Shown here one piece after another: positions 1-64,000 of a DNA stretch of 64,000 nt. The stretch comes from a bacterium (GTDB lineage: Bacteria; Babelota; Babeliae; Babelales; JAUWHS01). Each line of letters opens with the position of its first letter. Position 1 is the stretch's first letter. The stretch lies in NCBI GenBank assembly GCA_043818275.1, contig JBDRFY010000050.1:10217-74216 (forward strand), given 5' to 3'. A program made the translations under genes and the position numbers. The notes below the pieces were generated by a model. The model was not told the DNA's origin, did not search any database, and saw nothing but the letters and a program-made list of their open reading frames with translations.

Positions 1-1
1 T

Positions 2-409
2 TTATATGCTTATGCTCAGGCAACTGTTCCAAAAATTACTGTAATTTTACGTAAAGCCTATGGGGGCGCGTACATAGTTATGGGCAGCAAACAACTTGGC
101 GCGGATTTTAATTTTGCCTGGCCGACAGCACAAATTGCAGTGCTTGGAGCTAAATCAGCAGTAACAATTTTGCACGGACGTAAATTAAATGAAATTAAAA
201 ATGAAAAAGAGAAAGTTGAATTGCAAACAAAATTGGAAAATGAATATGAAAAAGAATTTGTTCATCCATTTATTGCCACGGAATATGGATATATTGATGC
301 AATTATTGAACCTGATGAAACAAGAAATCATTTAATTAAAGCATTGCAAATTACTGAAAATAAAGTTGAACATTTGCCTAAGAAAAAACACGGCAACATC
401 CCGTTATGA
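2..409 (+). CDS. Acyl-CoA carboxylase carboxyltransferase (beta) subunit, 5'-truncated by window edge
   Basis: Frame is open from position 2 (LYAYAQATVPKITVILRKAYGGAYIVMGSK...). AWPTAQIAVLG, GYIDAIIEP and C-terminal KKHGNIPL are typical of PccB/AccD. Confidence 0.93.
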   Translation, partial: LYAYAQATVPKITVILRKAYGGAYIVMGSKQLGADFNFAWPTAQIAVLGAKSAVTILHGRKLNEIKNEKEKVELQTKLENEYEKEFVHPFIATEYGYIDAIIEPDETRNHLIKALQITENKVEHLPKKKHGNIPL

Positions 410-1162
410 TTTCGGATTTAAAAGATTTTTTATACTTAATTGTTCTTTTGCTTCCAGCAACTTTTCTTCACATTCTAAAGGTTCAACAAAGGCTTTCTGA
501 ATATTACAAATCTCAACAAAACTCAACCCTCCATTTTTTCGTAAATATTTTTCTATTTTTTCATATTCTTTTTTAATCAATGCATTTCTTACAATATATT
601 TCATTTTTACAACAACATCTAAAAAGGTTTCCTGGCGACCTGTACAAACAATATTCAAAAAAGCAATTTTAAAATCTTTGGGAACAATATTTTCCATAAA
701 CAATTTAAACAACCTATAATCCGCATGGAGCACAATATCATATAAAAAATAATAATTGTTTAAAGAACAAAATAAATCTTTTCTCAAAGTAAATAACCCT
801 AAAATCGCTTTTCTATAAAAAACTAAAGAGTCCGCTTTTTTAGAGTCGTAACAAATAATATTATATGGTTCTTGCTTATCAAACAAAGAATTATAGCTGC
901 TCATGAGAAGATTAAAAGAATTTTTCATAAAAAATATAGTGAATAAAGAAAATGTATAACGATAACATAATTTTTTTTCAAAATTGAGATCAATATAATC
1001 TTGTTCACAGAATAAATACGCCATTACACCTACATCAAATGGAGTATAAACAACTCCGTTTACTTTACAGGGATTCATATAAACAGGCGCATTTTTAATC
1101 GCAAAAATATTATTTATAAAAAGCATAAACAAAAAACATAAAAAATATTTTTTGATATTCAT
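404..1162 (-). CDS. Hypothetical secreted protein, paralogue of 1176..1907
   Basis: N-terminal signal-peptide pattern. Shares AI.GL, LY.IV.HADY.L, T.LD and K..Y.KI.K.L motifs with its neighbour. Confidence 0.7.
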   Translation of the reverse strand: MNIKKYFLCFLFMLFINNIFAIKNAPVYMNPCKVNGVVYTPFDVGVMAYLFCEQDYIDLNFEKKLCYRYTFSLFTIFFMKNSFNLLMSSYNSLFDKQEPYNIICYDSKKADSLVFYRKAILGLFTLRKDLFCSLNNYYFLYDIVLHADYRLFKLFMENIVPKDFKIAFLNIVCTGRQETFLDVVVKMKYIVRNALIKKEYEKIEKYLRKNGGLSFVEICNIQKAFVEPLECEEKLLEAKEQLSIKNLLNPKS

Positions 1163-1175
1163 CTTTTTTTCCTCA

Positions 1176-1907
1176 TTAAAAAATTAATTTGGGAAACAAA
1201 GTAGAAACCCCACAATAGGTATGTAAAGATTTTGCTATTTTAAGGTATTGCGATTTAACAAATCCGGGTTCTGATTGAAAATACAACCAAAGAGCAATAT
1301 CTAACAAGGTCACATTAAAAAACTTACCCCCCACATCTAGTTCATACAATTTGTTTATAATTTTATTGGTATAATTTGAATTAAAAAAATTATTTAAACA
1401 AAAATTTAATAAAGAATAATCCGCATGATAAACTATATTATATAAATAATTCAAATCAAAAAATATACAATTAAGCCGACAATAAAACGTTTTAATTACA
1501 ATCAACAATCCTTTGATTGCGTCTAAATAAAGTTCTTTATCTGATTTTATTTGTTCGCAAAATTCTTTTTCAGTAACGCCTACTGGATTCAAACAAGAAA
1601 AATACATTAAAAAAAAGAATTCTAAGATAAGTTTAAATTGATCTATTTCCAAACTTTTAAATGGAGTAATTTCATCACTGGAAAAACTCAAAACTGAATT
1701 AACACATTTTTTTTGAGCCTCAAAAATTTTATAAACATTTTGTGAATATTCAGCATAATATAACATTGAAGTTACAGGTGCATCACTGCTAAAACGTAAT
1801 GAATTAAGCTTACAATAATTAACATTCGACAAAAGTATGATTATAAATAAAAATAGATAAAAAAAACGCACGTTTAACTTTCTGCTTTGTAAAAAAAGAA
1901 TAAACAA
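1176..1907 (-). CDS. Hypothetical secreted protein, paralogue of 404..1162 (start uncertain)
   Basis: Hydrophobic N-terminus; YLYNIVYHADYSLL vs FLYDIVLHADYRLF in its neighbour. Confidence 0.65.
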   Translation of the reverse strand: MFILFLQSRKLNVRFFYLFLFIIILLSNVNYCKLNSLRFSSDAPVTSMLYYAEYSQNVYKIFEAQKKCVNSVLSFSSDEITPFKSLEIDQFKLILEFFFLMYFSCLNPVGVTEKEFCEQIKSDKELYLDAIKGLLIVIKTFYCRLNCIFFDLNYLYNIVYHADYSLLNFCLNNFFNSNYTNKIINKLYELDVGGKFFNVTLLDIALWLYFQSEPGFVKSQYLKIAKSLHTYCGVSTLFPKLIF

Positions 1908-1931
1908 TATTAAATAAAAAATTTAAAAAGG

Positions 1932-1965
1932 CAAAAAAACCCGACATTTTATCAGGTTTTTTTTG
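1932..1965. terminator. Possible bidirectional intrinsic terminator
   Basis: caaaaaaacc...ggttttttttg imperfect inverted repeat with A/T tails. Confidence 0.4.
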
Positions 1966-2047
1966 ATAAAAATTAAAAATTTAGTTAATTATTTTAAACT
2001 TTATGCAATTAAACTATAAAACCTTTCATCATTACTTCGACTTTTAA

Positions 2048-2284
2048 TTATTTTTGATTCATTTTTTCTAATATTTTTTTAGAACGTCCTTGTGCGTAGG
2101 CTCTATCCAAGTATAGCGTATCAAAATGCCGTAATGTATGTTCTTCCAAAACGTTTTTACATAAATTTTTTATATGTAAATGATAAGGAGTTAGTTTGGT
2201 ATTAAATTGTGAATCAGTCCCAAGAAATTCAAACAGATCAAAAAATGCATCTATAGTTTTTGTAGATTTATCATTGGCTAACAA
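2048..2284 (-). CDS. Small hypothetical ORF, possibly a gene remnant
   Basis: 78 codons, TTG start just after a terminator, no clear RBS. Confidence 0.3.
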   Translation of the reverse strand: MLANDKSTKTIDAFFDLFEFLGTDSQFNTKLTPYHLHIKNLCKNVLEEHTLRHFDTLYLDRAYAQGRSKKILEKMNQK

Positions 2285-2305
2285 TTCAAAGTTTGTATTA
2301 ACACA

Positions 2306-2346
2306 AAAAGAAGAAGGCGCGACGATAAGTTGCGCCTTCTTCTTTT
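2306..2346 (-). terminator. Intrinsic terminator closing the 2364..14208 array
   Basis: aaaagaagaaggcgcgac-gataa-gttgcgccttcttctttt long GC-containing hairpin with T tracts on both strands, about 20 nt past the stop of 2364..3788. Confidence 0.85.
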
Positions 2347-2363
2347 ATTAACTAAAATTTTAA

Positions 2364-3788
2364 TTAATTTTTAAAAATAATAGCAGAACCATCTTTAATT
2401 CTTGAAACACCTTTTCCTAATTCAATTGCAGATCGAAGTCTTTCTTCATTTAAAATATCAAGAAGATCAAAGCGTGTTAACATTAAATCATCAATAATTG
2501 ACCTGTGATGACCTGAATCAACAATAATTGGAATACCAAATTCCGGAATAATATTACTTGTAAACCCAACAGCTTCAAGTTCTATTGCTTCCACCGCAAA
2601 TCTATTTTTTGCGGTACTACTTGAAGCATCCCAGATTGGATCACCAGAAACCTGCAATTTATTCGCACCAAGATACGAATTTTCAATGACTATAAATGCA
2701 TCTGCCTGATTATTAACTTTTACAATCACATCATCAAAAATTATTCTGGCTATTCCGTTTGTAGACGTCAGATAAATAAAATTTGTTGCGAAATTTATTA
2801 CCGGAACTTTTCCTTTTTCCAGTTGAGCTTTCGCATCCGAAGTTTCAATCGGCGATCGAAGCACAAAATCAAAATGTAAAACATTGTCTCCCGTTTCTGC
2901 ATAATTTAAAAATCCATTAAACCATACATTATTTTCAAGTAATCTGAACGTGTTATCCAGACTTTCAATATAAAATGACATACCTGTACTTTTTTCAATA
3001 TTAACTGCCGTATTCCCAACCAGACCAAGCGCACCTATAACATTTCCTGATGTTTGATAAGCAAAATATTCAAGTCCCGTTAATTCAATATTTTGTAAAG
3101 CTAAAGTTCCTAAACCAAGATTAAACATTGGAGTATTTGTTGGATCAGCAGGAGTAAATTTCAAACGTTTTTGTCCACCTATTCCCATTATAGTAAATAC
3201 ATTTTGACCTGTAATCTGAAATTTGCCTCTCGTAAATGTAATACTTTCATCCAATCCCCAAACAACATTTTCTCCAAAAATAAGTTGCGATGAATCAGAC
3301 ATTAAAGAAAAAGTTTTTTGAGTTATTCCTAACATTTTTATGTTATTTAATATAACGTATTTTCCAGGAGAAATAATAAATTGAGGATTCAATGATCCGG
3401 CAAAAATAAGAGTCGAGCCATTTCCATCTATATAAGTGTTTGTTCCAAATTCAAAAGATTCATCGGGACCAACAAAACCACTTTCTCCTATTACAGTAGG
3501 ATGACTACTTGTCGCAGAATAATCTGGATATGGAGCCATGTTATAAGATATTATAACTCCATCAGGATAAGCCTCTTCCCAATTTACAGGATAATCTCCA
3601 GTTGCTTTTACAATAGAAGCATGACTCCAGCCAAACTGACGGCCATCACCTGTATATTTCAATCTAACACTTGAGTCTGGTTTTAAAGCCAAAGAAGAAC
3701 TCATACTGGAAAAATCCAAAACTCCTTCAGCTGCATTTAAATTTCCAATTAACAAAAAACAACAAAGAAAAAAACTAATTTTTTTCAT
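2364..3788 (-). CDS. Secreted beta-solenoid-like protein, terminal (type C) member of paralogue array
   Basis: Signal peptide. FSSMSSSLAL...FGW N-terminal motif shared with the type B proteins; TYIDGNGSTLIF, LNNIKM and ITFTRG match the shared array domain; unique C-terminal half. Confidence 0.8.
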   Translation of the reverse strand: MKKISFFLCCFLLIGNLNAAEGVLDFSSMSSSLALKPDSSVRLKYTGDGRQFGWSHASIVKATGDYPVNWEEAYPDGVIISYNMAPYPDYSATSSHPTVIGESGFVGPDESFEFGTNTYIDGNGSTLIFAGSLNPQFIISPGKYVILNNIKMLGITQKTFSLMSDSSQLIFGENVVWGLDESITFTRGKFQITGQNVFTIMGIGGQKRLKFTPADPTNTPMFNLGLGTLALQNIELTGLEYFAYQTSGNVIGALGLVGNTAVNIEKSTGMSFYIESLDNTFRLLENNVWFNGFLNYAETGDNVLHFDFVLRSPIETSDAKAQLEKGKVPVINFATNFIYLTSTNGIARIIFDDVIVKVNNQADAFIVIENSYLGANKLQVSGDPIWDASSSTAKNRFAVEAIELEAVGFTSNIIPEFGIPIIVDSGHHRSIIDDLMLTRFDLLDILNEERLRSAIELGKGVSRIKDGSAIIFKN

Positions 3789-3835
3789 AAACGTCCTTTC
3801 TCCTTTTATTTTTATTTTTATAAAAAATTTTAATT

Positions 3836-6016
3836 TTATGCCGGATTATAATCAACAAATCCCAATGTATCGACAAGAGCTCCGGATAAAACATAAGCAT
3901 CCAAATTATTTTGAGAATTAATTCCATCACCAAAAGTTATGGCCGAACCGGTATTAAGATTAGAATTTGGTATACCGCCATCTAAATTAATTAAATTAAC
4001 ATTATTATTCATAATTAATTTACCTTTTGTCAGCAAAACACCATTTGTATCAGCGGGAGCAGAAAATGTTGAACCATTTAAATAAATACTCGATACTTCA
4101 TCTTTCATTTCAATTAAATTTCTATTTTTATTTCTAGGAGCAAAAGAAAATGTTGTATCAAGATCAAAACAAAGACAAGCATGTGGGTTGATAATTAATG
4201 GTCTGTCTGATTCAAAAATAAATTTTGATGTTCCCGTAAAGGTAACATCATCGTAAACAAAAATTGTTCCCTGGGTAAATGTATAATTTCCGGACATTGC
4301 AATTTCAACATCCTTGAAAACTAACTGACTGTCAGGAGCAAGCATTACAAAGCTTGGATTAGTCAAAGTCTGAATATTTTTAATTTTCATATTTTTTAAA
4401 GTTACTGTAACACCACTATCAACTATTAAATGAGCATTATTATCAAAAACTAAAGTTCCGTTTCTACCATCAAGAATCGTGTTACTTGTAAATTTAAGGC
4501 CTGCATTTGGATAAATACCAACATTACCGCCAAAAACAATCGCCTTATCATGTCCACTTATAGAACCACCAGATTTAAAATATGAACTTGAAGAAAGTTT
4601 TAAATCTGCCTGCAAAATCATTGTTCCACCATTCAAATCAATAGGAGAAGCAACAGCCACATGAATACCAATATAAATTAACGCATCATTATCAAGAGTG
4701 ATTCCTCTCATCTTACAATAATCGGCAACCTCACTTGCTCCATAATCAAAAACAAAATCTTCGGCAAATTTTCTAAAATCTGGCAATTCAGTAAAATAAT
4801 TTTCCCCGGATCTTATTGCGCCACCAACCATTCTATACCAGTCATCCCGAATAGAATCATGCATCCATACTTCACCATAATATCCGGCCTCAAGAAAATC
4901 AATTGTAACTTTTTGAGGTCTTAAAATATATTCTTTGCCTCCCACTCCATCATCAAGAATTACCATTCTGTTTGCATTGTAAAGAGTCCCATAAAGATCA
5001 TAAATGGTTTGTGGCAAATATGGTTCATTAACATTTGCCCAAATTGACCCTTCTTCTCCAACAGAAATATTACCTAAATAATTTGAAGTTAATGTCATAA
5101 CCTGAGATGTTAAACGATCAACAGCTTTTAAATCTATTTTTTCCCATGTATCCAAATCAGGATTCCATTTAACCAGGCTTCTGTCTGTTCCTGTTCCGGT
5201 TGCAGTTGTATCGGTTGAGCGAATTCCAAAAACTAAACCATCACCACCAACAGATAAAGACTGTTGTACCAAATGTTCATCAAGTGTATTTGGATACCAA
5301 CTACCCTTTGACTGATCATTCCATCTCAAACCATTCCATTGGTAAACTTTGGGATTTAGTGAACCATCGTGACCAATTGCCCAAACATGATCTCTGTGTC
5401 CAATCGCAATTCGCCAAAAACGGGTAAAATCTGATGTTGGACTTGGCATAACTTCCCAGGATAAAGTTAATCTGTTCCACTTATATGAAACACCAGAGCT
5501 ATCAATCCCCCACAAAGATCCATCTTTACCGGCAGAAATTTTATACATACCGTTAGTTACAAGCTTCCATGGAAAATCTTGTCCGGGAATTTGTGTATAA
5601 CCATTTACATCATAAATATATAAAAGATTATTTTTTACTCCCCAAATTTCAGACGCTCCACCAATCGCAACCTGCTCAATCCCTGTATCAGTTGCAACAT
5701 TGTCATAAAAAAGAAATCCCGTTTCTGCCAGAGAACCCAAAGCCTGTTTTGCTTCATAAATAAATTCTTCATGAACATTTCCGCCAGAATCATCTGTAAA
5801 ATAATCATAATCATCCTTTGCCTCTTCCGATGATCCGTTAGCAATTGAGGCGTTACTCCATCCATACAAATTTGAAGATGTGGGAATATTAACTTTTGAA
5901 GAAGTATCGCTTAAAACAAAACTTGAATTGGTTTGAGAAAATTGAATTTTTCCATTAACAAAAAAATTAAAAATAAATAATCCTAAAAAGATTATTTTTA
6001 ATTTTATTTTAATCAT
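3836..6016 (-). CDS. Secreted type B protein: tectonin-like beta-propeller plus shared beta-solenoid-like C-terminal domain
   Basis: Signal peptide; repeats QVAIGGASEIWGV, KISAGKDGSLWGID, RIAIGHRDHVWAI, LSVGGDGLVFGI, NISVGEEGSIWA; C-terminal SPIDLNGGT...LSGALV...YNPA. Confidence 0.82.
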   Translation of the reverse strand: MIKIKLKIIFLGLFIFNFFVNGKIQFSQTNSSFVLSDTSSKVNIPTSSNLYGWSNASIANGSSEEAKDDYDYFTDDSGGNVHEEFIYEAKQALGSLAETGFLFYDNVATDTGIEQVAIGGASEIWGVKNNLLYIYDVNGYTQIPGQDFPWKLVTNGMYKISAGKDGSLWGIDSSGVSYKWNRLTLSWEVMPSPTSDFTRFWRIAIGHRDHVWAIGHDGSLNPKVYQWNGLRWNDQSKGSWYPNTLDEHLVQQSLSVGGDGLVFGIRSTDTTATGTGTDRSLVKWNPDLDTWEKIDLKAVDRLTSQVMTLTSNYLGNISVGEEGSIWANVNEPYLPQTIYDLYGTLYNANRMVILDDGVGGKEYILRPQKVTIDFLEAGYYGEVWMHDSIRDDWYRMVGGAIRSGENYFTELPDFRKFAEDFVFDYGASEVADYCKMRGITLDNDALIYIGIHVAVASPIDLNGGTMILQADLKLSSSSYFKSGGSISGHDKAIVFGGNVGIYPNAGLKFTSNTILDGRNGTLVFDNNAHLIVDSGVTVTLKNMKIKNIQTLTNPSFVMLAPDSQLVFKDVEIAMSGNYTFTQGTIFVYDDVTFTGTSKFIFESDRPLIINPHACLCFDLDTTFSFAPRNKNRNLIEMKDEVSSIYLNGSTFSAPADTNGVLLTKGKLIMNNNVNLINLDGGIPNSNLNTGSAITFGDGINSQNNLDAYVLSGALVDTLGFVDYNPA

Positions 6017-6045
6017 TACCCACCTTATTTTTTTATTTTTAAAAA

Positions 6046-7314
6046 TTAATCGGTATTACAGCCATATATTCTTCCATATGTTTCTATTTTGCATCCCGAT
6101 AAAATTTCCATATCAATATCATTTCTTGGATCTGAACCATCACCCCACTGGATTACAGGATAATAAGGAACATTTGGAAAAGGAAACAGAGAAAATGTCC
6201 ATGTATCTGGAATACTTCCATCATTTTTCAGGCATTCCAAAATAACTCTGTTATTAAAAATAACTGTCCCTTTAGTCAACACAATTCCACCAACATCTTT
6301 TAGAACTCCCAGAGCGGGCCACTCATTTCCAGCGGCTGGATAACTTAAATAAAGTTGAATTGTATCTACAGGAATCTGAACTCTACAATTATTAAAAAAT
6401 AAGCGGGAAGACCTGTCTGCCATCACCAATTTTTTTTGGGACAAATCCATAATCCAAAGACTACCCAGCCACAAATATTCACATGGCTGATGATATTTAA
6501 AAATTGTTCCAACATCCATCATAAAAGTTGAATTAGGCGCAATTTGCATCACGCCCTGGAAATATGGATATAAATTAGGATGTTTCCAATATGTTGCAAA
6601 TGCAAACATTTTATTTTCACCACGAACTCTTACATCGTTGTAAATATAAAGACTTCCATAATCAAAAGAATAAGTATCACTTAAATCTAAAATCACATCA
6701 TCTAAAGAAATTTTCGATGTATTGGACTGAGTCGCTATTCCTCCTCCATTTATATAAGCAGCCCCACCCTTTAGATTTTTTACAACTGCATTTTTTATCA
6801 TAAAATTATTAGAACCAATAATAATTAATTGAGCCGCGTCTTCCAAATATAATTCGTTTCCCTGCATATCAATTGTTATATCATTTAATAATCTAATTTT
6901 TCTGTTTGCAGGAATTGTTAAATTTCCATGACAAATTATACTGTTACCATTTCCTTTAATATAAACTGTAGAGCCCGCAGCAGCACCAATTTGCAAATCA
7001 ACTGAAGAACCGATATGTAAATCAGAAAGTAGACCAATCTGAGCACCAGAATCCAATCTAATTGAACCATTTCTAATTGGACACGCAAGACCAAGATTTA
7101 CAGTACAAGTTGGGTCAACATGCAAACCATATTGATAATCAACCATTCCCCAAACATCATAAGTTCCACCACCAGCTGTTGTGTATTGCTCTTCTGAACC
7201 CAATGCATAAACGGTATTACTTCCTATTGCGTTAGAAGTGTTTAAGGCATCAAGAGAATAAAAAAGAATTAATAAATTTATTAAAAACAACAAAACAAAT
7301 TTATTTTTTATCAT
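6046..7314 (-). CDS. Secreted type A protein (LNTSNAxGSNTVYAL family), beta-solenoid-like
   Basis: Signal peptide followed by LNTSNAIGSNTVYAL; shares the C-terminal domain with the other array members. Confidence 0.82.
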   Translation of the reverse strand: MIKNKFVLLFLINLLILFYSLDALNTSNAIGSNTVYALGSEEQYTTAGGGTYDVWGMVDYQYGLHVDPTCTVNLGLACPIRNGSIRLDSGAQIGLLSDLHIGSSVDLQIGAAAGSTVYIKGNGNSIICHGNLTIPANRKIRLLNDITIDMQGNELYLEDAAQLIIIGSNNFMIKNAVVKNLKGGAAYINGGGIATQSNTSKISLDDVILDLSDTYSFDYGSLYIYNDVRVRGENKMFAFATYWKHPNLYPYFQGVMQIAPNSTFMMDVGTIFKYHQPCEYLWLGSLWIMDLSQKKLVMADRSSRLFFNNCRVQIPVDTIQLYLSYPAAGNEWPALGVLKDVGGIVLTKGTVIFNNRVILECLKNDGSIPDTWTFSLFPFPNVPYYPVIQWGDGSDPRNDIDMEILSGCKIETYGRIYGCNTD

Positions 7315-7348
7315 AACTACTCACCTTTATTAATCTTAATGTTCCTCC

Positions 7349-7502
7349 CCGCTCGTCCTGAGCGAAGTCGAAGGATATCGAGCGACAAGCTAAAAACAAC
7401 CAATTATTTAATGTAGAATTAAACTTTATATTGTTCATTTCAATAATTTTATTTCATTTAGTTTACCGCTCGTAATCCTTCGACTACGCTCAGGACGAGC
7501 GG
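7349..7502. repeat. Inverted REP doublet (CGTC-type palindromic repeats)
   Basis: ccgctcgtcctgagcgaagtcgaagga (7349-) and tccttcgactacgctcaggacgagcgg (-7502) are near-perfect reverse complements around an AT-rich spacer; related copy at 53224-53269. Confidence 0.85.
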
Positions 7503-7593
7503 ATAGAGTTAATATTCTATGAATAAAGATACATTATGGCATAACATCAACTCACAAAATAATATCTCTATAACTTTCAAATAATCAACCCTA

Positions 7594-9711
7594 TTAATTT
7601 GGATTGTAATCCAAATACCCTGCAATGTTCACCATAGCGCCCGAAAGCACTTTGGTATCAACACTGTTTTCTGCTGCACCATCTCCCAAAGTTATTGCTT
7701 TATTTATATCGGTATTTGGAATTCCATTATTTAAATTTTTCAGATTAACGTAATTGTCAAAAACCATAGTTCCTTTTGTAAGCAATATTCCATTGTAAGT
7801 TCCATTAGCAGGAGCAGCAAAAGTAGATTGATCCAAATATAAAACAGATGTCGCGTCGCTTAATTTAAATAAATCTCTCGCTCCAGAATTTGGAACATAG
7901 GACAATGTTGTACCCAAATCAAAATAAATAGTTGAATGTGGATTAATAAACCACGGCATATTTGATTCATAAATAAGTTTTGAAGTACCTGTTATTTTTA
8001 AATCATCATCTAAAAATAAAACCCCTTGAGTAAATGTATAATCTCCGGAAAGTTCAATCTCAACATTTTGAAAAGATAAAAAACTATTTTCAGACATTTC
8101 AATAACTGAATTGGCTGCATCCTGCAAACCTTTAAGAACTAAATTTCTTAATGATAATGTGACACCATTATCAATTTTTAATTTCGCGTTTTTATGCAAA
8201 GTTAAAGCGGCTCCTAAACCATCAATTACTGTTGTATCTGTAAATTGTAAACTTTGATTTTCATAAAGAGACAAATCATTTCCCAGAAAAATTGCATACC
8301 CAGAACCTGCAATTTTTCCGCCGGTCATAATGTAAGTTGTTGAAGAAAAATAAAGATCCGATTGCAATTGCATTGTTCCACCATTAAGTGACAATGGAGA
8401 TTCTAATGCTTCAGGAGCTACCCAAATTGTTTCCGGATCTTCTAATGTTGTATCAGAATTTGTAGTAAAACCTTCTTCTTCGTGATAACCAGAAGGAACA
8501 GATCTTAATCCTGTCATAGAAGTTATGTTTGGCATTTGAGCCAAATAATTAATAACAGAACGAATAACTCCACCAACCAATCTATACCAATAACTTAGGT
8601 AAGGATCAAAACACCATGCATCACCATAATAACCCATCTCAGTCAATGACGTTTCTTTTCTAACCTCAGTCAAAATTGCCGAGTAAGGAGCTGTTTTGGA
8701 AAGTTTTTCCAGTTTATAAAAAATAGGATAAGGCGAACCACCTGGTGTAATAATTATTCCAATATTATCTCTACGTCCAACAGAAATATTATCTATTGTG
8801 TGACCTGATAATCCTAAAGATACTTCATTCCAGGCTTCTGTTGTCCGGTCCCAAATTACTAATTTATCTCCCCCTGCATCACCATGAACACCTAAAATAA
8901 TTATATCAATTAACCCATCTCCACCAACTGAAATTGATTTATCCGGATACAAAGCGCCCACACTTCTGTCTATCCACTGATTTGATTCATTGTGCCAATT
9001 ATAAACATAATAAGTTGGACCACCATAATTTACCCCGAGTGCCCAAATATGATTTTTATCACAAACAGACAAATCAAAAAAATCATTAATTGCCCCGGGG
9101 ACAGGTTTTGCTATCCATGTTAAATTTTTGTCATCCCAGGCGTAAGGAGCTCCCGAAGTCAAACCACCATAAGCTCCGCCAATTCCCCAGACAGTATTTT
9201 CTCTTCCCGCGGAAAGTAATAAAGGCGCGTCTCCTTTTTCATGCCATGGAAATTTTTGATCTTCAATCTGAGTTTCACCATCAATATCAATAAAATAAAA
9301 TTTACTACCCTTTATTGCCCAAACATTTGCCGCCGAGCCAACACTAATTTGACTTACATCTCCACCCCAGGCTTTATCGTAATAAGGAATACCCGCCAAA
9401 TTAAAAGAATTCAAATAAGACCTTGCTTCAAAAACATATTCTTTTTTTAACCTTAATGAATCAAGAGCATTAAAAACAGTCTGATCTTTATAATTAACTA
9501 TTCTGTCCGGTTCGGTAAATTCAACAAGTGTGCCACCTTTCCATCCAATTAAAGAACTTCCGTTTGCCAGACAAAATTGCGATGTTGTGTCACTTAAAAC
9601 CAAACTTGATGAAATATTTGAAAAAGGAGTTTTATATTCCTGCAACGCATTAAGTGAAAAAAATGAGATCAGACTTAACGCAAAAAGATTTATTTGAAAT
9701 ATTCCTTTCAT
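7594..9711 (-). CDS. Secreted type B protein: tectonin-like propeller plus shared C-terminal domain
   Basis: QISVGSAANVWAIK, LSAGRENTVWGI and LSVCDKNHIWAL repeats; GYYGDAW...WYRLVGGVIRS motif; ends LSGAMV...YNPN. Confidence 0.82.
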   Translation of the reverse strand: MKGIFQINLFALSLISFFSLNALQEYKTPFSNISSSLVLSDTTSQFCLANGSSLIGWKGGTLVEFTEPDRIVNYKDQTVFNALDSLRLKKEYVFEARSYLNSFNLAGIPYYDKAWGGDVSQISVGSAANVWAIKGSKFYFIDIDGETQIEDQKFPWHEKGDAPLLLSAGRENTVWGIGGAYGGLTSGAPYAWDDKNLTWIAKPVPGAINDFFDLSVCDKNHIWALGVNYGGPTYYVYNWHNESNQWIDRSVGALYPDKSISVGGDGLIDIIILGVHGDAGGDKLVIWDRTTEAWNEVSLGLSGHTIDNISVGRRDNIGIIITPGGSPYPIFYKLEKLSKTAPYSAILTEVRKETSLTEMGYYGDAWCFDPYLSYWYRLVGGVIRSVINYLAQMPNITSMTGLRSVPSGYHEEEGFTTNSDTTLEDPETIWVAPEALESPLSLNGGTMQLQSDLYFSSTTYIMTGGKIAGSGYAIFLGNDLSLYENQSLQFTDTTVIDGLGAALTLHKNAKLKIDNGVTLSLRNLVLKGLQDAANSVIEMSENSFLSFQNVEIELSGDYTFTQGVLFLDDDLKITGTSKLIYESNMPWFINPHSTIYFDLGTTLSYVPNSGARDLFKLSDATSVLYLDQSTFAAPANGTYNGILLTKGTMVFDNYVNLKNLNNGIPNTDINKAITLGDGAAENSVDTKVLSGAMVNIAGYLDYNPN

Positions 9712-9755
9712 CCTTGCGCCCCTTTTTATAAAAATTTATTGGGCAAATTTTTTAT

Positions 9756-10886
9756 TTACACAAAATTTGCTTTTGTTACAACCAAGCTTCCAAAGATTTC
9801 TACTCTTACATCAGATAAAGCTTTTAAATTTAAATTAACCATGCCGCTTGTATCCTGAACATTTCCCCAAATTATTCCTTTTTGAGGATCATTATTAACA
9901 TAACCACAAGTATAATTGCTAAAGGTGACTTTATTTTCCAAAATTAAAGATCCATTTTTTAAAAATAATCCTGAATAATTTGTTAGATCAGAAGGAACAC
10001 TCAAAACAGCATCACTTAATCTAAGAACAGACGATGTATCTTTGAAAATTAAATTTTCTCTACATTGTGTAGTAACTGAAGAGCAATAGTCATACTCAAA
10101 TATTGAATTTCTTTCAAAATTCAACCAGGATTCATTAGCGATTACAATTGGTTTTTGATTTGGATAATCATAAATAGACGACCTTTTAAACTTAAATCCA
10201 TCACCCCAAACCCAGACATCATCATGAATAAATAACCAGCCCTGATCCAAATCATAATCATTTTGCAAATCAATAATCACATTTTGCAGGCAAAGCGCTG
10301 AACTGTTATCAACAAAACTAATTCCACCTACACCACTCGCATTACCATATAAACCGGTTAGTATCATATTTCTTAAAGTTAAAGTAACTCCACTATCAAC
10401 AATTAATTGTGAGCCTGATCCAATATTTAAATAATTTCCTTTACAATCAATTATTGCATTGCTTTCAATAAATTTTAAATTTCTGTTATCCGGAATATTA
10501 AGTCCATTATCACACAGAAGAACTCCTTCATTTCCAATAAAATAAGCGGTATCACCCCCTGATGTACCAATAGTAAATTTTAATGTTGAACCAATATCCA
10601 AATCTGTTAATAATTCCAAAACTGAACCATCTGAAAGTTTTATTTCTCCGCCTTTAATTGGGGACGCAAGACCCAAACCCAAAGTAACAGAAGAGTTAAC
10701 ACTAAAACCATCCTGATATGTGACAAAACCCCAAACATCATTTGAAGCGCTATAAACTTCTTGTGGTGTTAAAGCATACACAGTATTACTTCCACGGGCA
10801 TTTGAAGTATTTAAAGAAAATAAATTAAAAGAAAAAATAAAACATAAAACAAAAAAACTTAAAAAAAATTTATTAAGCTGGATCAT
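9756..10886 (-). CDS. Secreted type A protein (LNTSNAxGSNTVYAL family)
   Basis: LNTSNARGSNTVYAL after the signal peptide; start overlaps the stop of the upstream type B gene. Confidence 0.82.
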   Translation of the reverse strand: MIQLNKFFLSFFVLCFIFSFNLFSLNTSNARGSNTVYALTPQEVYSASNDVWGFVTYQDGFSVNSSVTLGLGLASPIKGGEIKLSDGSVLELLTDLDIGSTLKFTIGTSGGDTAYFIGNEGVLLCDNGLNIPDNRNLKFIESNAIIDCKGNYLNIGSGSQLIVDSGVTLTLRNMILTGLYGNASGVGGISFVDNSSALCLQNVIIDLQNDYDLDQGWLFIHDDVWVWGDGFKFKRSSIYDYPNQKPIVIANESWLNFERNSIFEYDYCSSVTTQCRENLIFKDTSSVLRLSDAVLSVPSDLTNYSGLFLKNGSLILENKVTFSNYTCGYVNNDPQKGIIWGNVQDTSGMVNLNLKALSDVRVEIFGSLVVTKANFV

Positions 10887-13038
10887 AATTTAAATATCCT
10901 TCTATTTCAACAAAAGCCCCTGAAAGAACTTTTGTATCAACATTATTTGAATCGGTTGCGCCATCTCCCAAAGTAATTGCTTTATTTATATCCGCATTAG
11001 GAGTAGTTCCATTTAAATTTTTTAATACAACTTTATTATCAAAAATTAATTTGCCTGCGGTTAATTGAATACCATTATGAACGGCATTACATGGAGCAGA
11101 AAAAATACATCCGTTCAAATAAATATTCGAAGATGCGTCAGACATTTGCAATAAAGTTCTGCTTCCATTTGTCGGAACATAAGAAAATGTTGTTCCCAAA
11201 TCAAAATAAAAAGTTGCAAAACGATTAATGTTAGATTGTTCTTTAGATTCATAAATAAATTTACTCGTTCCTGTTATTATTACATCATCATCTATAAGTA
11301 ATCCACCCTGAGTAAATGTATAATCTCCTGAAAGAGCAACTTCTATATCCTGCAAACCCAACTTACTTGTTGAATCCAACATCACAATTCCAGGATTCAC
11401 GCCACTTTTTAAATTTCTTAATTCCAGATTTCTTAAACTTAAAGTTGACAACCTATCAATAATTAACTGTGCGTTATCTTCAAGAATTAAAGAATGGCCT
11501 TTTCCATCTATAATTGTTGATGAAGTAAATCTTAATGATTCACCTGAAGGAATTGTTAAATTTCCACCAAGTTTTATTGCTCCACCTCTTCCATCGATTC
11601 TACCACCGGTATAAAGTCTGGTTGTTGAAGACCACAAAAGATCACCATCCAAAATCAAAGTTCCACCATTTAAACTAATCGGAGAATTTATACTTGTACC
11701 AGGTCCTGTGGTAATTATAGAATCAGGATCCAAATCCAAACCTTTCGTACTTACAAGACCATTAATTTCATATTCCCCACTCAAAACGCTTAAAATAAAT
11801 TCTAAAAATAATGAATCTGGTAAATCTGCAATGAAATTTGCAAGTGATCTGATGTTTCCACCAATTAATCTATAACATTTTTCTGTTCTTGGATTTTTAA
11901 ACCAGATATCGCCGTAATAGCCAACTTCAGGATCTATAAGATTATCTTTGATCCAAATTAAATTTGCAGTAAACGGTGGTGCGTTATTTATGTCTTTTAA
12001 TTTATAACCTTTATATAAATGAGAAACACTTCCATCAACTTCTATCTTTTGAAGATCAACAATAATACCAACCATATCGTAATTCGGACTAACAATTTGA
12101 ACAATTTTATAATTATCAAATTCTAAAAACTCTGATGGAATAGGAATGGATACAGTCTTCCAGGTACTATCATTAATATCATATCTGACAATTCCATTAT
12201 TCAATATTCCCCAGGCTATATGATCTGCGCCAATATCCATAATTTGTCCATAACCTGTTGGTGAAGATCCGGCCGAAGCATCTATCCAGGAAGCCGATTC
12301 TTCATTCCATCTATAAGGTTTTGTTGTTGTTGGACTGGTAATCGAAGTTGCCCAAATCTCATATTTGTCTCCAACAAAAACTCTCTCAAAATTGGTAAAG
12401 CCTGTAATTCCTGTTGGAGCAAGTTCATTCCAGGTTTCATTTTCAAAATCATATCTATAAATTCTTCCCGCTGTAAAACCTGGTTGCGTTGTTCCGGCAA
12501 CACCGCATAAAATTCCACTTCTGCCGCGCGCAATGTTTTTTAATGGGGCCGCTCCTTTATCATGCCAAGGAAAAACTGCAATCGGCGCAATTGCAAAACA
12601 ATTTTTGTCTATTTCATAATAATGACTGTCAGTATCAATTAATGACATCTGGTTAATTCCGCCAATCGCATAACTTATTGGAGCTTCAACACCCTGCAAG
12701 CGTGTAAAAAAGAAACTTCCTGTTGTGTTCATACAATTTAATCCATCCTCCACTCCGTAAATTAAATCCGGATCAATACCTGTATAATCAACCCGGGGAG
12801 GATATGAATCATCTGTTACAACTCCTCTAAATTCATAAATTGGATCCCGTAGTCCAACAACAGATAAATTTTTCCATCCAATTAAATGAGAACCAACACA
12901 ATGTCTTAAAATTGCTTTTTCAGTTAAACCCAAAGCCGCATCAACATTAGAAAAGCAAACTCGTGCATAAAGAGAATTATTAAAAATTGTTAAAACAAAG
13001 CCAAGAAGAAGCAGATAAAAAAATGTTTTAATCTTCAC
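10873..13038 (-). CDS. Secreted type B protein: tectonin-like propeller plus shared C-terminal domain
   Basis: GTG start with a GGGGAAG RBS; FPWHDKG, RVFVGDKYEIWA and GYYGDIW...YRLIGGNIRS; ends LSGAFV...YDPA. Confidence 0.82.
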   Translation of the reverse strand: MKIKTFFYLLLLGFVLTIFNNSLYARVCFSNVDAALGLTEKAILRHCVGSHLIGWKNLSVVGLRDPIYEFRGVVTDDSYPPRVDYTGIDPDLIYGVEDGLNCMNTTGSFFFTRLQGVEAPISYAIGGINQMSLIDTDSHYYEIDKNCFAIAPIAVFPWHDKGAAPLKNIARGRSGILCGVAGTTQPGFTAGRIYRYDFENETWNELAPTGITGFTNFERVFVGDKYEIWATSITSPTTTKPYRWNEESASWIDASAGSSPTGYGQIMDIGADHIAWGILNNGIVRYDINDSTWKTVSIPIPSEFLEFDNYKIVQIVSPNYDMVGIIVDLQKIEVDGSVSHLYKGYKLKDINNAPPFTANLIWIKDNLIDPEVGYYGDIWFKNPRTEKCYRLIGGNIRSLANFIADLPDSLFLEFILSVLSGEYEINGLVSTKGLDLDPDSIITTGPGTSINSPISLNGGTLILDGDLLWSSTTRLYTGGRIDGRGGAIKLGGNLTIPSGESLRFTSSTIIDGKGHSLILEDNAQLIIDRLSTLSLRNLELRNLKSGVNPGIVMLDSTSKLGLQDIEVALSGDYTFTQGGLLIDDDVIITGTSKFIYESKEQSNINRFATFYFDLGTTFSYVPTNGSRTLLQMSDASSNIYLNGCIFSAPCNAVHNGIQLTAGKLIFDNKVVLKNLNGTTPNADINKAITLGDGATDSNNVDTKVLSGAFVEIEGYLNYDPA

Positions 13039-13071
13039 TCTCTTCCCCCTTTTTAAAAAGGTATTTCTATA

Positions 13072-14208
13072 TTAATAATAATTATAATAATTTAAACTTC
13101 CGTGAATATCGATTCGACAACCACTCAGTGCAAAAACATTAAGATCTTCAGGCGGACGACCAAAAGTTATGCCTTTAGCCTCCTGGGTATTTGGCCAACC
13201 ATTAACAGCGCTGTAATTACTAAAAGTCACTCTATTTTCTAAAATTAATTTTCCTAACCATAATTCTAAACCGCTATAATTACTGTAAGCGGGAACGCTT
13301 AAAGTTGAACCATTAAGATACAATGTTGAAGAAGTATCTGTCATAATTAATTGTTGTCTACATTCATTTCCAATTGATGATTGATGATCGTAAACAAAAT
13401 TTATCCCTGAATCAAAATAAAGAGTTGAGTCGTCACAAATTCTTAAATAAGCCTGCAAAGCATCGTCTGATGAATGAACAAAATAACGAGGAATACTATC
13501 GGTACAAATAACATCACCATGAACACTTCCGGTAAAAAGAACATCTTCATGAATAAAAAGAGAGCCAACATCAAAAGTATAACTTCCATTAATATCAACT
13601 TTAACATTTTGTAACGCCAAAGAACTTGTTTCATCAGTCAACACTATTCCACCTGATGTTGAAGCCTGACCATGCAAATTTTTTAAACATAAATTACGTA
13701 ATGTTAAAGTTGCAGATGAATCAACAATAAATTGAAACCCTGAATCCAAAAAAACAGAATTACTTTGACCATCAATAATTGTGTCATTCAAAATATATAA
13801 ACTGCTGCTCGCAGGTAAAATAGCATCTCCATGTAAAAATAACGCTCCTTTATTCCCCTTTAAATTAGCAACTCCATTTATAGAGATATCATTACTGGAT
13901 GAACTAGATAAATGCAAATCAGCTAATAATTCAATGGTCGCAATATTATCTAAAATAACATTTCCCCCTTTTACATGAGGAACAATCCCAAGTTTAAGCG
14001 TAGTATTTGGTAAAATATAAAAACCTGCATTGTAATTTACCCAACCCCAAACTTCCGAATTTATATTATAGTACTCAATTGCACTTAAAGCATAAACGGT
14101 ATTACTTCCCTTTGCATTTGAAGTATTTAAAGAAAAAATATTTTTTGAAGTAAAAAAAAGAAAAAATAAAAAGATAAAATTTTTTATATAGAACAATTTA
14201 AGAGTCAT
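13072..14208 (-). CDS. Secreted type A protein, first gene of the array (start revised to ATG at 14208)
   Basis: AAGGAG RBS just upstream of MTLKLFYIK; signal peptide then LNTSNAKGSNTVYAL. Confidence 0.82.
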   Translation of the reverse strand: MTLKLFYIKNFIFLFFLFFTSKNIFSLNTSNAKGSNTVYALSAIEYYNINSEVWGWVNYNAGFYILPNTTLKLGIVPHVKGGNVILDNIATIELLADLHLSSSSSNDISINGVANLKGNKGALFLHGDAILPASSSLYILNDTIIDGQSNSVFLDSGFQFIVDSSATLTLRNLCLKNLHGQASTSGGIVLTDETSSLALQNVKVDINGSYTFDVGSLFIHEDVLFTGSVHGDVICTDSIPRYFVHSSDDALQAYLRICDDSTLYFDSGINFVYDHQSSIGNECRQQLIMTDTSSTLYLNGSTLSVPAYSNYSGLELWLGKLILENRVTFSNYSAVNGWPNTQEAKGITFGRPPEDLNVFALSGCRIDIHGSLNYYNYY

Positions 14209-14259
14209 GATCTCCTTTGCTCCCCTGCTAGAACCAAACTCCTTTCTAGAATACCTGTA

Positions 14260-14288
14260 ATTGTCACAAAAGAACAATTACGTGTCAA
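14260..14288 (-). promoter_or_regulatory. Sigma70-type promoter for the secreted-protein array
   Basis: Minus strand TTGACA - 17 nt - GACAAT with TG upstream of the -10. Confidence 0.6.
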
Positions 14289-14427
14289 GTATACACAGAT
14301 CACTTTAAAAGCAAAATAAGAATAAAAATAAATTTAAAGCTATACAAAACAAAGTAATCTATTGCTAACAAACTAAAAATACTTTTAAAATACTTATATA
14401 TTTATAAAAACAAGCGAAAGGAAAATT

Positions 14428-15129
14428 ATGCCAAATATAATAAAATCTTTTTTAAAAAAAGTTCTAATAATAATTTCAATTTCCCTTGTTATCTATCTTT
14501 CTTATGTATTTATTTTCAAGCCCGACAACATACAAACAAAACTGTTAAAATCCATCACAAAAAAAGAATTGCTAAATGTTTCACGATTAAATATTCTCCC
14601 TAAAGAAATCAAAGGAAATGTCGTAACATTAAAAAGGTTTGATCTCAAATATTTTAATGATTTTCACAAAATATTTTCCAAAGAGATTAGAAAAGCAATA
14701 GAATATCCAGAAAAAATTACTTTCGGATTTACCAAAAGCATGCTTTTGCATGACATGAAATTAGAAAGAGAGGGAAAAGGAATTTTTTATTTTATTTTTA
14801 ATAACAAAGATAATAAATTAATTGGTTGGATTGAAATAAAAGATAAAAACATAGAGGATCCAGGACAATTCAGTATATCGATAAATGAAAATTATCGGGG
14901 AAAGGGGCGGGCACAAGAAGCAATACAAATAATTTCAGATATTTATTTTAAATATAAAGATGAAGATGAGTACATAGCGCATGTCAGATTATGGAATCAG
15001 AGAAGTTATAAAGCTTTAATAAAAGCCGGCTTTAAAGATGTTGACCGCTTTTACGAAGATGGAGAACCAACACGATACATTTTAAAAATGTACAATTCAC
15101 ATAAAACAAAATCTGATTTTACAAAATAA
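14428..15129 (+). CDS. GNAT (RimJ/RimL-like) N-acetyltransferase with N-terminal membrane anchor
   Basis: LIGWIEI, YRGKGRAQEA (acetyl-CoA motif A) and NQRSYKALIKAGF. Confidence 0.85.
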   Translation: MPNIIKSFLKKVLIIISISLVIYLSYVFIFKPDNIQTKLLKSITKKELLNVSRLNILPKEIKGNVVTLKRFDLKYFNDFHKIFSKEIRKAIEYPEKITFGFTKSMLLHDMKLEREGKGIFYFIFNNKDNKLIGWIEIKDKNIEDPGQFSISINENYRGKGRAQEAIQIISDIYFKYKDEDEYIAHVRLWNQRSYKALIKAGFKDVDRFYEDGEPTRYILKMYNSHKTKSDFTK

Positions 15130-15194
15130 AATCAAAATTATAAATTTTATTTTGTTGAAGAAATTTTATTTTGAAATTTATTATTTTTTATAAA

Positions 15195-15477
15195 TAGAGA
15201 TCCTGAACTTGATTCATAACTGTCCAAAGTGTTTGAAATGTTTTAGATAAGGATAAAATTAAACTCTCCCGTTCGCCCTGAGGAGGAATTTTGAAAAAAT
15301 TTCGTCTCGAAGGGTAATCCAAATAAAAAATTGATTTTATAAGGAATATCCTTCGAGACGCTCTCAATCGCTAAACGCATTTCGAGCTCCTCAGGACGAA
15401 CGGATGGGGTAAAAATTTATTTTGTTTAAAGGTTTTTTATCACTTTGGACAGTTATGAATCAAGTTCAGGATCTCTA
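15195..15477. mobile_element. Nested palindromic MITE/REP composite with perfect 37-bp terminal inverted repeats
   Basis: tagagatcctgaacttgattcataactgtccaaagtg (15195-15231) is the exact reverse complement of 15441-15477. The inner REP doublet pairs 15269-15285 with 15387-15403 and 15303-15313 with 15350-15360. Confidence 0.8.
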
Positions 15478-15533
15478 AATTTTATATAAGCAATTCAATT
15501 TATAGTTCCAACCAAAAATTAAGGAGTCAAAAA

Positions 15534-16073
15534 ATGTCTGCAAAAAAAAATATCTTGTTTATTCTAATTCCAGATTTTCGCGATGAAGAATTTACTGTCC
15601 CTTTCAATATACTTTATGAAGCAGGTCATACAATAGATGTTGCAGGGCTGAAAGAAGGTGAGATTATTGGCGCAAATGGTTATAAACATAAAGCAGATTT
15701 TCTTTTAGATACCCTTTCACATGAAGATCTTGAAAAATATGATGTTTTAGTTATCCCTGGTGGACCTGGTTCAACCACATATTTATGGAACAATCCCAAA
15801 ATTCAGGAAATAATTGAATTTTTTAATGAAAGAGGCAAAATTGTGGCAACCATTTGTTATGCATGCGTTGCCGCCGCTCAATCCGGAATTTTAAAAGGCA
15901 AAAAAGCAACTGTTTATCCAACACATGAAGCACGAAAAATCTTTGAAGAATGTGAAGTTACCTTTGATGATGCAGGAGTTGTAACATTAAAAGATGAAAA
16001 AATAATAACTGCGCAAGGTCCAAAATTTGCAGAAGAATTTGGAACTGCAATTCTAGATATGTTAAATCAATAA
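15534..16073 (+). CDS. DJ-1/PfpI family protein
   Basis: FRDEEF, YDVLVIPGG, ATICYA (nucleophile Cys) and IITAQGP. Confidence 0.93.
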   Translation: MSAKKNILFILIPDFRDEEFTVPFNILYEAGHTIDVAGLKEGEIIGANGYKHKADFLLDTLSHEDLEKYDVLVIPGGPGSTTYLWNNPKIQEIIEFFNERGKIVATICYACVAAAQSGILKGKKATVYPTHEARKIFEECEVTFDDAGVVTLKDEKIITAQGPKFAEEFGTAILDMLNQ

Positions 16074-16081
16074 GGAATTTA

Positions 16082-17191
16082 ATGACAAAAAAAGCAACAC
16101 TTACGAGTGAACACAGACCCAAAGTATTAATTGTTGGTTTATTTACGCCCTACAATAAATTAGATAATCAAGATGCATATTTTGATGAATTTATAAGTTT
16201 GATAAACACTTTAGGTATAGAATATGACGGACAATATTTTACGAAATTAAGACATATAGAAAAAGCAAACTTCCTAACTAAAGGTAAATTACAAGAATTA
16301 ATTGATCTTTGTGAAAAAGAAAAATACGACGAAGTAATTATTTCTGAAATTCTAACACCATTGCAAGAACGAAATTTGTCAGATTTATTAAATTGTGATG
16401 TTTTTGACCGCGAAAAATTAATTCTGGAAATTTTTAAAAATTCTGCTCATACAGCTGAAGGAAAAATTCAGGTTGAAATGGCTGAAATTGAATTTTTAAA
16501 AAGCAGACTTGCAGGAAAAGGCTATGAACTCGCACAACAAATTGGTGTAATCGGAGTTCGCGGACCAGGTGAGACAGCTAAGGAAGTTTTACAAAGACAC
16601 CTTGAAAATAAAATACGTCAGGCAAAGAAAAAATTAAAAACATTAGAACACGCAAAAGAAGAACAACGCAAACAAAGGTTAAGTAGTCACATTCCATTAA
16701 TTTGTCTTGTCGGTCACACAAATGCTGGAAAATCAACAGTGCTAAATCAATTAACCAAAAGCGATGTTTTGGTTGAAGATAAATTATTCGCCACTCTTGA
16801 TATAACAACCAGAAAATTTTTCATAGACAACAAAAAACAAATACTAATTTCAGACACTGTTGGATTTATCAGCGATCTTCCCCATCATTTAATCGAAGCG
16901 TTTAAAACAACTCTGGATGAATTAAAATATGCAAATATTTTATTATGCGTAATTGACGCGAGTAATCCATGCTGGAAAAATCAAATTAAAGTGGTTCAAA
17001 ATACGTTAGAAGAAATAGAAATAGAAAAATCAATTTTATATGTTTTCAACAAGATTGATAAATTAAACAAAGAACAACTGGATGAATTAAAACAAAATCT
17101 GCAAGATTATGAACCACACATTTTAATCAAAGCTACCTCAAAAGAAGGAATACAACCATTAGTGAATTTTTTACAAAGCTATAAATTTTAA
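16082..17191 (+). CDS. hflX: Ribosome-splitting GTPase HflX
   Basis: EGKIQVE, RGPGET, GHTNAGKST, LFATLD, DTVGF and NKID. Confidence 0.96.
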   Translation: MTKKATLTSEHRPKVLIVGLFTPYNKLDNQDAYFDEFISLINTLGIEYDGQYFTKLRHIEKANFLTKGKLQELIDLCEKEKYDEVIISEILTPLQERNLSDLLNCDVFDREKLILEIFKNSAHTAEGKIQVEMAEIEFLKSRLAGKGYELAQQIGVIGVRGPGETAKEVLQRHLENKIRQAKKKLKTLEHAKEEQRKQRLSSHIPLICLVGHTNAGKSTVLNQLTKSDVLVEDKLFATLDITTRKFFIDNKKQILISDTVGFISDLPHHLIEAFKTTLDELKYANILLCVIDASNPCWKNQIKVVQNTLEEIEIEKSILYVFNKIDKLNKEQLDELKQNLQDYEPHILIKATSKEGIQPLVNFLQSYKF

Positions 17192-17202
17192 AAGGAGCAT
17201 TT

Positions 17203-18207
17203 GTGTCAAAAAAAATAGCAATTAATGGTTTTGGCAGAATCGGCAAAACATTTTTGCGCGTTTTAATGAGTGATGAAGAAATCACAAAAAAAATAAACGT
17301 CGTAGCAATAAATGTTGGCCCGGCAAATCCTGAACACACAGCTTTTCAATTTAAACATGATTCAATTTTAAACACATTTAACGGAAAAGTTTCATACGAA
17401 AAAGAACATTTAATAATCAATGATCATAAAATAAAAGTATTTGCAGAACAAAACCCAGCAAAAATAAACTGGTATGAATTAGGAATTGAATGGGTTGTTG
17501 AATGTTCAGGAAGATTTACAACAAAAGAAAAAGCATCCTTTCATTTACAATCAGGAGCGAAAAAAGTTTTAATTACGGCTCCGGCAACAGATGAGGATAT
17601 AACAATTATTCCAGGTGTAAATGATTCAGATTATGATAAGGAAAAACATAAAATCATCTCTTTGGGCAGTTGCACAACAAATTGCTTCGCTCCAATCGTA
17701 AAGGTATTAAAAGAAGAATTTGGTTTACAACATGGTTTGATGACAACAATTCATGCATATACAAATGATCAGGTTTTACTGGATCTGGACCACAAAGATT
17801 TACGTCGGTCCCGCGCCGCCGCGATTAATATTATTCCAACCAAAACTGGCGCGGATAAAGTTATTACAACAATATATCCGGAATTTAAAAATAAAATTAA
17901 AGCACAAGCCATTAGGGTTCCTGTTGCAATTAGTTCTCTTGTGGATTTTACTTTTCAGACAAAAAAGAATTGTAACGTTGAAGAAATAAACGCAGCATTC
18001 AAAAAATATGCTGCCAATTCTATGAAAAACATTATTCAATACTGTGAAGAACCTTTGGTATCATCTGATTTTATTGGTAATACGCATTCTTGTATAATTG
18101 ACAGCCTCTTAACCCAATGTACTGGGCAGCTTGGTAAAATTTTTGGATGGTATGATAATGAATATGGTTATTCCTGTAGATTAAGGGATTTTTTACTTCA
18201 CAACTAA
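17203..18207 (+). CDS. gap: Type I glyceraldehyde-3-phosphate dehydrogenase
   Basis: INGFGRIG, SCTTNC and WYDNEYGYS. Confidence 0.96.
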   Translation: MSKKIAINGFGRIGKTFLRVLMSDEEITKKINVVAINVGPANPEHTAFQFKHDSILNTFNGKVSYEKEHLIINDHKIKVFAEQNPAKINWYELGIEWVVECSGRFTTKEKASFHLQSGAKKVLITAPATDEDITIIPGVNDSDYDKEKHKIISLGSCTTNCFAPIVKVLKEEFGLQHGLMTTIHAYTNDQVLLDLDHKDLRRSRAAAINIIPTKTGADKVITTIYPEFKNKIKAQAIRVPVAISSLVDFTFQTKKNCNVEEINAAFKKYAANSMKNIIQYCEEPLVSSDFIGNTHSCIIDSLLTQCTGQLGKIFGWYDNEYGYSCRLRDFLLHN

Positions 18208-18255
18208 AAAAAGTTGGTCTACAATACTAATTATTGATAATGAATCAATAATGGC

Positions 18256-18331
18256 GGGCCCATAGCTCAGCGGTCAGAGCAGTCGGCTCATAACCGAAAG
18301 GTCCCAGGTTCAAATCCTGGTGGGCCCACCA
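18256..18331 (+). tRNA. tRNA with CAT anticodon, probably tRNA-Ile2 (lysidine)
   Basis: GGGCCCA/TGGGCCC acceptor stem, TAGCTCAG D arm, CTCATAA loop, GTTCAAATC T arm, encoded CCA; lacks the initiator GGG/CCC anticodon stem. Confidence 0.92.
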
Positions 18332-18506
18332 TACTTCGCTAAAGCTTCGTATGGCGCAGCCATTTTTTAAATGATTGATTTTGAATTTTAAAGAAACTTT
18401 CAACTTAAAAAGCGAAGTATGCCCTTCTCCGTCCTTCGCATAAAGCTTCGGAGAACTCTGCGAAGTTTGACACGAAGCAAAGTTAGCTCGAAGAGCGAAG
18501 TAGGGC
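18329..18506 (+). repeat. tRNA-3'-trailer palindromic element (CTTCG/CGAAG REP family), with a nested extra copy
   Basis: ccatac-ttcgctaaagcttc-gtatgg hairpin; agcgaagtatg (18411-18421) complementary to 18330-18340; gcccttc...gcgaagtagggc to 18506. Confidence 0.8.
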
Positions 18507-18576
18507 AAGAATTCCCCAATCACCCAACTAGTTTTAAGTATTACAAATACAAAAAAGCAAATATCGAGGTGCAAAA

Positions 18577-19314
18577 ATGATTGGACAACCTCTCTGGAAA
18601 AGCTTAAAAGCATTAGTTGAAATAGACAATGAAGCAAAAAAAATAAAAGAAAAAATTTTAGGGGGAAATCAAAACATAGAAGAAAAAAAACTTCTTATTC
18701 CAAAAATCCAAAAAGAAATTCAGGTTTTAGAACTTAAATGTAAAGAAACAAAAAAAATGGTTGACGAAGAAGAGCTTATTGCAAATGATCTTAAAGAAAA
18801 AGAAGATGAAAAAAGAGTAGCTTTAGACAAAACCAAAAATGAAAAAGAATATCGGGCAGTTGAAAAAGAAATCAAAAAAATAACTCAAGATAGAATGGAA
18901 CTTGAGGATATTCTAATTCAATCCTGGCACAAACATGATCAGGCTAAAAAATTACTTGATGAAGAATCAAAAAATAAAAATCAAAAAATAGAAGACATTA
19001 AAAAAGAAATTATTGATCATGAAATAAATTTAAAAGAACTTAATCTAAAGCTCAAAGAAGTTGAAGAAAAAAGAAAAAATGCGATTGATAATATACCCGA
19101 TGAATGGTTACAAAAATATAATCGAATGAAAGAACATGTTACCAATCCAATTGTTCCTGTTATGCAAAATTGTTGCAGCGCTTGTTATTATAGTGTTATA
19201 AGACAAGACCTACAAAGATTAAAAAAATCCGGAGTTCTTCTTTGCAGAAACTGCTACAGATTCTTATATTATGACGAAGAAGAAGAAATAGAAGAAACTA
19301 ATAATTCTTATTAA
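18577..19314 (+). CDS. Coiled-coil protein with C-terminal C4 zinc ribbon (DUF164/CT398-like)
   Basis: Long coiled coil, KNEKEYRA motif, CSAC...CRNC. Confidence 0.88.
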   Translation: MIGQPLWKSLKALVEIDNEAKKIKEKILGGNQNIEEKKLLIPKIQKEIQVLELKCKETKKMVDEEELIANDLKEKEDEKRVALDKTKNEKEYRAVEKEIKKITQDRMELEDILIQSWHKHDQAKKLLDEESKNKNQKIEDIKKEIIDHEINLKELNLKLKEVEEKRKNAIDNIPDEWLQKYNRMKEHVTNPIVPVMQNCCSACYYSVIRQDLQRLKKSGVLLCRNCYRFLYYDEEEEIEETNNSY

Positions 19315-19330
19315 ATAAATAATAGTAGTA

Positions 19331-19849
19331 ATGGAAAAACAATTAAAAGTTTTTAATAATCCAAAAGTCCTAAACATTAAATCTTACGATTTTACAGTTT
19401 ATACAGATGGAGCTTCCCGAGGAAACCCAGGAAAATCTGGGGCGGGAATTTTTGTTTTTGATAATAAAAAGAAAAAAGAAATTATTAAAGAAAGTTTTTA
19501 TCTGGATACAAAGACAAACAATCAGGCAGAATATTTGGCCCTTGCTTTAGCAGCTTTTTTAATTAATGAAAATATTAAAAATTTTTCCGAATATTCTTTT
19601 CAATTCTTAGCTGATTCTGAATTATTAATTAAACAAATGACGAATGAATACAAGATAAAAGATCCAATTTTAAAAAAATTAAAAACACTGATTTTTTCGA
19701 TTCTTAATGATTCAAATTACAACTTTCAACACATAAGAAGAGAAAAAAACACAAAAGCCGATGAGCTTGCAAATAAAGGAATTGATTCTAAAGCAGGTAC
19801 ACCACATAAATTCACATTATTACTTCAAAAAAATAATCTATTCATATAA
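19331..19849 (+). CDS. rnhA: Ribonuclease HI
   Basis: YTDGASRGNPG, TNNQAEY, DSEL and RREKNTKADELAN. Confidence 0.93.
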   Translation: MEKQLKVFNNPKVLNIKSYDFTVYTDGASRGNPGKSGAGIFVFDNKKKKEIIKESFYLDTKTNNQAEYLALALAAFLINENIKNFSEYSFQFLADSELLIKQMTNEYKIKDPILKKLKTLIFSILNDSNYNFQHIRREKNTKADELANKGIDSKAGTPHKFTLLLQKNNLFI

Positions 19850-19854
19850 GGAAC

Positions 19855-21324
19855 ATGAAAGATTTTAAGTTTCTCTTTTTTATTTTTATAATTTTAACCA
19901 TTTATTTTAATCATCTTTATAGCTTAAAATTAACCCGACCCAAATGCGCATATTTAAATGACACTAAAGATATAATTCCTGATAATTTTAAATCAATTTT
20001 TTTAAACAACCTAAATTTAGACGCCGAATTAAATGATTTGTCTTCCACAAATACTATTTTTACAAATTACAATAATTTAAATCTTGCCTACAATGAAACT
20101 TCAACATTACTAACAGACATTAAACCAACCTTAACAATTGAAACATTTGATACAATTAACGATAACGAAAAAATCATTGAATATAGTCAACCTAAAATTA
20201 TTAAAAATAAAATCAGGGTTTTATTAGATGAAATAAACTCAAAAGAACCAAATAATTTTTTCATTCAATCAAAAGAAGGTGTTATTATTCAAACTTTACC
20301 AAAAACAACTTCTCCAATTTTATTGAAAAACAAAAAGGTATATATAAAAGTAAAAGATGATTCTTTATATTTAAGTAATGATGGACAAGAATATAAAAAA
20401 GCAAAAAAGAAAGAAATTCTTATAAAACCGGTAAAAAAATATTTTTCATTTAATGGAAAATCATTTAATGGGGAAGTAAAGCTCTTAATAGATGAGAAAC
20501 AAAATAAACTTTTTATAATTAATAATTTAAATCTGGAAGATTATATTTATTCAGTTCTGCGGTTTGAAAGTTACCCAACCTGGCCTAAAGATATGCAAAA
20601 AATTCAGGCAATAGCTTCCCGTTCATATGCATTTCATTGCATGAGACAAGCCAGAATCAAAAAAATTAAAAATCCATATGATATAAAAAGAAGCAATCAC
20701 CATCAGACATATAATGGAAAACATGACGCGAAACATTTAAAAGAAGCTGTAAAAGAAACAACTGGAGTAATTTTGACATATGATAAAAAACCAATAATTG
20801 CAATGTTTGATGCTTGTTGTGGAGGAGTAATTCCTGCAAATATGAAAAATCCAGATTTTAAAAAAGCTCCTTATCTTGCAAGAGAAGAACGCTGTGTATT
20901 TTGCAAAAACTACACTCTTTATCACTGGAAAAAAGATTTACTATTTAATTCTTTTGTTAACAATTTAAAAAATAATCCTAAAATTTCTGATCAAATTAAT
21001 AAAATTGGTAAAATTTATGACATCAAAATAGCTGAAAAGGATAAAGCCGGAGTTGTTCACAAAATTAAATTTATTGGAAGTAAAAAAAATTCTATAGTAA
21101 ATGGAAGAGATTTCTGGGAAAATCAAAGAAAAACAATCCGAAGCTTAAATTTCGATTTAAAAAAAATAAATGATCGCTTAATAATTACAGGAAATGGTTT
21201 CGGGCATCAAATTGGCTTATGCCAACGTGGAGCACGCGAACTTCTAAATCGTGGATGGAATTATAAAAATATTCTTAAATTTTATTATCCAAAAACGCAA
21301 ATTGCCAAACTTAAATATTCATGA
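19855..21324 (+). CDS. SpoIID/LytB domain protein
   Basis: LEDYIYSVL, QAIASRSYA, HQTYNG, GFGHQIGLCQRGA and ILKFYYP. Confidence 0.92.
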   Translation: MKDFKFLFFIFIILTIYFNHLYSLKLTRPKCAYLNDTKDIIPDNFKSIFLNNLNLDAELNDLSSTNTIFTNYNNLNLAYNETSTLLTDIKPTLTIETFDTINDNEKIIEYSQPKIIKNKIRVLLDEINSKEPNNFFIQSKEGVIIQTLPKTTSPILLKNKKVYIKVKDDSLYLSNDGQEYKKAKKKEILIKPVKKYFSFNGKSFNGEVKLLIDEKQNKLFIINNLNLEDYIYSVLRFESYPTWPKDMQKIQAIASRSYAFHCMRQARIKKIKNPYDIKRSNHHQTYNGKHDAKHLKEAVKETTGVILTYDKKPIIAMFDACCGGVIPANMKNPDFKKAPYLAREERCVFCKNYTLYHWKKDLLFNSFVNNLKNNPKISDQINKIGKIYDIKIAEKDKAGVVHKIKFIGSKKNSIVNGRDFWENQRKTIRSLNFDLKKINDRLIITGNGFGHQIGLCQRGARELLNRGWNYKNILKFYYPKTQIAKLKYS

Positions 21325-21350
21325 TTTTGGGATAAAAAAAGGGGAGAAAA

Positions 21351-21848
21351 ATGCCAAATTACAAAGGGCATTTAATCGGAGGATCAATAGCCTTTCTGGC
21401 AACAAATAAAATAATTGCTTTATCCTCAAATAACTTTGCAACAAATTTCAATCAAAATTGGTTAATTTATCTATTTTTTTGCTTAATTGGTTCACTTTTT
21501 CCAGACATTGATACCAAAAGCAAAATTCAACGATATTTTTACATTTTTATATTTTTAATCTTAATTAACTTAATAATTGATAAAAATTGGCAATTGATTG
21601 TAATTTTAACACCTATTTCACTCCTCCCAATGATAGTTCATCATCGTGGAATATTTCATAAATTCTGGTTTTTAAGTCTTTTATCTTTAATTTTTTTAGC
21701 ATTTACCTGGACTTATTTTCCAAATAACGTTAAAAATCTAACTTTTAGCTGCATTTTCTTTATTTCAGGTTGGTTATCCCACTTACTATTGGATTATGGT
21801 ATTTTGCGTTTTTTTAACAGAAAGATAATTAACCGATTTAAAATTTAA
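21351..21848 (+). CDS. Membrane-bound metal-dependent hydrolase (YdjM-like)
   Basis: YKGH, GSLFPDID, HHRGIFH and SHLLLD. Confidence 0.88.
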   Translation: MPNYKGHLIGGSIAFLATNKIIALSSNNFATNFNQNWLIYLFFCLIGSLFPDIDTKSKIQRYFYIFIFLILINLIIDKNWQLIVILTPISLLPMIVHHRGIFHKFWFLSLLSLIFLAFTWTYFPNNVKNLTFSCIFFISGWLSHLLLDYGILRFFNRKIINRFKI

Positions 21849-22014
21849 TTTTTAATTTCATTTAGAATTTTTAAACTAAAAAAATAACTATTATATCTAA
21901 TTTTTTATGTTGCTTATCCAACAAGCCTTTGATTCCACATAATAACACGTATAAATTAAAACCAGGCTCAACTATAAGCTTAAATGGAAGTTATTAATTT
22001 ATTGGAGGTTTATC

Positions 22015-22587
22015 ATGAAAAAACTATGTAAAGTTTTATCATTAATTTTAGCAATTAATATTTTTGCAAATTCACAATCAAATGCTTTTCTTGGATTAGG
22101 AATACTTAGTAATGCAACAGGTTGGACCGCTTCTTGGTTTTGTAATAATCCACATGTTTCAAGTGCTACAAACACTGAACTTTCAAAACAATTAATGAAA
22201 AATTTTTACACTTTTGCTAAAAATTCTCCTGAGCTCGCTCAAAAATTATTAATTCAAACACAAAAACTCATTGCTAACTCAAATATAAATTGGGAAAACA
22301 GTAAAGAACTTGCATGTAAAACAACAACTATTGCAATAGAATTAATAAAACAAAATCCAGAAGTAACATTTTATACCGCACTTGGCTTAGTCTTAGTTGC
22401 AATATTAAAAAATCAATTGACCTGGACGATTAATAAAACAACTAACATAACAAAAGAAGCCGTAATATTAGGAACAAAAGCCTCATTTAATACAGTAGCA
22501 GGAACAGCCAAATTAGGAATAAATATAGCCAGTTCACCTGCAATAATTACATCTAAGGTTCTTGGCTATGTAATAAATAAAATATAA
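22015..22587 (+). CDS. Small secreted/membrane protein, paralogue family with conserved leader
   Basis: GGAGG RBS; MKKLCKVLSLILAINIFANSQSNA leader; ELIKQNP followed by a hydrophobic helix. Confidence 0.75.
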   Translation: MKKLCKVLSLILAINIFANSQSNAFLGLGILSNATGWTASWFCNNPHVSSATNTELSKQLMKNFYTFAKNSPELAQKLLIQTQKLIANSNINWENSKELACKTTTIAIELIKQNPEVTFYTALGLVLVAILKNQLTWTINKTTNITKEAVILGTKASFNTVAGTAKLGINIASSPAIITSKVLGYVINKI

Positions 22588-22624
22588 TTAGTTTAATTAT
22601 ATGATTTTTACTTGGAGGTTTATT

Positions 22625-23068
22625 ATGAATAAAATATTCAAAACATTGTTTTTAATTTTAGCAATTAATGTTTTTTCGAATACACAATCAAATGCATGTG
22701 GGTGGCTTTATTCTTGCCCTAAAGAAACTTATACTGGTGAATTGGCAAAAATTGGGAACGTTTTACTGGACAGCGGAAAAACAGCTTTATGCTTAACATT
22801 AAAAGATGGTAAAAATTTAGTAGCAAATAAAATTGTTCCAACTATTGCAAATAATCCTTATTTATTAACGTCAAGTGTTGGTCTTGCTTTTTTATATACT
22901 TTATACCTTGGTAAATATCCAAAAGGCACAATTAAAAATACATTTAAATATGGTCTATCTCCAATGTGGTATCCTACGTACTACACTTGGAAAAAATTAA
23001 GGCAAGAAGATAAAATTAAATCATTAGAAAAAAGACTCGAAGACGCTGTAAAAATAAAACAAGCTTAA
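22625..23068 (+). CDS. Small secreted/membrane protein, same family (start revised)
   Basis: GGAGG RBS before MNKIFKTLFLILAINVFSNTQSNA. Confidence 0.75.
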   Translation: MNKIFKTLFLILAINVFSNTQSNACGWLYSCPKETYTGELAKIGNVLLDSGKTALCLTLKDGKNLVANKIVPTIANNPYLLTSSVGLAFLYTLYLGKYPKGTIKNTFKYGLSPMWYPTYYTWKKLRQEDKIKSLEKRLEDAVKIKQA

Positions 23069-23072
23069 AAAT

Positions 23073-23101
23073 ACGCCGGATTTTTTCCGGCGTTTCTTTT
23101 T
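23073..23101. terminator. Bidirectional intrinsic terminator
   Basis: acgccgga-ttttt-tccggcgt hairpin between convergent genes, with A/T tails. Confidence 0.8.
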
Positions 23102-23911
23102 TTAAATATTTAATCTAAATAATTTTTTAGCATTCTGTGTAGTTGCATCTGCCAATTCATCAACAGAAATTTTTTTAATCTCAGCAATCAAATCTGCAAA
23201 TAACGGAATGTAAGCAGGTGAATTTTGTTTGCCTCTAAATTGTTGCGGCGGCAAAAATGGAGCATCTGTTTCTAAAAGAATTTTATCCAGCGAAACACTT
23301 TCAACAACTTCTCTTAATTTTTCATTTTTGGGATAAGTTACATGCCCATCAATGCCAACATAAAATCCCCACTTTGTAACGAGAGAAGCAATATCAACAC
23401 CATCAGAAAAACAATGAAATACTCCTCGTAATTTTCCAGTACATTCTTCAACAATTTTTAATGTTTCATCAGTTGCTTCACGCATGTGAATCACAACAAG
23501 CAAATCATATTTTAATGCCAGTTCAACATGAAACTTAAACGCTTCAATTTGTCGGCGTTTATCAAAAGGCTTATGAAAAAAATCTAAACCTGTTTCTCCA
23601 ACAGCCACAATTTTATTATCACGTTTATTTATTATCCATTCTTCAATTTTTTTTACATCTTCAAGCCAATTTGGAGTAAGATCGCACGGATGAATACCAA
23701 TTGCAGCAAAAACATTATTAAATTTTTTTGCAATTTTTATTGTATTCAAACTTTCAACAACACTTGTTCCTACATTTATTAAATATTTAACACCTACTTT
23801 GCCAGATTCTTTTAAAATTTGCCCTATTCTTTCAAAATTCTCATTTTTTAAAGGAGTGTCAAAATCTTTTTTTACCATCATATTTAAATGACAATGCGTA
23901 TCAACAAACAT
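23102..23911 (-). CDS. tatD: TatD family nuclease
   Basis: DTHCH, GIHP, VGETGLD, IHMREA, FHCFS and ETDAPFL. Confidence 0.95.
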   Translation of the reverse strand: MFVDTHCHLNMMVKKDFDTPLKNENFERIGQILKESGKVGVKYLINVGTSVVESLNTIKIAKKFNNVFAAIGIHPCDLTPNWLEDVKKIEEWIINKRDNKIVAVGETGLDFFHKPFDKRRQIEAFKFHVELALKYDLLVVIHMREATDETLKIVEECTGKLRGVFHCFSDGVDIASLVTKWGFYVGIDGHVTYPKNEKLREVVESVSLDKILLETDAPFLPPQQFRGKQNSPAYIPLFADLIAEIKKISVDELADATTQNAKKLFRLNI

Positions 23912-24159
23912 AATTAACCCTTTTTTTTAATTTACATTTCTTCATCTCGTAAAATTATAATCATTTCATAATATTTTTTTAATTCTAACAGAATTTAATT
24001 TTGCCCTAAAAAACACTTTTTACATAAAAAATGACATTTTATTACTTGTTTTACAACGAATGCCTTTGAAAGTAAAAATATTACATTTAAAATCTAAGTA
24101 AGCTTTGCAAGGTGTAAAGCTTGAATAATTAGCAATTTTAAATATTATTGGGGGTTTTC

Positions 24160-24633
24160 ATGAAAAAACTTTTTAAGGTTTTATTTCTTGTTTTGGCTAT
24201 GAATGCTATGAGTCAAACAAAATCTGAAGCTTATGGACCAATGACAGGCATACAAATGTTAGAACTTGTTGCACCATGGGCAATACAAGCAACTGAATAT
24301 GTTACTCCTTATGTTACAACAGCCACTGAAACAGCCAAAGATATCTGCTTATCTGTAGGCGGAGGGTACTGTGGTATAGCCGTAGCTGCTCCAACTGCTT
24401 TAGCAATAGCCGCAACCTCTATGTTTGCGGGTTTTAATTATTTATTTTCTTCGACAAAACCTACAAAAAAAATAGAAAAAATAATTGAAACAGTTACACC
24501 TGAAGTAAAAGCTTCACTTATAACAACCGCATTAGAATTAGTTAAACAACACCCAGGGTTAACAACTGCTTCAGCATTACTTTTAGTCATTCTTGCATAC
24601 AAAACAAAACAAGCTTTAACTCAAAAGATATAA
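24160..24633 (+). CDS. Small secreted/membrane protein, same family as 22015 and 22625 (start revised)
   Basis: MKKLFKVLFLVLAMNAMSQTKSEA leader; TTALELVKQHP plus hydrophobic helix. Confidence 0.75.
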   Translation: MKKLFKVLFLVLAMNAMSQTKSEAYGPMTGIQMLELVAPWAIQATEYVTPYVTTATETAKDICLSVGGGYCGIAVAAPTALAIAATSMFAGFNYLFSSTKPTKKIEKIIETVTPEVKASLITTALELVKQHPGLTTASALLLVILAYKTKQALTQKI

Positions 24634-24736
24634 TTCCTGAAATAAAAAACAAGAAGTTAATAAAGAACATAAAAATAAAAACTTTAAATATAAATATAAA
24701 CCAAATAAAAAAATTGCTCTTGGAATTATAAAAAAC

Positions 24737-24782
24737 AAACTCATCGAGACCCTTTATTAAACAAGGGTCTCGATGAGTTTTG
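24737..24782. terminator. Strong 18-bp hairpin, bidirectional terminator-like
   Basis: aaactcatcgagaccctt / aagggtctcgatgagttt perfect inverted repeat. Confidence 0.7.
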
Positions 24783-25116
24783 TGATTATATAAAGGCTAG
24801 AATTAAAAATCCATTGTTGCTATTCGAATAAATCGCTCTTTCCCTAGAAAATTGTCGTAATTACCCTATTAATAGGAGACCTTGTATGTAAACTTCTTAA
24901 GTTGACAGCATTGGTAAAATTGCCGGGACTTTTTTTAATTCCAAAAAGAACCTAATTAAATAAACAGCATTCTTAAATACAAAAAAATTTAATCTTAAAA
25001 GTTTCATTCAGAAACAAATAAGCAAAAAAGCTTTTAAATTCAATATAAAATTATTCTGACACAATAATTTCATTAATAAATCTAGGAAAACAACCGAATG
25101 TTTTTATCTTTTTTTC

Positions 25117-25145
25117 TTGACAAAAAAGAAAAGTAAATTTACATT
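25117..25145 (+). promoter_or_regulatory. Sigma70-type promoter of hup
   Basis: TTGACA - 17 nt - TACATT. Confidence 0.55.
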
Positions 25146-25200
25146 TCCATTGGATGTTTCTGTAAAAACAACCATAATTCTATTTTATAAAGGAGAGGAT

Positions 25201-25479
25201 ATGAACAAAAGTGAACTCATCAACGCATTGAGCGAAGAAACCAATTTCAGCAAAAAAGATGTAGCTAAAGTTTTAGCTTCCTTCACAAGAATCATCGAAA
25301 GAACACTCAGAAAGGGTGAAAAAGTTTCCTTAACAGGCTTTGGAACATACTGGATTTCAAGACGCCCTGCACGCATTGGAATTAATCCTGCAACAAAGGA
25401 AAGAATTAAACTTCCTGCAGTAAGTGTTCCAAGATTTAAACCTGGCAAACATCTTAAAGAAGAAGTTCGCTCCCTATAA
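25201..25479 (+). CDS. hup: DNA-binding protein HU (start revised to 25201)
   Basis: AGGAGAGG RBS; MNKSELI, GFGT, RIGINPAT and PRFKPGK. Confidence 0.95.
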   Translation: MNKSELINALSEETNFSKKDVAKVLASFTRIIERTLRKGEKVSLTGFGTYWISRRPARIGINPATKERIKLPAVSVPRFKPGKHLKEEVRSL

Positions 25480-25493
25480 TTTCTGAAACAATT

Positions 25494-26357
25494 ATGAGCA
25501 GAACACAACAAGTTTACAAAATTGCAGGGCCGATAATTTTATCGGCCCTGTCTATTTTGATAAGTTTTATCATTTTGCAACCAATTGCACTGCATCTAAA
25601 TCCAAATTTCAATCTTCTTGCAAGCCGGGGAATTGGAAAAGTTGCATTTGTAACAATGATTATTTTGCAGCTTTTGCTTTTTCTTACCACCCAATCACAA
25701 AAATTTTTAAATAAATTCTTACAAACATCCCTTTATTTTTTTAAAGAAAAAAAATGGGTTAAAACTTTTTTAATTTATTTTGTAATATTTTTTATTCTTC
25801 ACTCTCTTCTTTTAGTTCTTTTTTATTTTTTAGGTTATGCACAATACAACCCAAATTGGGGAAATGTTAATATTGGATTAATACTAAAACTTATTTGGGG
25901 ATTTTTTGTTGTTTTTATGCTTGCCTGGACTGAAGAATTAATTTTTCGGGGCATGATTTATCAATACATAAACCAGGAATTCAGCAAAATAACCAGCCTC
26001 TTTTCTGCCTCTTTAATTTTTATGCTGGCTCACGATTTAACAAACCCGTTAAATTTAATTACAAAAAACTGGAAACTTGGCCTTGGATTATTCTTACTCG
26101 GCTTTTTATTAAATACCGTTTTTGCCATAACTAATAAACTTTATGCCGGAATGGGAATACATGCCGGTCTGGTTTTTGTAAAAGTTGTTCTCAGAAAAGC
26201 AAGATTTTTAATCATTCCTGGCGCCTGTTTGCCATTCTGGTTAAATTCAGATTTAAGACAATGTTTAATTGTTCATATTTTGTTCGTTCTTTTAATTACA
26301 GGTTTGTTAATAAAATATAGAAAAATTTTATTAAATATTAAAACCCCACAAGTCTAA
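25494..26357 (+). CDS. CPBP/Abi (CAAX protease-like) intramembrane metalloprotease
   Basis: EELIFRG, FMLAH and GIHAG; multiple TM helices. Confidence 0.88.
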   Translation: MSRTQQVYKIAGPIILSALSILISFIILQPIALHLNPNFNLLASRGIGKVAFVTMIILQLLLFLTTQSQKFLNKFLQTSLYFFKEKKWVKTFLIYFVIFFILHSLLLVLFYFLGYAQYNPNWGNVNIGLILKLIWGFFVVFMLAWTEELIFRGMIYQYINQEFSKITSLFSASLIFMLAHDLTNPLNLITKNWKLGLGLFLLGFLLNTVFAITNKLYAGMGIHAGLVFVKVVLRKARFLIIPGACLPFWLNSDLRQCLIVHILFVLLITGLLIKYRKILLNIKTPQV

Positions 26358-27041
26358 CACTTCTTCTTTAACTTTTAGGTCCTGAATCATTTGAGTCCAA
26401 TCCCGTTTTCCCAAACCCTCATTTAAGGCCGGAACTTTATTTCCTGCAAGATATATCTCTTTAATTTTTTTATTTCGCTTAAACAATGAAACTGGAATAT
26501 GCGTTATTTTGTTATCTGCCAAATTAATCTGTTCCAGTGCAGACAAATTTCTGAATAAATCTCTTTTTAATATTTTTATATCATTATCAGATAAATCCAG
26601 ATCTTTTAATTTTCTCTGATTCATAAAAATTTGTGGCTGCAATTCCTTTATTTTATTGTTACTTAAATCCAGTCGTACCAACTTTTTCAAAGGAGCAAAC
26701 GCGCCTTTTTCAATTTCACTTATTTTATTAAAAGACAAATCAAGTATTTCTAGGTTTCTAAATCTATTCAAATCATCCCGTTCTATCTTTTTGATTTTGT
26801 TATGATCCATGCGAATTTCTTTTATTTTTTTGCACGTCGAACCAAGGGCACTCTGAATGCCATCCAATGATTTTATTTGCAATTTAGACAAATCCAGGAT
26901 TCCATTTTTTTTAGAATCTTCAATCCGTTGCTGCAAAAGATTACGAATGTATTCTTGCTCTTTTTTAGATTTGGGCTTAGAAATTAATAAATTTGAAAAT
27001 AAGAAAGAAAAACAAACAACAAACAAAACAATTTTTTTCAT
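26331..27041 (-). CDS. Secreted leucine-rich-repeat protein
   Basis: Signal peptide; about 6 LxxLxLxxNxI 24-aa repeats (LEILDLSFNKI, LVRLDLSNNKI, LKDLDLSDNDI). Confidence 0.92.
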   Translation of the reverse strand: MKKIVLFVVCFSFLFSNLLISKPKSKKEQEYIRNLLQQRIEDSKKNGILDLSKLQIKSLDGIQSALGSTCKKIKEIRMDHNKIKKIERDDLNRFRNLEILDLSFNKISEIEKGAFAPLKKLVRLDLSNNKIKELQPQIFMNQRKLKDLDLSDNDIKILKRDLFRNLSALEQINLADNKITHIPVSLFKRNKKIKEIYLAGNKVPALNEGLGKRDWTQMIQDLKVKEEVLDLWGFNI

Positions 27042-27121
27042 AACCTTTCTCCTTAATTAATTTGAATATAAGCAAAAATGATTATAAAAAACTATTTTTT
27101 AAACTGTAAACAAATTAATTT

Positions 27122-29848
27122 TTAACCGCGCTCTTCAATATTTATAAAAGAACCTGAAGAAGTTTTATCAACAATAAAATGAATTGGAAAATTATCTTTA
27201 AAAATTGATAAATGCGAAACAACTATAATTTTGGCAAAATCCTGTTGTATTACATAAATAGAATCCATTAAACGGCTTAACCCTTCCTCATCCTGGGAAC
27301 CAAATCCCTCGTCAATTATCAATGTTTGTAACGGTGTACCTGCCCTGCGGGCCAATAATTTTGAAATTGCTATGCGCAACGCAAAATCAACGCGAAAGGC
27401 CTCTCCTCCGGAAAACATTTCATACGGACGCATACCAATTGAATCTGAAATTTGTATATCCAGAGTCTCTTTTACGCCACCCTTTTTCAAATCACGCAAA
27501 GATTCAAAAAATATTTGTGACTGATTATCTGTAAGTCTTGATAAAATTTTATTTGCTTCCTCTTCAATTTCTGGAATTGCCTGTTCAATCAAAAGAGCTT
27601 GCAGACCATCTTTACTGAATGTTTTAACTAAAAAATCATAATATTGAATTTCTTCATTTATTTTATTTATTTTTTTCTCTTTTTGTTGAATTTCAATTTT
27701 TAAATTTTTAATGCGGTCAAGCTCGTTTTTTAACTGCCCCAATTTTTGTAATAAAAAATCCTTTTCCTTTAAAACATCTGCTATTTCTTTTTTTCCGTTT
27801 GTTATTTTTTGGGCTAAATCTTTTATCTTTTTTTCGTCAAAATTTAACTCTTTCTTTTTTATTTCTTTATTTTTTAACTGATTTTTAATCTCTTTTAATT
27901 GAGCAACAAACAAAGAAATTTTATAACGCCTTTCCTGCTGTTTTGATAACTCACCACCAAGGCTTTTTAAATCAGACAAACGCTCTTCCACTTTTTGTAA
28001 ATCTTTTTGTAATTTCTCATGCGCCCTTTTATCATATTTATTTTTTTCTAAAGATTTTTCTAATTCTAAAAGAGCCTCGCTTATTTGCTTTAGTTTTAAA
28101 TTATTTTCTATCCCTTTTTTTAATTCTTTTTCTTTTTCCGTTAAATTATTCTGAATTATTCTGGCCTTTAAAATTGCCTCTTTTATTTTTAAATTTAATT
28201 CTTCAAAAAGTTTTTTTTCTTTTTTTATTTCCAACTTAATTAATTCTATTGTTTTAAACAGTTCTTCTTTTTTAATTAATATTTTTTTGTATTCTTCTTC
28301 TGTTTTTTGCATATTTTGTAATTGTTTATGTTGATCCAAAAGAACAATCTTTAATTTTTTCAATATTCTGGAAACTTTATCCATTTGGTGATTAAAAAAT
28401 TTATCTGAAATTTTAAATTTATCTGCTAAAAACTTTTTGCGCGAAATAGTTAATAACTGCTGGCATAAAGGACAAGCTGGACTTTCATGGATTTTTATTG
28501 TTTCTGATTTTTGTTGTATATCTTTAATCTGCAATTTTAAATGATTTCCTCTCTGAATAATAACCTGATAATAAGACCGTCTTTTTTCAAATTGCGATTT
28601 AACCTTTTCAAGCTTGGAAATAAAATCATTCTGATTCCTTAAATTCTCTTCAAACCTTAAAAGTTCTTTTTGATGATTTTTTATTTTATTTTCAAGTTCA
28701 ATAATAGATTTATCTTTTTGTTCAGATAAAATTTCCGCCTGTTTTTTATTTAGTAATTCTTTTTCCAAATCAAGTTTTATCCGGTAAATTTCCTGTTCCA
28801 ATGTTGATTGAAACAGATTACTCTCCTTTTGATATTCCGATTTTTTTTTCAGAAGCTCTGCCTGAATATTTAAATTTTCTTGTTGCGCTTTTAATAAAGC
28901 TTTATTTTCTGCTGCCAGGTTATTTTTTAACTTTTCGAGTTCATCTAAAGATTCATGCTTTAAAGATTTATAATGAGCAAGCTTCCATTTAGAAACTAAT
29001 GGCATAAAATCCGATTCTTTTGCAAGACAAATTCCTTTAAGTTCTTCTGTCTCTTTTTCTAAATTCAAAAAAGTTCTTTGTTGCTCCTGAAAAACAAGAT
29101 TTTCTTTTTCTAAATCTAAAATAACTTCTTGTTTTTTACTTAAATCATGATTTATATCTTTTAATTTTTTAGATTCTTGCCCGTCTTCCTGTTTTATTTT
29201 TTCTTCTTTTGTAATTTCCTCTTTGGATGTCTGCAAAATATTATTTAACAATTTAGCATCATCTGATAATCTTTTTTCTTTTTCTGCGGCTAATTGTTTT
29301 AATTTTTCATATTTATCCAAGCCTAAAATATTTGCCAAAATTTGTTTTCGTTCTTTGGGTGATTTTTTGGAAAATTCATTAGCCTGTCCCTGTCGCAAAA
29401 AAGCTGTATTTGAAAAAGTTTCAAAATCAAGACCAATTAAATTTTCAATTTTTTCCTGAGTTTGCCGAATTGTTTTTTCAGTCAGTGTTATAAATTTATC
29501 TTTTGACTCATCAAATAATTCAAAATCTAAAGCGACCAAAGGCTTTCCATAAGTTTTTGTATACTCACGCCGAACATTATAAAGGCTGCCATTAAAATTA
29601 AATTCCAGAGCAACCATCATCTGAGTTTGGCCCAAATGAATTAGTCCTGAATCAGCTTTAATCGTGGCGGTAGTTTTTCTTGCTTCCCCCCACAGCGCCC
29701 AGGTCATTGCATCAAGAAGAGCCGATTTTCCATTGCCATTTTTACCGGATAAACAAATTAATGGATAATCTTTAAAATCAATTTCTTGAAGAGAATTTCC
29801 GTAACTTAAAAAATTTTTTATCTTTATTTTTATAGGAATCATAGACAA
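27122..29848 (-). CDS. sbcC: SbcC/Rad50-like SMC ATPase
   Basis: Walker A GKNGNGKS, coiled coils, zinc hook CPLC, signature FSGGE and Walker B LIIDEG. Confidence 0.9.
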   Translation of the reverse strand: MSMIPIKIKIKNFLSYGNSLQEIDFKDYPLICLSGKNGNGKSALLDAMTWALWGEARKTTATIKADSGLIHLGQTQMMVALEFNFNGSLYNVRREYTKTYGKPLVALDFELFDESKDKFITLTEKTIRQTQEKIENLIGLDFETFSNTAFLRQGQANEFSKKSPKERKQILANILGLDKYEKLKQLAAEKEKRLSDDAKLLNNILQTSKEEITKEEKIKQEDGQESKKLKDINHDLSKKQEVILDLEKENLVFQEQQRTFLNLEKETEELKGICLAKESDFMPLVSKWKLAHYKSLKHESLDELEKLKNNLAAENKALLKAQQENLNIQAELLKKKSEYQKESNLFQSTLEQEIYRIKLDLEKELLNKKQAEILSEQKDKSIIELENKIKNHQKELLRFEENLRNQNDFISKLEKVKSQFEKRRSYYQVIIQRGNHLKLQIKDIQQKSETIKIHESPACPLCQQLLTISRKKFLADKFKISDKFFNHQMDKVSRILKKLKIVLLDQHKQLQNMQKTEEEYKKILIKKEELFKTIELIKLEIKKEKKLFEELNLKIKEAILKARIIQNNLTEKEKELKKGIENNLKLKQISEALLELEKSLEKNKYDKRAHEKLQKDLQKVEERLSDLKSLGGELSKQQERRYKISLFVAQLKEIKNQLKNKEIKKKELNFDEKKIKDLAQKITNGKKEIADVLKEKDFLLQKLGQLKNELDRIKNLKIEIQQKEKKINKINEEIQYYDFLVKTFSKDGLQALLIEQAIPEIEEEANKILSRLTDNQSQIFFESLRDLKKGGVKETLDIQISDSIGMRPYEMFSGGEAFRVDFALRIAISKLLARRAGTPLQTLIIDEGFGSQDEEGLSRLMDSIYVIQQDFAKIIVVSHLSIFKDNFPIHFIVDKTSSGSFINIEERG

Positions 29849-29888
29849 CTCAAATTATTATTCATAAATTTAATTTTTCTACCGAACT

Positions 29889-30022
29889 TGTCATCCTGAA
29901 CTCGTTTCAGGATCCACACTCAGTTAAACTAATCACAATTTTTAAAATTATAGTAAATCATTTTACAAAGCTTACCCATCAAAAATTATAAACATAGATC
30001 CTGAAATAAATTCAGGATGACA
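29889..30022. repeat. Inverted REP doublet (GTCATCCTGAA...TTCAGGATC family)
   Basis: tgtcatcctgaactcgtttcaggatcca and tagatcctgaaataaattcaggatgaca in inverted orientation between the divergent sbcC and rodA. Confidence 0.85.
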
Positions 30023-30102
30023 AAATAGGATTAAAATAATATTTTGGAATCACAACTTAGGCTTAATTTTAATAAAAAGTAATTTAATCACAAGAAATTA
30101 AA

Positions 30103-31218
30103 ATGTTAATCGATAGACGATATTTTAGATATTTTGACTGGATAAGTTTTTCAATTACGATTCTTTTGTTGTCCTTTGGCCTCCTATTTGTTTTTAGCTC
30201 AACTTATACGCCTGAAAAACCATTCTCTATTTTTTTTAAAAAACAATTATTTGGGGCAATTACAGGATTATTTATCTATTTATTTTTTTCATTTAAAGAT
30301 TTAAGAAATCTTAGTCGTTTTGGATTTTTTTTATATTTTTTTATTCTTGTCCTTCTTACATATACATATTTAGCAGGTTTTGTTGGGATGGGTGCTAAAC
30401 GCTGGTTATCTCTTTATTTTTTTAAATTTCAGCCATCAGAACTTGTAAAATTATTTTTACCCTCTTTTCTTGCGTTTTATTTTCTGGAACAAGATTTACC
30501 CAAATACCATAAAAAATTTAATCCCAAATCAAAAGATTTTTTGTTTCCTGCAATAATTTTGTTTATAAGTTTCCTTCTCATTTTTAAACAACCAGATCTT
30601 GGCACAGCTTTAATTATTCTTTTTACAGGTTTGATTTTATTCAGGGTTATTGGGCTGAAAAATAAATTTTTTTTTATTTTAATTCTTTCATGCGCAATCA
30701 GCACACCCATAATCTGGAAAATTTTAAAACCTTATCACCAAAAAAGAATTTTGGTGCTTCTGGGTGGCGGAGAAGCTCAAAAGGACCGGTATCAAATTGA
30801 ACAATCAAAAATAGCAATCGGTTCTGGTGGTATTTTTGGTAAAGGGGTTTTAAAAGGCACACAAAATAAGCTTGCGTTTTTACCTGAAAACCATACCGAT
30901 TTTATCTTTTCAGTGATTTGTGAAGAATGGGGTTTTGTTGGAGCAATTTTTATTTTACTGTTATTTTTTTTGCTATTTACAAGAATTACTTTAATTATTT
31001 TACAGATTAAAAATTTATTTGATCAAATTATCGCTGTTGGACTTTTGACGCATCTTATTCTTTCTGTTGTAATAAATATTGGAATGACTGTAGGAATTTT
31101 ACCAATCGTGGGAATTCCGTTGCCCCTTTTTAGTTATGGAATTACACATCTCTGGATTTGCATGGCAAGTTTGGGATGGATAAATAATATTGCAATAAGG
31201 CGTTATGCTCATTATTAA
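30103..31218 (+). CDS. rodA: Rod shape-determining SEDS glycosyltransferase RodA
   Basis: GAKRWL, QPSELVK, QPDLGTA, FLPENHTDFIF and GIPLPLFSYG. Confidence 0.95.
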   Translation: MLIDRRYFRYFDWISFSITILLLSFGLLFVFSSTYTPEKPFSIFFKKQLFGAITGLFIYLFFSFKDLRNLSRFGFFLYFFILVLLTYTYLAGFVGMGAKRWLSLYFFKFQPSELVKLFLPSFLAFYFLEQDLPKYHKKFNPKSKDFLFPAIILFISFLLIFKQPDLGTALIILFTGLILFRVIGLKNKFFFILILSCAISTPIIWKILKPYHQKRILVLLGGGEAQKDRYQIEQSKIAIGSGGIFGKGVLKGTQNKLAFLPENHTDFIFSVICEEWGFVGAIFILLLFFLLFTRITLIILQIKNLFDQIIAVGLLTHLILSVVINIGMTVGILPIVGIPLPLFSYGITHLWICMASLGWINNIAIRRYAHY

Positions 31219-31327
31219 TTTTTTTTAACAAAACACTTTGAAAAACAATATTTTTCTATATAATTTACTTCACGTTTAAATGCTAAATTTGAAAATAATA
31301 TTAACCATTTTTCAGAAAGGTGGCAGG

Positions 31328-31579
31328 ATGAATCTTAAAAAATATTTCTTTCTTTTCTCATTTCTTTTGGGCCTTAGTTTTTTAAGTCAAATAAATGCTT
31401 ATACCTTAGATGAATTGCAAACAATGTTTAAAGATGTAGATATTACAAACGTAAAAGAAGTTATGAATCGAATGAGAGAAGTTAAATTTTTTGAAACTTA
31501 TCCATATGCCAATATCGAAGAAACAGCAAAACAAATACAACAATTACTTCTTGAAAATGCAATACCACCTCAAAATTAA
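31328..31579 (+). CDS. Small secreted hypothetical protein (start revised)
   Basis: GGTGGCAGG RBS-like sequence, signal peptide, followed by a terminator. Confidence 0.6.
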   Translation: MNLKKYFFLFSFLLGLSFLSQINAYTLDELQTMFKDVDITNVKEVMNRMREVKFFETYPYANIEETAKQIQQLLLENAIPPQN

Positions 31580-31605
31580 AATCTAAATTTATCTACAAAA
31601 ACTTT

Positions 31606-31640
31606 AACGGGCGAAGTTTAAAAACTCCGCCCGTTTTTTT
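31606..31640 (+). terminator. Intrinsic terminator
   Basis: aacgggcg...cgcccgtt stem followed by a T tract. Confidence 0.8.
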
Positions 31641-31759
31641 ATTTAAAGCATTGCATTTTTAAACATGCAAAAATTATTATTAAAAAGTTGCTAATTTTGA
31701 AATTTATTTTAAAAAAAAGATTCAGAATCTCTATCATTATAATTTAAAAGGATAAAGGA

Positions 31760-32953
31760 ATGAAAAAATTATTATCTCTTTTGACTCTTCCTTTTTTAAT
31801 AACCAGTTTTTATTTTCATGAAATTTCTTCAATGCAACAAACTAATACAAAATCTATTGCTAAACCAAACTTACGTAAAAAACAAACTCCAGAAGAAAAA
31901 GAAAAGCCGGAACAAAAATTCACAGAAATCATTTTTGGCCAAACAGGATCATTTTCCGGTTCACTTAAAACTTATGGCGAAATAATTAAAAATGCTATTG
32001 ATGCCTGTTTTCAGGAAGCAAACAAATCAGGGGATCTGGGTGATGTAAAATTAAAATTAATAAGTTTGGATGATAAAGGCAAAGCACAGCTCGCAGCTAA
32101 AAATATAAAAAATTTATTTGATGAAAATAAAATATATATGTTTTTGGGTTGCACCGGAACACGGGGTGTGCTAAAAGTTTTACCATTAATTAAATCAGGC
32201 AAAATAGCCATGTTTTTTCCATGGGGAGGTGACCCAGAATTAATGCAACAAGATTTAACTTATCAAATTAACGGTTTAGGTTTAATAGAACCGCAAACAG
32301 AAAAATTAATTGATTATATTGTCAATGAACTCAAATTAACCAAGATAGGAATCTTTTGCTCTGATGGAGATTTTTCACAAAAATCAGCAAATATTGCGAT
32401 AGATCAATTAAAAAAAGTTGGAATCAAACCTGTTCAAAATGTTAATTATAATCGTTTTACAATGAATATAAAAAGACCATCCAAACAATTAATTACTTAT
32501 GATCCAAAAGTCGTTTTAAGTTTAGGTACAAGTATGCCAACAGCCAAAATGATTGAATATTTTTTTAAAGCCGGAAATTTTGGGACTAATTTTTTGGGAA
32601 TTGATTCAACTTTATTTGTCAGTGAAATTTTAAAAGAAAAAAACGTAAACTTTGAATACTCATCCTGCGTTCCGGACCCAAAAAACATTGAACTTCCAAT
32701 CGTAAAAGAATATCAGGAAGTTCTCAAGAAATATTATCCTGAAGAAACTTTTAATATTTTATCATTAGCTTATTACATTCAGGCAAAAATAATTATTGAA
32801 GCAATCAAAAAGATATCAGGTCCCATAACAAAAGAAAAAATAATATCTGAGATCGAAAACATGATAAACTTTGATTTAGGTGGCTTTAAAATAAATTTTG
32901 ATTCACAAACAAGATATGCTTTTGGAAAAGATGTAATAATTTTAAAGGGATAA
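31760..32953 (+). CDS. Periplasmic binding protein type I (Venus flytrap, LivJ-like)
   Basis: Signal peptide; FGQTGSFSG, KLISLDDKG, FLGCTGT and FDLGGFKINF. Confidence 0.88.
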   Translation: MKKLLSLLTLPFLITSFYFHEISSMQQTNTKSIAKPNLRKKQTPEEKEKPEQKFTEIIFGQTGSFSGSLKTYGEIIKNAIDACFQEANKSGDLGDVKLKLISLDDKGKAQLAAKNIKNLFDENKIYMFLGCTGTRGVLKVLPLIKSGKIAMFFPWGGDPELMQQDLTYQINGLGLIEPQTEKLIDYIVNELKLTKIGIFCSDGDFSQKSANIAIDQLKKVGIKPVQNVNYNRFTMNIKRPSKQLITYDPKVVLSLGTSMPTAKMIEYFFKAGNFGTNFLGIDSTLFVSEILKEKNVNFEYSSCVPDPKNIELPIVKEYQEVLKKYYPEETFNILSLAYYIQAKIIIEAIKKISGPITKEKIISEIENMINFDLGGFKINFDSQTRYAFGKDVIILKG

Positions 32954-32955
32954 AT

Positions 32956-34035
32956 ATGAAATTTTCATTTAAATTAATGAAAACAGCAAAGTTTCAACTT
33001 ACAGCTATAATTATTGCAATATTTTATGTAGTCGGTCTTCTTTTATGGCAAAATTTTTCAACCTTTTATGCGGAAGAAATATTTACTTTAAATAAAGTTG
33101 AAAAAGCAACAAAAAAACTGGCTAATAATGTTACAGTTGGATTATACATCAACAATTTTCCATCTTTTGATTTTGATAAAAATCAGTTCATTATGGATGC
33201 TTTTTTGTCATTCAGATTTGAAGTTGGAACTGAATCAATAGACACAATTTCTAAATTTTCATTCAGAAACACTAATCTTCAAAATTTAGGTGTTTTATAT
33301 CAATCAGAGCCGATGATAAAATTAATTGGTGATGATGTCATGATTTCATATCACATCCAGGTTGAATTCAAAGCGCCGCTTGAACAAAAATATTTTCCTA
33401 TAGGAGACCACAGATTAAACATAATTTTGGAAAACAGAAGCACATCACCAAACGAATTGATATTTAATTCCAGCCTTGATGATTTTGTATTATCAAAAGA
33501 TTTGTTCGTATCTATCTGGCAACCAAAACAAAAAATGGTGCAATCTGGCTATTTAATATCTAAATTAAATGAAAAAGATCCTTCGTTAAATATTAAATAT
33601 CCAGCTGTTGTTTTTACAATTGATTTTGAAAATATCAGCAATAGAAATTTATATACTTTATATTTCCCGATGTTTGTTATTTTTCTAATCGGATTACTTT
33701 CTCTAACTATAGAAATAGCAGAAATTTCAAGATTGGCATTGGTAGCAGCATCATTACCAATTTTAGTATTATTCAGAACGGCAATTGACGCAATATCCCC
33801 TGAAGTCGGAAAAATTACAAAAGTTGACTTTGTATATTTTTTATTAGTTTTCCTTTCATTATTAATTCTTTTATTCCAGGCATTTATAACTTTAAATCTC
33901 AAAAAAATTAAAAAATTAGATGAAGAAACACAAAAAAGAAAAATTACCAGAATGGAAAACTTGAATAATCTGTTTTTTATTATTATCATTCTACTTCTTG
34001 TTGCGGCTATAACTTATGACACTTTTGTTAGATAA
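32956..34035 (+). CDS. Prokaryotic pentameric ligand-gated ion channel (GLIC/ELIC-like) homologue
   Basis: VTVGLYINN..FDF..NQF.MD beta strands, YFPIGDH Pro-loop, M1 YFPMFVIFLIG, M2 RLALVAASL, SPEVGKITKVD M2-M3 loop, M3 and M4. Confidence 0.8.
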   Translation: MKFSFKLMKTAKFQLTAIIIAIFYVVGLLLWQNFSTFYAEEIFTLNKVEKATKKLANNVTVGLYINNFPSFDFDKNQFIMDAFLSFRFEVGTESIDTISKFSFRNTNLQNLGVLYQSEPMIKLIGDDVMISYHIQVEFKAPLEQKYFPIGDHRLNIILENRSTSPNELIFNSSLDDFVLSKDLFVSIWQPKQKMVQSGYLISKLNEKDPSLNIKYPAVVFTIDFENISNRNLYTLYFPMFVIFLIGLLSLTIEIAEISRLALVAASLPILVLFRTAIDAISPEVGKITKVDFVYFLLVFLSLLILLFQAFITLNLKKIKKLDEETQKRKITRMENLNNLFFIIIILLLVAAITYDTFVR

Positions 34036-34056
34036 CTAACCAAATAAAAATTATAA

Positions 34057-35325
34057 ATGCTATTTTTTATTACATATCAGGTAATACAAATATTACTTTT
34101 ACCTTTTTTTGTTATTTTTCTTTTCCTAAGAAAAATAAAACGCAAACCAGTATTTGGATCATTTAAAGAACGTTTTGGCCTTATTCCAAAAAGCCCTACA
34201 AATAAAAAAATAATATGGATTCAGGCGGTTTCAGTCGGCGAAGTTCTTTCAATTCAGGATTTAATTAATAAAATAAAAAAAGAAATTCCAGATTCTTTTT
34301 GTTATTTAACAGTCGGAACATTATCAGGCAAAAAAATAGCACAGAATAAAAAAATTGGTGATCAAATAAGTTTTTTACCCTACGATCTTCTTCCTTTAAT
34401 GTACTTAGCTTACAAACGAATAAAACCATTTAAAATAATTATTGCTGAAGCTGATATATGGCCAAACTTTTTATACCTTGCCAAATTAAAAAAAATTCCA
34501 CTTTTTATAATTAATGCGCGAATGAATGACAAATCAAAAAACAAATATCATAAATTCAGATTCATCTTTAAAAATCTTTTTAATATCGCCCAAAAAATTT
34601 TCACTCAAAGTGAAAAAGATACCAATGAATTCAAAATCCTTGGTGTTAAAAAAAATAAACTTGAAACATTGGGAAATATTAAAATTCCAAATGTTCTGGA
34701 AAAACAAAAAAATACAATCTTGCCTAAAATTAATTTAAATTATCCAATACTTCTTGCGGGCTCCATTCACACCGGAGAAATGGATATTTACATAAATTTA
34801 TTTAAAAAGCTAAAAATTACTTTTTCTAATTTAAAAATTATAATTGCCCCTCGACATTTTCATTGGCAAGAAGAATTATTGGAAAAATTAAGACTATCAC
34901 AAATAAATTTTATTTCCTGGCAAGATAAATATTGCAACATAACAATCATTGAAAAATTAAATAATTTTGATGCATTAATCGTCTTAAAACTCGGTGAACT
35001 TTTTAATCTTTATCCTTTTTGCAATATCTTTTTTTTGGGTGGAACATTTGTTCCTATTGGTGGGCATAATTTACTTGAGCCTGCCGCATGGAGTAAACTT
35101 TCAATAATTGGGCCTTATGATTCTAATTGCAGGGTAATCGCTGATGAGCTTGAAAAAAACAATGGTTTAATAAGAGTTAAAAATGAAAATGAATTATTTA
35201 TTCAAACTAAAAATTTATTAGAAAATAAAAAATATATTTATATGGGAAAAAATGCGCATGATTGGTTGGAAAAAGAAGCAAAAATTGTAAATGCAAAATT
35301 AAATAATTTCATTGAAGAATTGTAA
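34057..35325 (+). CDS. waaA: 3-deoxy-D-manno-octulosonic acid (Kdo) transferase
   Basis: IWIQAVSVGE, EADIWPN, INARM, APRH and GGHNLLEPA. Confidence 0.92.
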   Translation: MLFFITYQVIQILLLPFFVIFLFLRKIKRKPVFGSFKERFGLIPKSPTNKKIIWIQAVSVGEVLSIQDLINKIKKEIPDSFCYLTVGTLSGKKIAQNKKIGDQISFLPYDLLPLMYLAYKRIKPFKIIIAEADIWPNFLYLAKLKKIPLFIINARMNDKSKNKYHKFRFIFKNLFNIAQKIFTQSEKDTNEFKILGVKKNKLETLGNIKIPNVLEKQKNTILPKINLNYPILLAGSIHTGEMDIYINLFKKLKITFSNLKIIIAPRHFHWQEELLEKLRLSQINFISWQDKYCNITIIEKLNNFDALIVLKLGELFNLYPFCNIFFLGGTFVPIGGHNLLEPAAWSKLSIIGPYDSNCRVIADELEKNNGLIRVKNENELFIQTKNLLENKKYIYMGKNAHDWLEKEAKIVNAKLNNFIEEL

Positions 35326-35331
35326 AAATAA

Positions 35332-35360
35332 ATCCCGGTGTTTAATCCGGGATATATTTT
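35332..35360. terminator. Bidirectional terminator between waaA and lon
   Basis: atcccgg...ccgggat hairpin. Confidence 0.7.
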
Positions 35361-37720
35361 TATTTAGACTTCCGTTTAGGTTTTCGCTTTAAAGCGTGTT
35401 CAATAACCTGATCCATGGAATCAACATAAGTAATTTCGAGTTTGGAATTTAACTCTTTTTCAAATTCTTTTATATCTTTTTCATTTTCTTTTGGAACCAA
35501 AACCTTAGTCACGCCAAACCTGGATGCTGCCAGTAATTTTTCTTTTAATCCACCAACACCCAAAACTCGTCCTCTTAAGGTAACCTCACCTGTCATAGCC
35601 AACTTACTTTTAACAGGAATTTTGGTTAATGCTGAAGCTAAAGCTATTCCCATTGTAATGCCAGCTGATGGACCATCCTTTGGAATTGCTCCTTCCGGAA
35701 CATGAACATGAACATCAAGATCAGAATAAAAATCAGGTTTTAATCCAAAATCTTTTGCCCGGGAACGGATATAACTCATTGCAGCCTGAGCAGATTCCTG
35801 CATAACCTCACCTAGCTGTCCTGTCAAAGTTAAAGCTCCTTTACCCTTGAGCACACTAACTTCAACTTCCAAAATATCGCCTCCCATTTCTGTCCAGGCA
35901 AGACCAACAGCAAGGCCCGGTTTCGTATCTTTTTTCTTTTCCGGTTTTCTGAACCTTGGAACACCTAACCATTTTTCAAGTTTCTCTTCATCAATTGAAA
36001 CTTTTTTAATTTTATTGTCTTTCAAAATTGATTGTATGCTTTTACGTAAAAGTTTGGCCAAAACTCGTTCTAACTGTCGTACACCAGCCTCTTTTGTGTA
36101 TTCATCAACCAAAAGTCTTAATGCTTCTTTTTTTATATAAATTTGTGATGCCTTTAAACAATATTCATTTAATAATTTTGGCAACAAAAAGTTTTGTGCT
36201 ATCTCCATTTTTTCCGCTTCTGTATATCCGGAAAGTTCAATAATTTCCATTCTGTCCAACAAAGGATAAGGAATGCTATCAATAATATTAGCAGTCGTTA
36301 TAAACATAACCCTGGATAAATCATAATCAACTTCAACAAAATAATCCGCAAACGCTTTGTTTTGTTCCGGATCCAAAACTTCAAGCAAGGCTGCAGCAGG
36401 ATCTCCTCTAAAATCCATGGACATTTTATCAATCTCATCCAAAACGATTAATGGATTTATAACCTGAGCCTTTTTCATAGCCTGAATAATTTTTCCTGGC
36501 ATTGCGCCAATGTATGTTTTTCTGTGACCCCTAATCTCTGCTTCATCTCGCATCCCACCTAGTGAAATACGAATTAATTTTCTGCCCAAAGAATCTGCAA
36601 TAGACATAGCAAGAGAGGTTTTTCCAACGCCCGGAGGGCCAACTAAACACAAAATTGGAGCTTTTTTTAAATTCTTACCCGCAAATTTTTTAGCTGCCAA
36701 AAATTCAAAAATTCGCTCTTTTACTTTTTGCATTCCGGCATGGGAAGAATTAAGAATTTTTTCAGCCTCAGTTAAACTGATATCATCCCTTGTTTCTTTG
36801 TACCAGGGAATAGAAAATAACCAGTCGATATAATGCCTGCTAACAGTAGCTTCAGGAGAAGTCGGTTGCATTTGTTCCAAACGTTTTAATTCTGCTTCAG
36901 CTTTATTGCCAGCCTCGGGAGAAAGCTTTAATTCTTTCATTTTATTTAAAAGATCAGCGACTTCTTTTTGATAATCTTCCCGGCCCAATTCTCTGTGAAT
37001 AGCGCGAATCTGTTCATTTAAATAATAATCTTTTTGATTTTTTTCTACCTGTTTTTGAACCTGTTGCTTAATTTTTCGCTCAGTTTTTAAAACCTCAATT
37101 TCATTACTAAGAATAACACTGAGTCTTGTTACACGTTGCCTAAGATCCACAATTTCAAGAAAGGCTTGTCTTTCTTTAAAACTTAAGGGCAATTGAACAG
37201 CTATAGCGTCAGTTAAATAATCAAGATCATCAGTCCCCTTAATAGCTCCTAAAACATCCGGTGATATTTTTTCATTTAAAGCTATATATTCTTTAAACAA
37301 ATCAAATAAACTTCTCCATAAAGCCTTAGCCTCTATTTCCCTTTCAATTTTTTCTGGAATTAAATCCTCAACCTCAGCTTCAATAAAACCATTTGTTGAA
37401 TTAACCCGCTTAATATGACAACGGGCAATGCCTTCAATAAGAATTTTTAAAGTTCCATTTGGCAAACGGGCAACTTGTAAAATAAATGCTCTGGTTCCAT
37501 AGTGAAAAATATCATCTGAAGCAGGATTTTCTATATTTATTGATCTTTGCGCGGTAACAAAGATTTCTTTATTTTTTTGCATAGCAGCTTCAACGGCCTT
37601 TATAGATACATCCCTGCCAACTACAACCGGAATTATACTTTTAGGCAAAGCAACCAAATTTTTAAGTGGCAAAACAGGTAATATTTTAGGATTTAAAATT
37701 CTAAATGACTGTTGTTCCAT
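35360..37720 (-). CDS. lon: ATP-dependent protease La
   Basis: [23 protein letters not shown] and KEKLLAA. Confidence 0.97.
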
Positions 37721-37990
37721 GAATAATTAGCTTTCTAATTTTTTAAAATATTATATTTAATAATCTTAATAATTAATTTTTTACAATACGAAATCTAAAA
37801 GCTTCAAGCGCCCAAATAGGTTACAAGAAGAAATGACCCCACCAAATTTTTTAGTCCAATACTATAAAGTTTAATGATAAAAAAAAAGACAAATAAAGCA
37901 AGAAAAACAATCAAATAAACAAGTTATGAAAAATTACGGCACAAACTTTAAAAAAACCTTAGAAATCCAATATTTAAGATAGTTTTTAAA

Positions 37991-38018
37991 TTGACATTTT
38001 AATATGCAACCTTATAAT
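37991..38018 (+). promoter_or_regulatory. Consensus sigma70 promoter upstream of the NTT pair
   Basis: TTGACA - 16 nt - TATAAT, followed by an approximately 170-nt leader. Confidence 0.7.
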
Positions 38019-38190
38019 TCAAGTTATATAACAACGAGTTCGAATCTTTATTTATTTCCAGAATAGGGACATCTAAAAATAAAGTCTAATGTTTGAAACT
38101 TTAAGCTTAAAAGCAATAAATAACCTATTTAATAGATAAAGACATACAAAATTGGGGTAAAAATTAATTACTCATTTTTGGGGAGTTTTC

Positions 38191-39645
38191 ATGCAAGTTA
38201 ATGATGAGGTTGACAACAAGGATGAAGAAAAAAAATCTCTTTCGAATTTATTGTGGGGAATACAAAAAGAGTTTCGATTAAAAGTATTTTTTCAGGCTGC
38301 AACATTTCTTCTAATGTCTTCTTGCTTGGCTATCTGGAGACCTTTAAAAATTTCTGTTTTTTCAAAAATAGTTGGCTCAAGTTACATTCCGGAAGCAAAA
38401 CTTTACAGCCTGTTTTTTTTGATTCCTCTAATCATTTTTTATTCAAAACTTGTTGATATTCTCAGAAGACATCAACTTTTATACTGTTTCAATCTGTTTC
38501 ATGGCGCGGGTGGAATTATCCTTTATTATTTTTTATCCCATCCTGTTTATGGAATAGCAAATACGGATACCAGCCCTTATAGATTAACCGGCTGGTTTTT
38601 TTATTTTTTCATGGAAAGTTTTAATGCTTTTTTGTCAACAGTTTTTTGGTCTTTTGCTGATTCAATAAATAAACCTAAAGATGCTCAAAATTACTATGGA
38701 CTAATTGTTTCTGGATCTAAGATTGGTGGAATTTTATCCGCGGGTAGCCTATATGTTGCAATAAGTTTTTTCACTTCTACAAGCAATTCAGTTCTACTAT
38801 CAAATTCTCTTCTTATTGGAAGCCTAATGTTATTTGCTGCCGCGGGATCAATATATTTTTTAATAAAAATGGTTCCCGGATATTACATGCATGGATACGA
38901 AAAGGTTTATCAATTAGAAAAACAAAGAGAACCAGAAAAGAGCGTGCTTCAAAAAACTTCTGGCAATTGGATAACAGGTTTTATTCAAAGTATAAAAAAA
39001 GCCTTTGAGGGATTAATAATTATTTTAAAAAATCCATACGTCCTGGGAATTTTTTCAATAATAATAATCTATGAAATTATGATTGTTATTATTGATTACA
39101 GAGTCGCAATTACTGCAGATATAGCATTTCCATCAGTTGGAAAAATGACTCAATATTACGCTTTATATTATTTACTCATGAATTCAGTTGGTCTTGTTAT
39201 TTCATTTTTTGGCACAACCGCAATATTAAAATTACTTGGAATTAGAATTTCTCTTTTTATATTTCCTTTAGCGAGTGCGGCTATAATTTTAATAACATTT
39301 TTTTATCCGACAGCAACAATTTTCTTCATAGCGCTAGTCACCTTAAGAGCTCTTAATTATGCATTAAACCATCCAATAAGAGAAATTTTGTATATTCCCA
39401 CAATTAAAGATATAAAATTTAAAGCAAAAGCATGGACGGATGCTTTTGGTTCAAGAATAGCAAAAGGCGGAGGATCATTTTTTAATATTGGAATGAAAAA
39501 AGCAACTCCGGCATTTGCATTATTTTTTAGTACAGCACTAACAATGGGATTAATTTCTATTTGGTTTGTAATTGTTTATTTCTTGGGAAAAACACTCAAG
39601 GATGCTCTTGATAATCAAAAAATCATTGGTAATAAAACAGATTAA
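38191..39645 (+). CDS. Tlc/NTT family nucleotide (ATP/ADP) transporter
   Basis: RPLK, FWSFADSI, YALNHPIREILYIP and KFKAKAWTDAFGSRIAK; about 12 TM helices. Confidence 0.9.
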   Translation: MQVNDEVDNKDEEKKSLSNLLWGIQKEFRLKVFFQAATFLLMSSCLAIWRPLKISVFSKIVGSSYIPEAKLYSLFFLIPLIIFYSKLVDILRRHQLLYCFNLFHGAGGIILYYFLSHPVYGIANTDTSPYRLTGWFFYFFMESFNAFLSTVFWSFADSINKPKDAQNYYGLIVSGSKIGGILSAGSLYVAISFFTSTSNSVLLSNSLLIGSLMLFAAAGSIYFLIKMVPGYYMHGYEKVYQLEKQREPEKSVLQKTSGNWITGFIQSIKKAFEGLIIILKNPYVLGIFSIIIIYEIMIVIIDYRVAITADIAFPSVGKMTQYYALYYLLMNSVGLVISFFGTTAILKLLGIRISLFIFPLASAAIILITFFYPTATIFFIALVTLRALNYALNHPIREILYIPTIKDIKFKAKAWTDAFGSRIAKGGGSFFNIGMKKATPAFALFFSTALTMGLISIWFVIVYFLGKTLKDALDNQKIIGNKTD

Positions 39646-39677
39646 AAATTAAAAGATATTAGGGAGTAAGAAGGATT

Positions 39678-41141
39678 ATGAGCGCAGTTATTACAGAAGA
39701 AAACAACTTAAATCGCGACAAATATCATGAAATACTAAAGGTCTCTCTTCTCTCCGCAATATTTTTTTGCATAATAGGCTCTTACTCAATTCTTCGCCCC
39801 TTGAAAACATCAATTTTTTTTAGTATTGTTGGCAAAGAATATCAGCCATTAACAAAATTCATATCTATCTTCGCACTTATTCCCGCGCTATTACTTTATG
39901 CCAAATTAATAGATAAACTTAAACGGTATCAGGTTGTTTACCTTTTCTTTTTTTTATATGCAGGTTTATCAGTTTTATTTGCGTATCTTCTAACAAATTC
40001 AACAATTGGCTTGCCAAACACAAATACTAGCGTAAATAGAATATTCGGTTGGATATTTTATTTATTTGTTGATTTGTTTTCACCATTAATAGTTAGTACT
40101 TTTTGGGCGTTTGTAAATTCAATTTACATACCAAACAAAGCACAAAAGAATTATGGAATAATTGTTGCGGTATCGAGAGTTGGTGGAATATTAACAACCG
40201 GTTTTAGCTGGTTATTAATAAATCAAACTAGTTTAGCCTCATTTAATACAATACCAATACTAACAGCAATTCCGGCAATTTTATTAATAGCAGCCGGATT
40301 TCTTTTAAAGGGTATGAAAAAAATTCCGAAAGAACATCTAATTGGATACGAAGAACAACATTCTAAAGAACAAAATCTTTCCAAAAAAGAAAAAACGGGG
40401 ATTTTGGAAGGATTACAACTTATGTTTAAACAACCATATGTTTTTGGTATTTTTGGATTAGTTTATTCTTTTGAAATAATATCTGTAATTTTTGATTATC
40501 AGATGCAGGTATTAATATCTATCGCAAATAACAATGAACTCGGAGGTATGACATCATATATGCTTCTTTATACCGGAAGCTTTCAAGTCTTGGCTCTTAT
40601 TTTTGCCATTTTTGGAACATCCAGACTTTTAAAATCTATTGGAACAAAAAAAAGCCTTCTTCTTCCTCCAATTGCAACTATAATTTTAATTTTAAGTCTT
40701 TTATTTCATCCAGGTTTAATAACTATTTTTATTGTGATGGTGGTACTCAGAGCTTTACATTACGGATTTAATACACCTGTTCGTGAAATTTTATACATAC
40801 CAACAACAAAAGATATAAAATTTAAATCCAAATCCTGGATAGATTCATTTGGAAGAACTCTATCAAAAACATCCGGTTCCACTTTCAATTGGTTTGCACA
40901 AAGCCCTAATTATCTTTCAATAATTAGATTAGATTCTTTGTTTTGCCTGGGAATTGTTGGTGTTTGGGGTGTTATTTCATTTCTAGTTGGCAAAAAATAT
41001 GAAATAACAGTTGATTCTGGTGAAATTATAGGTCAAAGACGGGAATTAAAGCCAGCACAAAAAGCAGAAGAACCTACAATTCAAAAAAATCAAATCGAAA
41101 CGGATATAGCAAAACCTTCTTATACAGCCAAAACCAAATAA
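39678..41141 (+). CDS. Tlc/NTT family nucleotide (ATP/ADP) transporter, second paralogue
   Basis: YSILRPLK, FWAFVNSI, REILYIPT and KFKSKSWIDSFGR. Confidence 0.9.
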   Translation: MSAVITEENNLNRDKYHEILKVSLLSAIFFCIIGSYSILRPLKTSIFFSIVGKEYQPLTKFISIFALIPALLLYAKLIDKLKRYQVVYLFFFLYAGLSVLFAYLLTNSTIGLPNTNTSVNRIFGWIFYLFVDLFSPLIVSTFWAFVNSIYIPNKAQKNYGIIVAVSRVGGILTTGFSWLLINQTSLASFNTIPILTAIPAILLIAAGFLLKGMKKIPKEHLIGYEEQHSKEQNLSKKEKTGILEGLQLMFKQPYVFGIFGLVYSFEIISVIFDYQMQVLISIANNNELGGMTSYMLLYTGSFQVLALIFAIFGTSRLLKSIGTKKSLLLPPIATIILILSLLFHPGLITIFIVMVVLRALHYGFNTPVREILYIPTTKDIKFKSKSWIDSFGRTLSKTSGSTFNWFAQSPNYLSIIRLDSLFCLGIVGVWGVISFLVGKKYEITVDSGEIIGQRRELKPAQKAEEPTIQKNQIETDIAKPSYTAKTK

Positions 41142-41222
41142 AAATAATCGGTTGCGATTTATGTTCTTTTTGATAAAATTACACTTTCTCCTTAGTTTTA
41201 TTGTTTTTTATGTAAATTGAAC

Positions 41223-41314
41223 TTACTTACTATCAAATATGGGTGGTCTAACTTTTTTAGTTTTTTAAACCTAAAAAGTACCTCAGTAAGTAACAGGTAT
41301 AACCCGAAAGGTTA
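41223..41314 (+). promoter_or_regulatory. rpsB leader (S2 autogenous operator / t44-like structure)
   Basis: ttacttact/agtaagtaa stem enclosing GGGT and an inner hairpin; downstream ATAACCC can pair with GGGT; candidate promoter TTGCGA/TAAAAT at 41152-41179. Confidence 0.55.
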
Positions 41315-41316
41315 AA

Positions 41317-42255
41317 ATGGTTGATTTAAAAGAAATGCTAAAAGCGGGTGTTCACTTTGGTCACAAAACATCCCGCTGGTCTCCTGCAATGAATCCTTAT
41401 ATTTGGGGTTCGAAAAATAAAATTCATTTAATTGACGTTTCAAAAACAGCTTTTCTGCTTGAACGCACAGGAAAATATCTTCAGGAACTTGCAAAAAACG
41501 GTGGTTCTTTTCTTTGGATCGGAACAAAAAAACCGGCTCAGGAAATAATTAAAAAAACTGCAATAAATCTTAAAATGCCTTTTGTTGTTCACAGATGGAT
41601 TGGTGGAACATTAAGTAATTTTGATCAAATTAAAAAAGCAATCACAAAGCTTTTATATTTAAAAGAAGCTGTAAATAAATCAACAAGACATTACAAGAAA
41701 AAAGAAATAAGCATGATACAAAAAGAAGTAGCCCGACTTGAAAAAAATATTGGTGGAATTCTAGATCTTACATATCCACCAGCAGCAGTAATTGTTGTTG
41801 ACGCAAAAAAAGAACATTCCGCGATAAGAGAAGCAACCAGTTTAAAAATTCCAACTGTTGCTTTAGTTGACACAAATACAGATCCAGATGGCATCAATTT
41901 TGTAATTCCTGCCAATGACGATTCTCCAAGATCAATTAATTTTGTTATTGAATATCTTGCAGCTCAGATTGCTGAAGGCAAAAAAGAATACGATTCAAAA
42001 AAGAAAGAAGCTAAAGCAATAACTCAAAAAACAAAAACTGAATCAAACAGTCAAAAACAAGTAGATAAAGAATCTGACGATAAAGTTTCTGCTAAAAAAG
42101 TAATTAGTAAATCAACAACAGTTAAAGAAATTAAAGCTAAAAAACCCGAACCAAAAGTAACAGCAAAACCAACACATGAAGAAAAAAAAGATAGCGTTAA
42201 AAATACAAAAGAAGTCACAAAAACTGAAGACAAAAAAGTTTCTACCAAAAAATAA
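41317..42255 (+). CDS. rpsB: 30S ribosomal protein S2 with long Lys/Glu-rich C-terminal tail
   Basis: AGVHFGH, RWIGGTLSN, DTNTDP and PANDDS. Confidence 0.97.
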   Translation: MVDLKEMLKAGVHFGHKTSRWSPAMNPYIWGSKNKIHLIDVSKTAFLLERTGKYLQELAKNGGSFLWIGTKKPAQEIIKKTAINLKMPFVVHRWIGGTLSNFDQIKKAITKLLYLKEAVNKSTRHYKKKEISMIQKEVARLEKNIGGILDLTYPPAAVIVVDAKKEHSAIREATSLKIPTVALVDTNTDPDGINFVIPANDDSPRSINFVIEYLAAQIAEGKKEYDSKKKEAKAITQKTKTESNSQKQVDKESDDKVSAKKVISKSTTVKEIKAKKPEPKVTAKPTHEEKKDSVKNTKEVTKTEDKKVSTKK

Positions 42256-42265
42256 TTTGGGGCGC

Positions 42266-42313
42266 GCCCTTCGAAGCAAACCTTTCGTTTAAACTTCGCA
42301 GTGCGAAGTAGGG
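42266..42313. repeat. CTTCG/CGAAG REP-family element abutting the 5' end of tRNA-Ser
   Basis: gcccttcgaagcaaa...gcgaagtaggg, similar to 18421-18506. Confidence 0.65.
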
Positions 42314-42403
42314 AGAGATGGCTGAGTGGTCGAAAGCGCACGATTGGAAATCGTGTATGTCACGAAAGTGGCATCGAGGGTTCGAATCCCTCTCTCTCCG
42401 CCA
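42312..42403 (+). tRNA. tRNA-Ser(GGA)
   Basis: GGAGAGA/TCTCTCC acceptor stem, CACGA-TTGGAAA-TCGTG anticodon arm, long variable arm, GTTCGAATC, CCA. Confidence 0.96.
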
Positions 42404-42533
42404 GTCTTCGCTCTGACGAGCTTCGCCTGGCGCGGCCAGTTTTTTAAATGAATTGATATTATTAGAAAAAGTTAGCGAAGACTGTCCGGCGAAGTAAAAC
42501 TAACATTTTAAATTTCGTAGTACGAAGACGGAC
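42399..42533 (+). repeat. tRNA-3'-trailer palindromic element
   Basis: cgccag...ctggcg hairpin; agcgaagactg (42474-42484) complementary to 42402-42412; gtccggcgaag...gaagacggac. Confidence 0.8.
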
Positions 42534-42558
42534 GGCTTGAAATAATTGTTTTAAAGTT

Positions 42559-42632
42559 GGGGTAAGTTGATAAATAGCAAAATCTGTCAGGTCCGGAAGG
42601 AAGCAGCAGGTGTTACCTTGTCGCTGTACCCC
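42559..42632 (+). ncRNA. ffs: Signal recognition particle RNA (4.5S), compact form
   Basis: Helix-8 signature TCAGGTCCGGAAGGAAGCAGC inside a hairpin closed by GGGGTA/TACCCC; lies between tRNA-Ser and dnaX. Confidence 0.9.
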
Positions 42633-42636
42633 TTTT

Positions 42637-43104
42637 TTAATCCAGAGCATCTTCATAATCTTGTAAAATTTTTTCAATATCTTTTAAATTAAATTCTTGC
42701 GCATAATCAATTAAATTTTTTCCATCAGATACAAAACGCGCGCATATAATCATTGAAACTTTTTCACAAGAATCTAATAACTTTACCAGGGTTTGATTAA
42801 TTCCCAATGCTGCGCAAACTTCAATTTTTTTAATTTTATCATCATCTTTATAACCACGTAACTTAAATAAAAATTCTGCAAAACCATCCCAATTAACAAA
42901 CAATAAATATTTTGGTTCTTCTTGTCTTAAAATTTGAGATAACTCAAAAAGATCTCTCACTGTTTTGCAAGCTTCTAATCTTTCATTAACAACATATAAA
43001 AATTCCTTTGACATTTTTTTATTTTCTTCTTTTCCTGCAAAAGTAAAATCATTTGAAAAATTTAATAAAAAAATTATCGTTAAAAAAATATTAGTAAATT
43101 TCAC
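42637..43104 (-). CDS. Secreted hypothetical protein with ankyrin-like C-terminal repeat
   Basis: Signal peptide; CAALG...LVKLLD and DGKNLIDYA...IEKIL. Confidence 0.6.
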   Translation of the reverse strand: MKFTNIFLTIIFLLNFSNDFTFAGKEENKKMSKEFLYVVNERLEACKTVRDLFELSQILRQEEPKYLLFVNWDGFAEFLFKLRGYKDDDKIKKIEVCAALGINQTLVKLLDSCEKVSMIICARFVSDGKNLIDYAQEFNLKDIEKILQDYEDALD

Positions 43105-43203
43105 AGTTCCCCCTTTTTAAAAAATAAGCAACCTTTATATTTATTGTTAAAATGATATCCTATAAAACTAAATTGAATTTTAAACTTATAAAAAAATTAA
43201 AAG

Positions 43204-44912
43204 ATGAACACAAACAATTCAAATTTAAATCTTGCGCGAAAATGGCGGCCAAAAACATTCAATGAAATTGTTGGCCAAAATATTCCTATAAAAACATTAC
43301 TAAATGGTCTTTACTTAAAAAAGTTTTTTCCTGTGTACCTTTTTGCCGGACAGAGGGGATGTGGAAAAACTTCATCTGCAAGAATATTTGCTGCGGCTAT
43401 CAATTGTCAAAACTTAAAAAAATTTCAGGAAGATCCAAAAGAAAAAATCCCGTGCCTGGAATGCGAATCTTGCCAACCAATGCTGAAAAATAACCATCCC
43501 GATTTTATTGAAATTGATGCGGCTTCACATACCGGAGTTGATAATGTCAGACAAATTTTGGAAAACAGTTCTTATATGCCGCTTGCCGGAAATAAAAAAA
43601 TATACCTAATTGATGAAGCACATATGTTAAGCAAAGCAGCTTTTAATGCTTTTCTAAAAGTTCTGGAAGAACCACCAAGTACAGTGTTATTTATTTTGGC
43701 AACAACAGAGATTCATAAAATTCCAGAAACTGTTCTTTCAAGATGCTTTCAGGTTATATTTCGCCCAATAAATTCTGACGACTTAAAAAAACATTTAATT
43801 AATTTAAGTAAGTAGAAGAAATTTTAATTGATGAACCGGCTATAAATATAATTATCGAAGAGACAGAAGGTTCTGCTCGAGATGCAATAAATTTACTTGA
43901 AAGAGTTCGATTTTCTTCACAAGAAATAACTGAAGAAACAATTTTAAGTGTTTTGGGTAAAATTAGTGAAAAGGTTCTTCTGGATATTTTTGAAAGCTTA
44001 ATTGATCAAAATGTTCCTCAACTTTTAAAACAACTTGTCAATATCAACTTTCAAAGTCTGAATCCACAAATTTTTTGGAATTCATTAATTCAAACGTGCA
44101 GAAATCTGATGTGGGTAAAATACGAAACTGATATAAAAAATAGAAACTTTGAAAAATTAAAAAAAGCAACTGAAAAATGTAGCATCAACAGAATACATGC
44201 AATATTTCAGTTGCTTTGGAATCAGGAACCAATTTTTTTACAAACATCGCAAAAACATATTTTTCTTGAATCAGTTTTAATCCAAATTTGTGAGCAAACA
44301 AAAATTGAAGATTTAACCGAGTTAATTGAAAACTGCAAAAACCAAAATATTAATTCTGATACCCCACCAATTCAACATTCACCAAAATATATTCAAAAAA
44401 ATCCAGTCAACACACAACAAGAACAAGGAACAAACTCTTTTGCGTCAACAACAAATAATTCAGACAATCATCTATGGAATCAATTTTTAGAAAAAATAAA
44501 CAATTTATCTGATCACATGATTTCTTCAATTCTAAAACAAGCCACATTTATTAAAGAAAACAAAGAAAATAAGGTTATTTCTATAGGCTTGCATAATGAC
44601 AACCAGTTTTTAAGAGACCAAATAGAAGAAAGTAAGCCTTCATGGATAACATTTCTACAAGAAACATTTCCCGAAATAAATGGCTTTGAATTTGAAAAAG
44701 TGGAAAAAAAAGAAACTTCAGCTCCAGCACCACAATCAAATATAAAACAAACACAGAACGACCCTCAAAACACTAGAAACTATCCATCTCAAAGCTATAA
44801 TCCGCAAAACCATACTCCACAAACCATCATTGATATATCCGATAAAGAAAAGTGGCCAAAGGCTAACTTGATAATCCAACACTTTCCCGGTAAAATAAAG
44901 CTATCAAAATAG
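43204..44912 (+). pseudogene. dnaX: DNA polymerase III gamma/tau, interrupted by a 1-nt frameshift near 43810-43812 (probably a sequence error)
   Basis: LARKWRP, GQRGCGKT, IDEAHML and SRC in frame 1 up to TAG at 43813. The -1 frame from 43812 reads VEEILIDEPAINIIIEETEGSARDAINLLE and continues into ORF 43953..44912. Confidence 0.9.
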
Positions 44913-44965
44913 CTGCTTATTGGGGATCATTATAATCCAAGTACATTTCATCAAAATTTTTTAAA

Positions 44966-46303
44966 GTGAAAAAAATGAAAAAAATAAAAAAATATCCAAA
45001 GGTTTTACTCGTTGGTCGGACCAATGTTGGTAAATCAACACTTTTTAATCGTTTGACAGAAAAAACAAAAAGTATTGTTTTAGACACTGAAGGTGTGACT
45101 CGCGATTACATTCATGAAGTTATCGAATGGGATAAAAAATCATTTGATCTGGTTGATACCGGTGGTGTTAGTCTGCAAAAAACAACTGATCCTATTTTAA
45201 GCAAAATTCAGGAAAAGGTTTTTGATTTATTTAAAAAAGCATCAGTTATCGTTTTTTTATGTGATGTAAAACATGGAGCAACAGAACAAGATAAAAAAAT
45301 CGCAAAACTTTTGCACAAAAATAATAGACCTACAATTCTGGCTGTTAATAAAATTGACAATAAAACCGCATATGAAGAAAATTTTTCAGAATTTTACAGC
45401 TTGGGATTTAAAAATATCATTGAAATTTCAGCAACACATGGAATTGGAACTTCAGACCTTCTTGACGAAATAGTTAAAGAAATTCCTGAGTGTTTAGAAG
45501 AGGGAGAAGAAGAAAAACCGGTATACCGCGTAGCAATAATTGGAAAACCAAATGTTGGTAAATCTTGTTTAATGAATCTTTTAATGCAACAAGAACGCTC
45601 CATTGTTTCTGATATAGCAGGAACTACCAGAGAAGCCATTTCTGAATTAACTTATACAAGTGAAAATTTAATTCGGTTAACAGATACACCTGGTATTAGA
45701 AGAAAAGGCAGGGTTGAAGAAACAATAGAAACTTTAATGGTAAAAAGTTCGTTGGAAACAATCAGAACATCAGACATTGTAATTCTTGTAATTGATGCAA
45801 GCAGCCTTATATTGTCACACCAGGAATTAAAACTTCTTGATTATTCTTATCAGGAAAAAAAATCAATAATCTTAGTTTTAAATAAAATGGATCTTCTTAA
45901 TGAAGACGATAAAAAAATGTTAAAACACAACCTGTCTGAATATGATTTTCTTTTAAAGAAAATTCCCACAATTATGGTTTCATGCCAAACTAAAAAAAAT
46001 GTTCATAAAATTTATAAAGAATTAGAAGAATCCTGGGTCAGAAGAATTCAAAAATTTGACAACATACAACTCGATGAAATCATAAAAGAAAACTTACTGG
46101 GAAAACCTCTTTATCACAAAGGAATACAGCTTAAACTTTTCAAAATCAGACAAATTAAAGATGCAAGAGTTCCAACATTTCAAATTTTTGTAAACTATCC
46201 TGATTGGTTTGAAGAAAGCCAATTAGGGTTTTTAGAAAATATCCTTAGAAGAAATTTTAATCTTAAGGGATGTCCTGTCGTTTTTGTAAAAAAAGAAGTT
46301 TAA
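44966..46303 (+). CDS. der: Ribosome biogenesis GTPase Der (EngA)
   Basis: Two G domains: GRTNVGKS/DTGG/NKID and GKPNVGKS/DTPG/NKMD. Confidence 0.96.
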   Translation: MKKMKKIKKYPKVLLVGRTNVGKSTLFNRLTEKTKSIVLDTEGVTRDYIHEVIEWDKKSFDLVDTGGVSLQKTTDPILSKIQEKVFDLFKKASVIVFLCDVKHGATEQDKKIAKLLHKNNRPTILAVNKIDNKTAYEENFSEFYSLGFKNIIEISATHGIGTSDLLDEIVKEIPECLEEGEEEKPVYRVAIIGKPNVGKSCLMNLLMQQERSIVSDIAGTTREAISELTYTSENLIRLTDTPGIRRKGRVEETIETLMVKSSLETIRTSDIVILVIDASSLILSHQELKLLDYSYQEKKSIILVLNKMDLLNEDDKKMLKHNLSEYDFLLKKIPTIMVSCQTKKNVHKIYKELEESWVRRIQKFDNIQLDEIIKENLLGKPLYHKGIQLKLFKIRQIKDARVPTFQIFVNYPDWFEESQLGFLENILRRNFNLKGCPVVFVKKEV

Positions 46304-46305
46304 AC

Positions 46306-47088
46306 ATGGAATTTTTGCGGATTCTAAACTTAAATCAAACACTGTCAAACAAAAAAATATTAAATGATATTTCTTTAAATGCTGACTTAGGAAACATCGT
46401 AGCTCTTTTAGGACCAAATGGCGCTGGAAAAACAACTTTATTAAGAACAACAATTGGCTTGCTTAAAAGTCCCAAACATGATGAAGCAAATAAGAAAAAT
46501 TTAATTTTTCTAGATAATGAAATTATTAATAAATGGCCAATTTACAAACGAATTGACAAGGGATTAGTTTATTTACCTCAGCATTGCTCTCTATTTTCCC
46601 AAATGACTGTTTTAGATAATTTAAAATTAATTTATAAATACCATAATTACTGGAAACCTTTTAAAAAAGAAAAATTCAGAGAAAATATGCTTTTTTGGCT
46701 TGAAAAAACACAAATGGAGCACTCTTTAAAACAACTGGCCGGGAATCTTTCTGGTGGGCAAAAAAGAAAATTGGAAGTTATACGATCAATTTTAATGCAT
46801 CCGAAAATGATTTTACTTGACGAACCATTTGCCGGAGTTGATCCAAAATCAATTTATGAATTAAAAAAAATCTTTCAAAATATGGCTCAAGATAAAATCG
46901 CTGTTTTAATTTCTGATCATAACGTTGATCAACTTTTATCAATCGCTGATAAAATTTATGTAATAATTAATGGCGAAGTAATAACATCAGGAGACATTAA
47001 AGAAATAATGGAAAACGATTACACCAAAGAAATGTATTTCGGTAGACAATTTTATTCAGAAATGAGTCAACGTTTTTTAAAACAATAA
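46306..47088 (+). CDS. lptB: LPS export ABC ATPase LptB-like (start revised)
   Basis: GPNGAGKTT, YLPQ, LSGGQ, LDEPFAGVDP and SDHNV. Confidence 0.85.
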   Translation: MEFLRILNLNQTLSNKKILNDISLNADLGNIVALLGPNGAGKTTLLRTTIGLLKSPKHDEANKKNLIFLDNEIINKWPIYKRIDKGLVYLPQHCSLFSQMTVLDNLKLIYKYHNYWKPFKKEKFRENMLFWLEKTQMEHSLKQLAGNLSGGQKRKLEVIRSILMHPKMILLDEPFAGVDPKSIYELKKIFQNMAQDKIAVLISDHNVDQLLSIADKIYVIINGEVITSGDIKEIMENDYTKEMYFGRQFYSEMSQRFLKQ

Positions 47089-47163
47089 ATTTATCTTGCC
47101 ATAAAAAAATAAATTTAGTATCGATATAAGAACGGTTTTAAAACTCTTAAAAAAAGGATCTTG

Positions 47164-47532
47164 ATGAATAGAAAAATAACATTTCAAAACATGGACCATT
47201 CGATACCAATTGAACAACATGTAAATGCACGATTAGACAAAATTAGTGAATTATTAAAAAACGTAGATAACATAACACCCTATTTTCAGGAAATTTTTTT
47301 AAAAGCAAATAAGCAACATCCACACCATCGGGCAGAATTAAATGTAAAAACCCCTCTATTTGATCTGCATACCCATGATGAAAACCCTAAAATGTACGTT
47401 GCTATTGATAACGCAATTGACAAAATGATCGGACTAATAAAAAAAGAAAAAGCAAAAATCAGAGATAAAAATAAAAAAGTTGAAAACGAAAAAGCTGAAT
47501 TTGCTTCAGATAAATATACGCTGGAAGATTAA
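47164..47532 (+). CDS. hpf: Ribosome hibernation factor HPF/RaiA
   Basis: ITFQNMDHS and MYVAIDNAIDKM; follows lptB. Confidence 0.82.
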   Translation: MNRKITFQNMDHSIPIEQHVNARLDKISELLKNVDNITPYFQEIFLKANKQHPHHRAELNVKTPLFDLHTHDENPKMYVAIDNAIDKMIGLIKKEKAKIRDKNKKVENEKAEFASDKYTLED

Positions 47533-47548
47533 AGATCAAACTAAAACA

Positions 47549-47572
47549 AGCCGGAATTTTTCCGGCTATTTT
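47549..47572. terminator. Bidirectional terminator
   Basis: agccgga-atttt-tccggct between convergent genes. Confidence 0.75.
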
Positions 47573-48053
47573 ATTTGCTTAATTTAACCGATTCTATCGT
47601 GCGCACTGTCCCTTTTAATCCAAATTCATTTAAGGTTAAAAATAAGCCATCTTCATCACCTTTAGTCATAATAATATAAATATGATTTTCTTGTAATTGT
47701 TTGCATGTAAATCTACCTGCATTTTTTTCATTCAAATAAATATCAAAATAAGATGAATTTTCTGGCAACAGAAATCCATTTGTAGCTAATTTTATTTCTT
47801 CGTCTGCTTTCAATTCATTTTCTTCTTCCACAAAATCCCATCCATTATCTGAAAAATCCAGTTTTTCTTCCTCGCTTGAATCCTTCTCAAATTTAATCAC
47901 CGGAATCAAACCTTTTCCAGTTAAATTTCCTAATTCATCTCTAACCTCAATTTCAACTTTTACTTCTTGATTTAACAAGAGATGAAATATCTGAATACCC
48001 CCAAAACAATTGTTTACAAAAAATAATAAACTTATAAAAAATATTTTTTTCAT
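47571..48053 (-). CDS. Secreted hypothetical protein
   Basis: MKKIFFISLLFF signal peptide; acidic mature part. Confidence 0.65.
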   Translation of the reverse strand: MKKIFFISLLFFVNNCFGGIQIFHLLLNQEVKVEIEVRDELGNLTGKGLIPVIKFEKDSSEEEKLDFSDNGWDFVEEENELKADEEIKLATNGFLLPENSSYFDIYLNEKNAGRFTCKQLQENHIYIIMTKGDEDGLFLTLNEFGLKGTVRTIESVKLSK

Positions 48054-48069
48054 TTTTAGCTTTCTAAAT

Positions 48070-48954
48070 TTATAAAAAATTTAAAATTAAAGCTTTCAAA
48101 AAAAATGGCAAAACAAAAAAGCCGAAACTTAATCCTAAAATTAATTTAATTAATGATTTACCAGAAAAATTCATCAAATAATAACTAGAAACAATTAAAA
48201 AACAACAAGCAATAAAAAACAATAAAACTTTGTTTAAATAAATATCTTTCAAATAAAAAACAAATCCCAAAAAGCTAAAAAACAAAATAAAAAGCATAAA
48301 CTCTTTTATAAAAGCTTTTCTAGCGGCAAAAAGATCAATCCGTTTAAAAATTCTTGCGCCAACCCAAAATAATAAAAAGGCTAAAAGAATCATTAAAAAT
48401 AAATTTGGCACCGTTTTGGCAAATGAATAAATTTTAGATCGCATCTTTTTAATATTGTCCTTTAATTCTGTATTTTGATAAAATTCTTTTTTTGCCAACA
48501 ACAAATTAAAAAGCTTATTTTTAAAAGGAAACTTATTTTCAGCAAATCGTTTTAATTTACTATTTTGAATTTTAATTTCCTGAATTAACTTATCTGCCAA
48601 GCTAATTGATAATGTTTTTGCAAAAATAGTATTTTTATCTTCATCAAAAATTAAAGTCTGAAAAATAAAAATTGTATTGGGATCCAACTTATCTTCTAAA
48701 AAATCAAGTTTAAAATTTAGATTAAAAGAACAATTATAAACTTTTTTGTTATTTCTAAATGACTGGATAAATAAACTTTCCGGCTCCACCGAAATTTTAT
48801 GGTTTTTAATTATATTTTCTGTTGCCTCAAGCTCAACCCAAAAAGAAATCTCTTTTTTCTTCTTTATTTCATCAAATGAATTTTTTAGCTCAACATTTAA
48901 AGCGCCTAAATTAAAATTCAGAACCAAAATAAAAAGAATTTTTAAATACTTCAA
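48070..48954 (-). CDS. Hypothetical membrane protein (start revised to TTG at 48954)
   Basis: GGGGAG RBS, signal peptide, four C-terminal TM helices. Confidence 0.6.
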   Translation of the reverse strand: MKYLKILFILVLNFNLGALNVELKNSFDEIKKKKEISFWVELEATENIIKNHKISVEPESLFIQSFRNNKKVYNCSFNLNFKLDFLEDKLDPNTIFIFQTLIFDEDKNTIFAKTLSISLADKLIQEIKIQNSKLKRFAENKFPFKNKLFNLLLAKKEFYQNTELKDNIKKMRSKIYSFAKTVPNLFLMILLAFLLFWVGARIFKRIDLFAARKAFIKEFMLFILFFSFLGFVFYLKDIYLNKVLLFFIACCFLIVSSYYLMNFSGKSLIKLILGLSFGFFVLPFFLKALILNFL

Positions 48955-49047
48955 TTTTTCTCCCCAAAGGTGATAGTCTACAAACTCTATCACATTACAA
49001 CTTAAATTAAATAAAATTAAGCCAAATTTAACCAAAGGAGATTTTTA

Positions 49048-50784
49048 ATGATAAATTCATCATTCAAGTTTAGAAAATTAATTCTAGGCCTCATTTTGCT
49101 CAATTTTGTATCATTGCCTATTTTTGGCAAACCACCCAAATTAACAGTTGTCCTGGTAATAGATCAATTTGGATATCAGTATATTCAAAAACTACAAAAT
49201 AACTTTAATTATTCGTTTAACTTTTTATTAAATAATGGAATCATTTATACAAACGCGCATCATCCTCATGGCGCCCCAACAACTGGAACAGGTCACGCGG
49301 CAATCGGAACAGGATGTTATGCAAAGGATCACGGAATAGTTTTAAATTCCTGGGTTACACCCGAAGGTAAAAAAACTAATTGTTACGATGATGCTTCAAA
49401 AGATTCTGCTGTTTTTGGTGAAAATAAACTTTGCGATTATGGAATATCAGCAAAAAGAATGATGGTCGACAGCCTTGCTGATCAATTTATTCATGCTTCA
49501 AAACCGGATTATCCAAATAAATCGTTTTCATTATCATTCAAGCCACGCTCAGCAATTGGTATGGGTGGACATTTAAGTAAAAACATATGGTTTGATGAAG
49601 AAACGGGACTTTTTACTTCGAGCAAGGCATTTTTTGATAAACTTCCTGAATGGGTTAACCGTTTTAACAAAAAGAAAAACATAAGCAAAATAAAAGAAAT
49701 TTCATGGAAACTTTGTTATCCAAGAAAAAGCAAATATTACAAATTCAAAAATATTGATATCAATGAAAAAACTGATTATAAATTCGCAGGATACAAAAAA
49801 AGTCTAATTTCTCCTCCCGGAAAAATGACTCCAAATGACCCTAAAGAATTTGAAAAAAATTCTTATGAAAGCAATCCATATGAAATATTTCAAAGAACTC
49901 CACTTGCGAATGAAACATTACTTGAACTATCAAAAGAATGTTTAAAAAATAATTTCAATACTGAAAAAAATGAAACTTTTTTATTGTGGGTTTCTTTATC
50001 TCCGCTTGATCCGCTTGGACATATATATGGACCGCAAAGTCTGGAAATAACAGATATGATTTATCACCTGGACAAACAAATAAAAGATTTTTTTAAATTA
50101 GCTCAAAAACTTGCCGGCAAAAAAGAGTTATTTTTTGTTTTAACAGCTGATCACGGATTAGAAGAAATTCCTGAAATTATGCAAATTGATGGATACAAAA
50201 AAGCTGTAAGAATAAATGTTAAAACCTTAATTAAAGAAATGAACGATTTAATTAATAATAAATACGAAATCTCAGATTTAGTTTTAGACTTTAGAACATC
50301 AATGTTTTATCTCGATCAACAAAAATTTAAAAAATTAAAGAAAGAACAAAGACATGAAATTTTAAACGATTTAAAAATCTTTTTAAAAAAACAGAACGGT
50401 GTAAAAAATATTTGGACTTACAATGAACTTAAAAATTCAACTTTTGAACCATATCAGCTTGAAAATTTTTATAAAATGCAACTTTACCCTGAAAGAAGTG
50501 GTCAACTTATTTGTCAACCTCAACCATACTCCGTTTTCACACCTTATCCGACAGGAACTTCTCACCGCTGCGCGTATAATTTTGATACAAACGTTCCTTT
50601 ATTTTTGTATCAAAAAGGAAAATATGAAAAAAAATATATAAACGAAAAAGTCTGGGTCCCCCAACTTCCTGTAACGTTGGCCAGAATTTTGGAAATTGCA
50701 AAACCATCAGCTTCTCCATTTGAGCCCCTACCGGGAATAAAATTTGATACGGCAGAAAGTAATTTTTTTCAATGGATTAATTAA
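49048..50784 (+). CDS. Alkaline phosphatase superfamily enzyme (PafA/nucleotide pyrophosphatase-like)
   Basis: VIDQF, PTTGTGHAAIGTG, DPLGHIYGP, TADHG and GTSH. Confidence 0.9.
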   Translation: MINSSFKFRKLILGLILLNFVSLPIFGKPPKLTVVLVIDQFGYQYIQKLQNNFNYSFNFLLNNGIIYTNAHHPHGAPTTGTGHAAIGTGCYAKDHGIVLNSWVTPEGKKTNCYDDASKDSAVFGENKLCDYGISAKRMMVDSLADQFIHASKPDYPNKSFSLSFKPRSAIGMGGHLSKNIWFDEETGLFTSSKAFFDKLPEWVNRFNKKKNISKIKEISWKLCYPRKSKYYKFKNIDINEKTDYKFAGYKKSLISPPGKMTPNDPKEFEKNSYESNPYEIFQRTPLANETLLELSKECLKNNFNTEKNETFLLWVSLSPLDPLGHIYGPQSLEITDMIYHLDKQIKDFFKLAQKLAGKKELFFVLTADHGLEEIPEIMQIDGYKKAVRINVKTLIKEMNDLINNKYEISDLVLDFRTSMFYLDQQKFKKLKKEQRHEILNDLKIFLKKQNGVKNIWTYNELKNSTFEPYQLENFYKMQLYPERSGQLICQPQPYSVFTPYPTGTSHRCAYNFDTNVPLFLYQKGKYEKKYINEKVWVPQLPVTLARILEIAKPSASPFEPLPGIKFDTAESNFFQWIN

Positions 50785-51626
50785 ATATTTTTAAATCTTC
50801 GATGTTGCCACATCCATTGACCTGGAGAACGTAAAATAGCGTCTTCGAGTATTTTGTTACCTGAAGATGCTATTTCTATTTCAGGATTTTTAAATTTTTC
50901 AAAATCTTGTGGATACAACGGTTTATAAACTTTTAATAAATATTTATTTAAATTTTTAATAAACATAAAACCTGAAACTATTGGCGCGCCTGTTTTTAAA
51001 CTTAATTCTGCAAATGCTTTGTGACTCCAAACATTTTGGTTAAAAAATTTTGTCTGAATTCCCTCCGGTGGATAACAATGCTGATCTGAAATTAAAACAA
51101 CATTTCCACCCCTTCGTAAATGTTTATAAACATTAAATAAAGAATTTTTTTTAGAAATTAAAATATTGCCACTTCTTTGACGATTATTTTTTACAAAACG
51201 TTCAAACCATAAAAAATTTTTTGCTTTAATTGGATTATACAAAACCAAACTTTTTATGCCTTTTAATGCCAGATAATGCGCGGCCAATTCCCAGTTTCCA
51301 AAATGCGCGGTAATAATAATTACACCTTTGCCTTTTTTTTGCGCGTCATAAAAACATTCCATTCCTTCAGTTGTTATGTATTTATCAATATTTTTTTTGT
51401 TATAAAAACGCATAAGCAAAAAATCCGCGGCTGAATGTCCCAAAGACAAATAACTTTTTTTTACAATTTTATTATTTTTCTTTTTATCGCTATTTTTCTC
51501 TGGAGGGAAACACAAATCAACATTTGCAGCCGCGACTGGTCTTCGTTTTTTTGAAAAATAAAAAAACAGCGCAGCAACAAATCTAAAAAATAAAATTGTA
51601 AATATACGGCAAGTTGCAAATATCAC
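50781..51626 (-). CDS. Lipid A secondary acyltransferase (LpxL/HtrB family)
   Basis: GKGVIIITAHFGNWEL, SDQH and PGQWMWQHRRFK. Confidence 0.9.
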   Translation of the reverse strand: MIFATCRIFTILFFRFVAALFFYFSKKRRPVAAANVDLCFPPEKNSDKKKNNKIVKKSYLSLGHSAADFLLMRFYNKKNIDKYITTEGMECFYDAQKKGKGVIIITAHFGNWELAAHYLALKGIKSLVLYNPIKAKNFLWFERFVKNNRQRSGNILISKKNSLFNVYKHLRRGGNVVLISDQHCYPPEGIQTKFFNQNVWSHKAFAELSLKTGAPIVSGFMFIKNLNKYLLKVYKPLYPQDFEKFKNPEIEIASSGNKILEDAILRSPGQWMWQHRRFKNI

Positions 51627-51719
51627 ACTTTTCCTCTAGATTAATCGCACGTTATTTGTTAAAAATTTATAATCATTTAAAACACCCTAAATTATTAAAT
51701 GTTTTAAAGGAGAATAAAA

Positions 51720-53105
51720 TTGAATATTACAGAAAAAATTAAATCTGCAAAAGGAAAAGGCGATCCAACAAAAAAAATAATTTTTTATTGGCTTCCCGAG
51801 TTAATTTCCACAGGAATACTTATTTCAGTCCCTCCGGTTTTAGATTCACTCATAATTTCACATTTAAAATCAACAACAATATTTGGCGCCTTTGGTATGG
51901 CTGCAAGTTTATTGCACACATTGACAAAACTTTCAGAATCAATTCCTGTTGCTGAAATGGCAATTGTCGGACGGCATAACGGCGCGCAAGAATATCCCAA
52001 ATGCGGTCAAGATTTGGGAGACACATTTTGGACAACTATTTTTATTGGCATATCTCAATTTTTATTAATTTTTTTTGGCGCCAGTACCATTTACTCCTGG
52101 TTAGGAGTTTCTGATAAAATGATATCTATTGGCACTCCATATTTAATTTTGCGTTCCCTGGGTATATTTCTGGTTTTTGTTTTAATGTCATTTATTGGTT
52201 TCATGCGCGGTGTTAAAAATACAAAAATTCCCATGCTTATAAATATTGTTGGCATGGCAACATTTTCTTTTTTTGATTATTCGCTTGTTCTTGGAAGATT
52301 TGGTTTTCCGCAAATCGGATTAACAGGTTCCGCAATCGCTTCAATAATTCAATATGTTGTAATGATTTCCATCGCAGTTTCCTATATTCATTTAAACCCT
52401 GATTATAAAAAATATTTTTATAAATTATTTTTTAATTATTTTAACAATAAAAGAGTCGCCCAACTTTTAAATTTAAGTTGGCCAATTATGATTGATAAAG
52501 GATCTCTTGCATTTGCATATATCTGGCTTTCAAAAATGATTGCCCCTATGGGAAAATACGCGATTGCAACTTATGACATAATTAACAAACTGGAACGTTT
52601 TGCTATTTTACCAGCAGCCGGTTTTGCAAATGTTGTTATTTTTCTGGTCAGCAACAGACTGGGAGCCAATGATCCAGATGGAGCAAAAGCAAACGTAAAA
52701 AAAATTATGGTTATGACGGCAGGCAGTGTTCTTGTAACTCTTTCAATCCTTTGTTATAACTCCAGATTTTTTGTAAGTTTTTTTGATCCAAAACATAAAT
52801 TTACAGATTTTGCTTCAACAGCGCTCACTTTTATAAGCTTATTTGTCGTATTTGATTTTGTTCAATTAATTCTGGCAGGAGCATTGAGAGGCAGCGGAAG
52901 TGTTCGAAGTGTTATGTGGGTAAGGTTCTTCTCCTGTTTTTTCTTTTTCCTCCCTCTTTCTTATTTTCTAGCTCACTTACCAATAGAAAGTGAAGTCCTA
53001 AAATTTATCATAATTTATGGAACTTTTTATATAAATACCGGTTTTATGGGACTCCTTTTTTTGAAAAAAATCATGAGCCCAAACTGGAAAAAAGATATCA
53101 CCTAA
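51720..53105 (+). CDS. MATE family efflux transporter/flippase
   Basis: 12-TM duplicated topology; RGVKNTKIPM, GLTGSAIAS and GALRGSG. Confidence 0.9.
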   Translation: MNITEKIKSAKGKGDPTKKIIFYWLPELISTGILISVPPVLDSLIISHLKSTTIFGAFGMAASLLHTLTKLSESIPVAEMAIVGRHNGAQEYPKCGQDLGDTFWTTIFIGISQFLLIFFGASTIYSWLGVSDKMISIGTPYLILRSLGIFLVFVLMSFIGFMRGVKNTKIPMLINIVGMATFSFFDYSLVLGRFGFPQIGLTGSAIASIIQYVVMISIAVSYIHLNPDYKKYFYKLFFNYFNNKRVAQLLNLSWPIMIDKGSLAFAYIWLSKMIAPMGKYAIATYDIINKLERFAILPAAGFANVVIFLVSNRLGANDPDGAKANVKKIMVMTAGSVLVTLSILCYNSRFFVSFFDPKHKFTDFASTALTFISLFVVFDFVQLILAGALRGSGSVRSVMWVRFFSCFFFFLPLSYFLAHLPIESEVLKFIIIYGTFYINTGFMGLLFLKKIMSPNWKKDIT

Positions 53106-53171
53106 ATTTTAGCCATAATTTGCATTACATCCATCAATTGGTATATTGATAGCTAAAATAATATTGAAATA

Positions 53172-53383
53172 TAGTCCGAAGTGATTTGAAATTCTTGAAT
53201 TAACTTTATTTTAGCTAAAACGCCCCACCCGCTCGTCCTGAGCTTGTCGAAGGAAATCGAGCGGGTGGGATATAAATTCGAGCATATTAAGAGAGTTTAT
53301 TAATTTTATTATTCAACTGTTCAAAATCACTTCGAACAATCCTGAACCATGGACTGAACTAGATTCAGGCTTGATTCAGGATC
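53172..53383. mobile_element. Composite palindromic element related to 15195-15477
   Basis: gtccgaagtgatttgaa ... ttcaaaatcacttcgaac inverted ends; inner REP cccacccgctcgtcctgagcttgtcgaagga...cgagcgggtggg; adjacent nested atcctgaac[ctgaactagattcag]cttgattcaggat. Confidence 0.7.
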
Positions 53384-53404
53384 TTTAATTAAAGGCCTAA
53401 ACCA

Positions 53405-53725
53405 ATGATCAAATTAGATGAAAAAGTTTTATTAAAACTTGCAAAACTATCAGCGCTAAAACTTTCTGACAACGAAATTCCCAAATTCACAAAAGATTTA
53501 AATGAATTATTGAAACACTTTGAAGAATTAAACAACATAAAAAGCTCAAAAGAATACCTGGCAACACGCAATAAAAATATTTTCAGACAAGATAAGGCAA
53601 TAAAACAAAATTCAGAAGAAATAATGGCGCAAGCGCCAAAAACACAAGATAATTATTTTGTTGTTCCATCCGCCATAGCCTTGGCGAAGGCGGACAAGTC
53701 AGTTCAAAATAAAAAAGATAATTAA
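53405..53725 (+). CDS. gatC: Asp/Glu-tRNA amidotransferase subunit C, carrying a 27-nt in-frame REP insertion
   Basis: LAKLSAL, FRQD and QAPKTQDNYFVVP; directly upstream of gatA. Confidence 0.9.
   Translation: MIKLDEKVLLKLAKLSALKLSDNEIPKFTKDLNELLKHFEELNNIKSSKEYLATRNKNIFRQDKAIKQNSEEIMAQAPKTQDNYFVVPSAIALAKADKSVQNKKDN
53669..53695. repeat. In-frame palindromic REP insertion in gatC
   Basis: tccgccatagccttggcgaaggcggac (9 codons, SAIALAKAD); GC-rich hairpin whose reverse complement matches the CTTCGCYAAGGCT family. Confidence 0.8.
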
Positions 53726-53726
53726 T

Positions 53727-55157
53727 ATGAAACCATTTATAACAATTAAAGAATTAAAAGAAAAAATATCAAACGAAGAAATAACACCGGAAGAATCAAC
53801 TAATTTTTTTCATAACAGATTAAAAAAACATGATAAAAAAATTCTAAGTTGCCTTGAAATTTTTGAACCGCAAAAAATTAAATCTAATGGACCTCTTGCC
53901 GGTATTCCCGGCCTTTTAAAAGACAATATTTGCCAAAAGGGGAAAATTGCTTCATGCGCATCCAAAATTTTGCAAAATTATAAAGCTCCGTATGATTCAA
54001 CAGCAACACAAAGAATGACAGAAGCTGGAGCCTCAATTTTGGGCCGAACAAACATGGATGAATTTGCGATGGGCTCAAGCGGAGAATACTCAGCTTATCA
54101 GATAACAAAAAACCCTTGGGATTTAACGCGTGTACCAGGTGGCTCATGTTCCGGCTCAGCCGCAGCGGTTGCCGCAGGATTAGTTCCATGGGCTTTGGGC
54201 TCAGAAACTGGTGGTTCAGTACGAACGCCCGCGGCATTTTGTGGAATTGTAGGCATGTATCCAACTTACGGATTAAGTTCACGTTTCGGAGTTGTAGCGT
54301 TTGCATCCTCAACAGATCAAATCGCTCCACTGACAAGAACGGTTTACGATAACGCAACAATTGCCTCATCTCTATTTGGTCATGATAAAAACGATTCAAC
54401 AACTCTTGATCAAAAACAAAAAGATTACACAAAAAATCTGGATGGCAAATTACCAAAAAATTTAACAATTGGGGTGTTGCAGGAAGCGCTCGATTCAAAA
54501 AATGTTGATCCTCAAATAAAAACTTCTTTTCAAAATGCGATAAAACAACTCGAGAAATTGGGTGCCAAAATTAAACCGGTAAAACTTGAAAATTTAAAGT
54601 ATGGAATTGCTGTTTATTATATTCTGGCTCCTGCGGAAGCCGCTTCCAATTTAAACCGGTATGATGGAACTCTTTATGGATTAAGAAATAAAAGCGCAAA
54701 AACATTGGAAGAAATGTACACAAACACCCGCCATGAAGGTTTTGGCGTTGAAGTTAAACGCAGAATTTTGATGGGTAATTTTGTACTTTCTGAAGGATAT
54801 AAAGACGCTTATTACAACAAGGCAAATAAAATCAGAAACATGATACGGGCAGAGTTCGGGCAAACTTTTAAAGATGTTGATCTTATTGCCTCTCCGACAA
54901 CAGCAACGTTACCTTTCAAAATAGGACAAAACGATAACAATCCAATGGCATTATACATGGCAGACTATTTCACCGTATGTAATTGCCTGACAGGAAATCC
55001 CGCGATCAGTATTCCTTGTGGTTTTTCAAAAGAAAATTTACCGATCGGTTTTCAGTTTATTGGACCTCGTTTATCTGAAGAATTGCTTTACAAAGTTTCA
55101 TACGCGTTTGAACAAAGTACAGATTATCATTTAAAAACACCAAAGGGGTTTGAGTAA
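53727..55157 (+). CDS. gatA: Asp/Glu-tRNA amidotransferase subunit A
   Basis: KDNI, TNMDEFAMGSS, PGGSCSGSAAAV, GSETGGSVR and EVKRRILMG. Confidence 0.95.
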   Translation: MKPFITIKELKEKISNEEITPEESTNFFHNRLKKHDKKILSCLEIFEPQKIKSNGPLAGIPGLLKDNICQKGKIASCASKILQNYKAPYDSTATQRMTEAGASILGRTNMDEFAMGSSGEYSAYQITKNPWDLTRVPGGSCSGSAAAVAAGLVPWALGSETGGSVRTPAAFCGIVGMYPTYGLSSRFGVVAFASSTDQIAPLTRTVYDNATIASSLFGHDKNDSTTLDQKQKDYTKNLDGKLPKNLTIGVLQEALDSKNVDPQIKTSFQNAIKQLEKLGAKIKPVKLENLKYGIAVYYILAPAEAASNLNRYDGTLYGLRNKSAKTLEEMYTNTRHEGFGVEVKRRILMGNFVLSEGYKDAYYNKANKIRNMIRAEFGQTFKDVDLIASPTTATLPFKIGQNDNNPMALYMADYFTVCNCLTGNPAISIPCGFSKENLPIGFQFIGPRLSEELLYKVSYAFEQSTDYHLKTPKGFE

Positions 55158-55159
55158 AA

Positions 55160-56134
55160 ATGAGCAATTTCTGGAAAGAAAAAATTAAAATTGGTAATCA
55201 ATCATTTCCAAGATTTATGGCCGCGCCAATGGATGGAATTACAGATTCACCTTTCAGGCAAATAGTAAGAGAATTTTCCAGAGAAGAACTGCTTTTTACT
55301 GAAATGAGACACGTTGATACGGTTGTAAACGCAAAGGATGAACTTTCGTTAAAATATAATAAAATTGAACAACCGCTTGCCTTTCAATTTTCAGCAAATA
55401 AAACAAATTTAATTCCTCAGGCGGTTAAAAAAGTTTTAGATAAAAATTTTATTCAAATAAATTTAAACTCCGGATGCCCCGCAAAAAACATTGTTAAATC
55501 CGGTTCCGGTTCAGCATTAATGGCAAATCCAGAACTTTTAAAAGAAATAATTATTGCCATGCAAAAAGAAATAAATGGCAAAGTTCCTTTTACTTTAAAA
55601 ATTCGATCCGGATTTCTGGTAAAAAATGCGCCTGAAATAGCTGAAATGGCTCAAGATTTAGGTGTTGACGCAATTATAATTCATCCACGAACAAGAAATG
55701 AAAAGTTTTTTGGAAACCTGGATTTTGAGCTTGTACAAAAAATCAAAAATAAATTAACAATACCGGTAATTTTTTCTGGCAGTATCACTGATTTTGCTGC
55801 AGCCAAAAATATTTACGAAAAAACAGGTTGCGATGGTTTTATGATCGGTCGCGCGCTTTGGGGTGCTCCGTGGAAATTGGAAGAATTAAAACTTGAATCT
55901 GAAAACAAAACTTTAAAAATTGATATGAAAACCAAACTTAAACTTTCACTTAAACATTTAAAATTAAATCCTGATTTTTACGGACCAAATGGATTTCAAA
56001 AATTAAAATCACACCTAGCACATTACATTACAAAAATAAAAAGTGCAGCTCAAATAAGAAGAGAATTACTTGAAACAACAAATGAACAAGAAATGAAAAC
56101 AAACCTGGAAGAATTATTAAAAAATTACAAATAA
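55160..56134 (+). CDS. tRNA-dihydrouridine synthase (DusB-like)
   Basis: APMDGITD, NLNSGCP, GSALM, IHPRT and MIGRA. Confidence 0.92.
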   Translation: MSNFWKEKIKIGNQSFPRFMAAPMDGITDSPFRQIVREFSREELLFTEMRHVDTVVNAKDELSLKYNKIEQPLAFQFSANKTNLIPQAVKKVLDKNFIQINLNSGCPAKNIVKSGSGSALMANPELLKEIIIAMQKEINGKVPFTLKIRSGFLVKNAPEIAEMAQDLGVDAIIIHPRTRNEKFFGNLDFELVQKIKNKLTIPVIFSGSITDFAAAKNIYEKTGCDGFMIGRALWGAPWKLEELKLESENKTLKIDMKTKLKLSLKHLKLNPDFYGPNGFQKLKSHLAHYITKIKSAAQIRRELLETTNEQEMKTNLEELLKNYK

Positions 56135-56947
56135 ATGCAAATCGTAAAAAAAATATTAATTTCCATTATTTTTATCATTCTTATCTTTTTTATTTCAAAA
56201 CAACTCCTGTTTTTTAAAAAAACATTACTGGATGATTTTACGCATAACATAAACTACCCCACCATATTACTTGCGCATAAACTAGCCAGTCCTTTTAAAA
56301 ATTTTTGGCAAAAAAAAACCGATCATAAAAATCTAATAAAAGAATACGAAGCATTAAAAGAAAAATATGATGAACTAATTAAAGAAAATATTGAATTAAA
56401 ATCAACAATAAACCATCAAAAAAACACTGATGAATTAACCGAATTTCAACAAAGATACAATCAAAATAATACTTTAATCGCAAAAGTTTTATTAAAAAAC
56501 ATAACCGAATCAGAACAGTTTTTTTTAATAAATCGTGGAAAAAATGACGAGATAAAAAAAGATACGGTTGCCATTTACAAAAATCAGATAATTGGCCGTG
56601 TAACTGATGTTTTTTCTTACTACAGCAAAATTCTTTTAATTACGGATTCTAATTCCAAAATTTCAGCCTACACCGAAAAAACAAAGGCTTCTGGAATAGT
56701 TAACGGATTAAATGACATAACTCAATGCCAACTCGGTTATGTTAATCATTTATCAAAAATTCAGGATAAAGACCTGGTTATTTCAAGTGGTCAGGGACTA
56801 ATTTATCCAGAAGGCTTTGCTCTTGGAAAAATCACAAAATTTAATAAAAAAGACCTTTATTACGATATAACAATAAAACCATTATTTGACTTAAAAAATA
56901 TTGATTTTTGTTTATTATTAAAACAATCTAAAATAAAAGCTTTCTAG
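56135..56947 (+). CDS. mreC: Rod shape-determining protein MreC
   Basis: N-terminal TM, coiled coil, INRGK, IIGRV and VISSGQGLIYPEG. Confidence 0.9.
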   Translation: MQIVKKILISIIFIILIFFISKQLLFFKKTLLDDFTHNINYPTILLAHKLASPFKNFWQKKTDHKNLIKEYEALKEKYDELIKENIELKSTINHQKNTDELTEFQQRYNQNNTLIAKVLLKNITESEQFFLINRGKNDEIKKDTVAIYKNQIIGRVTDVFSYYSKILLITDSNSKISAYTEKTKASGIVNGLNDITQCQLGYVNHLSKIQDKDLVISSGQGLIYPEGFALGKITKFNKKDLYYDITIKPLFDLKNIDFCLLLKQSKIKAF

Positions 56948-56993
56948 CCAATCAGTTAAATATTTGATAAAAATAATATATTGAAATTTACAT

Positions 56994-57126
56994 GCGCCTC
57001 CCTCGACCCTTAAGGGCTCGGGACAGGTTCCGCTTCCCCCTTCGCTCTTCGAGCTTCGGAGGACAAGCAATTGGATAAATAATTTCACCGTTCTCCCTGA
57101 GAAGCCACCATGGCATCTCGAAGGGT
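56994..57126. repeat. Cluster of REP hairpins interleaved with tRNA-Arg 5' fragments
   Basis: ccctcgacccttaagggctcggga, ccttcgctcttcgagcttcggagg and ccctgaga...tctcgaaggg; gcgcct and caattggata match the 5' end of tRNA-Arg(TCG). Confidence 0.6.
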
Positions 57127-57156
57127 TAAATAAATTGAAATATAAAAATTATACGT

Positions 57157-57233
57157 GCGCCTGTAGCTCAATTGGATAGAGTACCGGACTTCGAATCCGT
57201 TGGTTGCAGGTTCGACTCCTGCCAGGCGCGCCA
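57157..57233 (+). tRNA. tRNA-Arg(TCG)
   Basis: GCGCCTG/CAGGCGC acceptor stem, TGGATAGAG D loop, CGGA-CTTCGAA-TCCG anticodon arm, GTTCGACTC, CCA. Confidence 0.94.
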
Positions 57234-57263
57234 TCCTACGCCAAGGCTTCGGATGGCAGGCCA
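57230..57263 (+). repeat. tRNA-3'-trailer hairpin
   Basis: gccatcc-tacgccaaggcttc-ggatggc followed by aggcc. Confidence 0.8.
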
Positions 57264-57303
57264 TCTTTTTTATGGAATTTTTATTACATACCTATAACTC
57301 AAA

Positions 57304-57378
57304 TGAACCCTTCGACTAGCTCAGGACTTCGAGTTTCCTAAACTCGGGGTTCACTCCCGAAGAATTGAGGGACCGCAG
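57304..57378 (+). pseudogene. REP-interrupted remnant of tRNA-Arg(CCT)
   Basis: tagctcagg, exact gagtttcctaaactc anticodon arm and ccgcag are colinear with the intact tRNA downstream. Confidence 0.6.
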
Positions 57379-57405
57379 ATCAAAAATGAATTTGACATTG
57401 AATGT

Positions 57406-57482
57406 GTGCCTATAGCTCAGGTGGATAGAGCGAGAGTTTCCTAAACTCTAGGCCGCAGGTTCGAGTCCTGCTAGGCACACCA
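57406..57482 (+). tRNA. tRNA-Arg(CCT)
   Basis: GTGCCTA/TAGGCAC acceptor stem, AGAGT-TTCCTAA-ACTCT anticodon arm, GTTCGAGTC, CCA. Confidence 0.95.
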
Positions 57483-57597
57483 GCTTTCGCTAAAGCTTCA
57501 GCTGGCATGCCAAATAAATTAATGAATTTTTAAATAACTTATAAGAACCATTGATAGCGAAAGCTGTCCGCCGAAGCTCTTAAGAGCGTAGGAGGAC
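57480..57597 (+). repeat. tRNA-3'-trailer palindromic element preceding the GIY-YIG gene
   Basis: ccagct...agctgg hairpin; tagcgaaagctg (57555-57566) complementary to 57481-57492; gtccgccgaagctcttaagagcgtaggaggac. Confidence 0.82.
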
Positions 57598-57619
57598 TGG
57601 CCAAAAATTAATAAAAATT

Positions 57620-57862
57620 ATGCATTACGTTTATATCATTCAATCAATAAATTACCCCCAAAAACGATATGTTGGATGCTCAAACAATATAAAAAAACGT
57701 TTGACCAATCACAATTCAGGAACTACTTCTCATACCAGAAAATATAAACCTTGGGAACTTATTGTATGTATATGCTTTAAAAATAAAGATAAAGCCGTAG
57801 AATTTGAAAAATATTTAAAGTCTGGTTCAGGAAGAGCTTTCTCTGCAAAAAGATTTTTCTAA
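57620..57862 (+). CDS. Small stand-alone GIY-YIG nuclease
   Basis: YVYII...YVGCS...RLTNHNSG...T.KYKPW...A..FEKYLKSGSGR. Confidence 0.92.
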   Translation: MHYVYIIQSINYPQKRYVGCSNNIKKRLTNHNSGTTSHTRKYKPWELIVCICFKNKDKAVEFEKYLKSGSGRAFSAKRFF

Positions 57863-57957
57863 TCATTTCGTACCGCAAAATGCACATACACCAAATTTCT
57901 GCTATTCTGCTGTATTGTTTTATAGCAAATCGTTTTTTAGGTAAAAGGGGTTATCAG

Positions 57958-59076
57958 GTGAACCTATTAGATTTTGTGTTCAAAAAAATATTATGGCTAT
58001 TTATCTTTACAGGAATACCATTCGTTATCTTATGTAAAGACGACATCGTTTTTCGTGATATTTTGGGTAACGAGAGCATTCTCAATCCAACCGTAAAAAA
58101 ACAAATACATGAAAAATATTTTTGGCTCAAAAATTCTATCTATTTTAAATCTCTGGAAGATCCCAAAAATAAAAAAGAATCTGTGCGCAACCCCAAATGG
58201 GTGCGAGAAATATGCAAAAGCGATCCATCGATTGCAACACTTACGGTGCAAACTGAAGATGGACTTACGTTACCATGTTTATACTTTGATCGAGGCAAAG
58301 AGAACCTGGTGGTGATGGGACATGGCCTTGCGGATGTTTCTTATAAAATGATTTTGTACGCGGAAATATTTCATGACTGTGATGTATTAATTATTGGATT
58401 TCGTGGGCACAGTTTAGCAGCATGGTATGAACTGCGTCCATGGAAAAGGTTTTTTAATATCGACTTTAATTGCAAATTTGGAGAGAAAGAGCAATTAGAT
58501 GTTTTTGCAGCAGTTGAAAAAGTAAAAGAATTAAAAAAATATGAAAATATTATTGGCTTTGGACCATGTTATGGAGCGTTTGTTTTGGCAAAAGCGCAAG
58601 GAATTAAGGAAGCAAATAATGAAAAATTGTTTGATAAATTAATTTTGTATGAAAGCTGGCCGAATGGTAAGGCATTTATTGAAAAGTACGCAAAAGATCC
58701 AGGTATTGCTATTAACCACCAAAAACATAGTTATTGCGCTAATCTCACACTGTGTAAGAATGGTCATCTAAAAAAACTATTTTTATGGATTATCCAAACT
58801 TTTTTTGAAATCAACTGTGATAAGTTAAACTTAGTACCATATCTTCAAAATATCAAAAATACACCAGTCTTATTGTTGCATGCTACTAATGATATAATTG
58901 TCTCAAATGAAGAGTTTGAAGTTGTTTTTAATTCATTGGCAACTCAAAATAAACAGGCCGTCTTTTTCCCCTGCACGCATTCGCGTTCTCACGTCTGGGA
59001 AAAAGAGGTTTTTGCATATGTTTGCAATGAATTTATTTATGCGAAAGAGAAACATGAAAATTTCAAAAAATTATAA
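57958..59076 (+). CDS. Alpha/beta hydrolase-fold protein (start revised to GTG at 57958)
   Basis: TEDGLTL, VMGHG, FRGHS, nucleophile elbow GPCYG, PVLLLHATNDIIV and C-terminal His. Confidence 0.78.
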   Translation: MNLLDFVFKKILWLFIFTGIPFVILCKDDIVFRDILGNESILNPTVKKQIHEKYFWLKNSIYFKSLEDPKNKKESVRNPKWVREICKSDPSIATLTVQTEDGLTLPCLYFDRGKENLVVMGHGLADVSYKMILYAEIFHDCDVLIIGFRGHSLAAWYELRPWKRFFNIDFNCKFGEKEQLDVFAAVEKVKELKKYENIIGFGPCYGAFVLAKAQGIKEANNEKLFDKLILYESWPNGKAFIEKYAKDPGIAINHQKHSYCANLTLCKNGHLKKLFLWIIQTFFEINCDKLNLVPYLQNIKNTPVLLLHATNDIIVSNEEFEVVFNSLATQNKQAVFFPCTHSRSHVWEKEVFAYVCNEFIYAKEKHENFKKL

Positions 59077-59181
59077 TTAGCATCAGCTCACAGAAACTAA
59101 GAACTCTTTAATCTCAAAAGAAGCTACATTTTCAATAGAAAAAGTTCTAAAATAGTCTTGCATGGCACACCAGCAAAATTT

Positions 59182-59210
59182 AAGGCTCCAAAAAATCGGA
59201 GCCTTTTTTT
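59182..59210. terminator. Intrinsic terminator
   Basis: aaggctcc-aaaaaatc-ggagcctt followed by a T tract. Confidence 0.75.
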
Positions 59211-59361
59211 ATCCCAACTTTGCCAAACTTCACTTTCCTGCTAAAATCAAACAACTTTTCATTTTAAAATTTAAATAGGATAAAAAATGTTTAAAAAATT
59301 ATTTTTCATCGCAACTCTTTTTTTATTCACCTCAATTTGCGCGAACACCGAAAATCAAACA
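59196..59361 (+). repeat. Direct repeat copy 1 (promoter plus signal-peptide coding region)
   Basis: Near-identical to 60823-60988; includes TTGCCA/TAAAAT promoter-like boxes. Confidence 0.92.
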
Positions 59362-60030
59362 ATTACTGATGTTGAATTTATAAAAAATGAACAATTTACA
59401 GTCAACATAGATTCTGAAAACATAGAAACTCTTTTAAAATTATATGCCAATGATAAATGGGGATTTGTTGGACATGAATTTATTGATAAATGGAAAAATA
59501 AAAATCCATTTTTAGATACAGATTTTATAACCTTTCCTAATATTATTTCTATTCCTTTTATAACGCTAGCAACTTTCTTTACGTCTCTTCTTGTATCAAT
59601 AGGTTTAGCAAAAACTTTAGCAATCCCGTTTAATAAAATTATTAAAACAAAAAGAGATACTGATGCTATTGCTGCAATCATTGCCTCAATCATTATTCCC
59701 ATGGCTATAATTTCTCAATTTGTATTTCATTTAAAATTATATAAAAAACAATTAAATATGATTACAAAAAGTGAAACCGAAAGAGTAAAATTATATTTCA
59801 AAAAACTTTTAGATCAGTGGTCAGAATACAAAAAAATAATACCTGAAGAATTACATCCTTTATTTGAAAAATTAATCGTAGAAATTGACAAATTAGACCT
59901 TGAAAATCTTTTAAGAATAATTCAAGAGTTACAATATCAAACAATAAAAAATCACGCAGTTTTTTATGAAAAATACAAACAAAACTTATATTTCAAGGTA
60001 TCATCCAGATTTATTTATAAAACCACTTGA
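59287..60030 (+). CDS. Signal-peptide, 2-TM hypothetical protein (partner P1)
   Basis: Paralogue of 60914..61588: LYANDKWGF, YKKI.P..LHPL.EKL. Confidence 0.8.
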   Translation: MFKKLFFIATLFLFTSICANTENQTITDVEFIKNEQFTVNIDSENIETLLKLYANDKWGFVGHEFIDKWKNKNPFLDTDFITFPNIISIPFITLATFFTSLLVSIGLAKTLAIPFNKIIKTKRDTDAIAAIIASIIIPMAIISQFVFHLKLYKKQLNMITKSETERVKLYFKKLLDQWSEYKKIIPEELHPLFEKLIVEIDKLDLENLLRIIQELQYQTIKNHAVFYEKYKQNLYFKVSSRFIYKTT

Positions 60031-60062
60031 TATTTAAAAATTCTTCAAGTATTAAAGTAAAA

Positions 60063-60828
60063 CTATTTTCTAAACTTCTTATTAAATTGCGTACTTGTTG
60101 ATGTTGTAGTTCTTTCATCTGTAAAATCCTGTCCAACTTTGCGTTTAGTTGATCTTCTATCTCCAAAATAAGAAGACCCTGTATTTTCATTTTTAGGCCA
60201 ATTTCTTTCAACTGGATGATTTGTATAATAAAGGTTTGCTTCAAGAGCTGATTTAAATCTCAAGGGATCATTCTTTTTTCTTTTCTTTGTTTTTATTATA
60301 TGCCCAGAAGAATTTCTTTTAGGTATCAATTCTTCAGGATAATCGGTTGCATAATATAATTTGGCTTCATTAGCAGAAGAAAATTCAGTTGGATTCACAA
60401 AAGGCTTTTTTCTAATTCTACTTTGTCGTTTTTTTAACCTGGAATTATATTCTTTTAAATGTTTTTCATTTAAATCTTCGCCTGCATACTCAACAGCCAT
60501 ACCTAAAAAATCTCCAATCAGTTCTGGCGCAGCATCAACAATAGCATTTGAACCGAAACGGGCAAATTCATTTATACAATCACCAGCTGTTTCCTTTATA
60601 TTTTGCCATAACGATTTTTGATCATTTTTTTCTATTATTGAGCTATCTTTGTTAAAATCAATGGCTTGCTTATCTTGCTCTTCAATTTCTGTTAATTCCT
60701 CATGACTTTCTTCCGCCGTTCCCACTTCTTCTTTTTTTTCTTCTTTTGTTTGCGATTGCTCCTGTTTTTCAACCCAAGAATTATATAATCTCTTCTGCTG
60801 TTCCGATAAAGAGTCAATGCCTTCGGAG
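60063..60828 (-). pseudogene. Orphan 3' module (alternative C-terminus) of the 61637..64000 gene
   Basis: SEGIDSLSEQQKRLYNSWVEKQEQSQTKEE matches SEGIGSLSEPQKRLYNTWVQKQEFSQTKEE of the long ORF. The nominal TTG start lies in the antisense of a duplicated promoter. Confidence 0.72.
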
Positions 60829-60988
60829 CCTTTTTTTATCCCAACTTTGCCAACCTCAACTTTCCTGCTAAAATCAAACAACTTTTCATTTTAAAATTTA
60901 AATAGGAATCAAAATGTTCAAAAAATTATTTTTCATAACAACTCTTTTTTTATTCACCTCAATTTGTGCGCAAGAAGAAAATCAAACA
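60823..60988 (+). repeat. Direct repeat copy 2
   Basis: Near-identical to 59196-59361, offset by 1627 bp. Confidence 0.92.
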
Positions 60989-61588
60989 CCTTCCGTTGTA
61001 GAAACAACGCAACCAGAAAATAACTTAATTAAAAAAGACTCAAAGGATTTAGATTATCTTTTGGAATTGTATGCAAATGATAAATGGGGTTTTATGGGTA
61101 AAAAGTTTATTGATGAGCCTTACAACAAAAGAGCCGCTTTGAGAAATCTTAAAAACTTAAATGAATTATTTATATTTTTATTAGATCCAATCATCCTCTT
61201 TGTATTGTTCGCAATATTAGCCATAAACACTGACAATAAATATGATAGTAAAACACAAAATAAAATACTTCTTTCTGCCTCAATAATAGAAATAATATTA
61301 ATTATCATAATACACGCAATCACAACAAAGAAGCTAAAAAAACAAATAATTCTAAAAAGTGAAAAATATAATTATGAAACAATAAATGATTTTTTAAAAA
61401 ACTGGGTAACATATAAAAAAATAACCCCAGCAAAATTGCATCCTTTAATTGAAAAATTAACTAAGATTTTTAATTCCTTAAATAAAGAAGACCTTGATAA
61501 AATAATTAACGAAATTAAACAACAAGTTATAGAAAATCACTTAATTTATTATGATAAAAACAGAAAACCTTTAATTATAATTACGTAA
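60914..61588 (+). CDS. Signal-peptide, 2-TM hypothetical protein (partner P2)
   Basis: Paralogue of 59287..60030. Confidence 0.8.
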   Translation: MFKKLFFITTLFLFTSICAQEENQTPSVVETTQPENNLIKKDSKDLDYLLELYANDKWGFMGKKFIDEPYNKRAALRNLKNLNELFIFLLDPIILFVLFAILAINTDNKYDSKTQNKILLSASIIEIILIIIIHAITTKKLKKQIILKSEKYNYETINDFLKNWVTYKKITPAKLHPLIEKLTKIFNSLNKEDLDKIINEIKQQVIENHLIYYDKNRKPLIIIT

Positions 61589-61636
61589 AAACTACATTTG
61601 AACATTAAACAATCATTTACAGCTTTAATTTTAAAT

Positions 61637-64000
61637 TTAAATTCTACGATATTTATCAGATTTGATATTTGATACAAAATTATGTCTTTTAATTCCATGC
61701 TGCATTTCAGTTCCATTATAAAAAGATCCATCAAACCTTGTCCCTCTAAGATTATCTTCTGGGGAACCATTTTTAGGTCTAAATCTAGAAATGGTATTTA
61801 CATCAAATCTTGTTTTCCTTGTTCCTCTACCAGCTTCTTCTAATGAAGCTTCTCTTTCTTTATACCAATGGCTTTTTTGTTCTTGTAAAGGATCTATAGG
61901 TGAGGCATATTTAGCGCTATCATCTAAAAATTCCATCGGCAAACTCCAAAGGGTTTTCAAAAAAAGATCTATCGCTACATCCTTAGCTATTTTTCCAGTA
62001 GGCTCAAAAACCTTTTTAATATTTAATTTAAATTCCTCATAAATTTCATTCCAAAAATAATCGTCTTTTTCTATCTCTTTGTTCATATCACCAGATTTTT
62101 TTAAATCCTTTAACAAATCATTAAAAAAAGCTTGTAATTCAATCTCATCCAAAGATTCTTTAGTTTGTTCAGCAGAGCTCTCTTGACCCTGTTTTTCTTC
62201 AGATTTTTTATTTTGTAATACTTCTTTATTTTCTTCTTTTGTTTGTGAGAATTCCTGTTTTTGAACCCAAGTATTATACAATCTTTTTTGCGGCTCCGAT
62301 AAAGAACCAATTCCTTCAGAATCAACTTTTGTTTTAATTGCTTCCATTGCGTTTTTTAAACGCTCCGCGCGAATATCTCCGACATCTTTTTTTTCAGCTT
62401 TATCCGGAACGGCGCTGTTTTTTCTTTCACCTTTTTTTTCACTGCTATCATGAGTATTTGTATTAGCTAGTTTTTCTGTATTCTTTTGCTTTAACTCATT
62501 CTGATACTTTTCCCAAAAACCATATCTTATTTTTTGTTGTTCGGTTAAAGAATCAACTCCATCAGAATCAACCTTTGCAACAATTGAACTTGTAAGCATT
62601 TTTCTAACTTCTGATTCAATATTTCTGAATTCCAAATGTTCATTTTTATCAAACAAACGGCATTGATTTTTAGCCCAGGTTACTAAGTTTTGAAAGCTTT
62701 CCAGTTCATTTAAATTTAATTCACCATTTCTTGCTCTATCCAAAGAAATATTCCAATTTTTCATAAAGGATTGTTTATTAAAAGATGTTTTTCTTAATTC
62801 TTCTGAAAGCAACTTAACAGAATTTTCTATGCCTGATTTTTCTTTGTTAATATTTTTAGACTGCAAGTCATCTTTACTTACTTGATCCTTTTTTAAAGTT
62901 TTCTGAAAAGCTGCTTTTTCTTTATTTAAATTTGATTCTATTTCATTTATTTTTACTTTTGTGGCTTTTTCTTCCAAACTTTTTTTACATTTTTCAGCAA
63001 ATTTTTCACATGTTTCAAAACGTCTTTGAGCTTTTTTTTGATCTCTAAATGAATGATTCAAATTTCCTTTTAAAAAATTCCATTTTCTATTTCCCAAATT
63101 CAATGCTTCCTTAATCTTTTTTTGACCATCGGAAGAATTCCATAATTTTAAAAATTCTTCCTCGCAATTATCCAACTTGCCAAGAGCTGAAAAAAAATCA
63201 TCTTCTAAAAAATATTTATCTAATCGGTTAACAACATACTCTGTAAAATTTTTATTATTACCCTGGTAAAATCTATAATCAACTTTCAATTCTCCAACAA
63301 AAGATGCAATCTTATCATTAACATCCCAAGGTTTTTCCTTATAGCGTCCTAACTCAAATAATTCTTTTCTAATTTCTTCACGTTCTTTCTCACATTTATC
63401 TAAACTATTGGAATAATCCCATTTAGAAGATTTGCTTAAATTTGAATTTTGCAATGCTTCTTTATAAAAATAAATTGCGCTATCATAATCTTTTAATTTA
63501 GAATCCAAAGAGTGAATATAAGCTTCTTTATTTTGAAGAACTAATCTGGGCGGTTCGTAATGCTCCCCTTCACGCAAACCAAAATTATCAGTTACTGATG
63601 GAATTGGAGGAAATTCTTTAAAACCATCTGTTTTTTTTGTAGGAGGATTTTCCTCAACGCTTTTTCTTACTGCATCAGCAGTATTTGAAAGAAAATTTTT
63701 TAAATTTCCTTGATTTGTTTTTGTTTCTTCATCATCAACTTCCATCGGCGCAACATTTGAATAATCTGGATTGTTGGTATTTACAGAAATAACAATGGGC
63801 ACATCAAAATTATTATTATTTCCTTTAACCGGAACTTCAAGCATATTCGATTGAGTACCCAAATTTTGATTGACTGGATTTTCCTCACCTGCAAACAAAT
63901 GCTGTGTTTGAGTAAATAAAGATTCCTTTGTTGTATCTATCTCACCTGATTGACCTTCTAATTTTTTATCTGCCTTAGCTTCTGGATTGGCAAATAAATG
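61637..64000 (-). CDS. Large charged coiled-coil protein with internal repeats and variable C-terminus, 5'-truncated by window edge
   Basis: Frame stays open from 63898 to 64000; repeated KVDS.G..SL.E.QK..Y..W motif (two copies). Confidence 0.8.
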   Translation of the reverse strand, partial: HLFANPEAKADKKLEGQSGEIDTTKESLFTQTQHLFAGEENPVNQNLGTQSNMLEVPVKGNNNNFDVPIVISVNTNNPDYSNVAPMEVDDEETKTNQGNLKNFLSNTADAVRKSVEENPPTKKTDGFKEFPPIPSVTDNFGLREGEHYEPPRLVLQNKEAYIHSLDSKLKDYDSAIYFYKEALQNSNLSKSSKWDYSNSLDKCEKEREEIRKELFELGRYKEKPWDVNDKIASFVGELKVDYRFYQGNNKNFTEYVVNRLDKYFLEDDFFSALGKLDNCEEEFLKLWNSSDGQKKIKEALNLGNRKWNFLKGNLNHSFRDQKKAQRRFETCEKFAEKCKKSLEEKATKVKINEIESNLNKEKAAFQKTLKKDQVSKDDLQSKNINKEKSGIENSVKLLSEELRKTSFNKQSFMKNWNISLDRARNGELNLNELESFQNLVTWAKNQCRLFDKNEHLEFRNIESEVRKMLTSSIVAKVDSDGVDSLTEQQKIRYGFWEKYQNELKQKNTEKLANTNTHDSSEKKGERKNSAVPDKAEKKDVGDIRAERLKNAMEAIKTKVDSEGIGSLSEPQKRLYNTWVQKQEFSQTKEENKEVLQNKKSEEKQGQESSAEQTKESLDEIELQAFFNDLLKDLKKSGDMNKEIEKDDYFWNEIYEEFKLNIKKVFEPTGKIAKDVAIDLFLKTLWSLPMEFLDDSAKYASPIDPLQEQKSHWYKEREASLEEAGRGTRKTRFDVNTISRFRPKNGSPEDNLRGTRFDGSFYNGTEMQHGIKRHNFVSNIKSDKYRRI

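Follow-up and report, generated by a model that had tools for sequence, protein, structure and literature searches.

A CCA-anchored hairpin element at tRNA ends and its partner GIY-YIG gene: an apparently undescribed variant of the hairpin-plus-small-nuclease systems

Small nucleases and structured repeats are combined in several known systems. Free-standing homing endonucleases of the T4 SegB type are GIY-YIG genes residing in tRNA clusters, whereas IS200/IS605 peel-and-paste elements carry subterminal hairpins of single-stranded DNA (ssDNA), the junction being matched by complementary bases inside the element. Ssn nucleases (cd10448) are single-domain GIY-YIG proteins encoded beside their own dispersed and oriented hairpin, the NTS/SRM (PMC11893778), and the main text of that paper mentions tRNA nowhere. 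REP/REPIN/BIME repeats with their RAYT enzymes are described as multi-copy short palindromes that form inverted doublets, mosaics and in-frame copies, with a rare enzyme-bearing copy (PMC3733652); this paper mentions neither GIY nor a location at tRNA ends.

The locus reported here resembles each of these systems in part. As in Ssn, a single-domain GIY-YIG protein of less than 100 aa has its own dispersed, oriented hairpin, and gene and repeat co-occur across phyla (PMC11893778), but the repeat is different, the protein is distant, the anchoring on the CCA of tRNAs and tmRNAs is exact and a third, splint-like arm is present. The features of REP/REPIN/BIME-RAYT listed above are all shared (PMC3733652), although the partner is a GIY-YIG protein rather than a Y1 transposase and the target is a tRNA end. 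Similarly to IS200/IS605, predicted ssDNA hairpins are combined with internal bases pairing with the junction; however, there is no HUH Y1 transposase, the encoded protein being a GIY-YIG, and the gene lies outside the paired ends. The gene adjoins tRNA genes as in SegB-type systems, yet unlike SegB and I-TevI it has no separate DNA-binding domain, is chromosomal and possesses its own structured repeat. Finally, the best sequence and fold matches are Slx1 and HIGLE (PDB 7wme, 7cq2-4, 6seh), whose PDB titles name 5'-flap or branched substrates, but the protein has only 80 aa, lacks a RING or partner domain and is tied to a repeat. Our literature search found no published description of a CCA-anchored tRNA-end element with a GIY-YIG gene, and the system is a real, widespread and apparently undescribed variant of the hairpin-plus-small-nuclease kind.

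The window, i.e., the whole stretch of 64,000 nucleotides analysed, lies on contig C50 of the source genome (working label G000; 1.33 Mb, 31% GC), and its closest gene relatives come from Dependentiae/Babeliales, suggesting a Dependentiae-like genome. A preliminary description had reported that the four tRNAs of the window (3' ends at 18331, 42403, 57233, and 57482) run into a hairpin including their own CCA, and all four indeed read as CCA-xyz-YWCGC-loop-GCTWC-x'y'z'-TGG. The anti-strand that it noted at three loci was recovered 72-81 nt past the CCA, followed at each by a second hairpin, as was the stand-alone GIY-YIG gene, 22 nt past hairpin B (Pfam E 1e-16). The features are as follows:

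57406-57482, plus strand: tRNA-Arg(CCT), whose CCA (57480-57482) anchors the element
57480-57505, plus strand: hairpin A of the Arg(CCT) copy, with arm 1 (57480-57490) including the CCA, a 4-nt loop and arm 2 (57495-57505)
within 57480-57505: 3x3 internal loop of this hairpin A, purine-rich on the minus strand
57503-57512, plus strand: tail mini-hairpin of the same copy, overlapping arm 2, with a second CCA at its end
57513-57556, no strand assigned: AT-rich spacer, variable in length and in part common to unlinked copies
57557-57566, plus strand: arm 3 (anti-strand) of the Arg(CCT) copy, exact complement of C75-A76 plus arm 1
57566-57597, plus strand: hairpin B of the Arg(CCT) copy, the hairpin A motif in opposite orientation, with no gap after arm 3
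within 57566-57597: internal loop of this hairpin B, purine-rich on the plus strand
57620-57862, plus strand: gene of the 80-aa stand-alone GIY-YIG nuclease, with conserved Y5, Y17, R27, H31, and E63 and Slx1/HIGLE as closest fold
57157-57263, plus strand: tRNA-Arg(TCG) with a partial copy, hairpin A and tail only (57231-57263), without arm 3
18330-18505, plus strand: gene-less full copy at tRNA-Met (18256-18331), arm 3 starting at 18412; a 176-nt insertion absent from the congener G001
42401-42533, plus strand: gene-less full copy at tRNA-Ser(GGA) (42312-42403), arm 3 starting at 42475
57034-57064, minus strand: solo hairpin of the element family, upstream of the tRNA-Arg pair and not CCA-anchored; outer bounds approximate

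The SRP RNA (42556-42638) starts about 20 nt past the tRNA-Ser(GGA) copy, and a B-type hairpin directly abuts the 5' end of tRNA-Ser genes, at 42266-42314 in the window and at both tRNA-Ser genes of contig C13, its last bases overlapping the first bases of the tRNA. A second repeat family is interleaved with the CCA element (approximately 56995-57035, 57086-57130, and 57307-57375); it corresponds to the inverted repeats flanking GIY-YIG genes of another subfamily (C18:20566 and C75:30805) and matched neither SRM nor Rfam.

Enrichment of the element at tRNA 3' ends, which the preliminary description had set as a test, was found. A strict pattern matches 17 places in the source genome, 15 of them at the CCA of a tRNA or tmRNA, the other two lying one after a tRNA-Asn-like 3' fragment and one elsewhere, and a reversed control pattern has no match in this genome. 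With a relaxed rule, 25 of the 46 ARAGORN tRNA/tmRNA calls, two of which look spurious, carry a CCA-anchored hairpin; by itself, the core is found after 1.6% of the 31,751 CCAs of the genome. In an unselected pattern scan of GTDB, 43/65 matches with an intact stem fell on a tRNA end, vs. 0/54 without an intact stem. The trailer has no family match in Rfam 15 (the window at gathering score, nine loci at E ≤ 1). That the layout arose by chance or by faulty assembly might be feared from the fragmented assembly (92 contigs, 4% contamination); this reading is refuted and its probability practically nil, as isolate genomes of Bradyrhizobium and many phyla show the same layout and a control pattern gave 2 matches vs. 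804 in 201 genomes.

Across copies, the order is CCA, arm 1 (xyz-YWCGC), loop, arm 2 (GCTWC-x'y'z'-TGG), tail, spacer, arm 3 (consensus GCGWA-z'y'x'-TG), hairpin B, and optionally the gene; the tail ends in CCA in 144/163 copies, and the GWAG word is internal to the element's stem. The preliminary description had claimed that the variable bases change together in all three arms at the window loci. This co-change stands across copies overall but not for the closing arm of the tRNA-Ser copy, which reads GCC and not GAC: its arm 1 matches the anti-strand exactly and mismatches the closing arm. Arms 1 and 2 are perfectly complementary at xyz in 118 of 163 distinct copies (shuffle mean 14, maximum 25), arms 1 and 3 in 40 of the 47 copies with arm 3 and hairpin B fully parsed (mean 8.8, maximum 17), and arm 3, defined for this count only as the complement of arm 1, is present in 101 of 191 trailers vs. 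3.9 in shuffles, all these shuffles ignoring relatedness. The match between arms 1 and 3 includes the W position in 46/47 copies, and the core of hairpin B follows arm 3 by 6 nt in 63/101. The base after TGG is C in 155/163 copies whatever the discriminator, so that, as a rule, pairing is not fitted to the tRNA; tRNA-Ala of Bradyrhizobium departs from this, its arm 3 extending 3 nt further. At Bradyrhizobium tRNA-Val loci, arm 3 and hairpin B are nested inside the loop of hairpin A with both folds kept, and thus the junction survives rearrangement. After the terminal C of hairpin B, T is found in 29/47 copies and A in 9/47, which argues against a general duplication of CA.

Empty orthologous tRNA sites, another check that had been proposed, were found between the source genome and G001. 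Among 33 tRNAs compared by eye, the direction of change being unpolarised, 15 are filled in both genomes with a different xyz at 13 of them, 8 are filled only in G000 (two, Asn and Arg-TCT, look displaced by an island in G001), 3 have a copy in G001 alone and 7 are empty in both. The clean gap is at tRNA-Met, where the insertion (18330-18505) begins at C74/C75 and reaches the base of hairpin B, ± 2 nt; such a clean filled/empty junction was obtained for this single pair, the left end being exact and the right end variable elsewhere. One variant dominates many tRNAs per genome (11/12 in G030, 12/15 in G039, and 9/11 in G119), and tandem repeats of the leader and a repetition of hairpin A just past the stop codon are recurrent. 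In these comparisons the element behaves like mobile DNA, related genomes differing by its gain, loss and replacement. At a tRNA-Tyr of Bradyrhizobium (L667), the whole leader is tandemly triplicated before the gene. Elsewhere, an 8-10 nt 3' fragment of tRNA-Asn followed by the element is located 18 kb downstream of tRNA-Asn in G000 (C73:31556) and about 14.5 kb downstream of it in G001 (C47; L009), like the attR of an island.

Hairpins A and B represent one motif in opposite orientations. On the tRNA-sense strand, the mismatches of hairpin A are pyrimidine pairs (40/51), with CAAG and TAAA as common loops, whereas those of hairpin B are mostly purine pairs (30/47), with CTTG and TTTA loops that are drawn independently of the hairpin A loops. 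The purine-mismatch signature is therefore on the template strand for hairpin A and on the sense strand for hairpin B. In DNA, stable motifs are formed by YTTR loops and by purine 3x3 loops that sheared G-A pairs close. These opposite signatures suggest the template strand as the likely place of folding for hairpin A and the sense strand for hairpin B; on the sense strand, arm 3 would take arm 1. Both structures place a helix end at the CCA. Moreover, arm 3 and the start of hairpin B form the reverse complement of the element's own end-to-start junction, gapless at the join, a complementarity that predicts a branched, double-flap structure at the CCA.

The preliminary description had also proposed a two-state RNA switch that hides or frees the CCA to control 3' maturation of the tRNA; located in the pre-tRNA, such a switch might alternatively tune how far transcription continues into the nuclease gene. 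Every tRNA-anchored copy is within the transcript, and in the Arg(CCT) copy the two folds are alternatives, RNA parameters favoring hairpin A and DNA parameters arm 1:arm 3 plus hairpin B. The pairing of arms 1 and 3 also tolerates G-T on the sense strand (5 G-T vs. 1 A-C), and a tail followed by a T-run resembles a terminator at 57251-57266. However, the variable bases track the genome and the element lineage, not the tRNA; at orthologous sites the copy is missing or exchanged for another variant, and the pattern is missing from 60 of 201 genomes. The nearly constant C after TGG ignores the discriminator, the tail leads into a T-rich run in just 38/144 copies, the non-canonical signature of hairpin A is on the template strand, and solo hairpins lie away from tRNAs, one being in frame inside uvrC (G000 C38:5112). 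A switch for tRNA maturation thus fared poorly and appears quite improbable. Any tRNA-anchored copy is also part of the pre-tRNA, so processing may be affected as a side effect.

The GIY-YIG domain covers residues 1-70 of the 80-aa protein, and its catalytic residues (listed above) are kept in at least 104 of 106 homologues. The predicted structure (pLDDT 92) has HIGLE and Slx1 as top Foldseek matches (E 1e-4, TM 0.72-0.76), followed by a modest margin by a UPF0213 protein (2.4e-4), and the model accordingly has an Slx1-type GIY-YIG fold. The source genome encodes four small GIY-YIG genes of the element-linked family behind tRNAs (Arg, Arg, Asp, and Glu), whereas the two genes of the other subfamily are not behind tRNAs and have their own inverted repeats. 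After tRNA-Glu, a divergent hairpin without purine loop precedes a divergent nuclease gene (C6:11507-11900; also L100 and L124); the proteins of C6 and L100 group with 100/98 support, and on C6 a broken second gene fragment follows.

Homologues were pooled from sets of 80 and 29 into 107 distinct gene loci, distributed in Alphaproteobacteria, Verrucomicrobiota, Planctomycetota, Patescibacteria, and others. In 78 of them the gene is preceded, within 600 nt upstream, by a tRNA or tmRNA on its own strand, vs. 22/1019 background ORFs, and several of the remaining 29 are behind tRNA fragments or undetected tmRNA ends. The linked loci include 14 acceptor types and 11 tmRNAs; the frequency of tmRNA suggests that only the acceptor/T-arm end or the CCA is recognised at the target. 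The association of element and nuclease subfamily, which the preliminary description had asked to verify, was found: among 201 phylum genomes, the pattern is present in 114/125 with the gene vs. 27/76 without it (odds ratio 19; presence defined at E<1e-20, 12 weaker matches being counted as absent). The link persists when each genus is represented by a single genome (66/74 vs. 16/47), and 13 of 14 within-genus contrasts are positive, with one tie. Exceptions are the 27 genomes with the pattern alone and 11 with the gene but without the strict pattern, the genomes being incomplete MAGs. The gene is chromosomal, and no phage or plasmid match was found for it.

The repeat could also be moved by another enzyme, a RAYT/IS200 Y1 transposase or an island integrase, with the GIY-YIG gene as a passenger. 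The source genome does have five Y1 matches without internal stop and one broken, and some copies follow short tRNA 3' fragments in an attR-like manner. Nevertheless, Y1 presence is unrelated to the repeat in the 201 genomes (51/67 vs. 90/134, p = 0.25), 60 genomes combine at least two copies with the GIY-YIG gene in the absence of any Y1 match, and the Y1 genes of the source genome are flanked by their own, different palindromes. A Y1 transposase as mover is hence largely refuted, no RAYT association being detected in this set, and the passenger scenario as a whole is very improbable. On C36, C59, C60, and C76 of G000, RAYT-like Y1 genes, four in all, are accompanied by palindromes of their own, and the palindrome of C76 has the element's inner core.

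By analogy, the system probably works like Ssn/NTS or RAYT/REP. It has the multi-copy short extragenic palindromes and inverted doublets of REP/REPIN; BIME-like mosaics of nested hairpins (about 200-250 bp) also occur in intergenic regions away from tRNAs (G000 C12, C22, C41, C72 twice, and C86). It also has the small single-domain GIY-YIG with intact catalytic residues of Ssn. As a stand-in for SsnA we took L600, which is encoded next to an NTS and is the one GIY-YIG protein that 129 NTS loci yielded; the pairwise E-value was 6e-4 and the best of 106 family members reached 5e-6, both short of the Ssn bar of E<1e-10, and the family forms a long separate branch. The SRM motif lies within 500 bp of the gene in 1/109 loci and is absent from the window and G000. 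By the tests run, on this proxy protein and the SRM, the system is not an Ssn member. A function proposed for SsnA/NTS may still be considered, in which the nuclease would be a domesticated single-strand restriction enzyme cutting hairpin-bearing incoming or recombining ssDNA, and would control traffic at tRNA integration hot spots while repeats spread slowly by recombination. SsnA, a GIY-YIG of similar size, cleaves ssDNA next to a hairpin and influences transformation (PMC11893778), and the present gene is near-single-copy at one tRNA across Bradyrhizobium (25/29 loci at tRNA-Ala(GGC)), which fits long vertical residence. Selfish spread fits better with the genome-specific variant sweeps, the patchy presence, the exact CCA anchoring, up to 10 matches per genome and several broken copies, and restriction leaves arm 3 unexplained; we regard this role, including the control of traffic, as unlikely.

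The preliminary reading of a non-autonomous tRNA-3'-end element tied to a GIY-YIG family is thus upheld by tRNA enrichment, co-occurrence, filled and empty sites and three-arm covariation. As the repeat comes and goes between relatives and co-occurs with a tiny Slx1-like gene, it is likely selfish rather than a maturation switch. We infer that the nuclease spreads the element, and with fair confidence favor a selfish element whose predicted nuclease recognises a folded single strand and nicks at the CCA, host repair completing the spread. The gene-bearing copy would be read through from the tRNA promoter. On the template strand, when single-stranded, hairpin A would fold with its base at the CCA; on the sense strand, arm 1 would pair with arm 3 and this helix would stack on hairpin B. 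The resulting branch would have two flaps, a 5' one made up of the tRNA, at C74/C75, and a 3' one made up of the DNA further downstream, and the nuclease would nick at this branch. To our knowledge, no joining step exists for the hydrolytic GIY-YIG domain, so host enzymes must be invoked: through repair or ligation, the unit would be copied to further CCA ends, older copies would be displaced and tandem duplications would arise, gene-less copies being mobilised in trans. More tentatively, and with some doubt, the model could correspond to a new class of transposon, a self-splinting ssDNA element whose internal arm templates its own end-joining and which uses an 80-aa flap nuclease instead of a transposase, aimed at tRNA/tmRNA CCA ends across many phyla; the gene itself is outside the splinted unit.

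The proposal can be tested precisely and cheaply, since oligonucleotides can be defined as substrates, the position of the cut is predicted and Bradyrhizobium hosts are in culture. The Ssn toolbox would be enlarged by a structure-guided ssDNA nuclease of 80 aa whose arms can be re-programmed. If true, the element would be a widespread mobile system that needs neither integrase nor transposase to occupy the tRNA end, the safest conserved address of the genome, and tiny GIY-YIG proteins, an abundant but uncharacterised family, would thereby be assigned a function.
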